Under the pieces are notes generated by a model that saw only the letters and a list, made by a program, of their open reading frames with translations, was not told the origin of the DNA and ran no database searches. Positions 1-64,000 of a DNA stretch of 64,000 nucleotides are shown here, in pieces. Numbering within the stretch: position 1 is the first letter of the stretch; the number at the start of each line of letters is the position of its first letter. Made by a program: the position numbers and the translations under genes. This DNA comes from Podarcis liolepis (Eukaryota): assembly GCA_965112155.1 (NCBI GenBank), contig OZ218111.1, one strand, 5' to 3'.

Positions 1-3000
1 ACGAGACTACTGCTCTTAACCACTACACCACACAGAATTTCAAAATACCAGATGCAGAGTTATGATGTCTGACATGGATGTTGCCCTGTGTTTCAGCTAC
101 CAAGGGGAATTAGCCAAGGATCACAGAGTCTCAGCATTCAGGGGTGGTGAAGTTCCCCGTGTGGCCTAACAGACCAGCCTCTGCTGAACTTCAGCAGTGC
201 TGCAGAACCATTCCCAGGGCTTCTGGTCTTAACAGAGCATCGATCCCAACAAAACCCAGCCCTATGCATTTGTCGAAGGAGGAGGAAAACAATATGTCTG
301 GATCATACCTCTAAGGTAGGCAAACAAAAAGAAGAAGAAGAATTGAAATCTGGTTTATGTGAGCAGGGTCCATAGTGACTCTTCTAAACAAAGAGCAAAC
401 TCCAAGCCAAGGTCACCCTACATGCACATGCTTTCCTGTTACTCAGAAGAAGGGCCAACCTCTGGCTAAACATCTCCCTTTCTTCTCGTTCTTGGCTCCA
501 CTGGTCTCCTGGCGCCTCCCCTGTAGGGAGCTTGGGAAACCCTGCAGTGCTGGATAAAAGGGAATCGAACAAGGCAGAGAGATGGGGGGTGCCAGATCCC
601 AACAGCTCAGTCCTCCTCCTCCATCATACAGGCTGCTCTTGAAAGACGTCAACTCCCTTCTTCTTAGGATGCTTTGAAAAGTATTGGCTAAACATCACGA
701 ACCTGGCTTGCCCTTGCCTGCCTTGTGGACTGAGTTGCAGGTAAACAATGGGCATTCAGCAAAGAGAGAATGATTTGCTTGATAGACCCGGTGGAAACAC
801 TAGGAGGAGCTGAGAATTGGCTTTGGGAGAAGAACTGCCAAGGCTGGCCTTGTTCAAAGGGTTTCTTCTTGCCAGGTGCATCTCCAGATCCTATATGAAG
901 TTATTTTGGGTGTGGGAGAGAGATAAGACTCACCAACAATGCACCTTGCGTAGAATGTGCAAAAGGAGAGCTTGCTGGATCAGTTCAATGGCCCATCTAG
1001 GCCAGCATCTTGGACAACCAGATGCCTCAATGGGAACCCTGTAAGCAGGACATGTGATTCCAGCAACTGGTATTCAGAGGTTCACTGCCTCTGCCGTAGC
1101 CACTGTGGCTAGTAGCCATCAATAGCCTTCCTTTCCATGGATTTTACTAATCTTTTATGGCCATCCAAGTTGGTGGCCAACACTGCCTCGTGTGGCAGTG
1201 AGTTCCATAGAGAAACAGATGCTCCTAATCTTTTGTCACTACAAACTGATCTGTGGTACTTAACTACTAAATATTTTGGGATGTGGTTGGTCTGTTCACT
1301 TTGTGTTCGGACACTTCTTAATATATTTTAACTACATTTTGCACGATTGTTGCTGAGATCATCTGTGTTTGGATACAGTTGGAGGCCATTTTGAATCAAG
1401 ATGGCAGGATGCTGCTTTCAAAATTACACTGTTAATTATTATTATTTCTTTGAATTGCCAAACAACACTGGGTACAGGGCTGCTTGTACTTCCATACTAG
1501 TTGTGCAAAAGCTGTGGAGGAAATCCCATTACAAATTTCTCTTTCTGAATGCTGAGCAACAGATTTCTGTGGAAATTCATCTGCTTATTTTAGTTTTGGC
1601 TAACGCCTTCCTTCAAAAAATGTCAGTTGCTTGCTTCATTTGAAAGACTCCAGATATTTTGGGCTATACTTCCACCAGTCCATTTTTAATTTTGCTTGTG
1701 GGTTCAATGAGTGTGCAAATATATTTTGTTGAAACTCACACTGCATTATAGGCTTTGTAGTTTTAGTTCCAAAGCAGAGTAAACTCACTATTCTTATATA
1801 CATGTCTGTTTCAACTTAGGTTACTCCTGCTACTGAGGGATTTGATGAGATGATAGGAGATGATTCAGTAGAAAGAGAAATATTGTGAGACTGTATACCA
1901 AGAGCAACCACAATTTTGGAAAGAGGGTTTGCAAAGGCTGCAAGAGCAATTTTCAGCTCAAATTACATTTTTACAGATTTTAGCAGCAGGCACGCCCCTG
2001 ACCCTCACCCAAATTCTTGCTTAACCAATCCTCTCTTCCTGCCATCGTCACACAGCTCCTTGCTTCGCTCCTATGTCTGATGTTTAAAGATGCTGAAGAG
2101 GCAGATTCAACAGGATTCATATTGTTGCTCTTGGCCCTGGTCCCTGTTGATTTGTGTGCCCAGGCGGAAACCCTTTTTCATCTCAAGTTCCCTTCTGAGC
2201 TGCCCGGGGTGGGGTGGGGGTAATCACATGCCAGTGGTGGGCGGAGACAAAGGCAAAAGCGGGTGGAGCAATGAATGTAAATGTTACACACACCCCTCTC
2301 TGCTCTCCAGGCAAACAAGAGGCATTACCAGAGTTCAAGGGCACATTCCAGAAAGGCAAAAACACTCAAGCAGGGCTGCTGAGAGGTGAGGTCTGGGAAG
2401 AGATGGCTTGGCTGTAGAGAGTCCCAAGGGCGAGAGAGAGAGAGAGAGAGTGCACTGGGGCAGTGGTGTAGTGTGGGTTGCCAGTCCCCAGGGCTGTGGA
2501 GGGAAACGGACAGAGTACACAGGTGCATTCAACTACCAAATGGCATCCACATCACCCAGGAGACTATAGCTGAAGAGATAAGAAAAGTCGTTCCGTTGTT
2601 TGGAGAGGTCACTTCCTAGTTCGCATGAAGCAGCTGTTTTCAACAGAGCCCAGCTATGGAAGTGTGCAGCTATAGTGAGGCAGATCTAGGTGTTGAAATT
2701 TTGTGTGTCTAGTAATTTTGTGCCTAGGGCAACTGCCCCTGTGTCCATCCCCACACTATGCCACTGAGTGGGGGGCGGGGCAGGGCCCTGTATTCAGTCC
2801 CTGGGTTTGATGTTCTTCACACTTGACCCAACCAATTTCTCTCTGTATCTAGTGCAGATGCTTCTCTCCTCCTTTTGTCTCAACAATACCAGCGACTTTC
2901 TCCGTATTCCTGGGAGCCTGTACAAATCAATGGATGTGCAGTTGGTTGTAAGTCCGGAGCCTGTTTTCAGTCATGTCCCTGAGCTGCAGATTCGCCTCCC

Positions 3001-3929
3001 CCTTTTCCATGGTCTAATAGCCAAAATCTGTTAACCTTCAGGGCACAAGGCAGTGCCCATCTGTCCAACCAGACTTGTGCCTCAGGTCCGCATTGTGGGT
3101 TCTTGTGGTTCTGATCAGAGTTTTCATTCCAGGGCTGAATTTACTTGGTTGGACGCTGGCCATTGGACTGTCACTTTTCAGATATCACAAGCATGTGCCT
3201 GAAAATGGTTCTGATGGGTGCATTCAACTAAACGACTGATTCATTATGCAAAAACAAATCAAACAAAAAGTGGCACTGGAACGATTCAATTCAGACTCAT
3301 TATTTATCCAGATTGCAGCAGTGACATTTAACCAGTAAATAACATCACAGGTCTTCCTACTTATTTTCCCCATACAGTGAGGTCCTAAAGGTGGTTATCC
3401 TGAGTCAGGGGTAGATGATGCCATCCGCTCGAGATATTGCTGGACTACAACTCCCATCATACCTCAACACTGACAATGCTGGCTGATGGGACCTGTAACC
3501 CAACAACAACATTGGCTACCCTAGTTCTGAGTTAACCATACTCTTTTCTGAAACCCCTGGAGAGCCACCACCATTCAAGATAGACCATACAGAGCTAGAT
3601 GGACCAAAGGTCAGGTACCCTATGTTCCAGATTCTGGCCTTGCCAATAAATCTTTCCAGACCCTTCCCAAATATTGCATCTCAGAGCATTAGAACCCACA
3701 TAAACATAAACTTAGAACCCTCAGAAAATTGAAGTAGTGAGGAGGAGGTGTAGCAGCAGATGGGAGAGAAGGGTTAAGCATTCCCTCTCCACACTGTTTC
3801 ACCACTAAAACCCACCCAACGTTGCATTGCTCTAAAAGGATTTCTGTACCTGGGCTCTTGGGTGGCATTACATGTGCCCCACATCTTTCCAAATTGGGGG
3901 GGAAACTCGCATAGGAAAACCTGGGGATA

Positions 3930-4300
3930 AGCAAGCCTTATGAGGAATGGTTGAAGGAGTTGGGTATGTTGATCCTGGAAAAGAGGAGATATGATAGCCA
4001 TCTTCAAATATATGATGGAAAGGGGAACAAGCTGGTTTTCTCCTGCTCTGGAAGCTGGGACTCGAATCAATGCCTTCATGTTATAAGAAAGGCAACTCCA
4101 TCAGGAAGAACTTTCTGAGGGTAAGAGCTGTTTGACAGTGGAGCGGTCTTCTTTGGAAGGTGGCGGTCTCTCCTTCCTTGAAGGTTTCTAAGCAGAGGGT
4201 GGATGGCCATCTGTCATGGATGCTTTAGTTGAGATCCCTGCATCGCAGGGAGTTGGACTAGATGACACTCGGGGTCCCTTCTAACTCTACAATTCTATGA
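3930..4300 (+). mobile_element. CR1 LINE 3' fragment (other CR1 remnants near 965-1210, 9700-9845, 11620-11720 and 13700-13960)
   Basis: Decayed YEE.LKELGM..LEKRR / DMIA.FKY coding remnant, ending ggactagatgac...ggtcccttctaactctacaattctatga (CR1 3' terminus). Confidence 0.8.
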
Positions 4301-5016
4301 ATTGGGGTGGTGGCAAGTGGGTGAGCGGAGGAGAGTGGGGAACGTTCCCTTCCTGCCTCCCTTGAGTCCAGCCTGCATGAAACAGTTAAGCAGAAGTCGG
4401 CGGTATGGATGCTGCACAGTTACTTGAGGCTCCTTCTCTGTTTTTTCACTTGTGAAATATTTCTGTCAGAACCAGTTAATGTACAAATTAGCAGCGGTGG
4501 TCTCTCTTACGTCTTCTGACTCACTAATTTGACAGGGGGGTTGGTTCTGTCCATGGAGCAAACTCACGGCGGGCAAATAGCAGGTCAGGCAGCTGAGGCT
4601 TCTCCAGGAAGGACCCGCAGGTTAATCTTCCTAGAGGGACTGGAAGGAGGGGGGAGACATTTGTCACTGTACAGCTGTAACAATTAGGGAACTGGGCAGG
4701 ATATGCTTCCGAAGGAAGGGACAGGGCCCCCTGCGGAGGATATTCCATTACGAGAGTGTGAAAGGCACAGCAGCATCTCTCTTACCTGCTCCTTGGTTAA
4801 ATTCCTCTGGTGGATTCATGCCAGTAGTGGCTGAGCAAGCGGAGTTAAATAGAATTGCTCTCCGGAAGTTGCACTGGGCTAGTGTAGCATCGGCAGAAAC
4901 AACTGGGTAGGACTTTAAGGCAGACAGCCAGAGCCCAGCTCAGGAAGTTGAGCAGGAGCCGGGGTAGCTCACCACAGAGGGAAGCAATCCATGTTGCCAT
5001 CTAATGTAAGAAGATA

Positions 5017-5242
5017 CAGTGGTACCTCAGGTTTCATACGCTTCAGGTTACAGACTCCACTGACTCAGAAATAGTACCTTGGATTAAGAACTTTGCTTCA
5101 GGATGAGAACAGAAATCGTACTCCGGCGGCGCGGCAGCAGCAGGAGGCCCCATTAGCTAAAGTGGTGCTTCAGGTTAAGAACAGTTTCAGGTTAAGAACA
5201 GACCTCTGGAACGAATTAAGTACTTAACCCGAGGTACCACTG
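5017..5242. mobile_element. Tc1/mariner (Tigger/pogo-like) MITE
   Basis: TIRs CAGTGGTACCTC...GAGGTACCACTG with TA target duplication on both sides. Confidence 0.88.
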
Positions 5243-7005
5243 TAGTGTGAAGCAAGGGGTTTCCCCCGCCAGCCATAGTAAGCTGCTTTGTAGAGACTCG
5301 GACTGAGACCATTGTTCCATCTAGCTCAGCATTTCCCACACGGACTGGCAGCTGCTGTCCCAGATTTCAGGAAGGGGCATTTTGAGCACTACCTGGAGAT
5401 GATGTGGGTTGAATTTGGAACCTTCTGCATGAGTTCAGGCAGGGAGTCTCTCCCAGCCCAGCCTGGAGAGAGCAGGGATTGAACTGGGGACCTTCGGATG
5501 CTCTTCCAACAAGCTACAGCCAGTCCAGAGTCGAAACTTCCTTAACCTCACCACTGAGTACCACAGCAGACAGAGGGCTTGACTGAGACCCAGGTTCAAA
5601 TCTTTGGTCTACCATGAATCTCTCTCTGTCTCTTAGTTTAAACCACTGCCCAGGGTTTTTGTGAGGGTAAAACTGGTAGGGAGAAGGGCATGGAATTGCT
5701 GCTGTTGTTAAAATGTAATGAATGATTACAATTAAAGGTGGGGTTCGCCTAACAAACCCCACTAGTGGAAGTCCTGTGAAGTGGGGTTTTCCCTCCCCTG
5801 TGCAGGAAATTGCAGTGATGGAAGAATAAACTTAGTGTGCTGTTGAATTCATCCCCACATGTTTTTATTGCCACACAGGAGGAGTGGGGCAGGGGGAGAA
5901 GAGCTTGGTATTCAACTAATTTTTGCTCAAAGTAGACCTATTAAAATTGATGGACCTAACAGCCATGCTAATTAATTTTACTCTGAGTAAAACTTAGCTG
6001 AATGCCACCCTATGTCACAAGGAACCTGCTAGGACTGTGAGGATAATCAATGTGGGTGAGTTGGCCCTACATCTGACATCTTTGGGGTTTAAATGCCAGC
6101 TCCCTCTTTGGGCAGCATATTAGGGGAGGCATCCTAGGGCAGCCATTGCCAACCAGGTGCCCTCCAGATGTTATGCACTGTAACTACCATCAGCCCTTGC
6201 CAGCATGGTTGTGCTGATGGGAGTCTTAGTTCAAAACATCTGGAGGTGTATTTTGCTTCTGCCAATGAGGTTGCCAGGCCCAGAAGTGGGAGGGTGGAGG
6301 GGGAGAAACGAGGGAGGAAGACGAAAGCAAGCCCAGCAAGAGAAATAGCTGGCAGTCAAGTTTAAAAGTCTTTGCTTTTGGCATGAAAGCATGATTCACA
6401 CAAGGAAAGTTACAGTATCTATGAAGAAGCCTCTGTTTACAGGACTTCAAGGAATTACAAGATCACCCTATGCTTGGCAGCGCTGGGACTGCTAAGCCCC
6501 AAGGGATGCTGGGAGCTCAGAGGATTACTGAGGGAATGTGGAGCAAAAGAGAAGGATGCCAGAAGAGAGAATTTTCTTTTCTAGAAACAGCAAAAGGAAA
6601 ACCATGTCCATCTTCCTGTTAATTCAGTGGTGGCTGTTGGCCATTGAGGCTGGTAGGGGAGAACGCTGGGAACCCGAGCCAGCGTCAGGCCATCACCTAA
6701 TTCTGGTCTTGTCTCCATTCTTCTCTGAATTAACAGGAAGGTGAACATGGTTCTTCTTGGTAGTTCTTCCACCCCCTGAAGTTTGGGGGGGTGGGGCCCA
6801 GGAGAGGGTATTCTATGAGTCCTGGGCCCGTCTGTCATGCTATGCTGCGGGAGTGTCCTTCCACACAGTAATGCAGTAACACGTGGGAAACATACAGAAC
6901 AACAAATAATGCTGAGGACCCACCACTATAATCATATTGCAGAATATACTGCCAAAAAACCCCCCACTCTAGTCAAGAGGACACCAGGTCTAGGATACAA
7001 GTTAC

Positions 7006-7375
7006 TTGTTGTTGTTGTTTAGTCATTTAGTCGTGTCCGACTCTTCGTGACCCCCTGGACCAGAGCACGCCAGGCACTCCTGTCTTCCACTGCCTCCCGC
7101 AGTTTGGTCAAACTCATGTTAGTAGCTTCAAGAACACTGTCCAACCATCTCGTCCTCTGTCGTCCCCTTCTCCTTGCGCCCTCCATCTTTCCCAGCATCA
7201 GGGTCTTTTCCAGGGAGTCTTCTCTTCTCATGAGGTGGCCAAAGTATTGGAGCCTCAGCTTCAGGATCTGTCCTTCCAGTGAGCACTCAGGGCTGATTTC
7301 CTGAAGAATGGATACGTTTGATCTTCTTGCAGTCCATGGGACTCTCAAGAGTCTCCTCCAGCACCATAATTCAAA
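7006..7375 (-). mobile_element. RTE/BovB-like LINE 3' fragment with (CAA)n tail
   Basis: Translation FELWCWRRLLRVPWTARRSN...LKLRLQYFGHLMRREDSLEKTLMLGKMEG.RRRGRQRTRWLD...VTKSRTRLND is the classic BovB C-terminus. Confidence 0.92.
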
Positions 7376-8967
7376 TTGGGACAGGCAGTAAAGGCAACGG
7401 AAGTCTGAGGTTTTACAGCTGGCAGGCAGCCAAGGAGCTGGGGCAGATTCCATAGAAACAACTGTGGCTTTCAGCTGCATTACCAACTTGCACAATCTGC
7501 CCAGTCCCTCTTGCTGAACCTGCATATAAAATAAGAACCATGCTAAATCTCCAGTACTTTCTGCTCATTACAAAGTTGAACTTGTCAAACACGGAGAGGG
7601 AACCTGCAGCTCTCCATACATTGTCAGGACGCAGTTGGCAGAGCATGAGGCTCTTAATCTCTTAACACCAGGGTTGTGGGTTTGAGCCCCACATTGGGTG
7701 AAAGATTTCTGCATTGCAGGGAGTTGAACTCAGTGACCCTTGGGGTCCCTTCCAACTCTTCATTTCTATGATTCTACCTGTTCCCAGCTAGCATGGCCAG
7801 TGTCTCAGTGGGAAGGACAGCCCAACCATATCAAGAGGCCATAGGTTTCCTCTTCCTGCCATAAAAGATTTCCCCTGGAACCTCCCGCCACTTGAGCAAT
7901 GGTGGGGGGAGAAAACACACTTGACAATATGGATCAGCTCCAACTTCCTAGGCTTTAAATACCATCAGCTTCCAACTAGGGGCACAAATGGAGCATTTCT
8001 TAGAAGGCTATGGACAGACAGAGGGGCCAAACCCACAAGCATCCAGAGCCTGCTTCTCTGTTGGCCTGGACCCCAGACAGTGGACAGCCAGAAGGCCTCT
8101 CTCCCTGTCTGGTGAGCTCCTAAGCCCAGCCTTTGCCAGGCCGCAGAACATTGTTCTGACAGACCGTTTTGGAGACCGCTTATCCAGCCGCGAAGGGGGA
8201 TTTGCTGGGGAAGGCCCAGCCGTCCCTGCCAGGCAGGTGGGAGGCAGAGAGCACACCGGCTGCCTCCGGGTCCTGGGGACAGCATCCACCAGCGCGTGAT
8301 GCGTTGTGGCAGTTTCCCTGCAGCCTGGAGCCTGCCTGGAGCGAGCGCTGCTGATGTCTTTAATTGCTTTCAGATTCGATAGCCCGGCTCTTGACAGCCT
8401 CGGCTGCGCAGCTGCAGCGCTGCCAACTGTCCCCACTTAGCTAGGGACGGAGCCCCACATTCATCTCCTCTCCTGGCGGCCTTTGAAAAAAAGGAGGGAT
8501 CAAACAGGATGAGCTGCCCAGCTCCCTTTGCGAGCAGAGTAGCTCAGAGAGTTTCAGAGGCTTCTGGCCTTCAGAGGGACTCTCGTCCATCCGCAGCTGT
8601 TCAGGAGAGCCGCAAAGGAACCGGTGCTACAGAGCCTCCTCGCCTTTATGCTGTCGGTTGATACTTGTTCCCATTACAGAGGATTCTATTTGTTTATTGC
8701 ATTGATATCACTCCTCCCCTCCAAGGTGCTCAGAGTGGCGAACAGGGCTCTTCCCCCGCCTGCACTGTTTGATCTTCACAACAACCCTGTGAGGTAGGTT
8801 AGGGCTGAGAAACAGGGAATGGCCCCAAGGTCATTCGGTGAGTTCCCTGGATTAGCAGGACCTTTGTCGTTTTGTCTCTGTGGTACAGAACTCCCTTCTC
8901 TAGGGGGACCTGTCAAGCGCCCCAGAGTGGCCAACAATGCCTGTCTTCCACCCTTCTGCCCTTAACA

Positions 8968-9299
8968 CAGGCTTCCTGAAGGAGCGTCTCCACCCCCATT
9001 GTTCTGCCCGGACGCTGAGGTCCAGCACCGAGGGCCTTCTGGCGGTTCCCTCATTGCGAGAAGCAAAGCTACAGGGAACCAGGCAGAGGGCCTTTTCGGT
9101 AGTGGCGCCCGCCCTGTGGAACGCCCTCCCATCAGATGTCAAAATGATAAACAACTACCTGACATTCAGAAGACATCTTAAGGCAGCCCTGTTCAGGGAA
9201 GTTTTTAATGTATGATATTTTAGTGTTTTTTTGGTTTCTATGGAAGCCGCCCAGAGTGGCTGAGGAAACCCAGCCAGATGGGCGGGGTACAAATAATAA

Positions 9300-9336
<37 letters not shown>

Positions 9337-9464
9337 CTCAAACTCAGCCCTCCAGATGTTTTGAGACTACAGTTCCCATCATCCCTGACCACTGGTCCTG
9401 TTAGCTAGGGATCATGGGAGTTGTAGGCCAAAAACATCTGGAGGGCCAAGTTTGAGGAAGCCTG
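8968..9464. mobile_element. hAT-type MITE split by the L2 insertion
   Basis: TIR CAGGCTTCCT|CAAACT...AGTTTGAGGAAGCCTG; internally palindromic body 9334-9464. Confidence 0.7.
8975..9333 (+). mobile_element. L2-clade LINE 3' end with (TTA)n tail, nested in a hAT MITE
   Basis: LKERLHPH.SARTLRSS.EGLL.VP...TRQRAFSVVAPALWNALP..FRRHLKAALF is the L2 ORF2 terminus, followed by a 3' hairpin (gccgcccagagtgg...gggcggggta) and TTA repeats. Confidence 0.85.
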
Positions 9465-12400
9465 CAACAGCACCCTACCTCTGACACGCTACCTCCACAT
9501 CAAAGCAAGGTTGTTGTCGTCGTCCCCTGCGACTTCCACTGCTAAAATCCATTCCTCCACTCAGCTTTGACTTGGGCCACATCCATACAACACATTTAAA
9601 AATTAATTTGCATTGGGTTAATAGATTAGAAGACAATATAACTGCAGAAAATGAAAATGAAAAATTTACCCTCCCACTCTTGTCAAGAAGTGATGTCTGC
9701 GTGAAGTGAGAACTGTTCTGCAGTGGGATAGATTGCCTTCACTAGAGGTTCTTAAACAGAGGTTGGATGGCCATCTGTCAGGGATTCTTCAGCTGTGGTT
9801 CCTAGATGACCATTGGAATACCTTCCAGGTCTACAGTTCTATGATCCAGATTTGAAGTCTGGATCTCAGGGTTTGAGTCCCGCAGTGGTTGAACAGCTCA
9901 ACAGCTTTTGTGTGCAGATTTTCACTTTTTGACATATGGCAACCCTAATGTTGGACAATCAATATCTGGACTTAATAAGCCAATTTGTTCCTCCTTTCAT
10001 GAAAACCTACAGCAAACCAGGAAGTCTTGCATTAGCCCCAATGTTCCAGCTTGCCCAAACCAGGAAACCATGGTCAATCACTTCAGAGTAAGTCAGTATA
10101 TTAAACTATGGTTTTAAATTAATATGTATATGACAGGACACTCTGTCCTTTTTTCATATTGGGTGGTTGTTCCATCTGTTCCTTTGTGTTCTTGCACCTG
10201 GGAAATATCTAAAGAACTCCCAGCATTGACAGCAAAGTTTTGTACCTGGTTGAACCCAGCACTCCAGATCCCAGTCAGAAGGGACAGATTGCCCCTCGAG
10301 CATCTTTGCAGACAGGGATCCATTAGACACACAGCCGGCAGCAGCCCTTGGAGGCTGGAAACTCCATTAGAGGGCTGTGGATACAGAGCTGGCTTTGGAA
10401 GGAGAGCATGTTAGCAAGACAGGAAAAGGCTACCCCTCCCAGCCTGAGACTAGACCAGCTTGTCTGGCCCCTTGCATCCTTTCCTGGGCAACACCTGCCA
10501 AGATTTCCTACGTATCCAACCTGGCATAGGCCAGGCATGTCAGGGAGCTGCAATAAAATGTTGTAGCGGGAGAGTGCTTCTCACTCAGGATTCTAGACTC
10601 TCTGTTTTGCCACTGACATAGAATAATAGACTTTTAAGGAAATTAGTTGATCCCAATGCATTTTACTCTGTTTGGTTCCCAGCCATATATTTTGTAAACA
10701 CAGCTGTGTGGAGTATTGGGGCTCCAATAGGGAAGAGTTCGGTTTGGAAAGAAATGCTTGTATTTCTATAATAGCAATGTGTCAATGCTCTCTTACTCGT
10801 TTTCATTAAGACCAGTAGCTTACATTGTGAAAGGAGAGGAAGAGAGGGATTGTGCATCCTCATGTTTTGTTTTCTTTTGCTTTGCTTTGTTGTGTCTTGT
10901 TCAGTTTTGTTGTTTGCTTCTTTGGAAAATAAGTGTTACAGCTTTTGGAGGTGGTCAGTCTACATGATACCTGTGGGTCCCTTCCAAACTCGTGATGTGT
11001 ATCTGCAAGGCTAGAATCTATTAGAAGAAATCTGCTGAACCAGCGAAACCAGTTTCTTTTTTAAGGTAATGGCCTTAGCTGGCCAATTAAGTACCACCCT
11101 TTACATGTCCAAAGAGGCTGCCCTGTTGGCATAGAGACAAATAGGTGGGCCTTTTCCCACCTTCCCTGGCTGAATGCCATATCATTCTAAGATGGAGAGC
11201 AACAGGGTAAGTGGGCCTGGGTGTGTGTTTGAGTTTTGTGTGAATGCTGGAAGCTGGAGACACAGAGGCTTGTCTTGCTCTGTGCTGAACCCAAAACTAT
11301 GGCATGGGGAACCCCGTAGAAACGTAATTTGGAAGTAAAATCTGTTGGAGCATGAATGCTGTGAGCCCTTCCACCTTATGCTCAGGTTGTATATAAGTGT
11401 ATATAAATCCACATATCCTAAAGACACCACTGTTTCCAGTGACCTTCATTCCAAAGAAACTGAACCCCACTCAGCAATTGGGGTGCATGCAACACTACCA
11501 ACCAACCAACAAAATTAAAAATAGGGGGATGTGGATCATTGGGAAACTTTTAATGAGATGTCAGAAAGAGGAGGAAAAGACCCACAGCGCAGCCAGTCCC
11601 TAGAGAACATAGTGAGAAGTGCTGGCTTTAAAGCTTCAGAAAGGCAGACTTCAGAGAAAAATGTTAGGAAGGATTTCCAAACTTAACAGGAGCAGCTTGG
11701 CAGTGTTGCTCTCAGAAGCACATACCCCGAAGGCCCATTAGCCGCCATCTGCATTATTGACAAGGGCATGGTGCTGCAACCACCGAACACCGGGCGGGCC
11801 CCAGGCAAAGCACTCTGCTTACTCCACAAAGCCACATGACAACACCCGGGGAAAGGTAGGCTGGGGAGGCTTGCGAAACTTGCCAGGCCTTGCAATCGGG
11901 TGCAGGTCAGCTGGGTAGCCATGCGCCCTACTTTGAAAAGTCCTCTTTGCAGAGAGGCTGCCTTTTCAGCTTTAGGAACAGGGAGCCTGTGGGCCGCCAG
12001 CTGTTGCCAGACTACAGCTCCCATCATCCCTGGCTGTGGGCTGTGATAGCTGGGGCTGATGGGAGTTGGGGTCCAACAAGTCCAAGCAGCGTGAAAAGCT
12101 TTTCTCCCTCTCTCATAGCACCAGAACTCGTGAACCAATGAAGCTGAATGTTGGATGATTCAGGGCAGACAAAAGATGGTGCATAGTTAACCTATGGAAC
12201 TCAACCCCACAAGAGGCAGTGATGGCCACCAATTTTAAAAGAGAACAGCAAAAGCAGCTGGGAAGGGGGAAGAGGAATTTAGGGATTAAAAACAAGTTTT
12301 ATAAATTGTGTGTCTTTGTTTCTCAATTTGATCCTTTTACGTGGCTTTGTATGTATTGTGGTATTTTATCCAGTGTGACTTGCCATTATTTTTATTGATC

Positions 12401-12833
12401 ATAGTTTAGTAATGATTTATTGTAATAGTTTAGAATGCAATTCTTTTTAATTGTTATTTGCTGATGTTCTGAGAGTTAATTTTACTGTGTGACATTATAT
12501 TCTAATAGATTCTAATATTACTTTGTTTGATATAAATCATTTCATTTTAAAGTTAAATCTTTATTGTGACTTTTTGTATTGGATCAGATTATTATAAGGT
12601 GTGTGCTCTTCGCTGTACATTTTGTTCCTGCAAACTGCCTTGTGTATAGTAATATAGGAAGGCGGTATGGGAATTAAAAGCGAAAAGAAAAGAAAAGTAA
12701 AATGAAAAGAAGATTGGACTACTTAAGTCATGATGGCTATTGCTCCATAGCTGGGGGCAGTAGTGCTTCTGAATACCATTTGATGGAAACCTCAGGAGGG
12801 CAGAGGGCTCCCAACCAGATGGGAAACTGGCAA

Positions 12834-13066
12834 GTAGACTCGTAATCTGGTGAACCGGGTTCACTTCCCCGCTCCTCCACATGCAGCTGCTGGGTGACGT
12901 TGGGCTAGTCACACTTCTTTGAAGTCTCTTAGCCCCACTCACCTCACAGAGTGCTTGTTGTAGGGGAGGAAGGGAAAGGAGAATGTTAGCTGCTTTGAGA
13001 CTCCTTCGGGTAGTGATAAAGTGGGATATCAATTCCAAACTCTTCATCATCATCTTCTTCTTCATC
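12834..13066 (+). mobile_element. tRNA-derived SINE with L2-like tail (Squam3-like)
   Basis: B-box-like ggttcacttcccc, body gggtgacgttgggctagtcac, 3' hairpin gagactccttcgggtagtgataaagtgggata and (TCT/TCA)n tail. Confidence 0.7.
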
Positions 13067-13072
13067 ACAAAA

Positions 13073-13158
13073 TCCTTCCTTCCTTCCTTCCTTCCTTCCT
13101 TCCTTCCTTCCTTCCTTCCTTCCTTCCCTCCCTCCCTCCCTCCCTCCCTCCCTCCCTC
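13073..13158. repeat. (TTCC)n/(CTCC)n polypyrimidine microsatellite
   Basis: Seen directly. Confidence 0.95.
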
Positions 13159-16118
13159 TCCAACAATTCCTTCCCTGCCCACCTCCCCCAAAGAAAATGT
13201 CTGCCTGGTTCTCTCGCAGCCTCAGCGCCGTGTCTCTAGGCGGAGATTTGTGCTGTAAAATGCACAATATGTTCTATCTGCCCGTTGGGAGCCATCAAAT
13301 ATTCACCAGCAGCTCCCATTTTAGTCAAAGCAGATTAGGCAGGCCGAGCGAGGAAGCAGAGAGGGCCTGCGATGCCCGCCAAGCTCTCCAACACCCTCTC
13401 CCCCCCCCCCCGGTGCTTTTCGTTAATGGGGTAAACGGTACAAGCTCCCCAGCCATGGCTACCATTCAACAACATAGCAAAGTGGGAAGAGGGGGGCGGG
13501 CAGGCGGGGAGATGGCGTGTTCTCAGATGACCCATCCCGCAACCAGCAGCCTCCAATGGCTGACCAGTGGTGGCTTGCCAAGGGGGGAGACAGGAAGAGG
13601 GAGGGAATAGAAAGCCATTAGCTCATGAATTTGTGAAAAAAGGGGAATCACAAGTTCTCAGTACCTCAAAATGGTACTGAGAAATATGTGTGTGTGTGAA
13701 TGGAAGCTTTAAAGGAGAATTGGACTAATTCATGAGGCTGACAGTGGCTACTAGCCACGAATACTATGCTCTGCCACCATTGTCAGAGATCATATGCCTC
13801 TGGTAACCAGTGGCTGGGAATCACAGGAGGGGAGAGGGCTCTTGGGTTCGAATCCTGCTTGTGGGCTTCCCTCAGGCACCTGGTTGGCCATTGTGAGAAC
13901 AGGATGCTGGACTAGATGGGCCATTGGCCTGATCCAGCAGGACTCTGCTTATGTTCTTAAGTCAGCTCCCCTCTAATGGTGCCTCCAAGAGTGTCGGGAT
14001 TTCACAGGAGGGATTCAAGCGCGTCTTGGAACTTTAGGTTTGCACAGATAAAGTGAATTAAAAGTCTCTGTTGCAGAAAAACAACAATACTTTAAAGGAG
14101 AAATAAAAAATGAAGAGGGTGGAGCAAAGGGAGACAAGACGATGGGGTCTTCAGCTGCTAGGGAAGGGGTGTTTCTAATGTATTTCTCATTCCCCCTTTT
14201 GTTTTGATGTATCTGTGGGAAGGGGCAGGTTTGTCTCTTTGGTTGTAAGTCACTCTTTGGGTTTCCTTGGGCAAGCTCCAGCGACCAATGAAAAAGCATA
14301 ATAAACAAATAAAAATAAAAGGCAAGGGCCTTGGGTCCTCACAACTGCCTCATTGGAGCAAGACCTACTGGGAAGGGTTGCTGCGACCACTAGGTCACGC
14401 TGTTTCATTTCATTGACCCATGAGTTAACACCACTGACACCAGGTACTTTATTGTTTTATTGTTGACTCTAGCTCTTGACACTTAAGCACCAAATGAAGA
14501 AGTTGATTCTTTTAGAGCTCAGCTGCTTTGGGTACCACTGGCCAGGGATGGGGAACTTCAGGTTGAGGGGCCAACAGGTCCCTCTGTCTGGCCCTTGCAA
14601 TTCTCTCCAGGCCACACCCCTCACTGTCCCTGCTTTCCACCTTCCTTGAGTGCTTTTGCCTGGCTGGAATGAATCCTTGAACTCAGAGAATGCTCCTTTC
14701 TTGCCTGGATGGAGAGGGCGGGGGTGACTGGGCGCATAAACTAGTGAACTGTACAAAGGCAACATTTACATTAATTGCTCCTCCCACTTTTGCCTCTGGC
14801 CCCACTCACCACTGGCATGTGGCCCTCAGAAGGTTGCCCAGAAGGGAATGTGGCCCTTGGACTGATAAAATGTTCCCTATTCCTATTTAAAGCCTCAAAC
14901 AGCTCAGGGGTTGGTTTATATGAAGGATCCCTTTTCTTCTCACCTGTAGCTGGTCCTGGAGAGCGTCTTTTGAAGCTTTTATGTAGGTCCTTTACCAAAA
15001 GAGGTGCAACAAGTGGTTACCAGGGTGAGGGTCTTTTTGGTGGTGGCTCCAGTCATAGAATGCTCTCCCTAGAGAGGCTAGCCTGGTGCCCACTCTGTAC
15101 GATTTACGGCACTTGGTTTAAGAGGTCTTTTACAGGCTTTTACAGCTCTTAAGGTTGCTGCTAGGAATGGACGACTGTTAATTATGGTTTTCATTTTTCT
15201 ATTTGTAAGTTCAATTCTCCTCTTTGCCACAACATTATTTTTTAAGCCTCATGAAAATTCATCAGCATTTTAATCTCTCCTAACATGGTCATTTTTGCAA
15301 TGCAATTTTGCCTAACAATGCATTTTTATGGTGTTTTTTTTGCTAACTTATGCATTTATAGGCACACAATACATGCATTTTTGTATACATTACGTGGCTG
15401 GCAAACTGCACTGCAAAACTGAGAGAAGTGCAAAATTTCAAATGATAGCTCTGTTTCGGTTCGCATATTTTTTTCAGAAAGTGCACTTTTGGTTGATTTG
15501 CCTTTAAATGCAAACTTTATCGAATTTCTCCCCACCCCCCTTATAAGACAGTAAGCAAAGAGGCAGCTGCTAAACCACGAGAACATGGAAGCTACCAAAT
15601 TTATGGCCTCATCTCTTAGCTAGGGATATTTCATTTCTGCAACAGAACAACACATGAAACAAGGAGGAAAAGGAGAGTCGCTCCTTTTGCAGATAAAGAC
15701 TCAATTTGAAGAGGGCTTCCCCCTCCCATTTCCCAAGTCCCCCCCGCCCCAAATTAACTCTCCATCTGTTCCTCTGCGGCTGAGGCTGATGGCTTCTGAC
15801 AAGGCCTCCTGAACGCAAAGCTGTTTTGCCCAGAAAATCTATTACAAGTTGCTCTAAGACAGGCAGAAATCCTCTCCTTCTGTCTCGCCGAGCTGGTCTC
15901 TCTAGGTGTCCACCCCAGGCAAGGCAGGGAGACTAGGCCCAGCATGGGCGAGCGGGCTGCTGCCTCTGCTCAGCCGGAAAACTCAGCTGGGAGGGAGCTG
16001 GAGCTTTGGTAACTCCCTAGCAAATGGAGAAGCAGCTCCCCAAGCCCGTGGCTCAGTGCTCCCAGCCATCAAGAGGACACGGTGAGGGGTGCAATCTAAC
16101 CAAAGTTCAGCACTTTTC

Positions 16119-16781
16119 TTTTCTTTTTTAATTAGGAATTTTAACATAACAATTTGTCAAAAACACATCATCCTCATCCCCCCCATTTTTCCCTCCCCTC
16201 ACCCCAAAATAACCCCCCTCCCACCCCCCACCCCCAGACTTCCCTCAGCTCCTCTCTCTGGTTTTTCAGCACATGTTATTCTCTGCATATTATAAAATTG
16301 TAAAGATCCTTCATTTATCTATCTATATATTACCAATAAAAAGTTTGTGTATGTTTATTCAAAACCAAATATATGTTGGAAATGTAAGGAAAAAGAAGGG
16401 ACTTTTTATCATATGTGGTGGGATTGTAGTAAAATTAAATAAATTTGGGAAATGATATACAATGAGTTGAAGAAAATGTTCCAATTAACATTTGTAAAAA
16501 AAAAACCTGAAGCATTTTTGTTAGGGATTTCAAGAAAAGACCTGCCAAGGAAATTGAAAAACATTTTCATGTACGCGACAACGGCTGCAAAGGTCTTAAT
16601 AGCACAAGGATGGAAGAACGAAGAAATCCCGACCAAAGAACTGTGGCAAGAGAAACTGATGGACTACGCGGAATTGGCGAAATTGACACACAAACTACGT
16701 GATAAGGACAACTGTGGCTTTAAAGAAGACTGGGAACCTTTTACAAAGTACTTAAAAAAACAACAAAATGAACTGGACTCT
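16119..16781. mobile_element. 5'-truncated, 5'-inverted (twin-primed) L1-clade LINE insertion
   Basis: 17-bp TSD AAAGTTCAGCACTTTTC (16102-16118 and 16782-16798). - strand 3' UTR and tail at 16119-16366; + strand ORF2 C-terminus at 16367-16781 (CWKC...H...C knuckle; KKPEAFLLG...MYATTAAK). Confidence 0.88.
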
Positions 16782-17333
16782 AAAGTTCAGCACTTTTCAA
16801 ATCTCTCAGCAGATTCTCTGGGTGAGCTCAACGCATATGCTTAAATCCTTCCCCTACTGAAATGCAACAAGATTGCAAAAGGTGCTTGATTTGGGGAGGA
16901 TGGTGGCCTGGTGGTTATTTAAAGGCATTGCTCCCCACCCCACTTGCTCATTAGTGGGGTTTTTAAAGAAGAAAAACTTTTCAATTCCCAGGGTGGCTTA
17001 CAAAATTAACACATGCATGAAAACATGAAAACAAATGTAAAGCATTTTTTAAAAAATCAAAGACACAAGAGGCATGGGCGTCACCAGGATTTATATTGCA
17101 GGGGGCAAAACCTCAGTTAGTTAAGTATTTTTATTGATTTACTTGATTTAGGTGGAGGGGGTGGATCTGCACAACATTCCAATGCCATTCTGAATCAAGA
17201 TGGCAGACCGAACCTTTCAAAATTGCAGTGATTCTAACCAGATTTCAGAATGACACTGGTTACTTTTGGTTTGCAGAATTCCTGAGCAATGCAGAGTATG
17301 AGGCATACAGACAGACAGACATATTTAGAAACT

Positions 17334-17450
17334 TTGTTGTTGTTGTTTAGTCGTTTAGTTGTGTCCGACTCTTCGTGACCCCATGGACCAGAGCACGCCA
17401 AGCCCTCCTGTATTCCACTGCCTCCCGCAGTTTGGTCAGACTCATGTTAG
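17334..17450 (-). mobile_element. Short RTE/BovB 3' end
   Basis: Near-identical to the 3' end of the 7-kb copy; (CAA)n tail; possible 9-bp TSD ATTTAGAAA (17323-17331 and 17453-17461). Confidence 0.85.
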
Positions 17451-17616
17451 AAATTTAGAAATAAGAGCTGTAATTTAAATAGGAATGCCTCTCACCCTAG
17501 TGGCGAAGACTGTGGCCAGGTGATGTGGGTGTTCCTGCTCAGTCTGCGGTCCACGTGCTGCTAATGGCAGATGGACAACTTTAAGGCCCTTAGAGGTCTC
17601 TTTTCTTCAAATTCTT

Positions 17617-18242
17617 TTTTTTAAAAAAATAAAATATTTATTGAAGTTTTACAATTTTTATCAGACACAACAATACAAACAAACAAAAAGAAAAAGAAAA
17701 ACAAGTATAGTTTCAAAACCTTATTTTCTTAAAACTTACTTCCCCGACCTCCTCATACCTCCCCTTTCTGCATTCCCATTTCAGATATTATGTTCAGCAA
17801 ATCCTCACCCTTAATTTTACCCAATTGTCAAACTTTCTTTTCTTTTAACTTAATCTTTACAGCTGTACTTCACTTAATTTCAAAAACCACAACATTCTAG
17901 CACTCATTAATTTTGCAATATTTCTTAAGATAATTCTTGAATTTCTTCCAATCTTCTTCCGCCGTCTCTTTTCCCTGGTCTCGGATTCTGCCAGTCATTT
18001 CTGCCAGTCCCATATAGTCTATCACCTTCATCTGCCATTCTTCCAAGGTGGGTAGGACTTGTGTCTTCCAATACTTTGCGATGAGTATTCTTGCTGCTGT
18101 TGTGGCATACATAAAGAATGTTCTGTCTTTCTTTGACACCAATTGGCTGACAATGCCCAGGAGAAAGGCCTCTGGCTTCTTAAGAAAGGTATACTTAAAT
18201 ACCTTTTTCATTTCATTATATATCATTTCCCAGAAAGCCTTA
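17617..18242 (-). mobile_element. 5'-truncated L1-clade LINE (ORF2 C-terminus, 3' UTR and A-tail)
   Basis: ORF 17897-18226 MIYNEMKKVF...KKPEAFLLG...MYATTAARILIAKYWK, homologous to the 16.4-kb copy. 18-bp TSD TCTTTTCTTCAAATTCTT (17599-17616 and 18243-18260). Confidence 0.9.
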
Positions 18243-19049
18243 TCTTTTCTTCAAATTCTTCGGCTTTAAACCAGACTTGGACTGGATAGCCCTTCAGACA
18301 AAGGAATGTGCTCTGTAAAGTAGCTCTCCTCATCCCCTCCAATATTAAGATGAGGGGCAGTAGCTTTGGAGGCTTGGGTGGAGATAGGCAAGGGCAGCTG
18401 AGCTTCGTCTCTTCCATGCACACAACACTTAGCGCCAGATAGCCTGCAAAGGTGCAACTGGGATTTGATTGACAGGCTGACAAACGTACTGTAGCACTGA
18501 GTCCCAGGGCTGTTTTTCACTGGCCTGCTGTTGCCTCCAAACCAGGACACCCTGGGCCATCTTGGGCTCTGTGCACCATGCAAGGGGAATCAAGACGCAG
18601 AACAGGAAGCAGCCGATTCACCCAGCTCCCTTTACCAGCATTGCAGCGCCTCCCTGCAGAGAAAATTCACCTAGCTGGTAGCTGATTCTGAGAAAATGGG
18701 CGGTTGCTTGTGAAAGCTCTTATCTCTGCAAATATGGTGGGCTGGATCGTGAATTCGATGTTCCACTGATTTTTGATAAGAGGGTTAAATATATGCTGAA
18801 GAGCCTAAGAGGAGCTCTGCTGGGTAAGGACCAGGGGTCCATCTTTTTTGCAGTGGTTAATCTGATGCCTCTGGGAAGCCCACAAGCCAGGCACAAGGGC
18901 AGTGGGCCTCTTTTCCATTTGTTAGCACAAGCTGGGCAAATACATACTTAGGGTGGTGTCCAGTCCTCATCCTGCCCATAGCAGGTCCATTAAAGTTTGC
19001 ACTAACTTAGATTCAATTATTTCACTGGAAACCACATTTTGTCTACCCA

Positions 19050-19382
19050 AGTAAAGGTAAAGGGAGCCCTGACCATTAGGTTCAGTCGTGACCGACTCTG
19101 GGGTTGCGGCGCTCATCTTGCTTTACTGGCCGAGGGAGCTTCCGGGTCATGTGGCCAGCATGACTAAGCCGCTTCTGGTGAACCAGAGCAGCGCACAGAA
19201 ATGCCGTTTACCTTCCCGCTGGAGCGATACCTACTTATCTACTTGCACTTTGATGTGCTTTCGAACTGCTAGGTTGGCAGGAGCAGGGACCGAGCAACGG
19301 GAGCTCACCCCATCGCGGGGATTTGAACCGCCGACCTTCTGATTGGCAAGTCCTAGGCTCTGTGGTTTAACCCACAGTGCCA
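19050..19382 (-). mobile_element. Sauria SINE (Squam1 type)
   Basis: tRNA-like head (gcactgtgggttaaacc...gttcaaatccc), conserved core gtcatgctggccacatgacc, BovB-derived 3' end with (ACCTTT) tail. Confidence 0.88.
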
Positions 19383-21171
19383 GGAACGTGTGCTAATCAG
19401 TTTCATTGGAGTTCCAATGTTTTCTCCACCTTATACAGGAATAATTTAAGAATCCCACCCTTAATCGCTTTTTTCCTAGGCTGAAAAATCCAAAATGACA
19501 TTGCCTTTCTACGCATGGAAGGTGTTTTAAGCCTTCGGATCTTCTTAGGTTGACCTTTTTGTACCTCATTCACCCCCCCCCCCCATTTTTAGAGTTAGTA
19601 TAATGTAACATAAAATAAAACAACCACCTCCTTTTTGGACTGGATAATGCCCAATGCTGTCAGACAGGGACTGAGCCCTTTGTGAAGGCAGGAGAACAAA
19701 ATGTGTCAATGCAGAGCTGCTTTGAACTTGACTCCTTGAAGTGGAAACCCAAGATTGCATTTCTTAATTTTTACCATATAGTTGCATACTGTGGTAGTGC
19801 TGCTTTTGTGACCCGCCTTCAATCAGGTCACTATGACCTGGCAGTTAGTCTTCTTCACCCACCAGCTGAGGACCAAGTGTGTAATGTGTGTAAATTGTTA
19901 AAACAAAAAAAGCATTATAAATGAAATTGGCCATCTAGTTATTCCAGATTCTGCATGAAATAGAAGTAGAGTTTGCAACCCATGTAAATTGCACAAATTA
20001 AATACATTTGCATAATATAGTCTGCCATTTTAGCTTGGTTGCATAATTATCATAGTTCTGCAAGAACAACCCAGATGTATTTAAGCTTATCATTACAGCA
20101 GTAAGGGCTTGCTTTCTTCTTAATGAAAATTCTTTATTTGGGTACAAATACCCAAATTCTGCACTTCTGTGGAAATTGTGGCGCACACACAGCTCCATGC
20201 ATATTTAATCAAACTAGAATTTGTTAAGCATGTAAAAGCATGGGAAATATATATTTTAAAAGGCAGACTTCAAATGACTAAAAGAAAATCTAGTTTAAAA
20301 ACATAGAAAGTTGACTCAGTTCAAGAGGAGCACATTGGGTGCAAGAGAGTCAACTTCAATCACATGCAGTTGCACTCAGCTTTCAAAGGGACACACGGCT
20401 ACGGAAGGTTCTCCCAGTGAATCCTCAGAATTAATAGCCTTCGTGCTCACAAGCACAAGAAGTAATCTCTGGACTAGATGTACCTTTGGTCTGATCCCAA
20501 CAAAACTCTTCTAACATTCATGGAGCCTGTAAGGAGGCAGAAGATGGGAATTATAATATAGTTTACCATCTAAGCCAGTTACAACTCAGATGGCTAAAAT
20601 AGTGTGTAGTTCCCCAAACCCTCGGAGCCGGCGCCTCCTTCTCCGCTACCACCACACTGCGTTCTTCTGATCTCAAAGCTAACAGCTCCCTCTTCTGACT
20701 AGGCTTGGGAATGAATCACAGATACTTATCTTTTGGCTAATGCTGCCACCTTCTGTTGATCTATTTGCATGCCCACATCTCAAAAAAATTAGAAAAATGC
20801 GTTACTGTGGGCAGGTGCAGTTGTAACTCCTGGCCTCTTCAATTTTGCAAAAATCTTCAACCTTGTGTCCCACTTTATGCATCTTTATTCACAATAGTTG
20901 GACCTCTAGACACTTTCAAGGTCTGCCTTTCTATCACGACCTTTAAGATCAACAGAATAGTCAGCACCTTTGTAACTGTACCAAGCCTATGTGCCAAGTT
21001 GGAAAGAGCAAAACAGGCACAAAATCACTCTTCCTAGCCACCCCAAAGTTGTTGAATTCCCGTTTCTGTATAATTCATTCAAGTGCTATATCATGCTCCT
21101 CAATGGACTGGGGTGGGTTAACTGTTTCATGCCAGCTGCTGATAGGACACGCCAGTCTCAAAGCAAATTAA

Positions 21172-21465
21172 GGGACACCAACGCAGGTGGCGTTCTGGGT
21201 TAAACCAGAGCCTAGGGCTTGCAGATCAGAAGGTTGGCAGTTTGAATCCCCACGACGGGCTGAGCTCCTGTTGCTTAGTCCCTGCTCCTGCCAACCTAGC
21301 AGTTTGAAAGCATGTCAAAGTGCAAGTAGATAAATAGGCATTGCTCCGGCGGGAAGGTAAACGGCGTTTCCGTGCGCTGCTCTGGTTCGCCAGAAGCGGC
21401 TTAGTCATGCTGGCCACATGACCTGAAAGCTGTATGCCGGCTCCCCTCAGCCAGTAAAGTGAGAT
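21172..21465 (+). mobile_element. Sauria SINE, 3'-truncated
   Basis: gggac...ggtggcgttctgggttaaacc...gtttgaatcccc head and the same core as the 19-kb copy, in opposite orientation. Confidence 0.85.
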
Positions 21466-21811
21466 GTGGTTTGAATTGTGATACAGCATTAGTTTTCTTT
21501 CCCATTTAATTAACCAACCTAGCAACATTGGTGCTATTAATGTTTGCTGTTGCTGATTGTCACTGTGCTTATATTGTTCAAGTAGTTATTTAACAAAATT
21601 TATATACTGCTTGATTGTAAATAGAACCTCTAAGCAGTTTACATGCACACCCTTTTCAATAAAATATGTATTTCTTTGGACTATGCTGCTATCTAAAGTA
21701 ATTGTTACGGTTTATTTGATCTTTTTGCATTCCATTTCATTCTTTACACACACCCCCGACACCTGTGTGTGTATGTGTGTTTGCCAGCTATGGACTGATT
21801 ACACTTCACAC

Positions 21812-21890
21812 ATCTGATGAAGTGGATTTAAATCCAGAAAAGCTTACACCATAATGGATATGTTAATCTTTAAGTTGCCACAAGACTCTC
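21812..21890 (+). mobile_element. Degenerate Penelope-like 3'-end fragment with a hammerhead-like core
   Basis: tCTGATGAagTGGAtttaaaTCCAGAAAagcttac...tgttaatctttaagttgccacaagactc resembles the common reptile PLE terminus (CTGATGAAGTG...CACGAAAGCTTA...GTTAGTCT.TAAGGTGCCAC). Confidence 0.6.
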
Positions 21891-22220
21891 ATTTTGAGCC
21901 TCATTTTAACTGCTACTTGCCTTAGTAAAGAGCAGGGTTGAAATGGAGCGAGCACATACCTAAAAGTCAAGCAAATCATGTCAAAAGTCCTTGGGAGAGG
22001 GCCGCAGCCAGTGGTGACAGATGCCCAGTGAGATGGGTAGGGCGGGAGAAGGGGAGGCTAGGAGTAGATGGAGCCAGATCTAATCAACAACAGGCAAAGC
22101 CAACTCATTCTACTTTTGTCCCCATCCTTCTATTTGTTGAGATCTACATGGACAACATTAATGCAGGAAGTCCTAGATGTAATCTCTCATAACTACTTGT
22201 AGGACTAGGAGACCCTTGTC

Positions 22221-22591
22221 TGGAGACCCCTGGACGGTTAAGTCCAGTCAAAGGCGACTATGAGGTTGTGGTGCTCATCTCGCTTTCAGGCCGAGGGAGC
22301 CGGCGTTTGTCCACAGACAGCTTTCTGGGTCATGTGGCCAGCATGACTAAACTGCTTCAGATGCAGTGGGACACCGTGATGGAAACCAGAGTGCACGGAA
22401 ATGCCATTTACCTTCCCACCACAGCACTACCTATTTATCTATTTGCACTGGTGTGCTTTTGAACTGCTAGGTTGGCTGGAGCTGGGACAGAGCAATGGGA
22501 GCTCACCCTGTTGCGGGGATTCAAACTGCCAACCTTCCAATTGGTAAGCCCAAGGGCTCGATGGTTTGAACCACAGCACCACCCGCGTCCC
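22221..22591 (-). mobile_element. Sauria SINE (different subfamily)
   Basis: On the - strand begins gggacgcgggtggtgctgtgg; contains the shared core. Confidence 0.85.
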
Positions 22592-22854
22592 TGCAACAAC
22601 AGGACCTATGGTTTGGTGTGATGTAAAAGAGCTTCCTATATTCCTATGTTTCCATGACCTGGTGGACTGCAACAACCTTCTATCTCCCTTCCCTGCCCAG
22701 AAAGAGTCTGGGGAACAGAATAAGAACAGCACCCAATGCCAAGTATTCGTCAGTTCATGAATTATGTCCAGGGGCAGATGTGAAGGACACCACATCCTCC
22801 CCTCCAGTGCTGCTATCATACCAAGCAAGACAGACAATTAAAAAACAAAATTTT

Positions 22855-22860
22855 TTTATT
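22855..22860 (-). terminator. Polyadenylation signal AATAAA, probably for CAPN15
   Basis: tttatt on the + strand, with a downstream GU-rich element on the - strand and an AU-rich upstream context. Confidence 0.6.
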
Positions 22861-23804
22861 TGGTCCTTTGGAACCTGAGTTTGAAAACCACCCATGGGAT
22901 AATTCGTATTATACAGGGACTGATTACAGATTTGATTTACAATTGATAAAATATCCTATGTTTTCTTAAGAGCTGGACAATATTTACATGGTTAAAAACT
23001 ATTCACAGCTCGAAGAGAGTGAACAGAAAGACACACACACACATACACACACACACACAAAAGAAGAACATTGAAAAAGAGAAAAAAAGGAAAGGAGACA
23101 TTTTGGACAGGGGTAAAAACAAAATACAGAGGAACTCACATGTTCAGCCACTCCCTGGCCTGAGATGACTGAGCTGGGAAAGGAGGAAGGAGACGCAGAG
23201 TGAACACTGATTGATAGTGGAGATGGTGGGGGCGAAGGAAAGGGGGAGAAAAATCAACTTTCTGTTCATTGCTACTTGATTAGGTGGAGAGAAAATGGAA
23301 CAGGACACAGGGGAGTAGGGATGGAAAGGTAATGTACTGGCATAATGAAATGATGGCACTGCTACCCTGTTCCCCAAAGGTCCTTGCAATGCCACTTTAG
23401 CCCTCAACTTGGCCACACCCTGCCTTTCCGAGCTCCCCAACACCAGCTTGGCCATGCTCCCGGGTACAAAAAGCCCAGCTACACCTGCCTCCTGAGACAG
23501 CAAGGGTGCATCTGTGTTACCAACACATTGGCTTTATACTCGCTTAAACCCTAATGGCTTCTTTCAAAGAATCCCAAGGAAATCGCACTCCATCGTCTCG
23601 AGACAGACAGATGCCAACAACTGTTAAGCAATCCCTCCCCAATGCTCCCTGGAAAGAGGAAAGGGGTATTAAACCAGTTTAACTCCGTAGTGAAGATATG
23701 CCCTACAAGAAAGCTGTTTCAAAAGGGTGGGGCTGCAACACAATAGCTTGCATTCATTGCTCTCTCCTCACAGCACACTGCAATGAACTGTAGAAATTCA
23801 TATA

Positions 23805-24012
23805 CAGTGGTACCTTGGGTTACAGACGCTTCAGGTTACAGACTCCGCTAACCCAGAAATAGTACCTCGGTTAAGAACTTTACTTCAGGATGAGAACAGA
23901 AATTGTGCTCCGGCGGCAGCAGGGGGCCCCATTAGCTAAAGTGGTTAAGAACATTTTCAGGTTAAGAACAGACCACCGGAATGAATTAAGTTCTTAGCCC
24001 GAGGTACCACTG
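23805..24012. mobile_element. Tc1/mariner MITE, second copy, inside the probable CAPN15 3' UTR
   Basis: Same TIRs and TA TSD as 5017-5242, and a similar internal sequence. Confidence 0.88.
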
Positions 24013-27000
24013 TATTCAGATTACGGAGAGTGCCTGAGCCCTAGAGCTTAGGAATTCAACCCTCTGCAGGAAGAGGCTTCCAGAAAGGATTCATGTGACA
24101 TTACTGACCCACCATACAGCCATGTCATTGTGGCTCCTATACTCCAGCAAACTATGTTCCTCAGAAGTCACTGTAGGAGGAATTAGTGCAAATCTTATAA
24201 CCTCCTTGGAAGTCGGGCTTCCACCTTCTTATGGCAGGGCTCCCCACATCTTCTGCAGCCACGAAGCAGGCAGAAATTGGTGAACTGTTTCCTGGTCCCT
24301 GCATCTGTGTGCTTCGATAAAGGCTCACACCTGCTGCGATTTCTGCCTGCTAGAGATCGGCCACAAGAAGGGGAGGAGGAGATGGCAACCCTTCTTGGAA
24401 GGCAAAATAAAGCATGGCTTGAGGGGAGGGGAGGAACACACGCTTCCTCTCACTGGTTCCGCCACCACTGCACCCCTTTGTCTTTGAGGGAAGCGGGGAA
24501 GACTGGGCCCTGCAAACAAGCAAGGATTGGGAGCTACTCTAAACCAGAGCCACAGATGCATCCAGGACAACACACAACTTAATTTCCATTTCCCAGCTGA
24601 AAGCTGCCATTTGCAGAGCAAGGGCACGGTGCAGAGGGGCATTTTTATGGTCCCCCAAGTTATTATCACTGTGCTCTCTCTGACTTGCCTGGCACTGGCT
24701 GTGCCCCATACATGGCAACGTTCCACCTTTGAGCAGTCAATGGTGGTGGAGTGTCATTCATGTTCCCTACTTTTTTTGCTTGAAGATGCAATGAGCCCAA
24801 GAGCAGGAGAGGCCAGTGGTGTTGGGGCTGACAACAACTGGCATGTTATCGTATTTCTCCCTGAATATGGAAGTGAAAGGAATGACTGGGAGCAGCCTCA
24901 GCCCAGAGTACATTATCCACAATGTTCCCAGGTGGGCATTTTGATGTCCCAAATCCTGTCCCAGCCTCCCACTTTCCCACTCACCCTCACAGTGCTCCAC
25001 ACGTCAACATGTGCAGACAGGGGTGGGCGGGAGTACAAACGAACTAGGCTCTTGACTGATTGCTTGTACCGGCAGAAAGGCCCTTTCCTAATGGAGGGAT
25101 TGGACTCATTTTATAGAGCAACACAATGGGGAAGACACTGCTGGTGATGAGCCCCCACAGCTTTCCGGGACGCCCTCCTCCCACCCTGTGCCCGAACCAA
25201 TGAAGTTGGCAGGAAGACACCATCCCTGCTACCCTGTGCCTGAGCCCACAAGGTGGACTAGAAACCCTGTCCCTGATACCCTGTTCCCGAGACCCAACTC
25301 CACAGATCTCCATCAAGCTCAGCCCCACACTGGGTCCCCTGAAGGGCAAAAGCCATGTCCTGTCAACCTCAACTATGCATCTGTCCCAAGTGAGTGATGG
25401 TGAGCACGTGTACCACTGGCGATCCATCCAGAATCTTCTTTAAGGGTGATGGCAGAGACCAACCTCTCCCTTACGGAGGGTCCAGAGGCACAACATACTC
25501 CAGATTCCTTCCCAGCATAAGGCTATTCTCCTTGGGTGGGGAAGGAGTGCAGAAATTCCCACTGGGGCATTTCTAAACTCACTTTTCTGGAGGCTAAGCA
25601 TCTGACTGCAAAGCAGAACTGGTGGAGACCAAAAGTGCTAAATTGACCGAGCTGTACATGAAAGGTTTTCGGGTAGCTTTCAAATCAGCGCCAAATTGGA
25701 AGCGCCAGAAGGCACAAGGGGAGGTCAGTCGGTAAAGGGTTCCTTGTTCTCCTCCACCACAGCTGCTGACCCCTGGCTATTCTTCCTTTGGACTGCAGAC
25801 TGCCAGGAAGGGAAATTGGGAGCAACCCTGCTCCTCTGTATCATGTGAGTTGCAGGGACCACAAGTGTGAATGAACTTCCAAGCCCTTCTCAAACACCCA
25901 GGCAGCTGTGTGCCTCCCTTGCAGACTCCCAATCACTTCCTTGCAGCCTACACCCATGTCCCCAAGCCCCACTCCTCCCCACACCAAGTGTCCCCAGCAA
26001 TATATATATATACAGACAAGCCCCTGTACAGATCAAAAATGCCATGATGCTAAACTTAAGCCCCAGGGGCAACATCTCCTGCAATACCCATGTGGGTGGG
26101 TCAAATGGCTTGAAGCCTGCTTGGAAAAATGTGCTTCTCTAGGCTTTGTTACTACACTTGCTCCTCCACACAAGACTGTGGTGCCAGTCTTTCCGAGGGG
26201 CACGGGCGCAGGAAGAGAAGCAAAGAAGGCAGGCAGAGACTCTTATCCCAAACACCACATAAATTTGGCAGCAGGTTCCACGGCTCGTGCTTAAATCAAT
26301 CTTGCAGAAAAATACAAAACAGTAAGAATAACATTTTCATAGCCAGCACTCCCACCATACGTGTTGCAAGACAGCTTGCACATTGAGTCTAGCCTGCCAC
26401 TCGTCCTGCAGAAAAATGGTGCTCACGCTAGGGGAGTAGTTTAACACAGATTTAGCTAGTTTGCCGTTAACAGCACAATGGCTCTGCCATTTTTTTTGTA
26501 CCCCTCTGGCAACCCAGTCTGCAAAACAAAAGACAAAACAAAACTTCACCACCTAGCCAACCCAGTGCTGGAAGGGAGATGGAAGTCCATCTTACAAGTC
26601 ATCACCCCTCCATCTGCCAATGACAATTCCAGACGTGAGAGAGACAGAGACAGGATGGGCCTACATACCCCTCATCCCAGACCCCACCCGACCCCATTGC
26701 AGCAGCCAGCTGACATTTTTAACAGTGGGGTGAGGCACACACACAGACAGACACATTGGCCAGAGGTATATTATTGTTGCAGCAGCCTTAGGATTTTTGG
26801 CGGCTGTGGGAAGGGAAGAGTCCCAGGACCTGGCGCCTGAGAGCATCTGAGCATCGCCTGCACCTGGGGCTGGGACACGTCCCTCTCCAGGGCTGTGACA
26901 TTCCCTTGCTCTCCTAACTTGACAGCAGCTCTGGATAAAGTGCATCATCTGTGGGGAGGCAGGTGGGGAGGGGAGGGAGAGAGGATTTCAAGGGAGGGGG

Positions 27001-27192
27001 AACCTGAGCAGCTCCCTGCCTGACCCCAGGGGATGGGAGGAAAGGCGCTTGGCTTGAGACACCCAGTCTGTCTGTCTGTCCATCCTTCTCAATCCCGATG
27101 GCTCAGTAATGGCGGCTCGGGCAACGCCTGAGACAAGTGGGGCCAGAAAAAAGGCAGAAGCAGAAGAGCGGCAGGGAGGGCGGGGCCATTTG

Positions 27193-27370
27193 TCATAGCG
27201 GCCGGGGCCCATGTAGCCCCGCCACCTCGGGTGTCAGCAGCGGATTGTGCGTCCCCTTGGTCGACATCCAGTCATTCAGAAAGGCCTGGGTGGCTTTGCG
27301 ATGTGCCAGGCGGTGGGTGATGGAGAAACCGGCGTTGCCTTCCAGCTGGGACAGAATCACTAGAACCTGC
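27193..27370 (-). CDS. CAPN15: CAPN15 last coding exon (11)
   Basis: [58 protein letters not shown], the typical CAPN15 C-terminus. AG at 27371-27372, TGA at 27195-27193. The 11 exons sum to 3252 nt = 1083 aa + stop. Confidence 0.96.
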
Positions 27371-28262
27371 CTGGAAGAAAACAAAAGGAAAGGAGATAGA
27401 CAGGTCAGTGAAAGAGAGAGGGAAATAGTGCTAATCCTCACCCGCGCGAATCTACAGCCACAAAGGAAGGCCCAAGAGCAATGGTAGGAATACAATTCAG
27501 ATTGGGCAATCGCCCCCTGGCTTTCCAAGTAGCCCTTTCATCATGCAGGAAGGTCTCAGATTCCCCAAAGGCTTCCAATACACAAACACTCTCTGGGATC
27601 AACGTTCTGGCCTGGTGCAGACTTAACATTACAGATCTCTTAACCAGGTGAAGAGCAGAGGTGTGAAACTTCCAGCACACAGGTCAAATGTGGCCCACCA
27701 GGCCTCACCATCTGGCCTACAGTCATTTGGGAGAGGCAATGCCCATCCAGCCTACAAATGATATCCTCCAGCCATTGTTTTTGTTCTTATATTTATTGTG
27801 TATTTTGTGTTTTTGATATCTATGGATGAAGGGCAGTATACAAAATTAATAAATCATCAAAGGACCAATTGGGAGCTTAAGGCGAGATGGACGAAGGCAT
27901 GCTCCAATTGCCCATCAGATGATGGGTGGTGTGGGTGTGCCTTGCTTCAGAAAGGGGAAGAGGTTTCTATTGAAATTACTGTCCAAATCAGGATGCGGTG
28001 GAGTCTCCATTTTAGCAGTGGTTTCAGTGGGATCTACTTCTCCCTCCCAGTGCTGCCCCTTGAACTTCTCAAAACTGGAGGTTGAAAAACAATGAAGGCA
28101 CCTGGACTTGTCAGTTGAGGAGAGAGGGTGGCCCTCCTCCTTACATTCTACAAGGTGGCAAACTGCTTCATCCCCCCCCCCCCAATGTGGCAATTCTGCA
28201 ACTTAAGCACACCAACGGGAAATTAAGTCTAGTTCTCTCAGCCCCCCGCTAACTCCCTCTCA

Positions 28263-28463
<201 letters not shown>

Positions 28464-29353
28464 TCAGTCTCGGCCCCAGACCAGCGAATCCTGCCTGCCT
28501 CCACCTCACCACCCACATGGCAATACAGAGTCCCAACCTCCAACACTCGGGGCCCATGCTCACTCCAACTCCTTGGAAGATGCACGTTCCCAGGAGCGCA
28601 TGCGCAGCTGCAGGTGCTTGGCTGCTTTCCAGAGAGAACATCCACATACAAAACCCACCCATCCAACTAACAGCAGGACACCTGCCTGCAGAAAGCTGTA
28701 GGATTTTATGTAGCTTAGTAAACTAGGAATTAAGGAACTCTAACCTCACATCTGCTATGGACTCTGTAGGTGGTCTTAAACAAGCCACCGAGTCTGTTTT
28801 GCACCCCAAGTGTTTTGCCTTGGAGTCTGATAACACCTCTTGCTTTTCTGGAGGGAGGATAGAGAGGGGTGTGGGAGTACCGGGGACAGTTTGCATTTGC
28901 TGCTCCACCCACTATTTACTCTGACCCCGCCCACCACTGGCATGCGGCCCTTGGGAGATTGCTCAGAAAGGAATGTGGCCCACAGGTTGAAAAAAGGTTC
29001 CCTAGCCCTTACATGTACAGTACTGAGACAGTGCGTGTGAAGCAAGTTTGAACACTTTAAAGCGCTCCATAAATGTTTAAGCATCACGGCCACCGTTTTC
29101 CCAGTAGGAAGGCTCTTAGGCAGCTGGGGTGGGGAAAAAAATCTGCTGCAAACCCTGGAGAGCTGCTGCCTGTCAGAACAGATACCAGCCTTCTCCAACC
29201 TGGTGTTCTCCCAGCCTTCTAGATGTTGCTGGGAGTTGTTGTCCAGCCCTCAATCCCTCACTGCCCTCTGATGGTAGTCAATATGCTGATAGTGAGAAGC
29301 AGGAAAGAACAGACTCTCTGAAGCAGCCGGGTGGGGCTGGTGCCTGCACGTAC

Positions 29354-29520
29354 CTCGTGCCGTTCGCCCTTGTTCTCGGTGAGAAGAATGATGGCATCTG
29401 CCAATGTGGTGGACTGAGCCTCAATCTGTTCCACCATCACCAAGCGGGAGCTGTAGATGGCCAGGATGTAGCTGGAGATGTCAGCAGCTGGGCATGCACT
29501 GCCAGTAGTAGGGCTGGAAA
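29354..29520 (-). CDS. CAPN15: CAPN15 coding exon 9
   Basis: (V)[57 protein letters not shown] at 29521-29522, GT at 29353. 167 nt. Confidence 0.93.
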
Positions 29521-30333
29521 CTGGTAGAGGTCGAAATAAGCAAGTGAGGCAGCATCAGGCTGCAGGGCCCCCTGTCCACAAGGGAGTCCCCACCCCCAAG
29601 AATCCCTACCCATCCTGCCATGTGGCCTTTCCCTCACTCAAGCATTTCCAGATGCCAGCTTAGGAACATGAACTGCCTTCCTGATTGCATTACAGGTCTG
29701 GTACTTAGTCTCCAACACAAGACAAGACTTGCATTCTTGAAAGGAAGTACAGAACTGTGCAATAGTAAAAAGGAGAAAAGTACAGAAAAGGCCATCTAGA
29801 GAAGCCCCCGCCTTCCCAAGTGTAAAATAAACCGGTCCCCGCCCCTTACACACAGGGGCATTCAGAGAACTTGGACGACAAGCTTCAAATCACTACATAC
29901 ATTGTTGGTATTGTCTACTCAGAAGGAAGTCCTACTGAGTTCAATGGGGCTTTCTCCTAAGTGATTGGGGTTAGGACTGCAATCTGCAAGAAGCCAATGT
30001 TTAAGCAATGAAGGCAAATTTCAACTGAGAATTAAGGCTGGGGAAGGGAACCTTCCCCAAATGGGACTCCCAACTCTCATCCGTCCCCCCAACAGGATAG
30101 CCAATGGTCAAGAATGAAGGGAGTTTCGGTCCCAGCAAATTCTGGAGGATCACAGGCTCCTTCGTTGCCTGAAGCTGTTCTGAAAACACAGGTGGCTTTT
30201 TCTTCAAACAGTGACCCCCCCCCCATTTTTTTAAATCCTCCTCCCAAGCTCTCAGCAGGCAACCCTATTGCTGGAACTGGCAGCCCCACTGCCCGAGAGG
30301 AGTCAGAAGTAGACTCTGCCACACAACACTTAC

Positions 30334-30563
30334 CTTGGCTTGAGGAGGTGCCTGTCACTGGGGTAGTCCAGTGGTTGAAGGCACAGCACACCACAGCATA
30401 CTCGCCCGGCTCCAGCATGACATCACAGTTGACAAACTTCTTGACTGCCCGCTTGCTGTGTGCCATCAGGCGGCCCAGGCTGAGCTTGCTGCCATTGATG
30501 AAGGTGGCTCGGAAGACCATGATGCAAAGGTCCAGCAAGTGGCTGTCCACTGTGTCTGAGCGC
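30334..30563 (-). CDS. CAPN15: CAPN15 coding exon 8 (SOL-homology region)
   Basis: [21 protein letters not shown]...[45 protein letters not shown] at 30564-30565, GTAAG at 30333. 230 nt. Confidence 0.95.
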
Positions 30564-31991
30564 CTGCCAAGGGAAAGGAGGGAAGGGGCCATGGCTCAGT
30601 GGGAAAGCATGCAGGAAGTGCCAGGTCCAATCTCTGGTGGGGCTGGGAATCAGTCTGTGGGAAACTGCAGCTAGTTGCTGTAGACCACATTGAATTGGAT
30701 GGGCCAATTGCTAGACTCCTGGTGTAAAGGAGTTCCCTACATTCTTGTGAAGTGCAGTGGAGTCAGAAGTCACTGCACAACCTGCTGTACCCCACTCTCT
30801 TTTACCAAATAGGATAACACAAACAATATGGGGTGGGGGGCAAAAATATGGGTCATGCCAGACTGCTGTCTTGGTAATAGTGGCTTGCAGCAGTGGCCTC
30901 ACCACCATTTCCATTGTTTCTTTTTTTAGAGTTTCTGTCTTCAGTGAAACATAGAATTGTAGATTTGGAAGGGACCTCAAGGGTGATCTACTGCAGAGAG
31001 AGAAGGATCCAAGGCAAAAGGAGGGTAGCCCTTCTGCTCCTTTAATAGCTGATGAAAACCTAGCTTCAATGACACCCTGAGCAACAAGCTGCATCTGTTG
31101 CACAACTACAGACAGAGCCCAGCCTGAAACCCTGGAGGGCTACTGCCAGTCAGTGTAGACAGCACTAAGCTAGATGGATCAATGGTGTAAACTTTGTAAG
31201 AGGCAGCTTCATATGCTTCCTAGGTACAAGGGTCCTGCTTTCTGCTACACATCTGGCCACCCTAGAGAAAAAAGCAGGCAGATGAGCATGTTAAAAAAAC
31301 CCCAACATCCCATTACTGGGTCCTGTGGTGAAGTTTGCAGCAGTTAAAAGTGGTTTCTGAGTCTGAAAATCACAGAAACTAATGACTAAAAAAATGCCTG
31401 TCACTATGAGGGAGGGATAGATGAGAGAAGAGGACTTGTCTATTGTAAGGACTCACAGGGGAGAGGGGCAGTGAATGTCTATACATATATAAACACCACA
31501 CCTTTTAATGAGGGCCAGTGTCATGGCTTGAGGACCAGATTTTCTCGGCAGTGCTTTGCCTTCCTGATAAGTATTAAGTGGCAGCCTTTCACTGATATAG
31601 AAGGAAAGGGATGTTCTCAGGGCCAATCATTACGGCAGGGGCTAAACCTGTTCCATTGAGAAACAATAATGCCCCTATCTGTGTAGCCACAGTTATCCCA
31701 TCTAGATAGCTGCAACCTTCATTCTGTTCCTTAGTCATGTTAGAGCAGGAAGAATGGCAGGAAATGGCTTTTATGTTGAGAGAGGATAGCAGTGCCACCA
31801 CCATCATGCTATGTGTCAGCTCAATAGCACAGTTGAGCTGGAACTGGAGATGGGATTAACAAGAGGGGTCAATGCACAAGTGACAATTGCCAAGACGCAA
31901 TGCCAGTTCTAGAGTAATTAGGGTGATGTAAACAGTGTGCAAGAGCCTTGAATCTTTCTCAGTGGCTGATGAGTGTGATCTGCGACCTCAC

Positions 31992-32153
31992 CTGCTGCCT
32001 TCCTGGAAAAGGGCGAACTCCAAAGTTGCACGCTCCAGCACAGTCAGTGAGGTGACGGTAATGGGTCCACTGGCTTTGTTGGGAAAGGTGCCCTGCACAC
32101 GAACCTCATGCCAGTCTGAATGGAGCTTGCAGATGTCCACTGAGTCGAAATAC
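31992..32153 (-). CDS. CAPN15: CAPN15 coding exon 7
   Basis: Hand-translated [53 protein letters not shown](R). AG at 32154-32155, GTGAG at 31991. 162 nt. Confidence 0.95.
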
Positions 32154-33338
32154 CTGGGCAAGGGAATAGGCAGTTGTCAACCCCGGAAGCAGCTGTAGCC
32201 AAGATCAGACGAGTCTCTTTTAGACAGCAATCAAGGCACCCCTATAAAATCTTCATTGGTAATGGCACAGTTTCTTGGGGGTGGCGAAAGGAGGACCACC
32301 TTTTTGTGGAAGAGACAGCTGTGTTGCTGTCCATCTTTCTCTTCCCTCTACACTAGGGTGGCAAACCTTTTCTAACCTGAGGACCAAGGGCAGAATGCAA
32401 AAGGGGGTAGTGCCACTCTCATAACCAGCACAGACAAAGCTCCTAGTGTAGAGGAGCACCTCAACCAATAAGTGCCAATCAGCTGGAGGATGGAGGGAGC
32501 ATTTTTCTCTCATCGTAGCATGAACTGAAAGATTCTCCTCTCCTTCCAGGAATGTGCAGTAACATACTTTGCAATGGCCTTCCTGACACTGCAAAAATTG
32601 CCTCTTTGTTCTCTTGCCTGCCACTCCTGCTAACAGGTCGAGAGCGCTCTGGAAAACTGGAAGGAGTGATTCTTCCTGTTCCCAGAGTACTTCCACCTGC
32701 TTGCAATGAAGCACTCAGGGGTTCCCACATTCAGCGCCATAGTTGTAAATTTTGCCGGGAGCTTGAGGCCCACATTAAATGGCTTGGCGTGCCTGATTCT
32801 GGTCTCACACTTTTAAAATATTCTAGTTTTCTGTGAGCTCCATCACAATAGAGGGAGAATGCACAGCCCCCAAAGAACTGGAAGCAAATTCAAATTAACA
32901 ACTCATGAGAAGGACAGAGGATTCAGAGCAGCAATGCTATTTTACCATTGGGTGTTGTGCTGTTTTTTAAATGGAGAGGAGCAGCAGTTCTTGTTTCTCC
33001 CTAACAAGCCATGATCAGCAAGCTAACAATAAACCATGGCTTAAAACTGGCTGGCCATCCTGACTTGTTAGGGAGAAGCAAACCACAAACCCTGGTTCAG
33101 AAGGAAGAGGTTGGTTTGTCCCATTCGCACCAGGGAAGGAGCAAAGTGGGAGTGAATGAGCAGTGCGTATGAGCACTCTGCCTGTACACAGTAAAGCATG
33201 GTAAGTCAGCAGTACATGTGTCTGTGCCTTAGATCTGCATCAGAACAAGGAGGTCACATTCCAGCCAAATCCAAGCTTCTAAAGGCAGCAGAGCAAGGAC
33301 CCAGAGACACAGGACAGTCTGTGCAATTTTGGCAGTAC

Positions 33339-33491
33339 CTGATGAAGTCACTGTACTCCATCCAGAAGACCCCTTCACTGCTCCCGTGGGGCATCAGCTC
33401 ATGCCGCAAGTGTGCCGGCCAGTGGGGCCATTCGTCAGACCAGCTACCGTTCCAGGAGAAGCGGCCCCAGGGGTTACGGAGTCGCAGGAGC
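33339..33491 (-). CDS. CAPN15: CAPN15 coding exon 6 (catalytic Asn)
   Basis: Hand-translated (R)[50 protein letters not shown](R). AG at 33492-33493, GT at 33338. 153 nt. Confidence 0.95.
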
Positions 33492-35204
33492 CTGAAAGAA
33501 GCAGCAAGACAGAACTGAACTTAAGCTTCTTTATTCAAGTTATGAAGTTCTACTCTGCCTGCTCTTAAAAAAAGAAACCCTAAAGAGGGCTTACAACAGA
33601 GCAACATTCGTCAATAGCCACAAAAGAGACATTTCTTCCAGAACAACAGAATCAGATGAATCAGGAAGTTAAATTGCTTAAAGTATGCAGGGATATAAAC
33701 GGTTTTTATGAAGGGTGGAACCAGACTAAAAGATTTTAGAATGAGTTAATTATTTTAGTTTCAGTTGATGAATCAATGATCAATCAATCGAATCTGAATG
33801 TGTGTCAAAACATTATATCTAGTGGACTTTATATTACATTATAGTAGTGGACTTCATTTTTAGATTATGCATACATGTGCTGAAAGAGGCATCATCCTAG
33901 AAAAGCCATTCTCGCTTTAAAACAAATACAAATGTCATCTGCATTTATAGTAAGAACTTCTAATTTGTTTTTTGCCTGCCCAATTAATTGGGAACCTGCT
34001 CAACCAACCCAGAATTTTTAAATGGATGAATCTAACAAATCAACCAACTAAGTTTGCAAACCTAGTTAGATTACATTTCCTGAAAATAACAAAGGGTGGG
34101 CTTTGACACCATTCTTTTGGGAAGAAGAGAGATCACCCAACACAGCTTTGGGCTTCTGTTTGATTAAGACGTGATGCAAAGAACAACAACCTTTTAACTG
34201 ACACACAAATACACACAGGTCAGCAGAGGAGTGAAAAAAGAACCTGTCCCTGCTTTGAGGTCTAGTCAGTATGTCAGGCATAGATGGATGGTGGCTCCTG
34301 GGGCAGAGCTTCCTCCTGGAGACAGAAGGTGGGATGAGCACATATTGGGAGAGGTGCTCATTCCCCAAGGCTTGATGAGCCCAGGGAAGTGGTCTGTTTT
34401 GAACTTTATAAACCCAGAAGCAATTTTAACCCCAATCTCCAACGATTCCTTAAATCATTTCCTGCCCATGCTCATCTCTCTCACTCTCAGATGGCCAGAC
34501 ACAAAGGTCCAGCAGACTGTGTTATGTCTCATTACAGTTGCCAAGACTGAGAAAGAAAACACACTTTGCAATCTGGAAATTCTGAGGCCCTTTCACCTCT
34601 TTGCCTACCTCTCAAAATGATTTCACCCTGGGGAGGCAGGCAAAGAGCTAGGTAGGAGCACCAAAGTACCACTCTCAACACACCCTAAGCACTCTGCTTT
34701 GCCGTGCAATTTTTACTGAGAAAATGTTTTGGTCTTTGCAAGAGTCATGAATTGGCTCCAGTGGGATAAAATCAAAATTGCAGAATTCATCAACAAACAA
34801 TGATGCAGTATCTTGGGGAAGTTGTAATAGTATCTTACCCTACATTAAACTCCCGGCTCTTTTCTGGGAAATAGATCTGCAATATTCTTTAGCTCTCATA
34901 CCTGCATCTTTCCTTAGTGTATCTCCATACGGCCTTACAGTGATGTTATGTGGGCAGATAGTTGAAGTGAACAACAATCCACGAGTCAACATTTTAAATC
35001 AGATGTGGTGAACCTTTGGTCCTCCAGATGTTGCTGAACTACAACTCCCATCATTCCTGGACACTGGCCGTGCTTTCTGGGGCTGATACGAGTTTTAGTT
35101 AAGCAACATCCGGAAGAACAAAGGTTCCTGCCACTTGCTTTAAACCAAACAAGCAGCCTGCCTAATTAGCCAAGAGCCAGCAATCTTTTCTCGGCCATTT
35201 TTAC

Positions 35205-35330
35205 CTGCACCCTTGCACATCTCGGACATCCAATATGGAATACGCATGCCGTGGACGAAGGCCCATGCTTTCGTAGGCTGCATCATCCACCTTCATGTTG
35301 CCCCCTCCACAGGATGCACCCATCAGAAAG
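35205..35330 (-). CDS. CAPN15: CAPN15 coding exon 5 (catalytic His)
   Basis: Hand-translated [41 protein letters not shown](R); not in the ORF track. AG at 35331-35332, GT at 35204. 126 nt. Confidence 0.95.
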
Positions 35331-36936
35331 CTGAAGGATGGGAAATAAAAGGGAGTGGGGAAGGGATAAGAGAAACACAAGGTTTACACTACCTGGCTTA
35401 GCATCAGGAGTCAATGGGAGGATAACTGGGGAGCTAAAGTTATCTTAAGGTATGTATCATCCCACATTTTGCATAAGCTGGAGAGGTTGTTAATGGCCTG
35501 CAGAAATACAAAGCTAGTCTGCCATCAGGCTAAGGGAGGTACGACCACTATCACTACAAGATGCAGGGACTGCAGATGCAGGAATTGCTTGGGCTTTTTA
35601 GGGCTGGTCTACACATACTGCAAAATGAGATGGCACAATCCTGGCATGGCAGAGTGGACTGTACCAGACTGCAAGGGGAAGAGGGTGCCATTTCTTAACA
35701 ATCCCTTGTTGTGGAAAAACTCCCTGCAAATAATTTATTTTGAGGGGTGGGCAGGAAACAGCATGCCGGGCTAAAATATTCTAATCCACTCCTTGCTGTG
35801 CTATTTTTCTGCTTGTAGAAGGTTTCCTTTACACACAGAAGCAATCAGAAATATGATCCTGTACCTATAGCCTGATGTAGGGCAATATTTTTTACCACTT
35901 GATTCTGTTGCTTGTGTAGACTAGGCCTAAGTTTCTGATTATAGTATAATGATATAAATATGAGATTGGGCTTGACTTTCTAGGTTAATTCCTGGTTTGT
36001 TTCATATCAGTAGTAAGGAGGGACTTTGGCAAACATGCCTTGCAGCTGATGCTTTACAGTGCTGCTAAAAGCTGGTAGCAAAAGCCTCCTTGCAGGAATG
36101 CCCAGTTCCCAACTGTGCACGTGACACCACTTTTGAGCCGCTTACACTCAGTTGTCCAGCCTCCTGCTCCCCATGCAATGACTACATGCAATATAACCCT
36201 CACCCACCTTCCTGCCACGCTCCTCCTCTGCCTTGCAGTAATTGCTCAGCCTTGCACTCTTGGCAGGTGGAGCAAAGTGGGGAGGCGGCCTATATTCAGC
36301 AGCTGTTGCATGCAGAAGAGTATTGAACACAGGCAGGCAAAGCTGTGAATGGAAGGAGTTCTAACATTCGTATCCTACTGGGTGGGGGCTTTAACGGTAT
36401 GATCTTTTAACAGGGGCTCTGAATTAGGTCACATCCACACCATACATTTAAAGCACATGGCCTCCCCTCCCCCCCCCCCAAAAAAATCCTGGGAACTCAA
36501 CTGCTCCAGCTGAGAATTCAATAGTCCATGCAGCAGAAGCACAGAACAGAACAGCTTGGGGCTTCTCTTTTCTCTTGGGCTGACGGCACAGGCTGCACCT
36601 AGCTCTGAGTGTTCATGGGCATTTTGGACCAATACAGAAAGCATCCCATGACGCTAGCCTCTCCAAGGCAGCTCACTAGAGCAGTGCATTCTCAGATTTG
36701 CAGTCTATCTGCTGTTCCAGCTTACTAAGGATGAGGGTAGCCAAGGGGTGCATTTTACAGCAACAGGCCTCACTGGCCCGCCTTAGCTCTCTATCTTTGC
36801 TAGAGCCACAGCAGTAAGCTCAATGCAATTCCACTTTTCCCTTGGTCTAGATGCGGCCCGACCGGCCGCAGATGCCAAATCAGTCTTTATGCTCCTCACA
36901 GCTGAAGGGGAAAGCCCTCCCTCCTGCCTCGTCTTA

Positions 36937-37254
<318 letters not shown>

Positions 37255-38046
37255 TTAATTGCATTTAAATACATTTGCATGTTACAGATGGGCTAAGGGT
37301 GACCTTATCCGCCTACAGCACAAGCGTTAACAAAGGGTGGACACCCTTGGCAAGAGTTGTGTGTACTCTGCATGTAATTAAATGAAAACTCCGAGCCCAG
37401 GCAATCCAAGATCTATGCCAAGGAAAAGTGGATTTTGCAACTATATAAATTATGCAAACTGAGTGCAAATGCATAACTTATTCTGCTTTTTCAATGTTAT
37501 AATCATAATACAGTCTGACATTGTTAAGTCATAGGAAGAGTAAGGAGACTTCAGCCATGTCGCTCAAACCCTTAAAATCGTATTCAGTCCTCTCTGTGGC
37601 TCCTGAAATTTCAGTGTGTATTGTCCAAATATTTTTTGAGCCTTCTTGTGCAGGATAAGAACTAGAAACCTTTTTAAAAAGCAAAATGAAATCGAAGCTG
37701 AAATTCTCAGGAAGCTAAATTCTGCACCCACCAGCACATATTCACTCTCGTAAACCACATTATGAATTCAGCCCTCTCCTTGTTCTAGACCAGATGGTCA
37801 ATCTGTGGCCCTCCAGATGTTGTTGGACTACAACTCCCATCAACCCCAGCCATTCCCAGTCAAACAACATCTGGAGGGCTGCAGGTTTCCCATCTAAATG
37901 AACTTCTAAGCAGGAGACCCCATGCAGAGTCTTTTACAGGACACATAGGACAGCATCTCTCAGTTTGCTATAAAAGAGACACTTTCACACAACTCTGTTC
38001 CCAACCTCTGGCATATCCCCCTCTGTGGTTAGTGCTGGCCATATCA

Positions 38047-38292
<246 letters not shown>

Positions 38293-38334
38293 TCACCAGC
38301 AAGTCAATGACCACATTCAGATATCAATCTAGAC

Positions 38335-38471
38335 CAGGCATAGGCAAACTCGGCCCTCCAGATATTTTGGGACTACAGCTCCCATCATCCCTAGCTAACA
38401 GGACCAGTGGTGATGGGATGATGGGAACTGTAGTCTCAAAACCTCTGGAGGGCCGAGTTTGCCTATGTCTG
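38335..38471. mobile_element. hAT-type MITE (same family as 9334-9464; further degenerate copies near 3410, 6140, 11980, 35000, 37790, 40140, 40410 and 41735)
   Basis: TIRs CAGGCATAGGCAAACTCGGCCCTCCAGA / TCTGGAGGGCCGAGTTTGCCTATGTCTG; imperfect 8-bp TSD ATCTAGAC / ATCTATGC. Confidence 0.8.
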
Positions 38472-38699
38472 ATCTATGCTATGGTTTCATGAGATGTGCC
38501 TAGTCTCCTTCTGAACTCACACACTCTCCTCCTCTCCTTCTGTATGGGACTCACTCCTGCTTTCAGTTAACTGTAGCTTCCTGTGTCATCTGAAGCAAGA
38601 ACTGTACTTAACATTTGTATTATTAACAACAGATAATAGCAATCTACAAGGCCCAGGAGGGGCAATTAATTATGCTTCAAAGTGAGAAGCTGACTTGCA

Positions 38700-38974
38700 C
38701 TATCATTCACTCGATGGTTTTTGGAGGTATTTTCATCATACAAGATAAGAATTATACTTTCTTTTCCAAGAAAAATCAAATATATTCAGTGGTGGATTAT
38801 ATTATTACTTCTCCAGGTATTATTAAAGACTGTAGAGAAATAAAGAATGTTTCAATTTTGTATGCAGATCATGCACCAGTGAAATTTGAGTGGCTCTATT
38901 TTACAAATACTCAGATTGGAAGTTACATAATTTGATCGTACAAAATAAAGAAACTGCAGACAAGCTGAGACAGC

Positions 38975-38975
<1 letters not shown>
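38700..38975 (+). mobile_element. Old L1 ORF2 endonuclease-domain fragment, interrupted by the PLE palindrome
   Basis: Translation NYTFFSKKNQIYSVVDYII...YADHAPVKFEW matches the L1 APE motifs YTFFS..YSRIDY...SDH. Similar A-rich sequence appears to resume after 39841. Confidence 0.7.
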
Positions 38976-39005
<30 letters not shown>

Positions 39006-39056
39006 GGTTTTGGTGTCCTCGGGTGTCTTCCCGTGTAAAAGTTGGGGTGTCTAGGC

Positions 39057-39090
39057 GACGTTTCGACGAGGTCTCACTCGTCATCTTCAG
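39057..39090 (-). ncRNA. Second hammerhead-like motif (inverted copy, sense relative to CAPN15 pre-mRNA)
   Basis: Exact reverse complement of 39671-39704. Confidence 0.65.
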
Positions 39091-39670
39091 GCTGGTGCTT
39101 TCGGCTTCTTGTTACTGGAACAGAGCAGGATCTCAGTGTTTGAGTTCCTATAAATACTGTTGAGGGGGTGTGGTGTATAGCCTCCAACGTTCTGGGCAGA
39201 GAGGAAGTTCCCAGGTTAGTGTGCCTTTTCTTCTTTTGTTCCTTAATTACTCCTTAATTACTTGAGGGATATCTTGAGTGATTTCTTGAGTGATATTCTG
39301 AGTATCACTTAGGTGGGTCATTAAGTGTGGATTAGTTGCTAAAGCTTTCGTGTCTTGACCTCTTGAGCTTGTGAAGAGTTTTTCTGAGAAGAACTCTTCA
39401 CAAGCTCAAGAGGTCAAGACACGAAAGCTTTAGCAACTAATCCACACTTAATGACCCACCTAAGTGGTACTCAGAATATCACTCAAGAAATCACTCAAGA
39501 TATCCCTCAAGTAATTAAGGAACAAAAGAAGAAAAGGCACACTAACCTGGGAACTTCCTCTCTGCCCAGAACGTTGGAGGCTATACACCACACCCCCTCA
39601 ACAGTATTTATAGGAACTCAAACACTGAGATCCTGCTCTGTTCCAGTAACAAGAAGCCGAAAGCACCAGC

Positions 39671-39704
39671 CTGAAGATGACGAGTGAGACCTCGTCGAAA
39701 CGTC
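39671..39704 (+). ncRNA. Minimal type-I hammerhead ribozyme-like motif (PLE-associated)
   Basis: CUGAAGA-U-[GACGAG ugagac CUCGUC]-GAAAC-GUC: catalytic core boxes, a perfect 6-bp stem II, a short palindromic stem III (ACGU) and a GUC cleavage triplet. Stem I is weak. Confidence 0.65.
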
Positions 39705-39786
39705 GCCTAGACACCCCAACTCTTACACGGGAAGACACCCGAAGACACCAAAACCTGCATTCCTGTACCCGTGAAAATCTACGAAA

Positions 39787-39844
<58 letters not shown>

Positions 39845-39980
39845 GAAACTTAGAATGAATGAAATCTCCCCCAAACTATAATAAGGTATTCTTCAGATGA
39901 ATTTGTATTAGCAGGTTGGAGTATTTCAAAAGAAAATCAGTAAGAAAATACAGTAAAATAGAAAAAAATCAGATGCATGA

Positions 39981-39982
<2 letters not shown>

Positions 39983-40060
<78 letters not shown>
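39983..40060. repeat. Compound (CT)n(GT)n microsatellite
   Basis: Seen directly. Confidence 0.95.
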
Positions 40061-40062
<2 letters not shown>

Positions 40063-42134
40063 ATGGTCTGCTGAACTGATGCATCAAGTTCATATTGGAA
40101 ATAGCAGTTACACTGGTGGCTGGTCTTCTTTGTTCTACAGGTAGGAGTAGCTAATGTGTCTTCCAAATGCTGGACTCCAGCTCCCATCAACCCCAGCCAG
40201 CATGGGTAGTGGCCAGGAATGATGGGAACTGTAGTCCAACAAAGTTTTTGAACCCCTCAAAATGTTGATCTGTGCCGGATGTGTGAGAAACAGGGCTTCA
40301 TATGTTTATGTTTGTTTATTGATTAACAGTATTTGTATATATAGCCTGACAACTTGACGTTCTCTAGGTGGTAAACAACTAAGACAGATAAATGAGCATA
40401 CCCTAGGACAGCCTTCCTCAACTTGGTGGCTCAATATATCTTTAGGACTACAACTCCCATCATTCCTAGCCACCAGCCATGCTGGTTGGGGCTGAAAGGA
40501 CTTATATTCCTCAAAATCAGGAGGGCACCTAACTTGGGAAGTCTGGTCTAAGTGAACAGTGTCCATCAAATGTTTATAGCATTTCTCATATGATGTCTTT
40601 CTGTAATAAATTGTATTTAAGGTGACTTAATAGCATTTAATTGAACAAGTGGTTTTTTAAAAAAAATAAAAATAGATGCATGATTGCGAAATTTAGAAAG
40701 TCATAGGCTACAGGGAATAATCACTCTAAAGGCTAATTTTTCACCAATTGTGTGTGCAGACCACAATGAATTGATTTTTTTAAAAAAATCATAACATGGC
40801 ACTACTAACTGAAAAGTTTCCAACTCTTAAAAATCCTTATTGGAGTCGTATTTCCCCTAACAGCTGATTCTACTGGATTCTGAGGTTTCATCTACTGACA
40901 CCCACAGTTTTCAGTGATACTGAGCTGTGGTCCTCCAGTATGGGCAAAAGTGAGGGATGGTGGGAGCTGGAGTCCACCAGGTGACCCACTTTCACTTATA
41001 GCACCCTTTGAATTTAGTAAGCAATTTATTTATCCATATCTATGGACTGCAGCCCACCCCCAGGAATCAGTATGTACCCCTCCAACCAGAGCCCATTGCT
41101 TCTGGTATCCGGTTAGCATCATTCCACCAGGAAGGGGCAATATGACAACTTGTTAATGGCTTTCAGACCTCTGTGGAATCCTGAGAAGCTTATCAGAGTT
41201 CAATGAGAATCAATTTTTGGATTCATCTTTAGGTTCCCAAATCATCTTATAACAAATTACAACAGGACAAATTAAAACAGGAACATTACAACAAGATGAT
41301 CATCAAACACAAACAAGATTAATCGAAAGACAGCTTGTCTACTATAACCAACCTTGCTCAGTCATCGTGTAGTGATGGGTGCAATTCTGGAGCACCTATT
41401 CTCACTTGACTTGGCCAGCATTCTGCGCAAATTGAGCATGTACCTTAATATATGGTCTAGAATCTTTGTCAGGGTTTGTGGCAGGCATGCAGAGTTCCTT
41501 AGCAGACACACTGATGTGGAAAGTGTTCTCTCAAGGCTTGAAAGCTTGACAGCCTCCAACAGAGATTATTATGGTTCATATTTTACACAGAGGAATGTGG
41601 AACTGTGATTAGAATGACCCCAGAGGCTTTCTTTTCACTCCTGCCTTCCCTAGTAATGCACACATGCAGGAAATTACTGCAAGGCCCAACAAGCCCGGCC
41701 AGCAGGCCACATGAATACTGTCCATGCTCTATAACAGTGTTATCCAACCTTGCACCCCCAGGTTATGTTGAACTCCAGCTCCCAACAGCCAGCATGGTCA
41801 ATGGTCAGGGATGATGGGAGTTGTAGTCCAACGTAATCTGGGGAACACAGTCCTAGAATATGACCCCATAATCCTTTGAAGCGCCTCAGCAGATTGATCA
41901 CTGTGAAAAATGCTGCTTGAATGATAACATGTGAAAATCACAGGGCTCAAAAGATTTAAATGTGATGTACATGTGCACATGCTAAGTACAGTCCCGCTCA
42001 TGAGAAACTTTTCCATTGAGGTCCTGGCTTTGTAGCTAATCTTTCAGCCCTAAAGTGATCTGCATGTTGTCCCTGCTGAGGGGGGATTATTCTTGCTGGG
42101 GAAAGGTGGTTGGTTTTTCAGATCTTTATTGCAT

Positions 42135-42152
42135 GCCACCAGGGGGCAGCCA
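42135..42152 (+). promoter_or_regulatory. Candidate CTCF binding site
   Basis: GCCACCAGGGGGCAGCCA closely matches the CTCF core consensus CCASYAGRKGGCRS. Confidence 0.55.
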
Positions 42153-42402
42153 ACATCTGTAGTCAGCAGAAAGAAGGAAAGCTCTGAAAGTAGAAATGTA
42201 AAGGCCTTGGGGTGTCCTCCCACTCGGTGCTAGGAAGCCGGCTGAGCTGGCCGCAAATGCACCTGCCAGAATCTTGTGTCAGGATCTACCAAGTCCAGAC
42301 CATACTCTCTGCTCGCGTACAATGGCCATTAGCAACGGGGTTCCCCCATATCTAATTTCCCCTTAAAAGTCACAGTTGAACCCGATTGCCCTTCATTCTT
42401 AC

Positions 42403-42611
42403 CAGCAATTTCCCAGGAGCCCTTGCAGGATGTCAGAGGGCCGAGGTGTCCGGAAAACAGACCACTTGACTGAACGGTCCTTGAAGATGCTGCAGTTGAT
42501 TTCATGAGGCCTCAGCCACTGCTTCACTCGCTGCTGGACACTGTCCCCTTCGGGGAAGCCAACTGACTTGGGCCCTGGAGGGAAACTGTCATCCACAAAG
42601 TTGACCTTGTT
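42403..42611 (-). CDS. CAPN15: CAPN15 coding exon 2: start of the calpain catalytic (CysPc) domain with the catalytic Cys
   Basis: [18 protein letters not shown]...[11 protein letters not shown] (calpain QGxLGxCW motif). AG at 42612-42613, GTAAG at 42402. 209 nt. Confidence 0.96.
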
Positions 42612-45472
42612 CTGCAGAGACAAAAATTAAGAAGCCCAAGGGCATCATTGTTACTGATATTCAGTTCCACATGAAAGCAGGGGCTCCTGCAGCAACTGTT
42701 GGACACATGCTGGCAGTCTTGCTTTAGAGACACGCAGGTCCCATCTGCACCATAGACTCAGAGCAGTACTATAACCACTTTAAACAGCCACAGCTTCCCC
42801 CAAAGAATTATGGGAACTGTAGCAGAGGGTTGTTAGGAGATCCCTATTCCCCTTCAAAGCTACAATGCCCAGTTTCTTGAGCAGGACTGACTGGCAAATC
42901 ACTTTAGGAAATGAAGGTCTTTGAGAGGAAAAGGGGTCTCCTAACAACTCTTAGCACACTAAAACTATAGTTCCCTGGATTCTTGGGGGGGGGGCCATGA
43001 CTGTTTAAAGTGGTACGATACTGCCTTAAATGTAAAGTGCAGATGGGAATTCAGTTCATTCCAACTTTCTTTCCTGTGCATATGCTAGAACAAAAGGTGG
43101 CTAAACAACAGCTAAAGCTGCTCCTTATCCAACAAACCCAGTACTGCTGAAGTATGGCTCCCTCTAGGGTTACAGGTCAATGTCTATCTCAGTTCCTGCT
43201 ATCTGAGGACTAGCCTGCACATTGAGGTAGGCATACAGTGAGTCATACCTCTGCCCACTAAAGGGGATGAAACTGCCAACATCCTTTCCTTGATCAGCAC
43301 CCATGGGGGCCTCAGCTGATGAAATACGAAGGTAAACAGGCAAGTGAGTTAAGCACCTGGGCATGCTCAGTAACAGGGCGAGTAGCCCAGTACAGCCAAC
43401 TTCTTCTCCCCCTTAAATCTGTCATAGCTCCACTTTACATGTAAGCAAAACCAAGGAACAACTGCTATGAAGGCAGAATGCCCTGAATATCAATTACTGG
43501 GGAGCAGCAGAGGGAGAGGGCTATCACCCTCATGCCCAGTTTGTGAACTTCCCACTGGCATCTGGTTGGCCACTGCGGGGAAGAAGAATCTGGAGTAGAG
43601 AGGACATTGATCTGATCCAACTGCAGGGCTCTTCTTACGTTAAACAGTGAGACTTAGACCTGAGACAGTTCCAGGCAGGTGACTGAATACTTGAATCCTC
43701 CAGTATAGCCCCGTTTTCATATTTTCAAGCTTAGCTCTGCAGTGATGCAGGCAAGACATTTTAGCTCAATATAACCCAGTTTTGTACCAAGCAATGCAGG
43801 TATGTGACTTGTGTACATTTGCTGTTATTCTGCTTTGCACAAGAATGGAGGTGTCCTACAGAGCTATGAAATATGGCTCAGTTACTGGGAAAGCCAAATT
43901 AGCAGCCTGTCTGGCTTCTTTGGTTTTACTAAGCATGGTTCATGCACTTGTCTCCAACAATAAGGGCTAGAAACTTGATTTATTTATTAGAAGGTGGGGG
44001 GGTGGAGAATGAGATTCTTGGGATGCTGAGTTCTGCATTGCTTGTTCGGGTCACAGAATGCAAAAGTCCCTGATCGTATCTGTATTCAGAAATAGTGATT
44101 AAAAAGAATGTCTCAGAGTCAGACCACCTGATCTGTTCCCCTTCAGCTGCTGTGAAGAGAACTGGAGATCAACATCCATGATTCCTCGCTTTGCAGGCTT
44201 CCTGCAATACATTTCTTCCAGTTAGAGGAAAGGTCGTCATCCTACACACACTTATTTGGAAGGAAGTCATTTTGAATTCAATGAGACTTGCCTTGAAATG
44301 AATGTGCAAAGGAGGACTGTACTGCACAGTTGGCTTCTCTCCCTTCCCCTCTGTGCTGCTGTGTCCAGGCAGCAGCCACTGAAGCTCCCTCAAGCTTCAA
44401 ACCTCCCAGCAAATTTCTGCCCCAACAGCCTGTTCTCAGTGCTCGCTGTGCTACCATTGCCAAGGCATGCGCCGGGGTCAGATGCTCCCTTGAGGTCCGT
44501 GAATTACAATGTGATTAATGCTGAAGGCTCTCCCAAGAAAGAAGCAGAGATGAAGGGATGGCATTTCCCAAAGAAACATGGAAAGAACATTAGCAAGCTA
44601 GAGGAGAATTGAGACTAAGTCGGGGAGAAGTGTGGATCTATTGTGTGTGCGTATGCGCGTCATGCAAATCCCTGGCAGCCAACAAACTGCCTCTCCTTTA
44701 GGGGACCAGCCATTGGGGCTTCTAGCTCCAGAGTCTGGATACTGATGCTTCAATACAAATCTGTCCTCCACAGCAGAAGACGGGCAAACTCAGGACAAAG
44801 TACAGACTTGTCTACTGCCTCAGAGTGGGCTTTCTCATGTACATGTTTCTCAAGGCACATGATTCTTGAACTCCTGGGTGCATGCTACAGTGATAAGCTG
44901 CAAGCACAAGATGTGCCCTCTGAAGGGCTCATACTCATATTAGGCCTGAGGGCAGGTGGCTAAGACTGAGCTGAGAATCAGAAGCCTCCTGTTTGAACCT
45001 CACCTCTGCCATAAACTCGCTAGATGGCCTTTGGCAAAACATTCTCTTTCAGTCTCAAACCTGTCACACACACACACAGCCCCATTTTGCAATAGAAGGA
45101 CAGCACCACAGACTTACCTGATAGAGCTGTTGTAAGGAAAGAGCTTGGAGTAAATTGCTTTGAAATTTTCTAGACAGAGTTTTCAGTTGCAGTAGCTTGT
45201 GTATGAAAACACCCTTCCAAAAGAAGCTTATCTGGCATCCATTGTTTTGTCTATCTGGTACCACCCCAAGACATTTTTATTTTCCCAGGCTAACGTGAAA
45301 TAGCTTTATCTACTATGCTTTTAAAAAAAATAAAATCATGCTGATATTCTCCATGCTGTTTTTCCTTTTGTGTTTATTTATTGTGATTTTATATTGGCGC
45401 ATTTAAAAAAAATATTTTCTTCATTGCTGCTTTCACAATTTTACCTAAGGGTAGCCTAATAACATTTTAAAT

Positions 45473-45510
<38 letters not shown>

Positions 45511-45870
45511 ATTTTAGCACTGCTGCATGCAAGGAAGGAAGTGCACAGGAGCTGTGCCACAACTACCCTCACCCCAATAATACACAAAATTGGAACGAAT
45601 CCCTCAAGTCACTTCAGCACGTGAAGATCTGTTCTTCTCAGCACCTACAAAGACCTTCCTCTTCCAACAAGTCTTTGAAGTAGGTATCTTTCGCAGCCTG
45701 CATCTGTACTAGAATTGTTTTTAGATGTTTTAATTACTGTATTGGTTGTATGTTTGTTGCCCTGAGCTCCTTTGGGAGGAAGGGCAGGATAGAAATTTAA
45801 TTAAATAAATTAATAAAATCTGGGGGAAGAGAGAGAATAGATTTTTGTGCTTCAGCAAGAATTGGGAGCT

Positions 45871-45871
<1 letters not shown>

Positions 45872-45910
<39 letters not shown>

Positions 45911-45940
45911 AGGGTTTGAGGGAATGCAATGAGGGAACAT

Positions 45941-45985
<45 letters not shown>

Positions 45986-45989
45986 ACAC
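45872..45989. repeat. Inverted (GT)n and (AC)n microsatellite pair
   Basis: (GT)n at about 45872-45909 and (AC)n at about 45942-45989, separated by roughly 30 bp. Confidence 0.9.
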
Positions 45990-47165
45990 GGAGAGAGAAG
46001 GCCTCCTCTATTCCTTGGCTGGAAATTTGGATGCCCTGCATGAAGGCCACCTGCTGTGCCTGCGCATTGCTCCCTCAGAAGTCTAACACGATTAAATTTC
46101 ATTTCAGGCACCCGCTTGATGCGGCTTCAATCACATAGGCCGCTCAGAAATAAAACAGCACTTGATCATTAAAGCCACCGCACAATTAGTTATTAATGAG
46201 CGTGGCGAGTGGCCTTTTCCTGAGGCTGCCAAGCGGACCCAGAGGACACCTGTTCTTGCTAATTATACAGGGTGAAATCCCGAAGTTCTTCCTTGGGCTG
46301 AGCACCCTTTCACTGCATTCTTTAAAAGAGCACCTCAGGGGTTGGATCTTTGGGTGGACTGACCCAGGGCAGAAGGAGGAATATTCCTGGTATGAACATG
46401 GATCAGTTGCTAGATAGAACTTAAACCCAATTCTCCTAAAGTGCTTTGGTATTGCTGCTTATTTCAGGGCCAGAACATCACAAAGATGACTGATCATTGA
46501 AAGCCTGCATGCCTGTTAATGACAGTGTCTCACTAGGGGCCCAGGTTCAAATCCCCACTCAGAATGGAGCCCATTGATGCCCCTTTGAGTTCCTTGGAGG
46601 AAAATGCAGAATATCAATGCAATAAATTAACAGCTCATAAGTAGGAGCAAGGAGACTAATCACTTCATGTGCTTCCTTTCCCCCTCCATCCAAAAGCTAT
46701 TAAAAGCATGAGAAGATTTGTCAAAGACAACAAATGCAGTCTGTAAATATGAAACGTGCAACTGAAAGCTAAATAACAATAACAGATACGAATAAAAAAC
46801 AATGAATGTCAGTTGATGGCGCTCAAGTATTAAAAAATGGCCAATACAGTAGGTAGTAAGCAAGACCAGATAGGGCTGCTACCCCAGCTCTCAAAGGATC
46901 TTCAAACACTCTCCTTGGTCTACCGGAGAACACGAAAATATGGAACACATGGAGATCACACACTGAAAACTCAAGAGTTTTGCCCAGTCCTCCTCTGCAC
47001 CAACTTCTAAGATTTCAAAGAGCACTGCCTATGTCTTTTCCTGCCTGTCTACTGAGTACCCACAGGTCTGGAAACTTACTTAGTATAAATAAAAAGGACT
47101 TCTCTTTTGGATACAAACTTTTCCATGGTGTAATGACAGGCAAGAGGACACTAAGAGAAACTCAC

Positions 47166-48605
47166 CTCTTGACAGAAGGAGACAATGTTTTCCCAGAGGG
47201 CTTTGGCCTCCCCTTCATCTGTCTGCCGCCGCTTCTCCACGTGCATACTCTCCCGGCGCCTGAGTGGCTTGGCGCCCTTGCGCTGCAACAGGTACCCCTG
47301 GGGAGTGTGGCAGGCGACACAGTGCTTGGCCTTGAACTCATTAAGCAGCGTGCAAGCCGGGCAAGGCCACTGGCTGGGCCTTTCTGGGGTCACAGGTGGC
47401 TGTGAGGGGAAGAGGCGGGCCACTTTGCGGGCCGAGGGGGCCTTAGAGCTGCAGGCTGGGCAGCTGCCTTTGTCTGAGCCACACTCAGGGCATTTGAGAG
47501 CCAACTCTCCCTGTGCGCCGTGTTCCTGGAAGCCATGCAGCTTGGAGGAGCCGCAGGCCTTGCACTTCTGAGAGGCTGTGGGGTTCTTCAACGTGCACTT
47601 GGAACAGGACCAGGTGGTGAAGTCGGGGCTGGATGGACCGCAGGGAGTGAAGCGCACAGAATCGCCAGTCAAGTCAATGGTGTCACTTCCCTTCTGGGAG
47701 CTACAGGCCTCGCAGGCGCCAGCTCCCGAGGTGTTGAGGAGGGAGCAGGTGCTGCACTTCCAGGGCGATGGGCTCACCTCCATTTCTTCTTCCAGCACGC
47801 TCAGCCGCTTTGTCGCCATCAGCTCCTGGAAGCGAATGGCCTTCTGCACAGGTGCTGGTGGGGAGGCCGGCTGGGAGGTCTCAGGCACCGGTGGCTGCAG
47901 CTGGGGGGGCACCTCTCGGCGGCTGCGGGGAACGGGGTTGTTTTGGAGGCCGGGGGAGAAAAGGCTAAAGCTTGGCATCTTCTGGCTCTCTTGCTCAATG
48001 GTGGCTGCACCTGGGTTGGCAATGGGATGGCTCTCGGGGTTGTCCGTAGCAACGCTGGGCTGCGGGGTGGTGGGTGCTATGTGGAAACCGGCAGGAGCAA
48101 TGACTTCAGGGACGACCAGCGCCTCTGGGGGGATCTTGGGCAGCGAGAGCTTGCGGGGGCCTCCACAGGCCGAGCACGAGTTGGCCATTGGGGTGTTGTG
48201 AAGAGTGCAGCGCTGGCAGGCCCAGCCATCCTCCAGCCCCACTTCCTCCGGGCTCTTCCCCCCAGAGTCCTCACCAGGGCTTTCGGCCTTGGGAAGTTCC
48301 TCCTTGCAGGTGCCCTTGGGCTCCACCAAGGCGGTGGGCTTTGGCAGGACTCCGTTGATGATGGGCAGCGGGGAGCCCCCGGGCCCAGGCTCAGGGGTGA
48401 AGCCACACACCTCGCAGGCCTCTTTGCCCAAGAAGTTCCGGAAGGTGCAGCGGGCGCAGGCCCATTTCTGCTCTTCTACACTGAGGCGCAGGATTTGGTT
48501 GAGGTCGGGCTTCTGACGCGGGGCCTCGCAGATGGAGCATTGGCGCTGTCCTACGGGGTTCAGGAACGTGCAGCGGGTGCAAGACCATTCCCGCACAGCG
48601 GCCAT
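47166..48605 (-). CDS. CAPN15: CAPN15/SOLH coding exon 1: N-terminal RanBP2-type zinc-finger region
   Basis: MAAVREWSCTRCTFLN... with six W-x-C-x2-C-x3-N-x6-C-x2-C motifs, ending ...KALWENIVSFCQE. Acceptor ttgcag at 48628-48629 (exon starts 48627), ATG at 48605, donor GTGAG at 47165. 1440 nt, phase 0. Confidence 0.96.
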
Positions 48606-51600
48606 AGAACCAGAAGAGTGGGTGTGGCTGCAACAGACAAGAAAGAAAGGCAACCATTACTTGACATCGTAAGACGGGAGCAGAGGGAAGTGTGCTTCCT
48701 GCTACTTACAGAATGGGGTCACCCATAGGGTGCCCATGGGGGCAAGGGTGCCCCTGAGTTCTTCTCCGAATGCCTACAATATCTCTGAAACCGCCCCTCC
48801 CCACAACAGCCCCTTGGATCATGAGGTGGTGAGGATACTTATGTTCTTCCCTTGGAAAAAATACCAGCACTTTCTCACTTCCTCTTTCAGTTCTATGCAC
48901 TTTCTAAGGCTCTGATTAATTATACTCAAGTGTCCAGAGGGGGTGGCGATCACAGCATTCATCCCAAAATCCACATGTGCCCACAGCCCTAGGAAAGTCG
49001 GCAACTCCCAACTTACAGAATGGGATCCAGACTAGATGTTCCTTTGAGATCAGGTGGCCTTCTGCATGCAAAGCATGCAACAGATCCACTTGCCTGCCAG
49101 GCCCTTGTTTCAGGGCAATTCCTGCACAGCTCTTTGCACTCATGGAACACACAGAAGCTTGCCAGGTCAATGAGGGACAAACTGGAAGCATCTGCCCTTC
49201 CTTGCCCTGCAAAGAAGCAGCAGACACAATCTCCCTTACACAAATGGCAAAATCTGCCCTGGTTAAGTCTGTACTTCTGCTTTGCCAATTCAGAGGACAA
49301 AGCAAGAGAAACCAACTACACTTTCAAGTTATCAGCTGCTCACCTTGCAAGGTAAGCAGGCTGCTACCTTACCCAACAGTAGCAGTTTTTCTTGTATGCT
49401 AACTTTTACCAGTGACGCACTTCTAAGGGTATGCTTGTAGTGGGCACGTAAACAAGTGTTGCCCTGCTTTGTTTTAGCCCCATTCTGAGAAGGAAATAGG
49501 GTAGCCACAGTCAAAGAGTACTTAAAATGCCTAGCAGCCAGCATCAAATTGTTAAAAGCCAGCCCAGCAGAAATCTGAGGACACATCAGAGCATCAAAGT
49601 ACAAATGTATAAATATCTGGGCTTGTTGGATCCCAAATTCAATAGTACTTCACATTTTCTTGGTAGTGCTAAAAAGAAGAGAGGAAGTTGCCTTGGGCAG
49701 ACTATCCATTGCAAACTATTTATATCCAAGACAAGGGCTTGGATAGTGAAAGAGTTAATCCTTGGTTCAGAATTGTCCACTCACTTTACTGTTTCTTTTG
49801 GGAAAGGGTGTAGTTCAGGGGTAGAGCACTTGTTCTGCATGTGGAAAGAAGCTTCCAGGTTCAATTCCCAGTATTTCCTGGAGGAAGTGGGAAAGATCTT
49901 CATCTGAAAACCTGAAGAGTCTCTGCCAGTCAACATAACGTAGACAATGCTAAATCGAACCAGCTGTCTGACTCACTAGAAGGCAGCTTTCAACATTTAT
50001 ATATACCACCAGGAAAATCTGCACTTAAATTTGCACAGTATGTCTCTAGAAATCAGTTTATGGGGGTCAGAAAGTGGCAATTTCCAGACTAGACTTGGCC
50101 CCTTAAGACGAGCCACTTGGCCATTAGCTATGGAAACAGCTGAAGGAGGCAAGAGAGCACAGGAAAGAGTATCTTTTTCTTCCTTGATTCTATCTCCTTG
50201 TCTCCACCTCCCCCCTCCCCTTAAGGGCTCTCGGCCAGCAAAAGTACCCATAGATAGAATGACATTTAATAGGTTTTTAGCTCTGCTTCTTCAGCGTGAG
50301 CATTAACAGAGGGGTGATTTGGGGGAGCAGCTCTCTAGGGTTTCAAGGCCTGAGTCTTTCCCAGCCTACCAGGTGATGCTAGGAATCAACAATGGGTCCT
50401 TCTGCATACTGAGGAAGGTCTATGACAGGGGAAGGTCTATGACTCTGTAGGTCCCAGGTTCGATACCCTGTATCTCCAAGTAGGACTGGAGAAAATCCCT
50501 TCTGAAACCCTGGAGACCTGCTGTCAGTCAGCCTAAACCACTGGTCAGGACTCTCTAATGGGTTCACGGCCTGATCAAGGAGGGCCACAACAGGAAAACT
50601 ACCACCATGCATATATATGGTAAAATATTAAGAAATGGGTCGCCAAATGCATGTTTGAATTAAAAGTGGGTCCTGGGTCTGGAAAGGTTGAAGATACCTG
50701 ACATAGACAATAGAGAGCTAGATGAGTCAATGGTCTGACTTGGTATAAGGCGGGTTCCTATGTTCTTGTGAGAAAGCCACACTGCTGCAAGATGCATAAG
50801 GTCGCCTGGAGTCTCCCACACCAACCATTGCAGACTTGGACTTAAAACTCCAGTGCTTTCCACAGCCTCAGCAGTGGAAATTAACTGTGTTCCCAAGAAC
50901 AACAGTCAGTGATCTGTTTGGAGGGGGCGGTGGTGAAGGGGTGAACCAGTTGTGCGCTTGGCATCAGGTTATGCAGTCTCCCACTCTTCCATTCATTTCA
51001 TCCTTCTTGTTGTCATTGCCCTTCTCCTCACTCTGCTGCTTCCACAGGACTGCTCTCCCTCCCCTCTTGTCTCCAGCTGGCCAATTATTTTTCAAGCCCT
51101 GGGTTGCTGCTGTCCTAGTTACAAGGACATCGCTGCCTGCCATGCGCACCCTGCCTGATGTCTGACTAGCAGAAAGGAAGGAATGGCAAGGGGAAGTCCC
51201 GAGATGCACACTCCACTCTGCCTTGGTTATGCTAGGACACAGTCTCAGTTTGCTTTCCTCCATCAGGGCCTAAGCCAAAGTGTGGCTAAAACATCCAGCT
51301 AACTGCAGAAGACCTAAGGACCATCAGGTGAGCCCACTGAATCAGCCTCCCCCAACTTGATCCATTGCTTTGGCCGGGTTCACGTGGAGAATAGCAAAAC
51401 AGGATCCCCCTGATTCTCTAGAGTTATTTCTGCTTGATGTCAACCATAGCTGGCAGGGTACAGCAGGAATCAAATGCTCCTGGGATTCAAACCTAACATT
51501 TTACGTCAACCTTCCCCAATCTGGGGCCCTTCCACCAGTCTCAACCAGTAAGGCTGAGGAAGTCTGTTTTACACCATTACAAACGGAAGTATTGGTGGCA

Positions 51601-54600
51601 GCTTGGTGTGTGTGTGTGTGTGTCCCCTCCAAGGGTCAGTGCTTTGGACAAGGCCAGGAGTTATGACCCAAACAAGCTGCCCTTCCTTAGTCTTGCAAAA
51701 GCCCAGCTTCTAATTCTGGCTTGCATCCAAGATTAGTCATACTCAGAGTAAAGCCACTGAAATTAATGGGCATGCCTAACTTGCACCCCTGTCTTTCCTG
51801 TATTAAATTCATTAACGGTTAGCTAAAATATTAGAGTGAGAAGGCCATACAGAGTGCTAGTGGTAGCAATGCAGCTAAGGGACTGAGCTATAAATCAAGA
51901 AGTCCCTGGTTTGAATCCTGCCTATGTCATACGACTCACTGGGTGGCCTGAGGCAAGCCATTCTCAAGCCTCTCCTTCCATCTGCAATGCAGGGAATCAT
52001 GGACTTACCTTACAGCAGTGGTTCTTAACCTTTTTGTGCCAAAGATCCCTTAAAGAATCTGATTAAAGCTATGGAATTCCCCCCCCTGCCCCATCCACAA
52101 AGCCAATTGTCAAAGTAACAGGAAGAAAATAGTATTTGTGAATTCAGGGGGGGGTGGGATTCTAAGTGAACGTGGACCTAAAGTTAAGAACCCCTGGCAC
52201 ACATGATCGCTGGAATAATTACAACTAGATAGCACCCGTGAAGCACCTCATACACTTAAACATAGTATGGAAACATTAAGTATTACAAAGCAATACATTA
52301 AAGTATGGTGCAGACCACATTTTCCTCCTGCTGTAGCTTCTGAAGTTTACATTGTTGAAAGCCACCCTGAGTAAGGCATAAGCCTAGTAAGGCAGGACAT
52401 ATATTTTAAAACATTAAATAAATAAATACCCCCTCAAGCTCCCTAGCAAATGTCAGTACTAGAAATCACAGCCATGAAAAACATTTCTGATCTATAAACA
52501 AGCCAACCTACAGGAACGTAACAGGGAAACAGGTATATTCACAGAACAAAAACAGGAGTAATAGAATATGTTATCCTCTTTCTTCAAACAAAAAGGAACT
52601 GGATTTCAGATGAGGTGGCCAGTTTTAGCTTTTATTCCCTCCCTCGATCCCCCATCTCAGTGCTAGGCCTGCTAGGCAACCCTCTCAAGAACCAAAAATT
52701 ATAGCTTGCAGTTTAATGCCATGTAGCAACCGCAGGTGCCTTTATAATCCAGATTACCTGACTTTTTTAAAAAAAGTGTTCTGTTATTCTGGATTCATCC
52801 TGCAACTGTCCTACAAAAGTAATGACAAAGGTGAGCATTCAAAGTTAACACCACTACTACTTAACATATTTCCCAAATCAGCCGTGTTAGCTTGGTAGCA
52901 GACTTAAAAGCAAATTGGAATTTGCAATTTCCCATTGAAGGGAAGAGGTGTCATGATCTCACTCTCATGTTACACCGCTGCTACTAGCAGTTCATGTTTA
53001 GCTCAAGTCGGCTGATGATTAGAACTGGCCCCACAGATACAACAGAGGAAGCAACAGTCAAAACATGCAGACTCGGATTAGGTAGAGCCAGCTACTTACA
53101 AACCCTTTATACTTCCAGACATTTGCTAAGATTCTCAGGAAGCCAAATTCCACAGGTCATGAAGATACTGAGCACTGTCCAGTTACTATGGCACAGGTTT
53201 TCCTCTTTGTGCCAGAAGGGAGAGCATCTCTGAGTATGTGCAGAAAGCTCTCGCCTCACCCTTCACAATCAGCTCACATGCATCTGGGATTGAAGCAGGT
53301 CTTTCAGATGAGATCTGATGGTCCACTCCCTGCCTCCAACAACTTGTTTTAGAAGTAAAATGTTGCCTTCCTGTGACCACCCTGTTGCACTTCCTTGCAC
53401 AGGAACTCAGAAAACCAAAGACTAAAAATACTCAACACCAAAGGGCGTCCAGAGGTTCAGCTGAGAACTTCTGAAGGTGGCACTATTTCTTTGAGGAAGG
53501 GCGGCTCTTCCAAACTTGGGTCTTTTGTTCTTTCTAGCGATTAGTCTGTGAAATTGAAAGCCAACCTTAGAAGACAAGAAGAAGCGTAAAGATTCTTCCC
53601 AAATTCAAACAACAGGCTAGGAAATGTACAGGAACAGAAAAAGGTAATGTAGTGGGGGGGGGGGGACGTCTGCAGAATGTCAAGATGAGTCTTGCTTTTT
53701 GCAGTAATATATGTACCATAAGAGGACAGCAAATTAATTGCTGAGATGATTCCTAGAAATTTAGTAGGTTGGTGTTAATTTGGCACTGTCGGCTATGTCA
53801 GAACACATGTCACCAGGCAGCAACCACAACTAATCTGCATATTTCAGGTGCATGTAATTAACGTAATTTGCATACTATCTTCAATGGCATGGCAGGCATC
53901 ATAAACAATTGGTGGGCATTACATTTATTCTATAGCATTTATATTCAAGAAGGCTCGTCTGCCACTAATGTGAAAAATATGAGTCAGCCATTGACAAATG
54001 GAGACCTACTGTGAATTTCAGCTTATTTGTAATTGCTTCCTTGTGTTGTCACCATATTTTAAAAACTTGTTTCCACAAGCATGAGAGCTAGAGACTTGTG
54101 TTTTAATCTGACTGTAAACCAGAAAAGAAATGATTCCAAGCAGGGCACCATACAGAGATTGTTACTCACCCTAGTCTATTTGAATTAGGGTATACAGTTT
54201 ATTTGGTTTTTATCTCCAATTATTTCTATCTTGCTATCTAAAAGGTAATCAAAGTTGCTAACATGAATTTATAAAAACACAAATAAAGACAAGTAAAATT
54301 AAAAAGAAAACTGGGTTGTTGCAAGGATCAAATGGGGGCAGATCATGTATAGGAAAGATGTGATAAAAATGAAATGAAATAATAAATAGTTCAAAAATCT
54401 GAAGACAATTCAGCACATTAAAATAAAAAGTTTGAAATGACTATAAAAAGGCTTTCATATCCTGCTGAAAGGGCAAGTGAACCTCCCTCAGGGGGACATT
54501 TCATAGCTTTGGTGCCACAGCTGAGAAGACCCTGTCCACCGTGCTCACCAGCCACACCTTTGAAAGCAGGGGGAGACAGAGGAGGCTCTCCAATGATTGC

Positions 54601-55447
54601 TCAATTATTCATGTAGGTTCTGATAGAAGAAGCTACTTTTTGAGATATCATGGACCCAGAGCATTTAAGGATTTACAGATCAAAACCAGAATTTTTAACT
54701 GAGCCCAGAAACAAACTGGAAGCCAATTCCACTGTTCGCTGCAGATGTGGGAGTTTCAAAACTCTCATAGTTCTCCCATTCACTTCAGTGCAAGGGCCAA
54801 TTCTAGGCATAGAGCTCTTCTTTTCAATGATGTGAATGGGGACGTGCGTAGGAGCTCTGTACAAGCACAAAATCCCAGTGTTATCAGATGTGGGAGGGGC
54901 GAAAACACTGCTCCAACATGCAGGGGATGGGGTGTGAGGAATGAAATACATAGCTGGGGCAAAAAAAAAGCTAAGAATTTCTACAAAAGCATAAGTCCTT
55001 CAAAATTAATTACTTTCTGATAGATTTTGTTCTTTTGCTTCTTGTTGATTTCCAGCAATTTTCTAAATTATTATAATATTAGTATTGCATTGTATGTATT
55101 ATTATTGATTTTCCAAATTATTATATTAATTTTATTTTTAAAATCAGAAAATTAACAATGTAACACAGAAAGGGATTATTCTAGATGGTGCCAAGGTCAC
55201 ATGTACCAACAAGCCACCCAGGGGGGAACCTCTTCAAAATTTGTGTGTCCACGGGTCTTGCAGAGCTGGCTCGGACAATTTGGTGATAACGCAAAAGCAG
55301 ATACGAAATCTGGCAAGCTGGTGACAAAGCCTGAGAACTGGAAGAAGCAAGAGAATTGTCTGAAAATGCAGTGATAACATGCTGCCAGGAGGATGAAGAT
55401 AATTTTAGGATTGCAAGAGAGGCAGGACAGAGTTATTGGGCTGATTA

Positions 55448-55486
<39 letters not shown>

Positions 55487-58400
55487 TTCCACCAAGCCCC
55501 CACTTCCACCCACACAATTTATTCAGGGGAAGGTGGGGGAGAACGTTTGTGTTTGCTTTCTCAAAAGGAAGATTTGAAAATTCCCCCAAGTGCTTGAATC
55601 AGTAGGAATTCAAGAAGAGAGTGAGAAAGGAGAAATATTCCTCTAGAATATATCCCTGTCTGATCTCTGGCTCACAATATTAGTAACAACTTCTGAGTGC
55701 TGAGGGCAGGTGAGGGCAAGGACCTGAATACAAACAGAAGGATGCACTAAAATGACAGAGTGCGCCACTCTTACTAAAAAGAAATATCTGTCACAGAAGC
55801 TGCCCTAGAGAATGGGAGGGCCTAATATATTTTGAGTGTGGGGTCGGGGAAGTGTACTTATAGCTGCTGAGGTATTTCTGGGCAGCTCGCCAATTTGTTT
55901 AGAATGCTAGCATTCACATTTTTCCCTTGAGCTTCAACGTTTTTTATTAAATGAAATGAACAAACCAAATTATACTGACAAAATAATTACAAGTGTCAGA
56001 CATATAAAATATAATACACATGGATCACCACTGTCGCATTTATGGATCCTCAAATAAAGACCAATCCCCAGTAAATTCCTCCTTGTTCCCGGAGGAATGA
56101 GCAACAAACAACAGGAACAACTTAGGAACTAAGAGCTCATGTACCTCAGAAGTACAGAATTGACTTTGAAAATTTAGAATAGGAAAGAAAAAACCCAGGT
56201 GGGGGCAGAACACATTTATTCATTTACTTTATGATCACATGAACTGTGACTTAATGGGCTGGATCCAAAGGTGCCCTTGTATGCGCAGAACTGCTTTACA
56301 CCTTGTGCTTAGAGAGCACTGTGAGAGACAAACGCAACTTCAATTCCAAAATGAATTTTCTGCTTGTGGAACCCTTCTTTCAGGAATCTCTCAAAGACTT
56401 TTTAATGCCAAGAGGCCTATGCAGTTGTCTAAAATTTTCTTGAATAATTTTAATGATTGGTCTATATTGCTTTTAAGGGTTTTTTTATGTTCCTGTGTGC
56501 CACCCTGATTCTTTTACAAGAGGGCATATATAAACACGTTTATATACTTAAAATAAAAACTCAGCCTGTTACAAGGCTGCAGGAAGGGTACTAGTGGCTA
56601 CTTCCCTTTGGCCATAGTTCTTCAGATCCAATGTTTTCAAAGGGCCTCTTTTTCACTTTTGAGGATGATATTAAAGAACAGTGAAGAATGAAGGTGCTTC
56701 CTCACAAAAGAATTTCAGCTGCCTTTTTCAGATCTATTTGGGCACATGCTCACTTCAGGTGAAGATGTTGGGAGTATTAAAATGATTGGGTTGGGGTGAG
56801 GTGAGGGTAGAGACATTTAGGCATAAGGGTGTGAGATGCATTCATCTCCCACACAAAGTCACCTGGGCTGATTTACAGATCACTGCTTCCCAGATCAGAT
56901 CTTCTCTCTACAACAAAATCCCCAGAGTTCAAAATACATAAAGCCCTTAAACCTCATTGTCTCGCTTTGCTCTAGTGCAAAAAAATCAATTGTTCTTGTT
57001 AACAAAGTATAAAGCAGGAATTCTCTGATAGACAACACATCCCAGGCAAATCCTCTTGGCTTGGCAGAGCCTTCAAATGGAAATTTCAGCCTTGCTTTGC
57101 CTTCAACAAACAACTAAGTCCTGCAGAATTTGTATTCCTCAGGCTTCTCCCCACTTCACAACTGTAATCGGGATCCATATTACCTGGCTATATTTAAAGT
57201 CTTTGACCAAGGCTGTTGCCTGTCCTACAACCTTGCTGTTAGATCTTTTGTCTGGACTGCCTTTTTGCTTTCCATGTAATCAGTCAACCACAATTTAACT
57301 CGCCAGTGGCAAGTGCTTCTTCCCTTTGGCAAGAAGCAATCCTACCCAAATTAGCAAACTATTGTTAGTAGAATGAGGTTTCTGATTGTAGTTTAGCGCT
57401 ACACAACTTGCTGATTCAGACATTGCAGCAAACTATAGTTTATGCTAATGGGGAGGAACACAAAAGTGCACTGAAGGGAGGAGCACAAAAGGATTGCTAG
57501 TAGCTTCTTCATCCTTACCCCATGGCTACTAGGAGCAGAATTATGTAAAATAATAAATGCCAATTCCTTGACCTACATAATTCACATATTGCACAATCCA
57601 GTTTCTCCTGGTGCAGACTTTTGATATTTGTTGCTAAGCCCATTTTGCCTTCTCTCCCGCTGTGCCCACATTACCTCTCAGCTCGCTAGCTCTGGTCAGC
57701 CTGCGATGGATCACTAAGCTCTGCGCAGCCCCTTGACCATAGCCCTTCATGGTGTGTCTGTTAGGCAGAAGTTACAGGGCCAGCAGCTGAGTTTCTTTTG
57801 TGGACTTGTCATTTTGCACAGTAGCTCAGCTAGGCTACCAGGAGGAGGCTACATTGTGATGTCACCAGTCTCCCTGCACTGCATTTAAGCCAACACAGGC
57901 TACTTGCTCTTCTTCCTAGTGTTCAGTTTAACTCGGGAGGACACCAAGTTGAACTGCCTTTAGGGATCCGATCTCACACTTGGAGGCACCAAATCTCATG
58001 AAAGAGGTAAAAAGTGAAATCTCTCAAAACTAAAGCTCTCTCCTTGTCCTCATGGCATACTAGGGTTGCCAAGTCTCAAGAGTTTTAGCTTTCCGCAGGG
58101 TCACAGGAGCAGAAGGGACAGCAAGTCAGGCAAGAACTTTAGCGACACCATCAGAGTGCCTGGCTGATGAGGCTATTTAGGGGGAAGTGCATGGAAACAC
58201 GGATCAGGGCCTGACTGAGAGCCAGGAAGGGGTGGAGCCTTCACTTCTATGTAAGTTCCCAGACTAAGCTGTTGTCGTCTATGAGAGGGAAGAGGGTGAA
58301 TGTCAACACACCACACACTTTCAGTCCTCCATACCATGCTTTGGAGAATTTCTAACATGCTGCCTGAACTGAGTAAACAAGTTCAGGAGACTCACATCTC

Positions 58401-59216
58401 TGACATGCATTTATATGCTTCTTCCAAAGCCCTTTTTCTCTCTGGCATCATCCCAAATCTTGTCACTGAACTACTGTGCAGGAGAAGAACCTAGGAGATC
58501 CCTCAGCCCCAAGCTGTGGTTTAATCTCTCACTCTCGCACATCCAGAAACATTTCCCATCAATTATCCAATATCAAAGAACAGATAACAAGCAGAAAAGG
58601 GAGCCCAATGTAGGCCATGCCTGTAAGACACGAAAAACACTTGGCAAGACAGATCAAGGAGCAAAAGCCACATGCTACAGTGAAGGGTGAAAAACTGCCG
58701 AGATACACCTGCTGGCCAGAGTGGAGAGGAAATGTGGGAAAGTTCAACAGAAGAATTTATAGTCATGGAGTATAAAAGACAAATTCAACAGTGCAACTCC
58801 AGCAAAGAAAAATCCTTTCAAATGAGCTCAAATAGGGGATGAAATCACAAGGGTGCCCTTTACATCCCGAACCCTTGCTTAAGTGCCTTCCTGACTTTTA
58901 TGACAGTAGAGGCTGAGTTATGGAGTGATCACTGGCACAGGGGGAAAGCATGTTTATGTTCAGAATTGCCCCTCTAAACGGCAACTGTTTGTGAATGAGA
59001 TGGAACACGAAGATGGTATCAAAAACAGAGTTCCATATGGTGGTATCAGCCTTTTGCCAAAGATGCAGTATCTTTTTACCGGTTAATTAAAAGCTGTATT
59101 TTTCATGCAATTTTCAGTTGACAACCAACATTCAGATTGTTCTTTCACAGCTTTCCGAGGCTAGTTTCTTTAAAGCCTAATGCTGCGGCAAGAGCCCACC
59201 AGCTTGGTCTCTCAAG

Positions 59217-59357
59217 CATAGAATCATAGAGTTGGAAAGAACCCCGAGGATCATCTAGTCCAACCCCTGCAATGTAGGAATAAGCAGCTGACCCGTGTGG
59301 GGATCAAACCTGCAACCCTGGCTTTATCAGCATGACGCTATAACCAACTGAGTTATC
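59217..59357 (-). mobile_element. Short tRNA-head/CR1-tail SINE (Squam2-like); related copy at about 7630-7776 (+)
   Basis: On the - strand: taactcagttggttatagcg...gcaggtttgatcccc tRNA-like head, followed by a CR1-type tail ggactagatga...caactctatgattctatg. Confidence 0.65.
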
Positions 59358-59413
59358 TCTGATCCAAGTCCATACTTTAAAGCTGTCTCTTGTTACCATT
59401 GCCTCACCCTTGT

Positions 59414-59803
59414 TGTTGGGAAACTGCCAGGGAGATAGTGTCCATCATGAGCCCCCAAGCCGGAGTTCTGGACGATCCATCGGCCTCCCGTAGACAGGCA
59501 GATCCAGCAGTTAGCGACACGAAGCCTCTGGAAATTCCTAGCCACATTCCAGGGCTGGGTGTACACTGTTTATCAGCAGAAACACAGCCAAAAGCTTGCA
59601 CCGCAGAAGAGCATAATTTTCAGACTTTATTAGCGTTTAACAGAACAAAAGAAAACGTGACCGTTCTGTGTCAGCATCTTCGGCCAACTGAGAAAACGAA
59701 AGGAATCTCAGCAAGAACATAAACATCCTGTGACTAGGACATGCGCAGACTCTGTTACTCACAAAGCCTGCTCCCTTTAAGGTGGAACGGAAATATCCTA
59801 ACA
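59414..59803 (-). repeat. 3' LTR of the copia element (390 bp)
   Basis: On the - strand starts TGTTAGGA directly after the PPT and ends TCCCAACA (7/8 terminal inverted repeat). Internal AATAAA at 59626-59631. Adjacent candidate 5-bp TSD CTTGT at 59409-59413. Confidence 0.85.
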
Positions 59804-62800
59804 TCCTCCCCCTTTCCGTGTAACCTGTTGTACCTGTGGTTCACTCAATTGCAACCTTTGTACATAAACCTTATGTTGTTCTTTGTTAACAACCTTAGAC
59901 AACAGATCAGCAGGAATTTCATTTCCTGCCATGTAGGACACCTGAATCAGTCCTTTCTGAATACACTCTCTTGCACGATGTAGCTTAATCTGCAAGTACT
60001 TGGTTCTCTGCTTGCAACTCTCGGAGTTCAGCAAAGCCAAACACGATCTATTGTCTTGATACACTTGTATAGGACATTTCACAGACACCCTGATGTCCTT
60101 AAACAGTTGCATCAACCATTCACAATCCATGAGTGAAAATGACAGAGCATTGAGTTCTGCTTCACAGGAACTTAGGCTCACTGTTGTTTGCTTCTTGCAC
60201 AACCAGTCAAACAGGCAGTGGTTGTACATGTAGCACACACCAGAAGTGCTTGTACCATCCGTGGTGTCACTTCCAAAACTTGCATCAGCAAAGATTTCAA
60301 GACCTCCAGTCTTCTGACTGGTGAACCTCAGCCTGTAGTGCATAGTCCCTTTCAAATAGCGGGCTATGCGCTTCAGAGCTTTCCAATCCTGAACCGTAGG
60401 ATTGTTGGCATGTCTGCTAAGCAGATTACAGCTTACAGCAATGTCAGGTCTTGAACATCTGGCAATGAAATTCAGCTTGCCTAGAATGCATCTGTATAGC
60501 GTTGTGTCAGAAAACGCTTCAGCAGTACTGTCTACCTGGTAACCTGTCACCATCGGTGTGTCTGCTGGGTTTGCATCAACCAAATTCAACCTGGTTAACA
60601 CATCAGCAATTTTCTGTGTTTGGTGTACCAGAAAATTACCTGCTTGGTCCTTCTCCACCTGCAGAGAAAGATAGTTGGATACCTCACCAAGATCCTTCAT
60701 ATCAAAGTGCTCCTTCAGTTGAGCTAGGGTGCTTTGGTAAAAAGCCTGATTCTTCCAAAACATCAGAAGATCATCAACAAAACATAAACAATACAGTTTG
60801 TTTTGCCCCTCCTCCTTGACAAACACACATGGATCAGCTTTGCCCTGGTGGAAACCTAGAGAAAGCAATGTCTCAGTGAGTTTTGTGTTCCAACACCTGG
60901 CACTCTGCTTAAGACCATATAAGGATTTCCGCAGTTTACAGACCATACCCTTCTGTATCTCCATCCCATCAGGTGGAAGCATGAACAGCTCCTCCCCCAA
61001 AATCCCATACAAAAAAGCTGTATTAATGTCGTGGTGAGAAACATGCAGTTTCTCCTCCGCAGCGATCTTGAGCATCAGCCGAATGCTCTCATATTTGACT
61101 GTGGGTGAGTAGGTCTCATGGTAATCCTGTCCTGGTACCTGTGAAAAACCTCTGGCAACCAATCTGGCTTTGTGTCTGACTACCTTGCCATTCTGGTCTG
61201 TCTTGGCCTTGAAGACCCATTTGCTGCCAACCAGTCTCATTCCTGGGACTACCGGTACCAATTCCCAAGTTTGGTTCCTGTTCAAGGAATCAACTTCAGC
61301 CTTCATGGCATTAAGCCAAGGCTCAGCATCTTTAGAGGTTAACTCCTGAACCTCTTTGAAGCTTGAAGGTTCCCATACCTTCTCTGAGCTACTAAGAACA
61401 GCAGTTGCTGTCTTAGCAAACTCATCAGCATACCTCTTTGGAGGTCTGCCCTTGGTTGCCCTTTCAGACCTACGTACTAGACGCAAGTCTTCTGGACTCA
61501 TCTCCTCTTTCTTAGGAGAAAAGTGACCAATGGTGAACAGTGGTTCTTCCAGTTCATTGTCAGACGCATCAGATGGTCTGACTGAGGCTTTTGCGCTCTG
61601 GTAGTCTGCTGTGTCATCACTTTCACTGACATCAGCAGCAGCGCCGCCCACTGAACTGGAATCCGAACTCTGATCATCATCATCATCCTCATCATCATCC
61701 TCATCCTCATCATCATCAGCAGCTTCCTCAGCTTTAGCTGCTTGCTTGACATCACCTTCATCCTCCTCTGGGTAACACTGGAAAATTCCCACATTTCCCC
61801 CCCACTTAGGATTGTACTCAACACTCCTTGTGAACTTTATGGATTTAGAGTCAGTCATCCATACCCTGTATGCACCTTTTTCGTACCCCATGAACAAACC
61901 ATGTGCCCCACGCTTCCCAAGCTTGTTGGTTTGTTGTGTGCGTACCCACATGTCCGAACCAAAAATCCTCATGTGTTTGGTGTTGGGTTTCTTACCAAAC
62001 ATCTTCTCATAGGGGGTACAACCAATGGGTGATGACAATCTGCGATTAACGGTGTAAACCAAATTCCCCAGAGCCTCCCCCCAAAACTTATCAGGGAGAT
62101 TGGCATCATGCAACAAGGTTTTGATTCCTTGCAGCAATGTTTGATTTGCTCTCTCCGCAAGCCCATTCATCCATGGCGATCTGGGCGTTGACATGTCATG
62201 CTGGATTCCCTTCTCAGTCAGGAAAGCTTCAAACTGCTGAGAAGTAAACTCCCCGCCCCGATCAGTAAAAAAACAAGAAATACGTTTACCGTGCACATTC
62301 TCCAACCAAGCACAGAATTCCTTAAACTTCGGAAACGCTTGCGATTTCTGTTCGAGCAAATACACATGAATGTACCTGGAAAAAGAATCAATCAGAATCA
62401 TGAAGTACCTTGCTCCTCCTATAGAGGGCGCAAGTGGCCCAACCAGGTCCGCATGCACTAGCTGGTAGGGTTTGGAAGCCTGCCTGCTAGACACCTTGCC
62501 TTTTGGAGCAACCTTCACCTTGTTCTCTGCACAAGATACACATTTCATGTGAAATTTACAAGGTTTGATGTTCAAACCTTCAACCACCTCTGGCATCTTG
62601 GCCAGTGCCTTCCAAGAGAGGTGACCAAACCTTCGATGCGCATCGTGAATGCAACCTGCATGAAGAACTTTGTTAGTTTGTGCAACACAACAAGAATCAG
62701 CATTATTCACAGCAACAGTGTCATCATAAGTTATATGGAACAAACCATCCATAAACTTTGCATGCAAATAGTCCTCTTTGCCTTTACTGATGACACAGAC

Positions 62801-63985
62801 GCTCCTCTTGAAGGAAATCTGAAAACCACGCCCAGTAAGCTGTGGGACGCTCAACAAGTTGCTCGCCGCGCCTGGAACATATAGTACACCGCTGATGGTT
62901 GTGTGCAAACTTGCAAGTTTCACAGTCCCTTCTCCTGCAATTTGCAACGTCCTTCCATCAGCCAGGTGGATCTCACCTTCCTGTGGCTTGAAGGAGATAA
63001 AGAGATGCCTGTCCTTGGAAACGTGGCGGCTGGCACCTGAGTCCACAATAAATCTGCCTTTGGCTGTTGGAGCAGTCCTTACAGCAAGCAAACCCTTGTT
63101 CTCCAGCGGTTTGGGCTTTTGCAGCTTGCCCCCCTGCTGCTCCTGGCCAGCAGACGTGCCTTTAGCCTTTGGTGAAGCTGTGCCAGCAAACATCGCTTTG
63201 TTTTTCCCTGGCGCCGCAGGCTTTCCACCCCCCTTCTGCTTCGGGCCACCTGCAGGCTTTTTCCTCTGTTTATTTCCAGTCTTTGGACAAAACCTCTGAG
63301 TATGACCTTGGTTCCCACAGTTCCAGCACTTCACAGCTGCCAACGCTTTGGCCCCCCCTGGAGGCTGGAATGCTGTCCCACTTTGCTCCCCCTGAAGTGC
63401 ACAAGCCGACTCAGCTGCATTCCTTCTATCATATTCATTTTGCAAAGTTGCCAAGACCTTTGTAGCAGTGAGGTCTTGCGCAGGGAGGGTCGCCAGCTGA
63501 CTTGCCACGGCATGATAGCTTTCATCCAGGGAGTCCAGGATGAGAATAGCAAACAGTGACTCAGGCATATTGAAACCTCTCTGAGCCAACTCCTGTCTGA
63601 GATGCTGCAACTGCAAAACGTGGGCTCTAAGATCTTCCCCTGGCTCCAAACGCTTCCTGTGCAGCTTCCTGAAATAAAGCAACACAGACCCAGCCTCTCG
63701 TCGGAGATGACAGGCTTTAAGCCCATCCCACATCTCACGGGCAGTTGCCTTGCCAGCCAAGGTGATTAACTCTTCAGGAGCTACTGAGAGCAAAATTATC
63801 CCCATGGCTTTCGAATCCTGTGCTTTCCACTCATCTGTCACAGGGGCTGGGGGGTTCTCAGAAACAGTATTCCACACTCCAAGCCTTCTCATCTGGCCCT
63901 CACAGTACCTTGCCCAGGTCTGATAGTTGTGGCCATTCAGCTTTAGTGGACACGGAGCAGTTTCTGAGGTCTGTAAGAGATCCAT
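59798..63985 (-). CDS. Copia gag-pol polyprotein, 1395 aa, no stops or frameshifts
   Basis: Gag N-terminus LKLNGHNYQTW; CCHC knuckle CWNCGNQGHTQRFC; protease FIVDSGASRH; integrase zinc region HRRFGH...CVSC and DDE core (VHADLVGP / TDRGGEF / NGLAERAN); RT (WVFKAK, KARLVARGFSQ, LYGLKQSAR, CFVDDLL); RNase H (FADASF, SSCEAE, QDN, ADLLSK). Confidence 0.97.
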   Translation of the reverse strand: MDLLQTSETAPCPLKLNGHNYQTWARYCEGQMRRLGVWNTVSENPPAPVTDEWKAQDSKAMGIILLSVAPEELITLAGKATAREMWDGLKACHLRREAGSVLLYFRKLHRKRLEPGEDLRAHVLQLQHLRQELAQRGFNMPESLFAILILDSLDESYHAVASQLATLPAQDLTATKVLATLQNEYDRRNAAESACALQGEQSGTAFQPPGGAKALAAVKCWNCGNQGHTQRFCPKTGNKQRKKPAGGPKQKGGGKPAAPGKNKAMFAGTASPKAKGTSAGQEQQGGKLQKPKPLENKGLLAVRTAPTAKGRFIVDSGASRHVSKDRHLFISFKPQEGEIHLADGRTLQIAGEGTVKLASLHTTISGVLYVPGAASNLLSVPQLTGRGFQISFKRSVCVISKGKEDYLHAKFMDGLFHITYDDTVAVNNADSCCVAQTNKVLHAGCIHDAHRRFGHLSWKALAKMPEVVEGLNIKPCKFHMKCVSCAENKVKVAPKGKVSSRQASKPYQLVHADLVGPLAPSIGGARYFMILIDSFSRYIHVYLLEQKSQAFPKFKEFCAWLENVHGKRISCFFTDRGGEFTSQQFEAFLTEKGIQHDMSTPRSPWMNGLAERANQTLLQGIKTLLHDANLPDKFWGEALGNLVYTVNRRLSSPIGCTPYEKMFGKKPNTKHMRIFGSDMWVRTQQTNKLGKRGAHGLFMGYEKGAYRVWMTDSKSIKFTRSVEYNPKWGGNVGIFQCYPEEDEGDVKQAAKAEEAADDDEDEDDDEDDDDDQSSDSSSVGGAAADVSESDDTADYQSAKASVRPSDASDNELEEPLFTIGHFSPKKEEMSPEDLRLVRRSERATKGRPPKRYADEFAKTATAVLSSSEKVWEPSSFKEVQELTSKDAEPWLNAMKAEVDSLNRNQTWELVPVVPGMRLVGSKWVFKAKTDQNGKVVRHKARLVARGFSQVPGQDYHETYSPTVKYESIRLMLKIAAEEKLHVSHHDINTAFLYGILGEELFMLPPDGMEIQKGMVCKLRKSLYGLKQSARCWNTKLTETLLSLGFHQGKADPCVFVKEEGQNKLYCLCFVDDLLMFWKNQAFYQSTLAQLKEHFDMKDLGEVSNYLSLQVEKDQAGNFLVHQTQKIADVLTRLNLVDANPADTPMVTGYQVDSTAEAFSDTTLYRCILGKLNFIARCSRPDIAVSCNLLSRHANNPTVQDWKALKRIARYLKGTMHYRLRFTSQKTGGLEIFADASFGSDTTDGTSTSGVCYMYNHCLFDWLCKKQTTVSLSSCEAELNALSFSLMDCEWLMQLFKDIRVSVKCPIQVYQDNRSCLALLNSESCKQRTKYLQIKLHRARECIQKGLIQVSYMAGNEIPADLLSKVVNKEQHKVYVQRLQLSEPQVQQVTRKGGGC

Positions 63986-64000
63986 CTCAGCTTTTTACTT

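Follow-up and report, generated by a model that had tools for sequence, protein, structure and literature searches.

Is the intact Ty1/copia retrotransposon found upstream of the CAPN15 coding exons of Podarcis liolepis a rare, newly arrived and self-sufficient element, or part of a larger system? The stretch analysed (hereafter, the window) comprises 64,000 nucleotides and corresponds to G000:C15:18724001-18788000 in the assembly. A preliminary description had reported an uninterrupted gag-pol of 4188 nt with all catalytic motifs, a polypurine tract (PPT) and a clean LTR, and had proposed a very recent and perhaps horizontal acquisition of an element type regarded as minor in reptiles.

Structure and coding content of the window element

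The structural part of that description was confirmed, and the near-identical 5' LTR and tRNA primer site (PBS) that it anticipated were both found beyond the window. The window element is an intact Ty1/copia copy with a full Gag. It measures 5,211 bp and carries two TG...CA LTRs of 390 bp each, identical at 390/390 positions, together with a PBS and a PPT. Gag and Pol are encoded in one frame on the minus strand, from the ATG at 63985 to the stop at 59798 (1,395 codons; 4,188 nt including the stop), in which the Pfam domains follow the copia order of gag, protease barrel, integrase and RVT_2; the arrangement is that of Ty1/copia, gag-PR-IN-RT-RH with a copia-type RT. The frame also contains what we take to be the catalytic motifs CCHC, DSGA, D-D-E, FVDD and, for RNase H, D-E-D-D. 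The features are listed below (short-Gag copies are those described in the next section).

Extended coordinates 64235-64624 (beyond the window), minus strand: 5' LTR, identical to the 3' LTR
63986..64000, minus strand: end of the leader, which totals 249 nt, its remainder lying outside the window and including the PBS at extended 64217-64230
59798..63985, minus strand: gag-pol ORF, single frame, 1,395 aa
63701..63985, minus strand: Gag residues 1-95, capsid NTD, retained in diverged form in short-Gag copies
63491..63700, minus strand: Gag residues ~96-165, predicted four capsid CTD helices, removed by an in-frame deletion in the short-Gag majority
63287..63328, minus strand: CCHC zinc knuckle, missing from short-Gag copies
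62822..63052, minus strand: protease, DSGA at 63043
62141..62476, minus strand: integrase core, D-D-E
60548..61276, minus strand: reverse transcriptase RVT_2, FVDD at 60781
59894..60289, minus strand: presumed RNase H catalytic residues
59804..59817, minus strand: PPT, whose terminal GA abuts the LTR
59414..59803, minus strand: 3' LTR, 390 bp, TG...CA, containing the ORF stop, AATAAA at 59631-59626 and a pyrimidine-rich acceptor-like AG at 59688

Two Gag types within one family

Comparison of the window copy with its relatives revealed a marked discrepancy between the two halves of the reading frame. Out of 71 other aligned copies, 65 were 65-70% identical to the window copy in gag and 94-100% identical in pol, and all 65 lack the CCHC knuckle as well as ~70 residues removed by a common in-frame deletion. 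The deleted CTD segment was present in 6 of 81 sampled loci. Genome-wide, exact markers gave 35 full-Gag and 351 short-Gag matches, the short-Gag marker being carried by 64 of the 68 short copies sampled. Full-Gag copies, that of the window included, constitute a minority of about 9%, with a short to full ratio of about 10:1. Approximately 180 matches of an RT marker fell outside both gag markers; among 14 of these, 7 were short, 2 were full and 5 had no 5' part in the fetched stretch. Long frames were frequent in both types, since 17 of 20 further full copies had frames of at least 1,390 aa and 52 of 68 short copies had ORFs of at least 1,290 aa.

The full Gag aligns to the capsid protein of the Drosophila Copia virus-like particle with an offset of 5 and 23% identity. 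Its alignment-based model (pLDDT 89.6), used in place of an unusable single-sequence fold (pLDDT 42.7), had 8VVW as best structural match. Because the Copia capsid is described as an NTD at 1-90 and a CTD at 91-186 (PMC11835246) and the alignment is offset by 5, the deletion starts at the capsid domain boundary. It is predicted from the model to strip the four CTD helices from the short Gag, which covers only positions 1-88 of the 172 in the Pfam gag profile.

Two observations were made beside these counts. Locus L063 carries a recombinant gag, with a full-type N-terminus of ~13 residues followed by the short type. In addition, G000:C20 (40 Mb, 2.5% of the assembly) holds 7 of the 35 full-Gag matches (p 2.5e-5) and at least 21 of the 113 matches of the ATG primer-site form described below; it is possibly the W or another non-recombining chromosome.

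Selection and recombination

The short copies are not decaying. Of 64 examined, 61 preserve the frame from the NTD to the protease, and 20 of the 23 different lengths of this interval are in frame (4 copies unscored). In the set used for substitution analysis (4 full and 49 short copies), pN/pS among short copies stood at 0.12-0.22 across PR, IN, RT and RH, against 0.63 for the NTD and 1.8 past the deletion, a pattern of purifying selection on pol and of neutral evolution of the short Gag past the deletion. Between full and short copies dS reached ~1.2 in gag, whereas in pol it was 0.04-0.16 whichever types were compared. The short NTD retains 23 of 25 family-conserved residues versus 22 of 57 others (p 6.5e-6), and the region past the deletion retains 5 of 11 versus 25 of 44; among short copies, NTD polymorphism fell short of a significant reduction relative to neutrality (p 0.08). 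Shared ancestry links both the indel lengths and the codon counts, so that such p-values are too small. If the short allele derives from a sister family, part of the NTD conservation could be older than the deletion, and the purifying selection on pol could have been passed on from full copies by recombination. The conservation of frame nonetheless argues for translation from the short copies themselves.

On trees of LTR, leader, PR-IN and RT-RH (68 rows, 6 left out), the six full copies required 5-6 changes and never formed a clade. An older wave of copies was also recognised, with ~90% identity in pol (integrase) and 4-5 differences between a copy's own LTRs, and it contains both gag types, the full type being represented in the sample by L183 alone. 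When 22 copies from both waves were analysed, with L183 as the one full-Gag copy of the older wave, the gag tree separated the two types and the integrase tree the two waves, with support of 100 each; in the RT tree, one old copy fell among the young. Thus, two gag alleles at ~1:10 sit on a shared, recombining pol and LTR, in the young as well as in the older wave.

A proposed division between capsid builders and borrowers

Among the 79 loci examined, 19 chosen for LTR identity and 60 by position on C1-C3, both LTRs were present in 74, and 65 were clean-ended after removal of 9 with damaged ends. Identical LTRs were found in 47 of these 65 copies, mostly short-Gag, which indicates that short copies are mobile. 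The reading that we consider probable as a whole is that the short-Gag majority replicates in capsids built by the full-Gag minority, with which it recombines. A Gag lacking the CTD and the zinc knuckle would be unable to build particles or to select RNA, so that short copies would have to take their capsids from full copies. Both RNA types would be packaged together, and template switching would hold pol and LTRs in common (co-packaging and template switching are reviewed in PMC6894440), while the gag alleles, too far apart for frequent recombination, would remain distinct. More tentatively, the retained NTD may tie the short Gag-Pol into helper capsids, short copies thereby bringing their own enzymes. 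In other respects replication would resemble that of Drosophila copia, with priming by the anticodon half of the initiator tRNA, a 5-bp stagger and a left end processed by 2 nt.

Carried further, this leads to a picture that we regard as possible, though with less than even probability, in which two capsid alleles have shared one recombining backbone for many million years, one a rare complete builder and the other a common half-capsid serving as a docking tag on its own Pol. If true, it would represent a helper-cheater polymorphism maintained stably at one gene and not a pair of families.

Other arrangements of the two types have to be weighed against capsid borrowing. The occurrence of both types in two waves, the retention of pol and frame by short copies and the open frames of 17 of 20 further full copies would also fit an exchange of services, in which full copies supply mainly Gag and short copies much of the Pol, both gain, and the ratio of ~1:10 is stable; a cooperative complex has been proposed for wheat Gypsy families (PMC9744471). 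We consider this unlikely, since full copies have an intact pol of their own and need nothing from short ones. Moreover, a capsid requires much more Gag than Pol, which is the opposite of the copy ratio. Contig depth was lower over gag than over pol in all four sequencing runs compared, but this measure cannot rank gene parts and is given no weight here.

The deletion leaves a single folded capsid domain with conserved residues, and capsid-fragment restriction factors exist for Ty1; hence the short Gag might be a dominant-negative fragment that limits the family, similar to Ty1 p22 although derived from the other domain, and tolerated or favoured by the host. This is more doubtful still, because the short copies are precisely those that are spreading (351 versus 35 matches, mostly with identical LTRs) and because they keep a pol that a restriction factor does not need. 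Less probable again is autonomy of the short-Gag elements on the basis of a minimal capsid, with the two types as sister subfamilies whose only connection is recombination. This would agree with the open frames of the short type and with its young insertions, but the four CTD helices and the zinc knuckle are missing, the Gag past the deletion evolves neutrally, and Copia capsids are described as needing RNA, with CTD-CTD contacts as suspected stabilisers (PMC11835246).

Comparison with known gag-defective elements

Partnerships of the kind proposed here have been described in cereals, and the present family would extend them to a vertebrate, with an element defective in gag but competent in pol, and its helper. 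The barley elements BARE-2 and BARE-1 were reportedly treated by Tanskanen in 2007. BARE-2 is described as having a disrupted gag and otherwise intact genes, as presumably receiving Gag from an autonomous partner and as being more active than that partner (PMC9744471, PMC3977881). Tos17 of rice is presented as an active copia element with pol and no functional gag, whose primer site is common with that of its putative helper Lullaby (PMC3977881). The short copies share with both elements a disrupted gag, an intact pol and an autonomous partner with common cis signals, the primer site among them, in the same genome. They differ in not lacking a Gag product of their own, since an NTD with conserved residues is kept in frame. 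Unlike BARE-2, they reside in a vertebrate, their short gag has its conserved N-terminal capsid domain fused in frame to Pol, and their pol and LTRs are pooled with those of the helper by recombination while gag stands at dS ~1.2. In Tos17, gag is entirely gone and DNA similarity to the putative helper is given as 57% (PMC3977881), whereas the short copies of the present family retain half the capsid and are 97-98% identical to their putative helper in pol. On these structural and co-evolutionary grounds, the short type would depend on partner Gag as BARE-2 and Tos17 do.

Drosophila copia and yeast Ty5 offer parallels for the single gag-pol frame, and the former also for the Gag fold (8VVW), although Gag identity is only 23% and Drosophila copia has a spliced gag mRNA, whereas the present family is known from DNA alone. 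With the Mtanga-clade copia of squamates (PMC11889832) and the corn-snake OCA2 insertion (PMC4657000) the family has in common that it is abundant, recently active and intronic. The former study classifies elements by RT/RNase H and the latter deals with one insertion, while gag types are compared here. The main text of PMC11889832 contains no words beginning with "autonomous" or "PBS", and no gag-deleted vertebrate copia appeared in the titles and abstract openings of the literature searched (mostly non-subscription and without Repbase); the supplement of PMC11889832 may include the family.

An intact copia in a squamate is ordinary; the two-gag structure of the family is not. Hundreds of dated copies make it possible to measure capsid borrowing, how helper and borrower recombine, and the proportion in which the two persist. 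If short copies depend on full ones, a tally of long open frames overstates the number of autonomous elements in this family several-fold.

Size, age and origin of the family

The exact RT marker matched the genome 567 times, which sets a minimum family size, and exact markers also recovered 367 junctions between LTR and primer site and 986 LTR starts without the preceding PPT pattern. The rarity in reptiles assumed earlier does not hold, in view of at least 567 RT copies here and of the report of copia in 23 of 24 squamates, with record copy numbers and all of the Mtanga clade, the only copia clade reported for Lepidosauria (PMC11889832). Birds and mammals are described as lacking copia (PMC4350176), and amelanism of the corn snake has been attributed to an intronic copia insertion in OCA2 (PMC4657000). 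Solo LTRs were 71-88% identical, which points to long residence. Six organism labels carry the window stretch or part of it; labels A, B, E and F have contigs across pol, and near-identical pieces of full-type gag were found in A, B and F.

The RT phylogeny suggested as a test of horizontal origin pointed to squamates. In a tree of 28 rows the window element grouped with an Elgaria sequence and one unnamed protein (SH-aLRT 99), and every named non-squamate RT in that set was at most 46% identical. The nearest named Gag relatives (32-41%) belong to Podarcis, Zootoca and Rhineura, a pseudoscorpion protein at 27% also being among them. For RT-RNase H, the closest match reached 70% (unnamed) and the rest at most 61%, barring an unnamed fragment of 286 aa, P0121, with 98% identity and no host on record. 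Neither a near-identical element in a distant host nor an absence of old copies in the recipient was observed. Hence, of the earlier proposal, the very recent insertion stands, on account of identical LTRs and empty sites, while recent horizontal acquisition is opposed by old solo LTRs, the older wave and squamate relatives. That this is a lone copia family, acquired recently and horizontally in an amniote, is the least probable of the alternatives and largely refuted as regards recent transfer, an ancient one being possible, because, although no close full-length relative was found (P0121 being a fragment), it must contend with the diverged solo LTRs, the older wave (~90% identity in pol), the presence in this genome of a second, distantly related copia family, the six organism labels, the nearest named relatives in Podarcis, Zootoca, Rhineura and Elgaria, and the commonness of copia in squamates (PMC11889832). 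The element is thus neither rare nor newly acquired, and is a member of a long-resident squamate copia family.

The second copia family was encountered at L123-L130, L132-L134 and L137. It shows ~29% identity over Gag-PR-IN and has a primer site of ~30 nt to the same tRNA half. Separately, public gene models of Zootoca and Rhineura (P0352, P0355, P0357 and P0014), named as an uncharacterised protein, FAM168A, zinc-finger proteins and ATG10, include copia Gag or Pol sequence and represent either annotation chimeras or exonised insertions.

Primer site and its tRNA

The PBS at extended 64217-64230 is complementary to nt 26-39 of the tRNA-Met(CAT) gene, at 12 of 14 positions in the window copy (TCG form) and at 14 of 14 in an ATG form. 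A match of the PBS to a tRNA 3' end was sought and not found. The site pairs with the anticodon arm of the initiator tRNA-Met, as in the anticodon-loop priming described for Drosophila copia and Ty5 (PMC10886601, PMC11835246). The perfect ATG form was present in 113 of 367 primer sites, and the others were mostly TCG (64 among the first 100 matches listed of 367); in contrast to copia and Ty5, therefore, about two thirds of copies, the window copy included, carry two mismatches opposite the anticodon.

The ATG type is scattered over the family, requiring 15-18 changes for 19 ATG copies on the trees, and it is unlinked to the flanking haplotype, the nearest neighbour being of the same type in 35 of 67 cases (shuffle mean 39.5). 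In the older wave it was found in 0 of 6 copies. An aberrant locus, L096:617-680, has its LTR followed by a tRNA-Met complement of 31 nt (gene nt 9-39) and, after that, by an LTR end in inverted orientation, and is best read as a trace of plus-strand synthesis through the tRNA half followed by fold-back. Since the type is scattered and L096 displays 31 nt of tRNA copying, the ATG form probably arises repeatedly by copying of the tRNA primer. No tRNA variant matching the TCG site was seen, CAT being present in 99 of 100 matches listed among 141 matches of a tRNA-half pattern, which include tRNA genes. That TCG is kept to remove an upstream ATG is a weak explanation, as the leader has two other ATGs.

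Target duplications and end processing

Perfect 5-bp target duplications flanked 53 of the 65 clean-ended copies. In 5 of the remaining 12 (L052, L075, L083, L090 and L118), three matching bases were accompanied by GA, the end of the PPT, beside the left LTR. An independent set picked for its GA flank (L138-L157, n=20) showed this pattern in 11 of 16 scorable copies, the other five comprising 4 perfect duplications and 1 different flank pair; the 4 unscorable copies had no LTR end. Right-end counterparts with AC were found at L058 and L121. The GA pattern, present in about 4% of insertions, likely reflects a 2-nt overhang from integrase end processing that was ligated and not trimmed. LTR starts preceded by GA numbered 63 of 986 genome-wide, no more than 1 in 16, and are therefore not evidence alone; the paired flanks are. 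In the wheat study, such duplications are described only as error-prone (PMC9744471). Junctions and primer sites of this kind would record end processing and tRNA copying in the genome itself, in a form that needs no experiments to be read.

The window insertion and its position relative to CAPN15

The 5-mer duplication predicted for the window copy (CTTGT) was not found, its flanks being AAAAC and ACAAG, with no 5-bp duplication. In four of six other public runs (X4, X5, X9 and X11; labels C, A, E and F), a contig tracks the flank to L031:915 and continues for 120-574 letters that do not fit the LTR, which is read as the empty site. Runs X1 and X3 gave no such record, X1 being uninformative there as it has no cover at L031:863-904. 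Among the empty-site runs, one shares its species label with the best holder. Because the LTRs are identical and the site is empty in 4 of 6 runs, the insertion is very young and not fixed. Six overlap models were compared with the empty-site contigs over the letters available, up to 915; a 2-bp duplication alone agreed throughout, from which we infer a 2-bp target duplication. Replacement of the duplication by the whole right-end overhang was rejected, since it predicts a first mismatch at 910 and 916 was observed.

The neighbouring gene is represented by the following feature.

47151..48627, minus strand: first coding exon of CAPN15, with ATG at 48605 and a splice acceptor 22 nt upstream of it; exon 3' end unmapped

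Identity over this exon was 88% for Elgaria and Python, 84% for Anolis and at most 79% for turtles and birds, squamates being best. The acceptor 22 nt before the ATG implies that the transcript starts further up. As noted previously, there is no CpG island upstream in 48.7-59.4 kb; one that is not repetitive was located at about 124.6-125.8 kb (extended coordinates). Further out, at 142 kb, the CAPN15 strand carries an exon encoding a FIP domain, which belongs to the upstream gene, presumably as the end of RAB11FIP3, judging from name and synteny. The acceptor, the distant island and the FIP exon support the earlier placement of the element, which probably sits in the 5'-UTR intron of CAPN15 in sense orientation. 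The acceptor-like AG of the LTR lies 57 nt before AATAAA and has its 5' LTR equivalent at extended coordinate 64509; AG and AATAAA could form a terminal exon of CAPN15 transcripts.

GC- and CpG-rich tandem arrays that mimic CpG islands occur upstream of the element at extended 67.9-69.5 and 73.4-74.5 kb (L031, L032), both within the probable CAPN15 5' intron. Elsewhere in the window, the segments 7019-7564, 16443-16844 and 17897-18250 resemble what we take to be ends of non-LTR retrotransposon ORFs.
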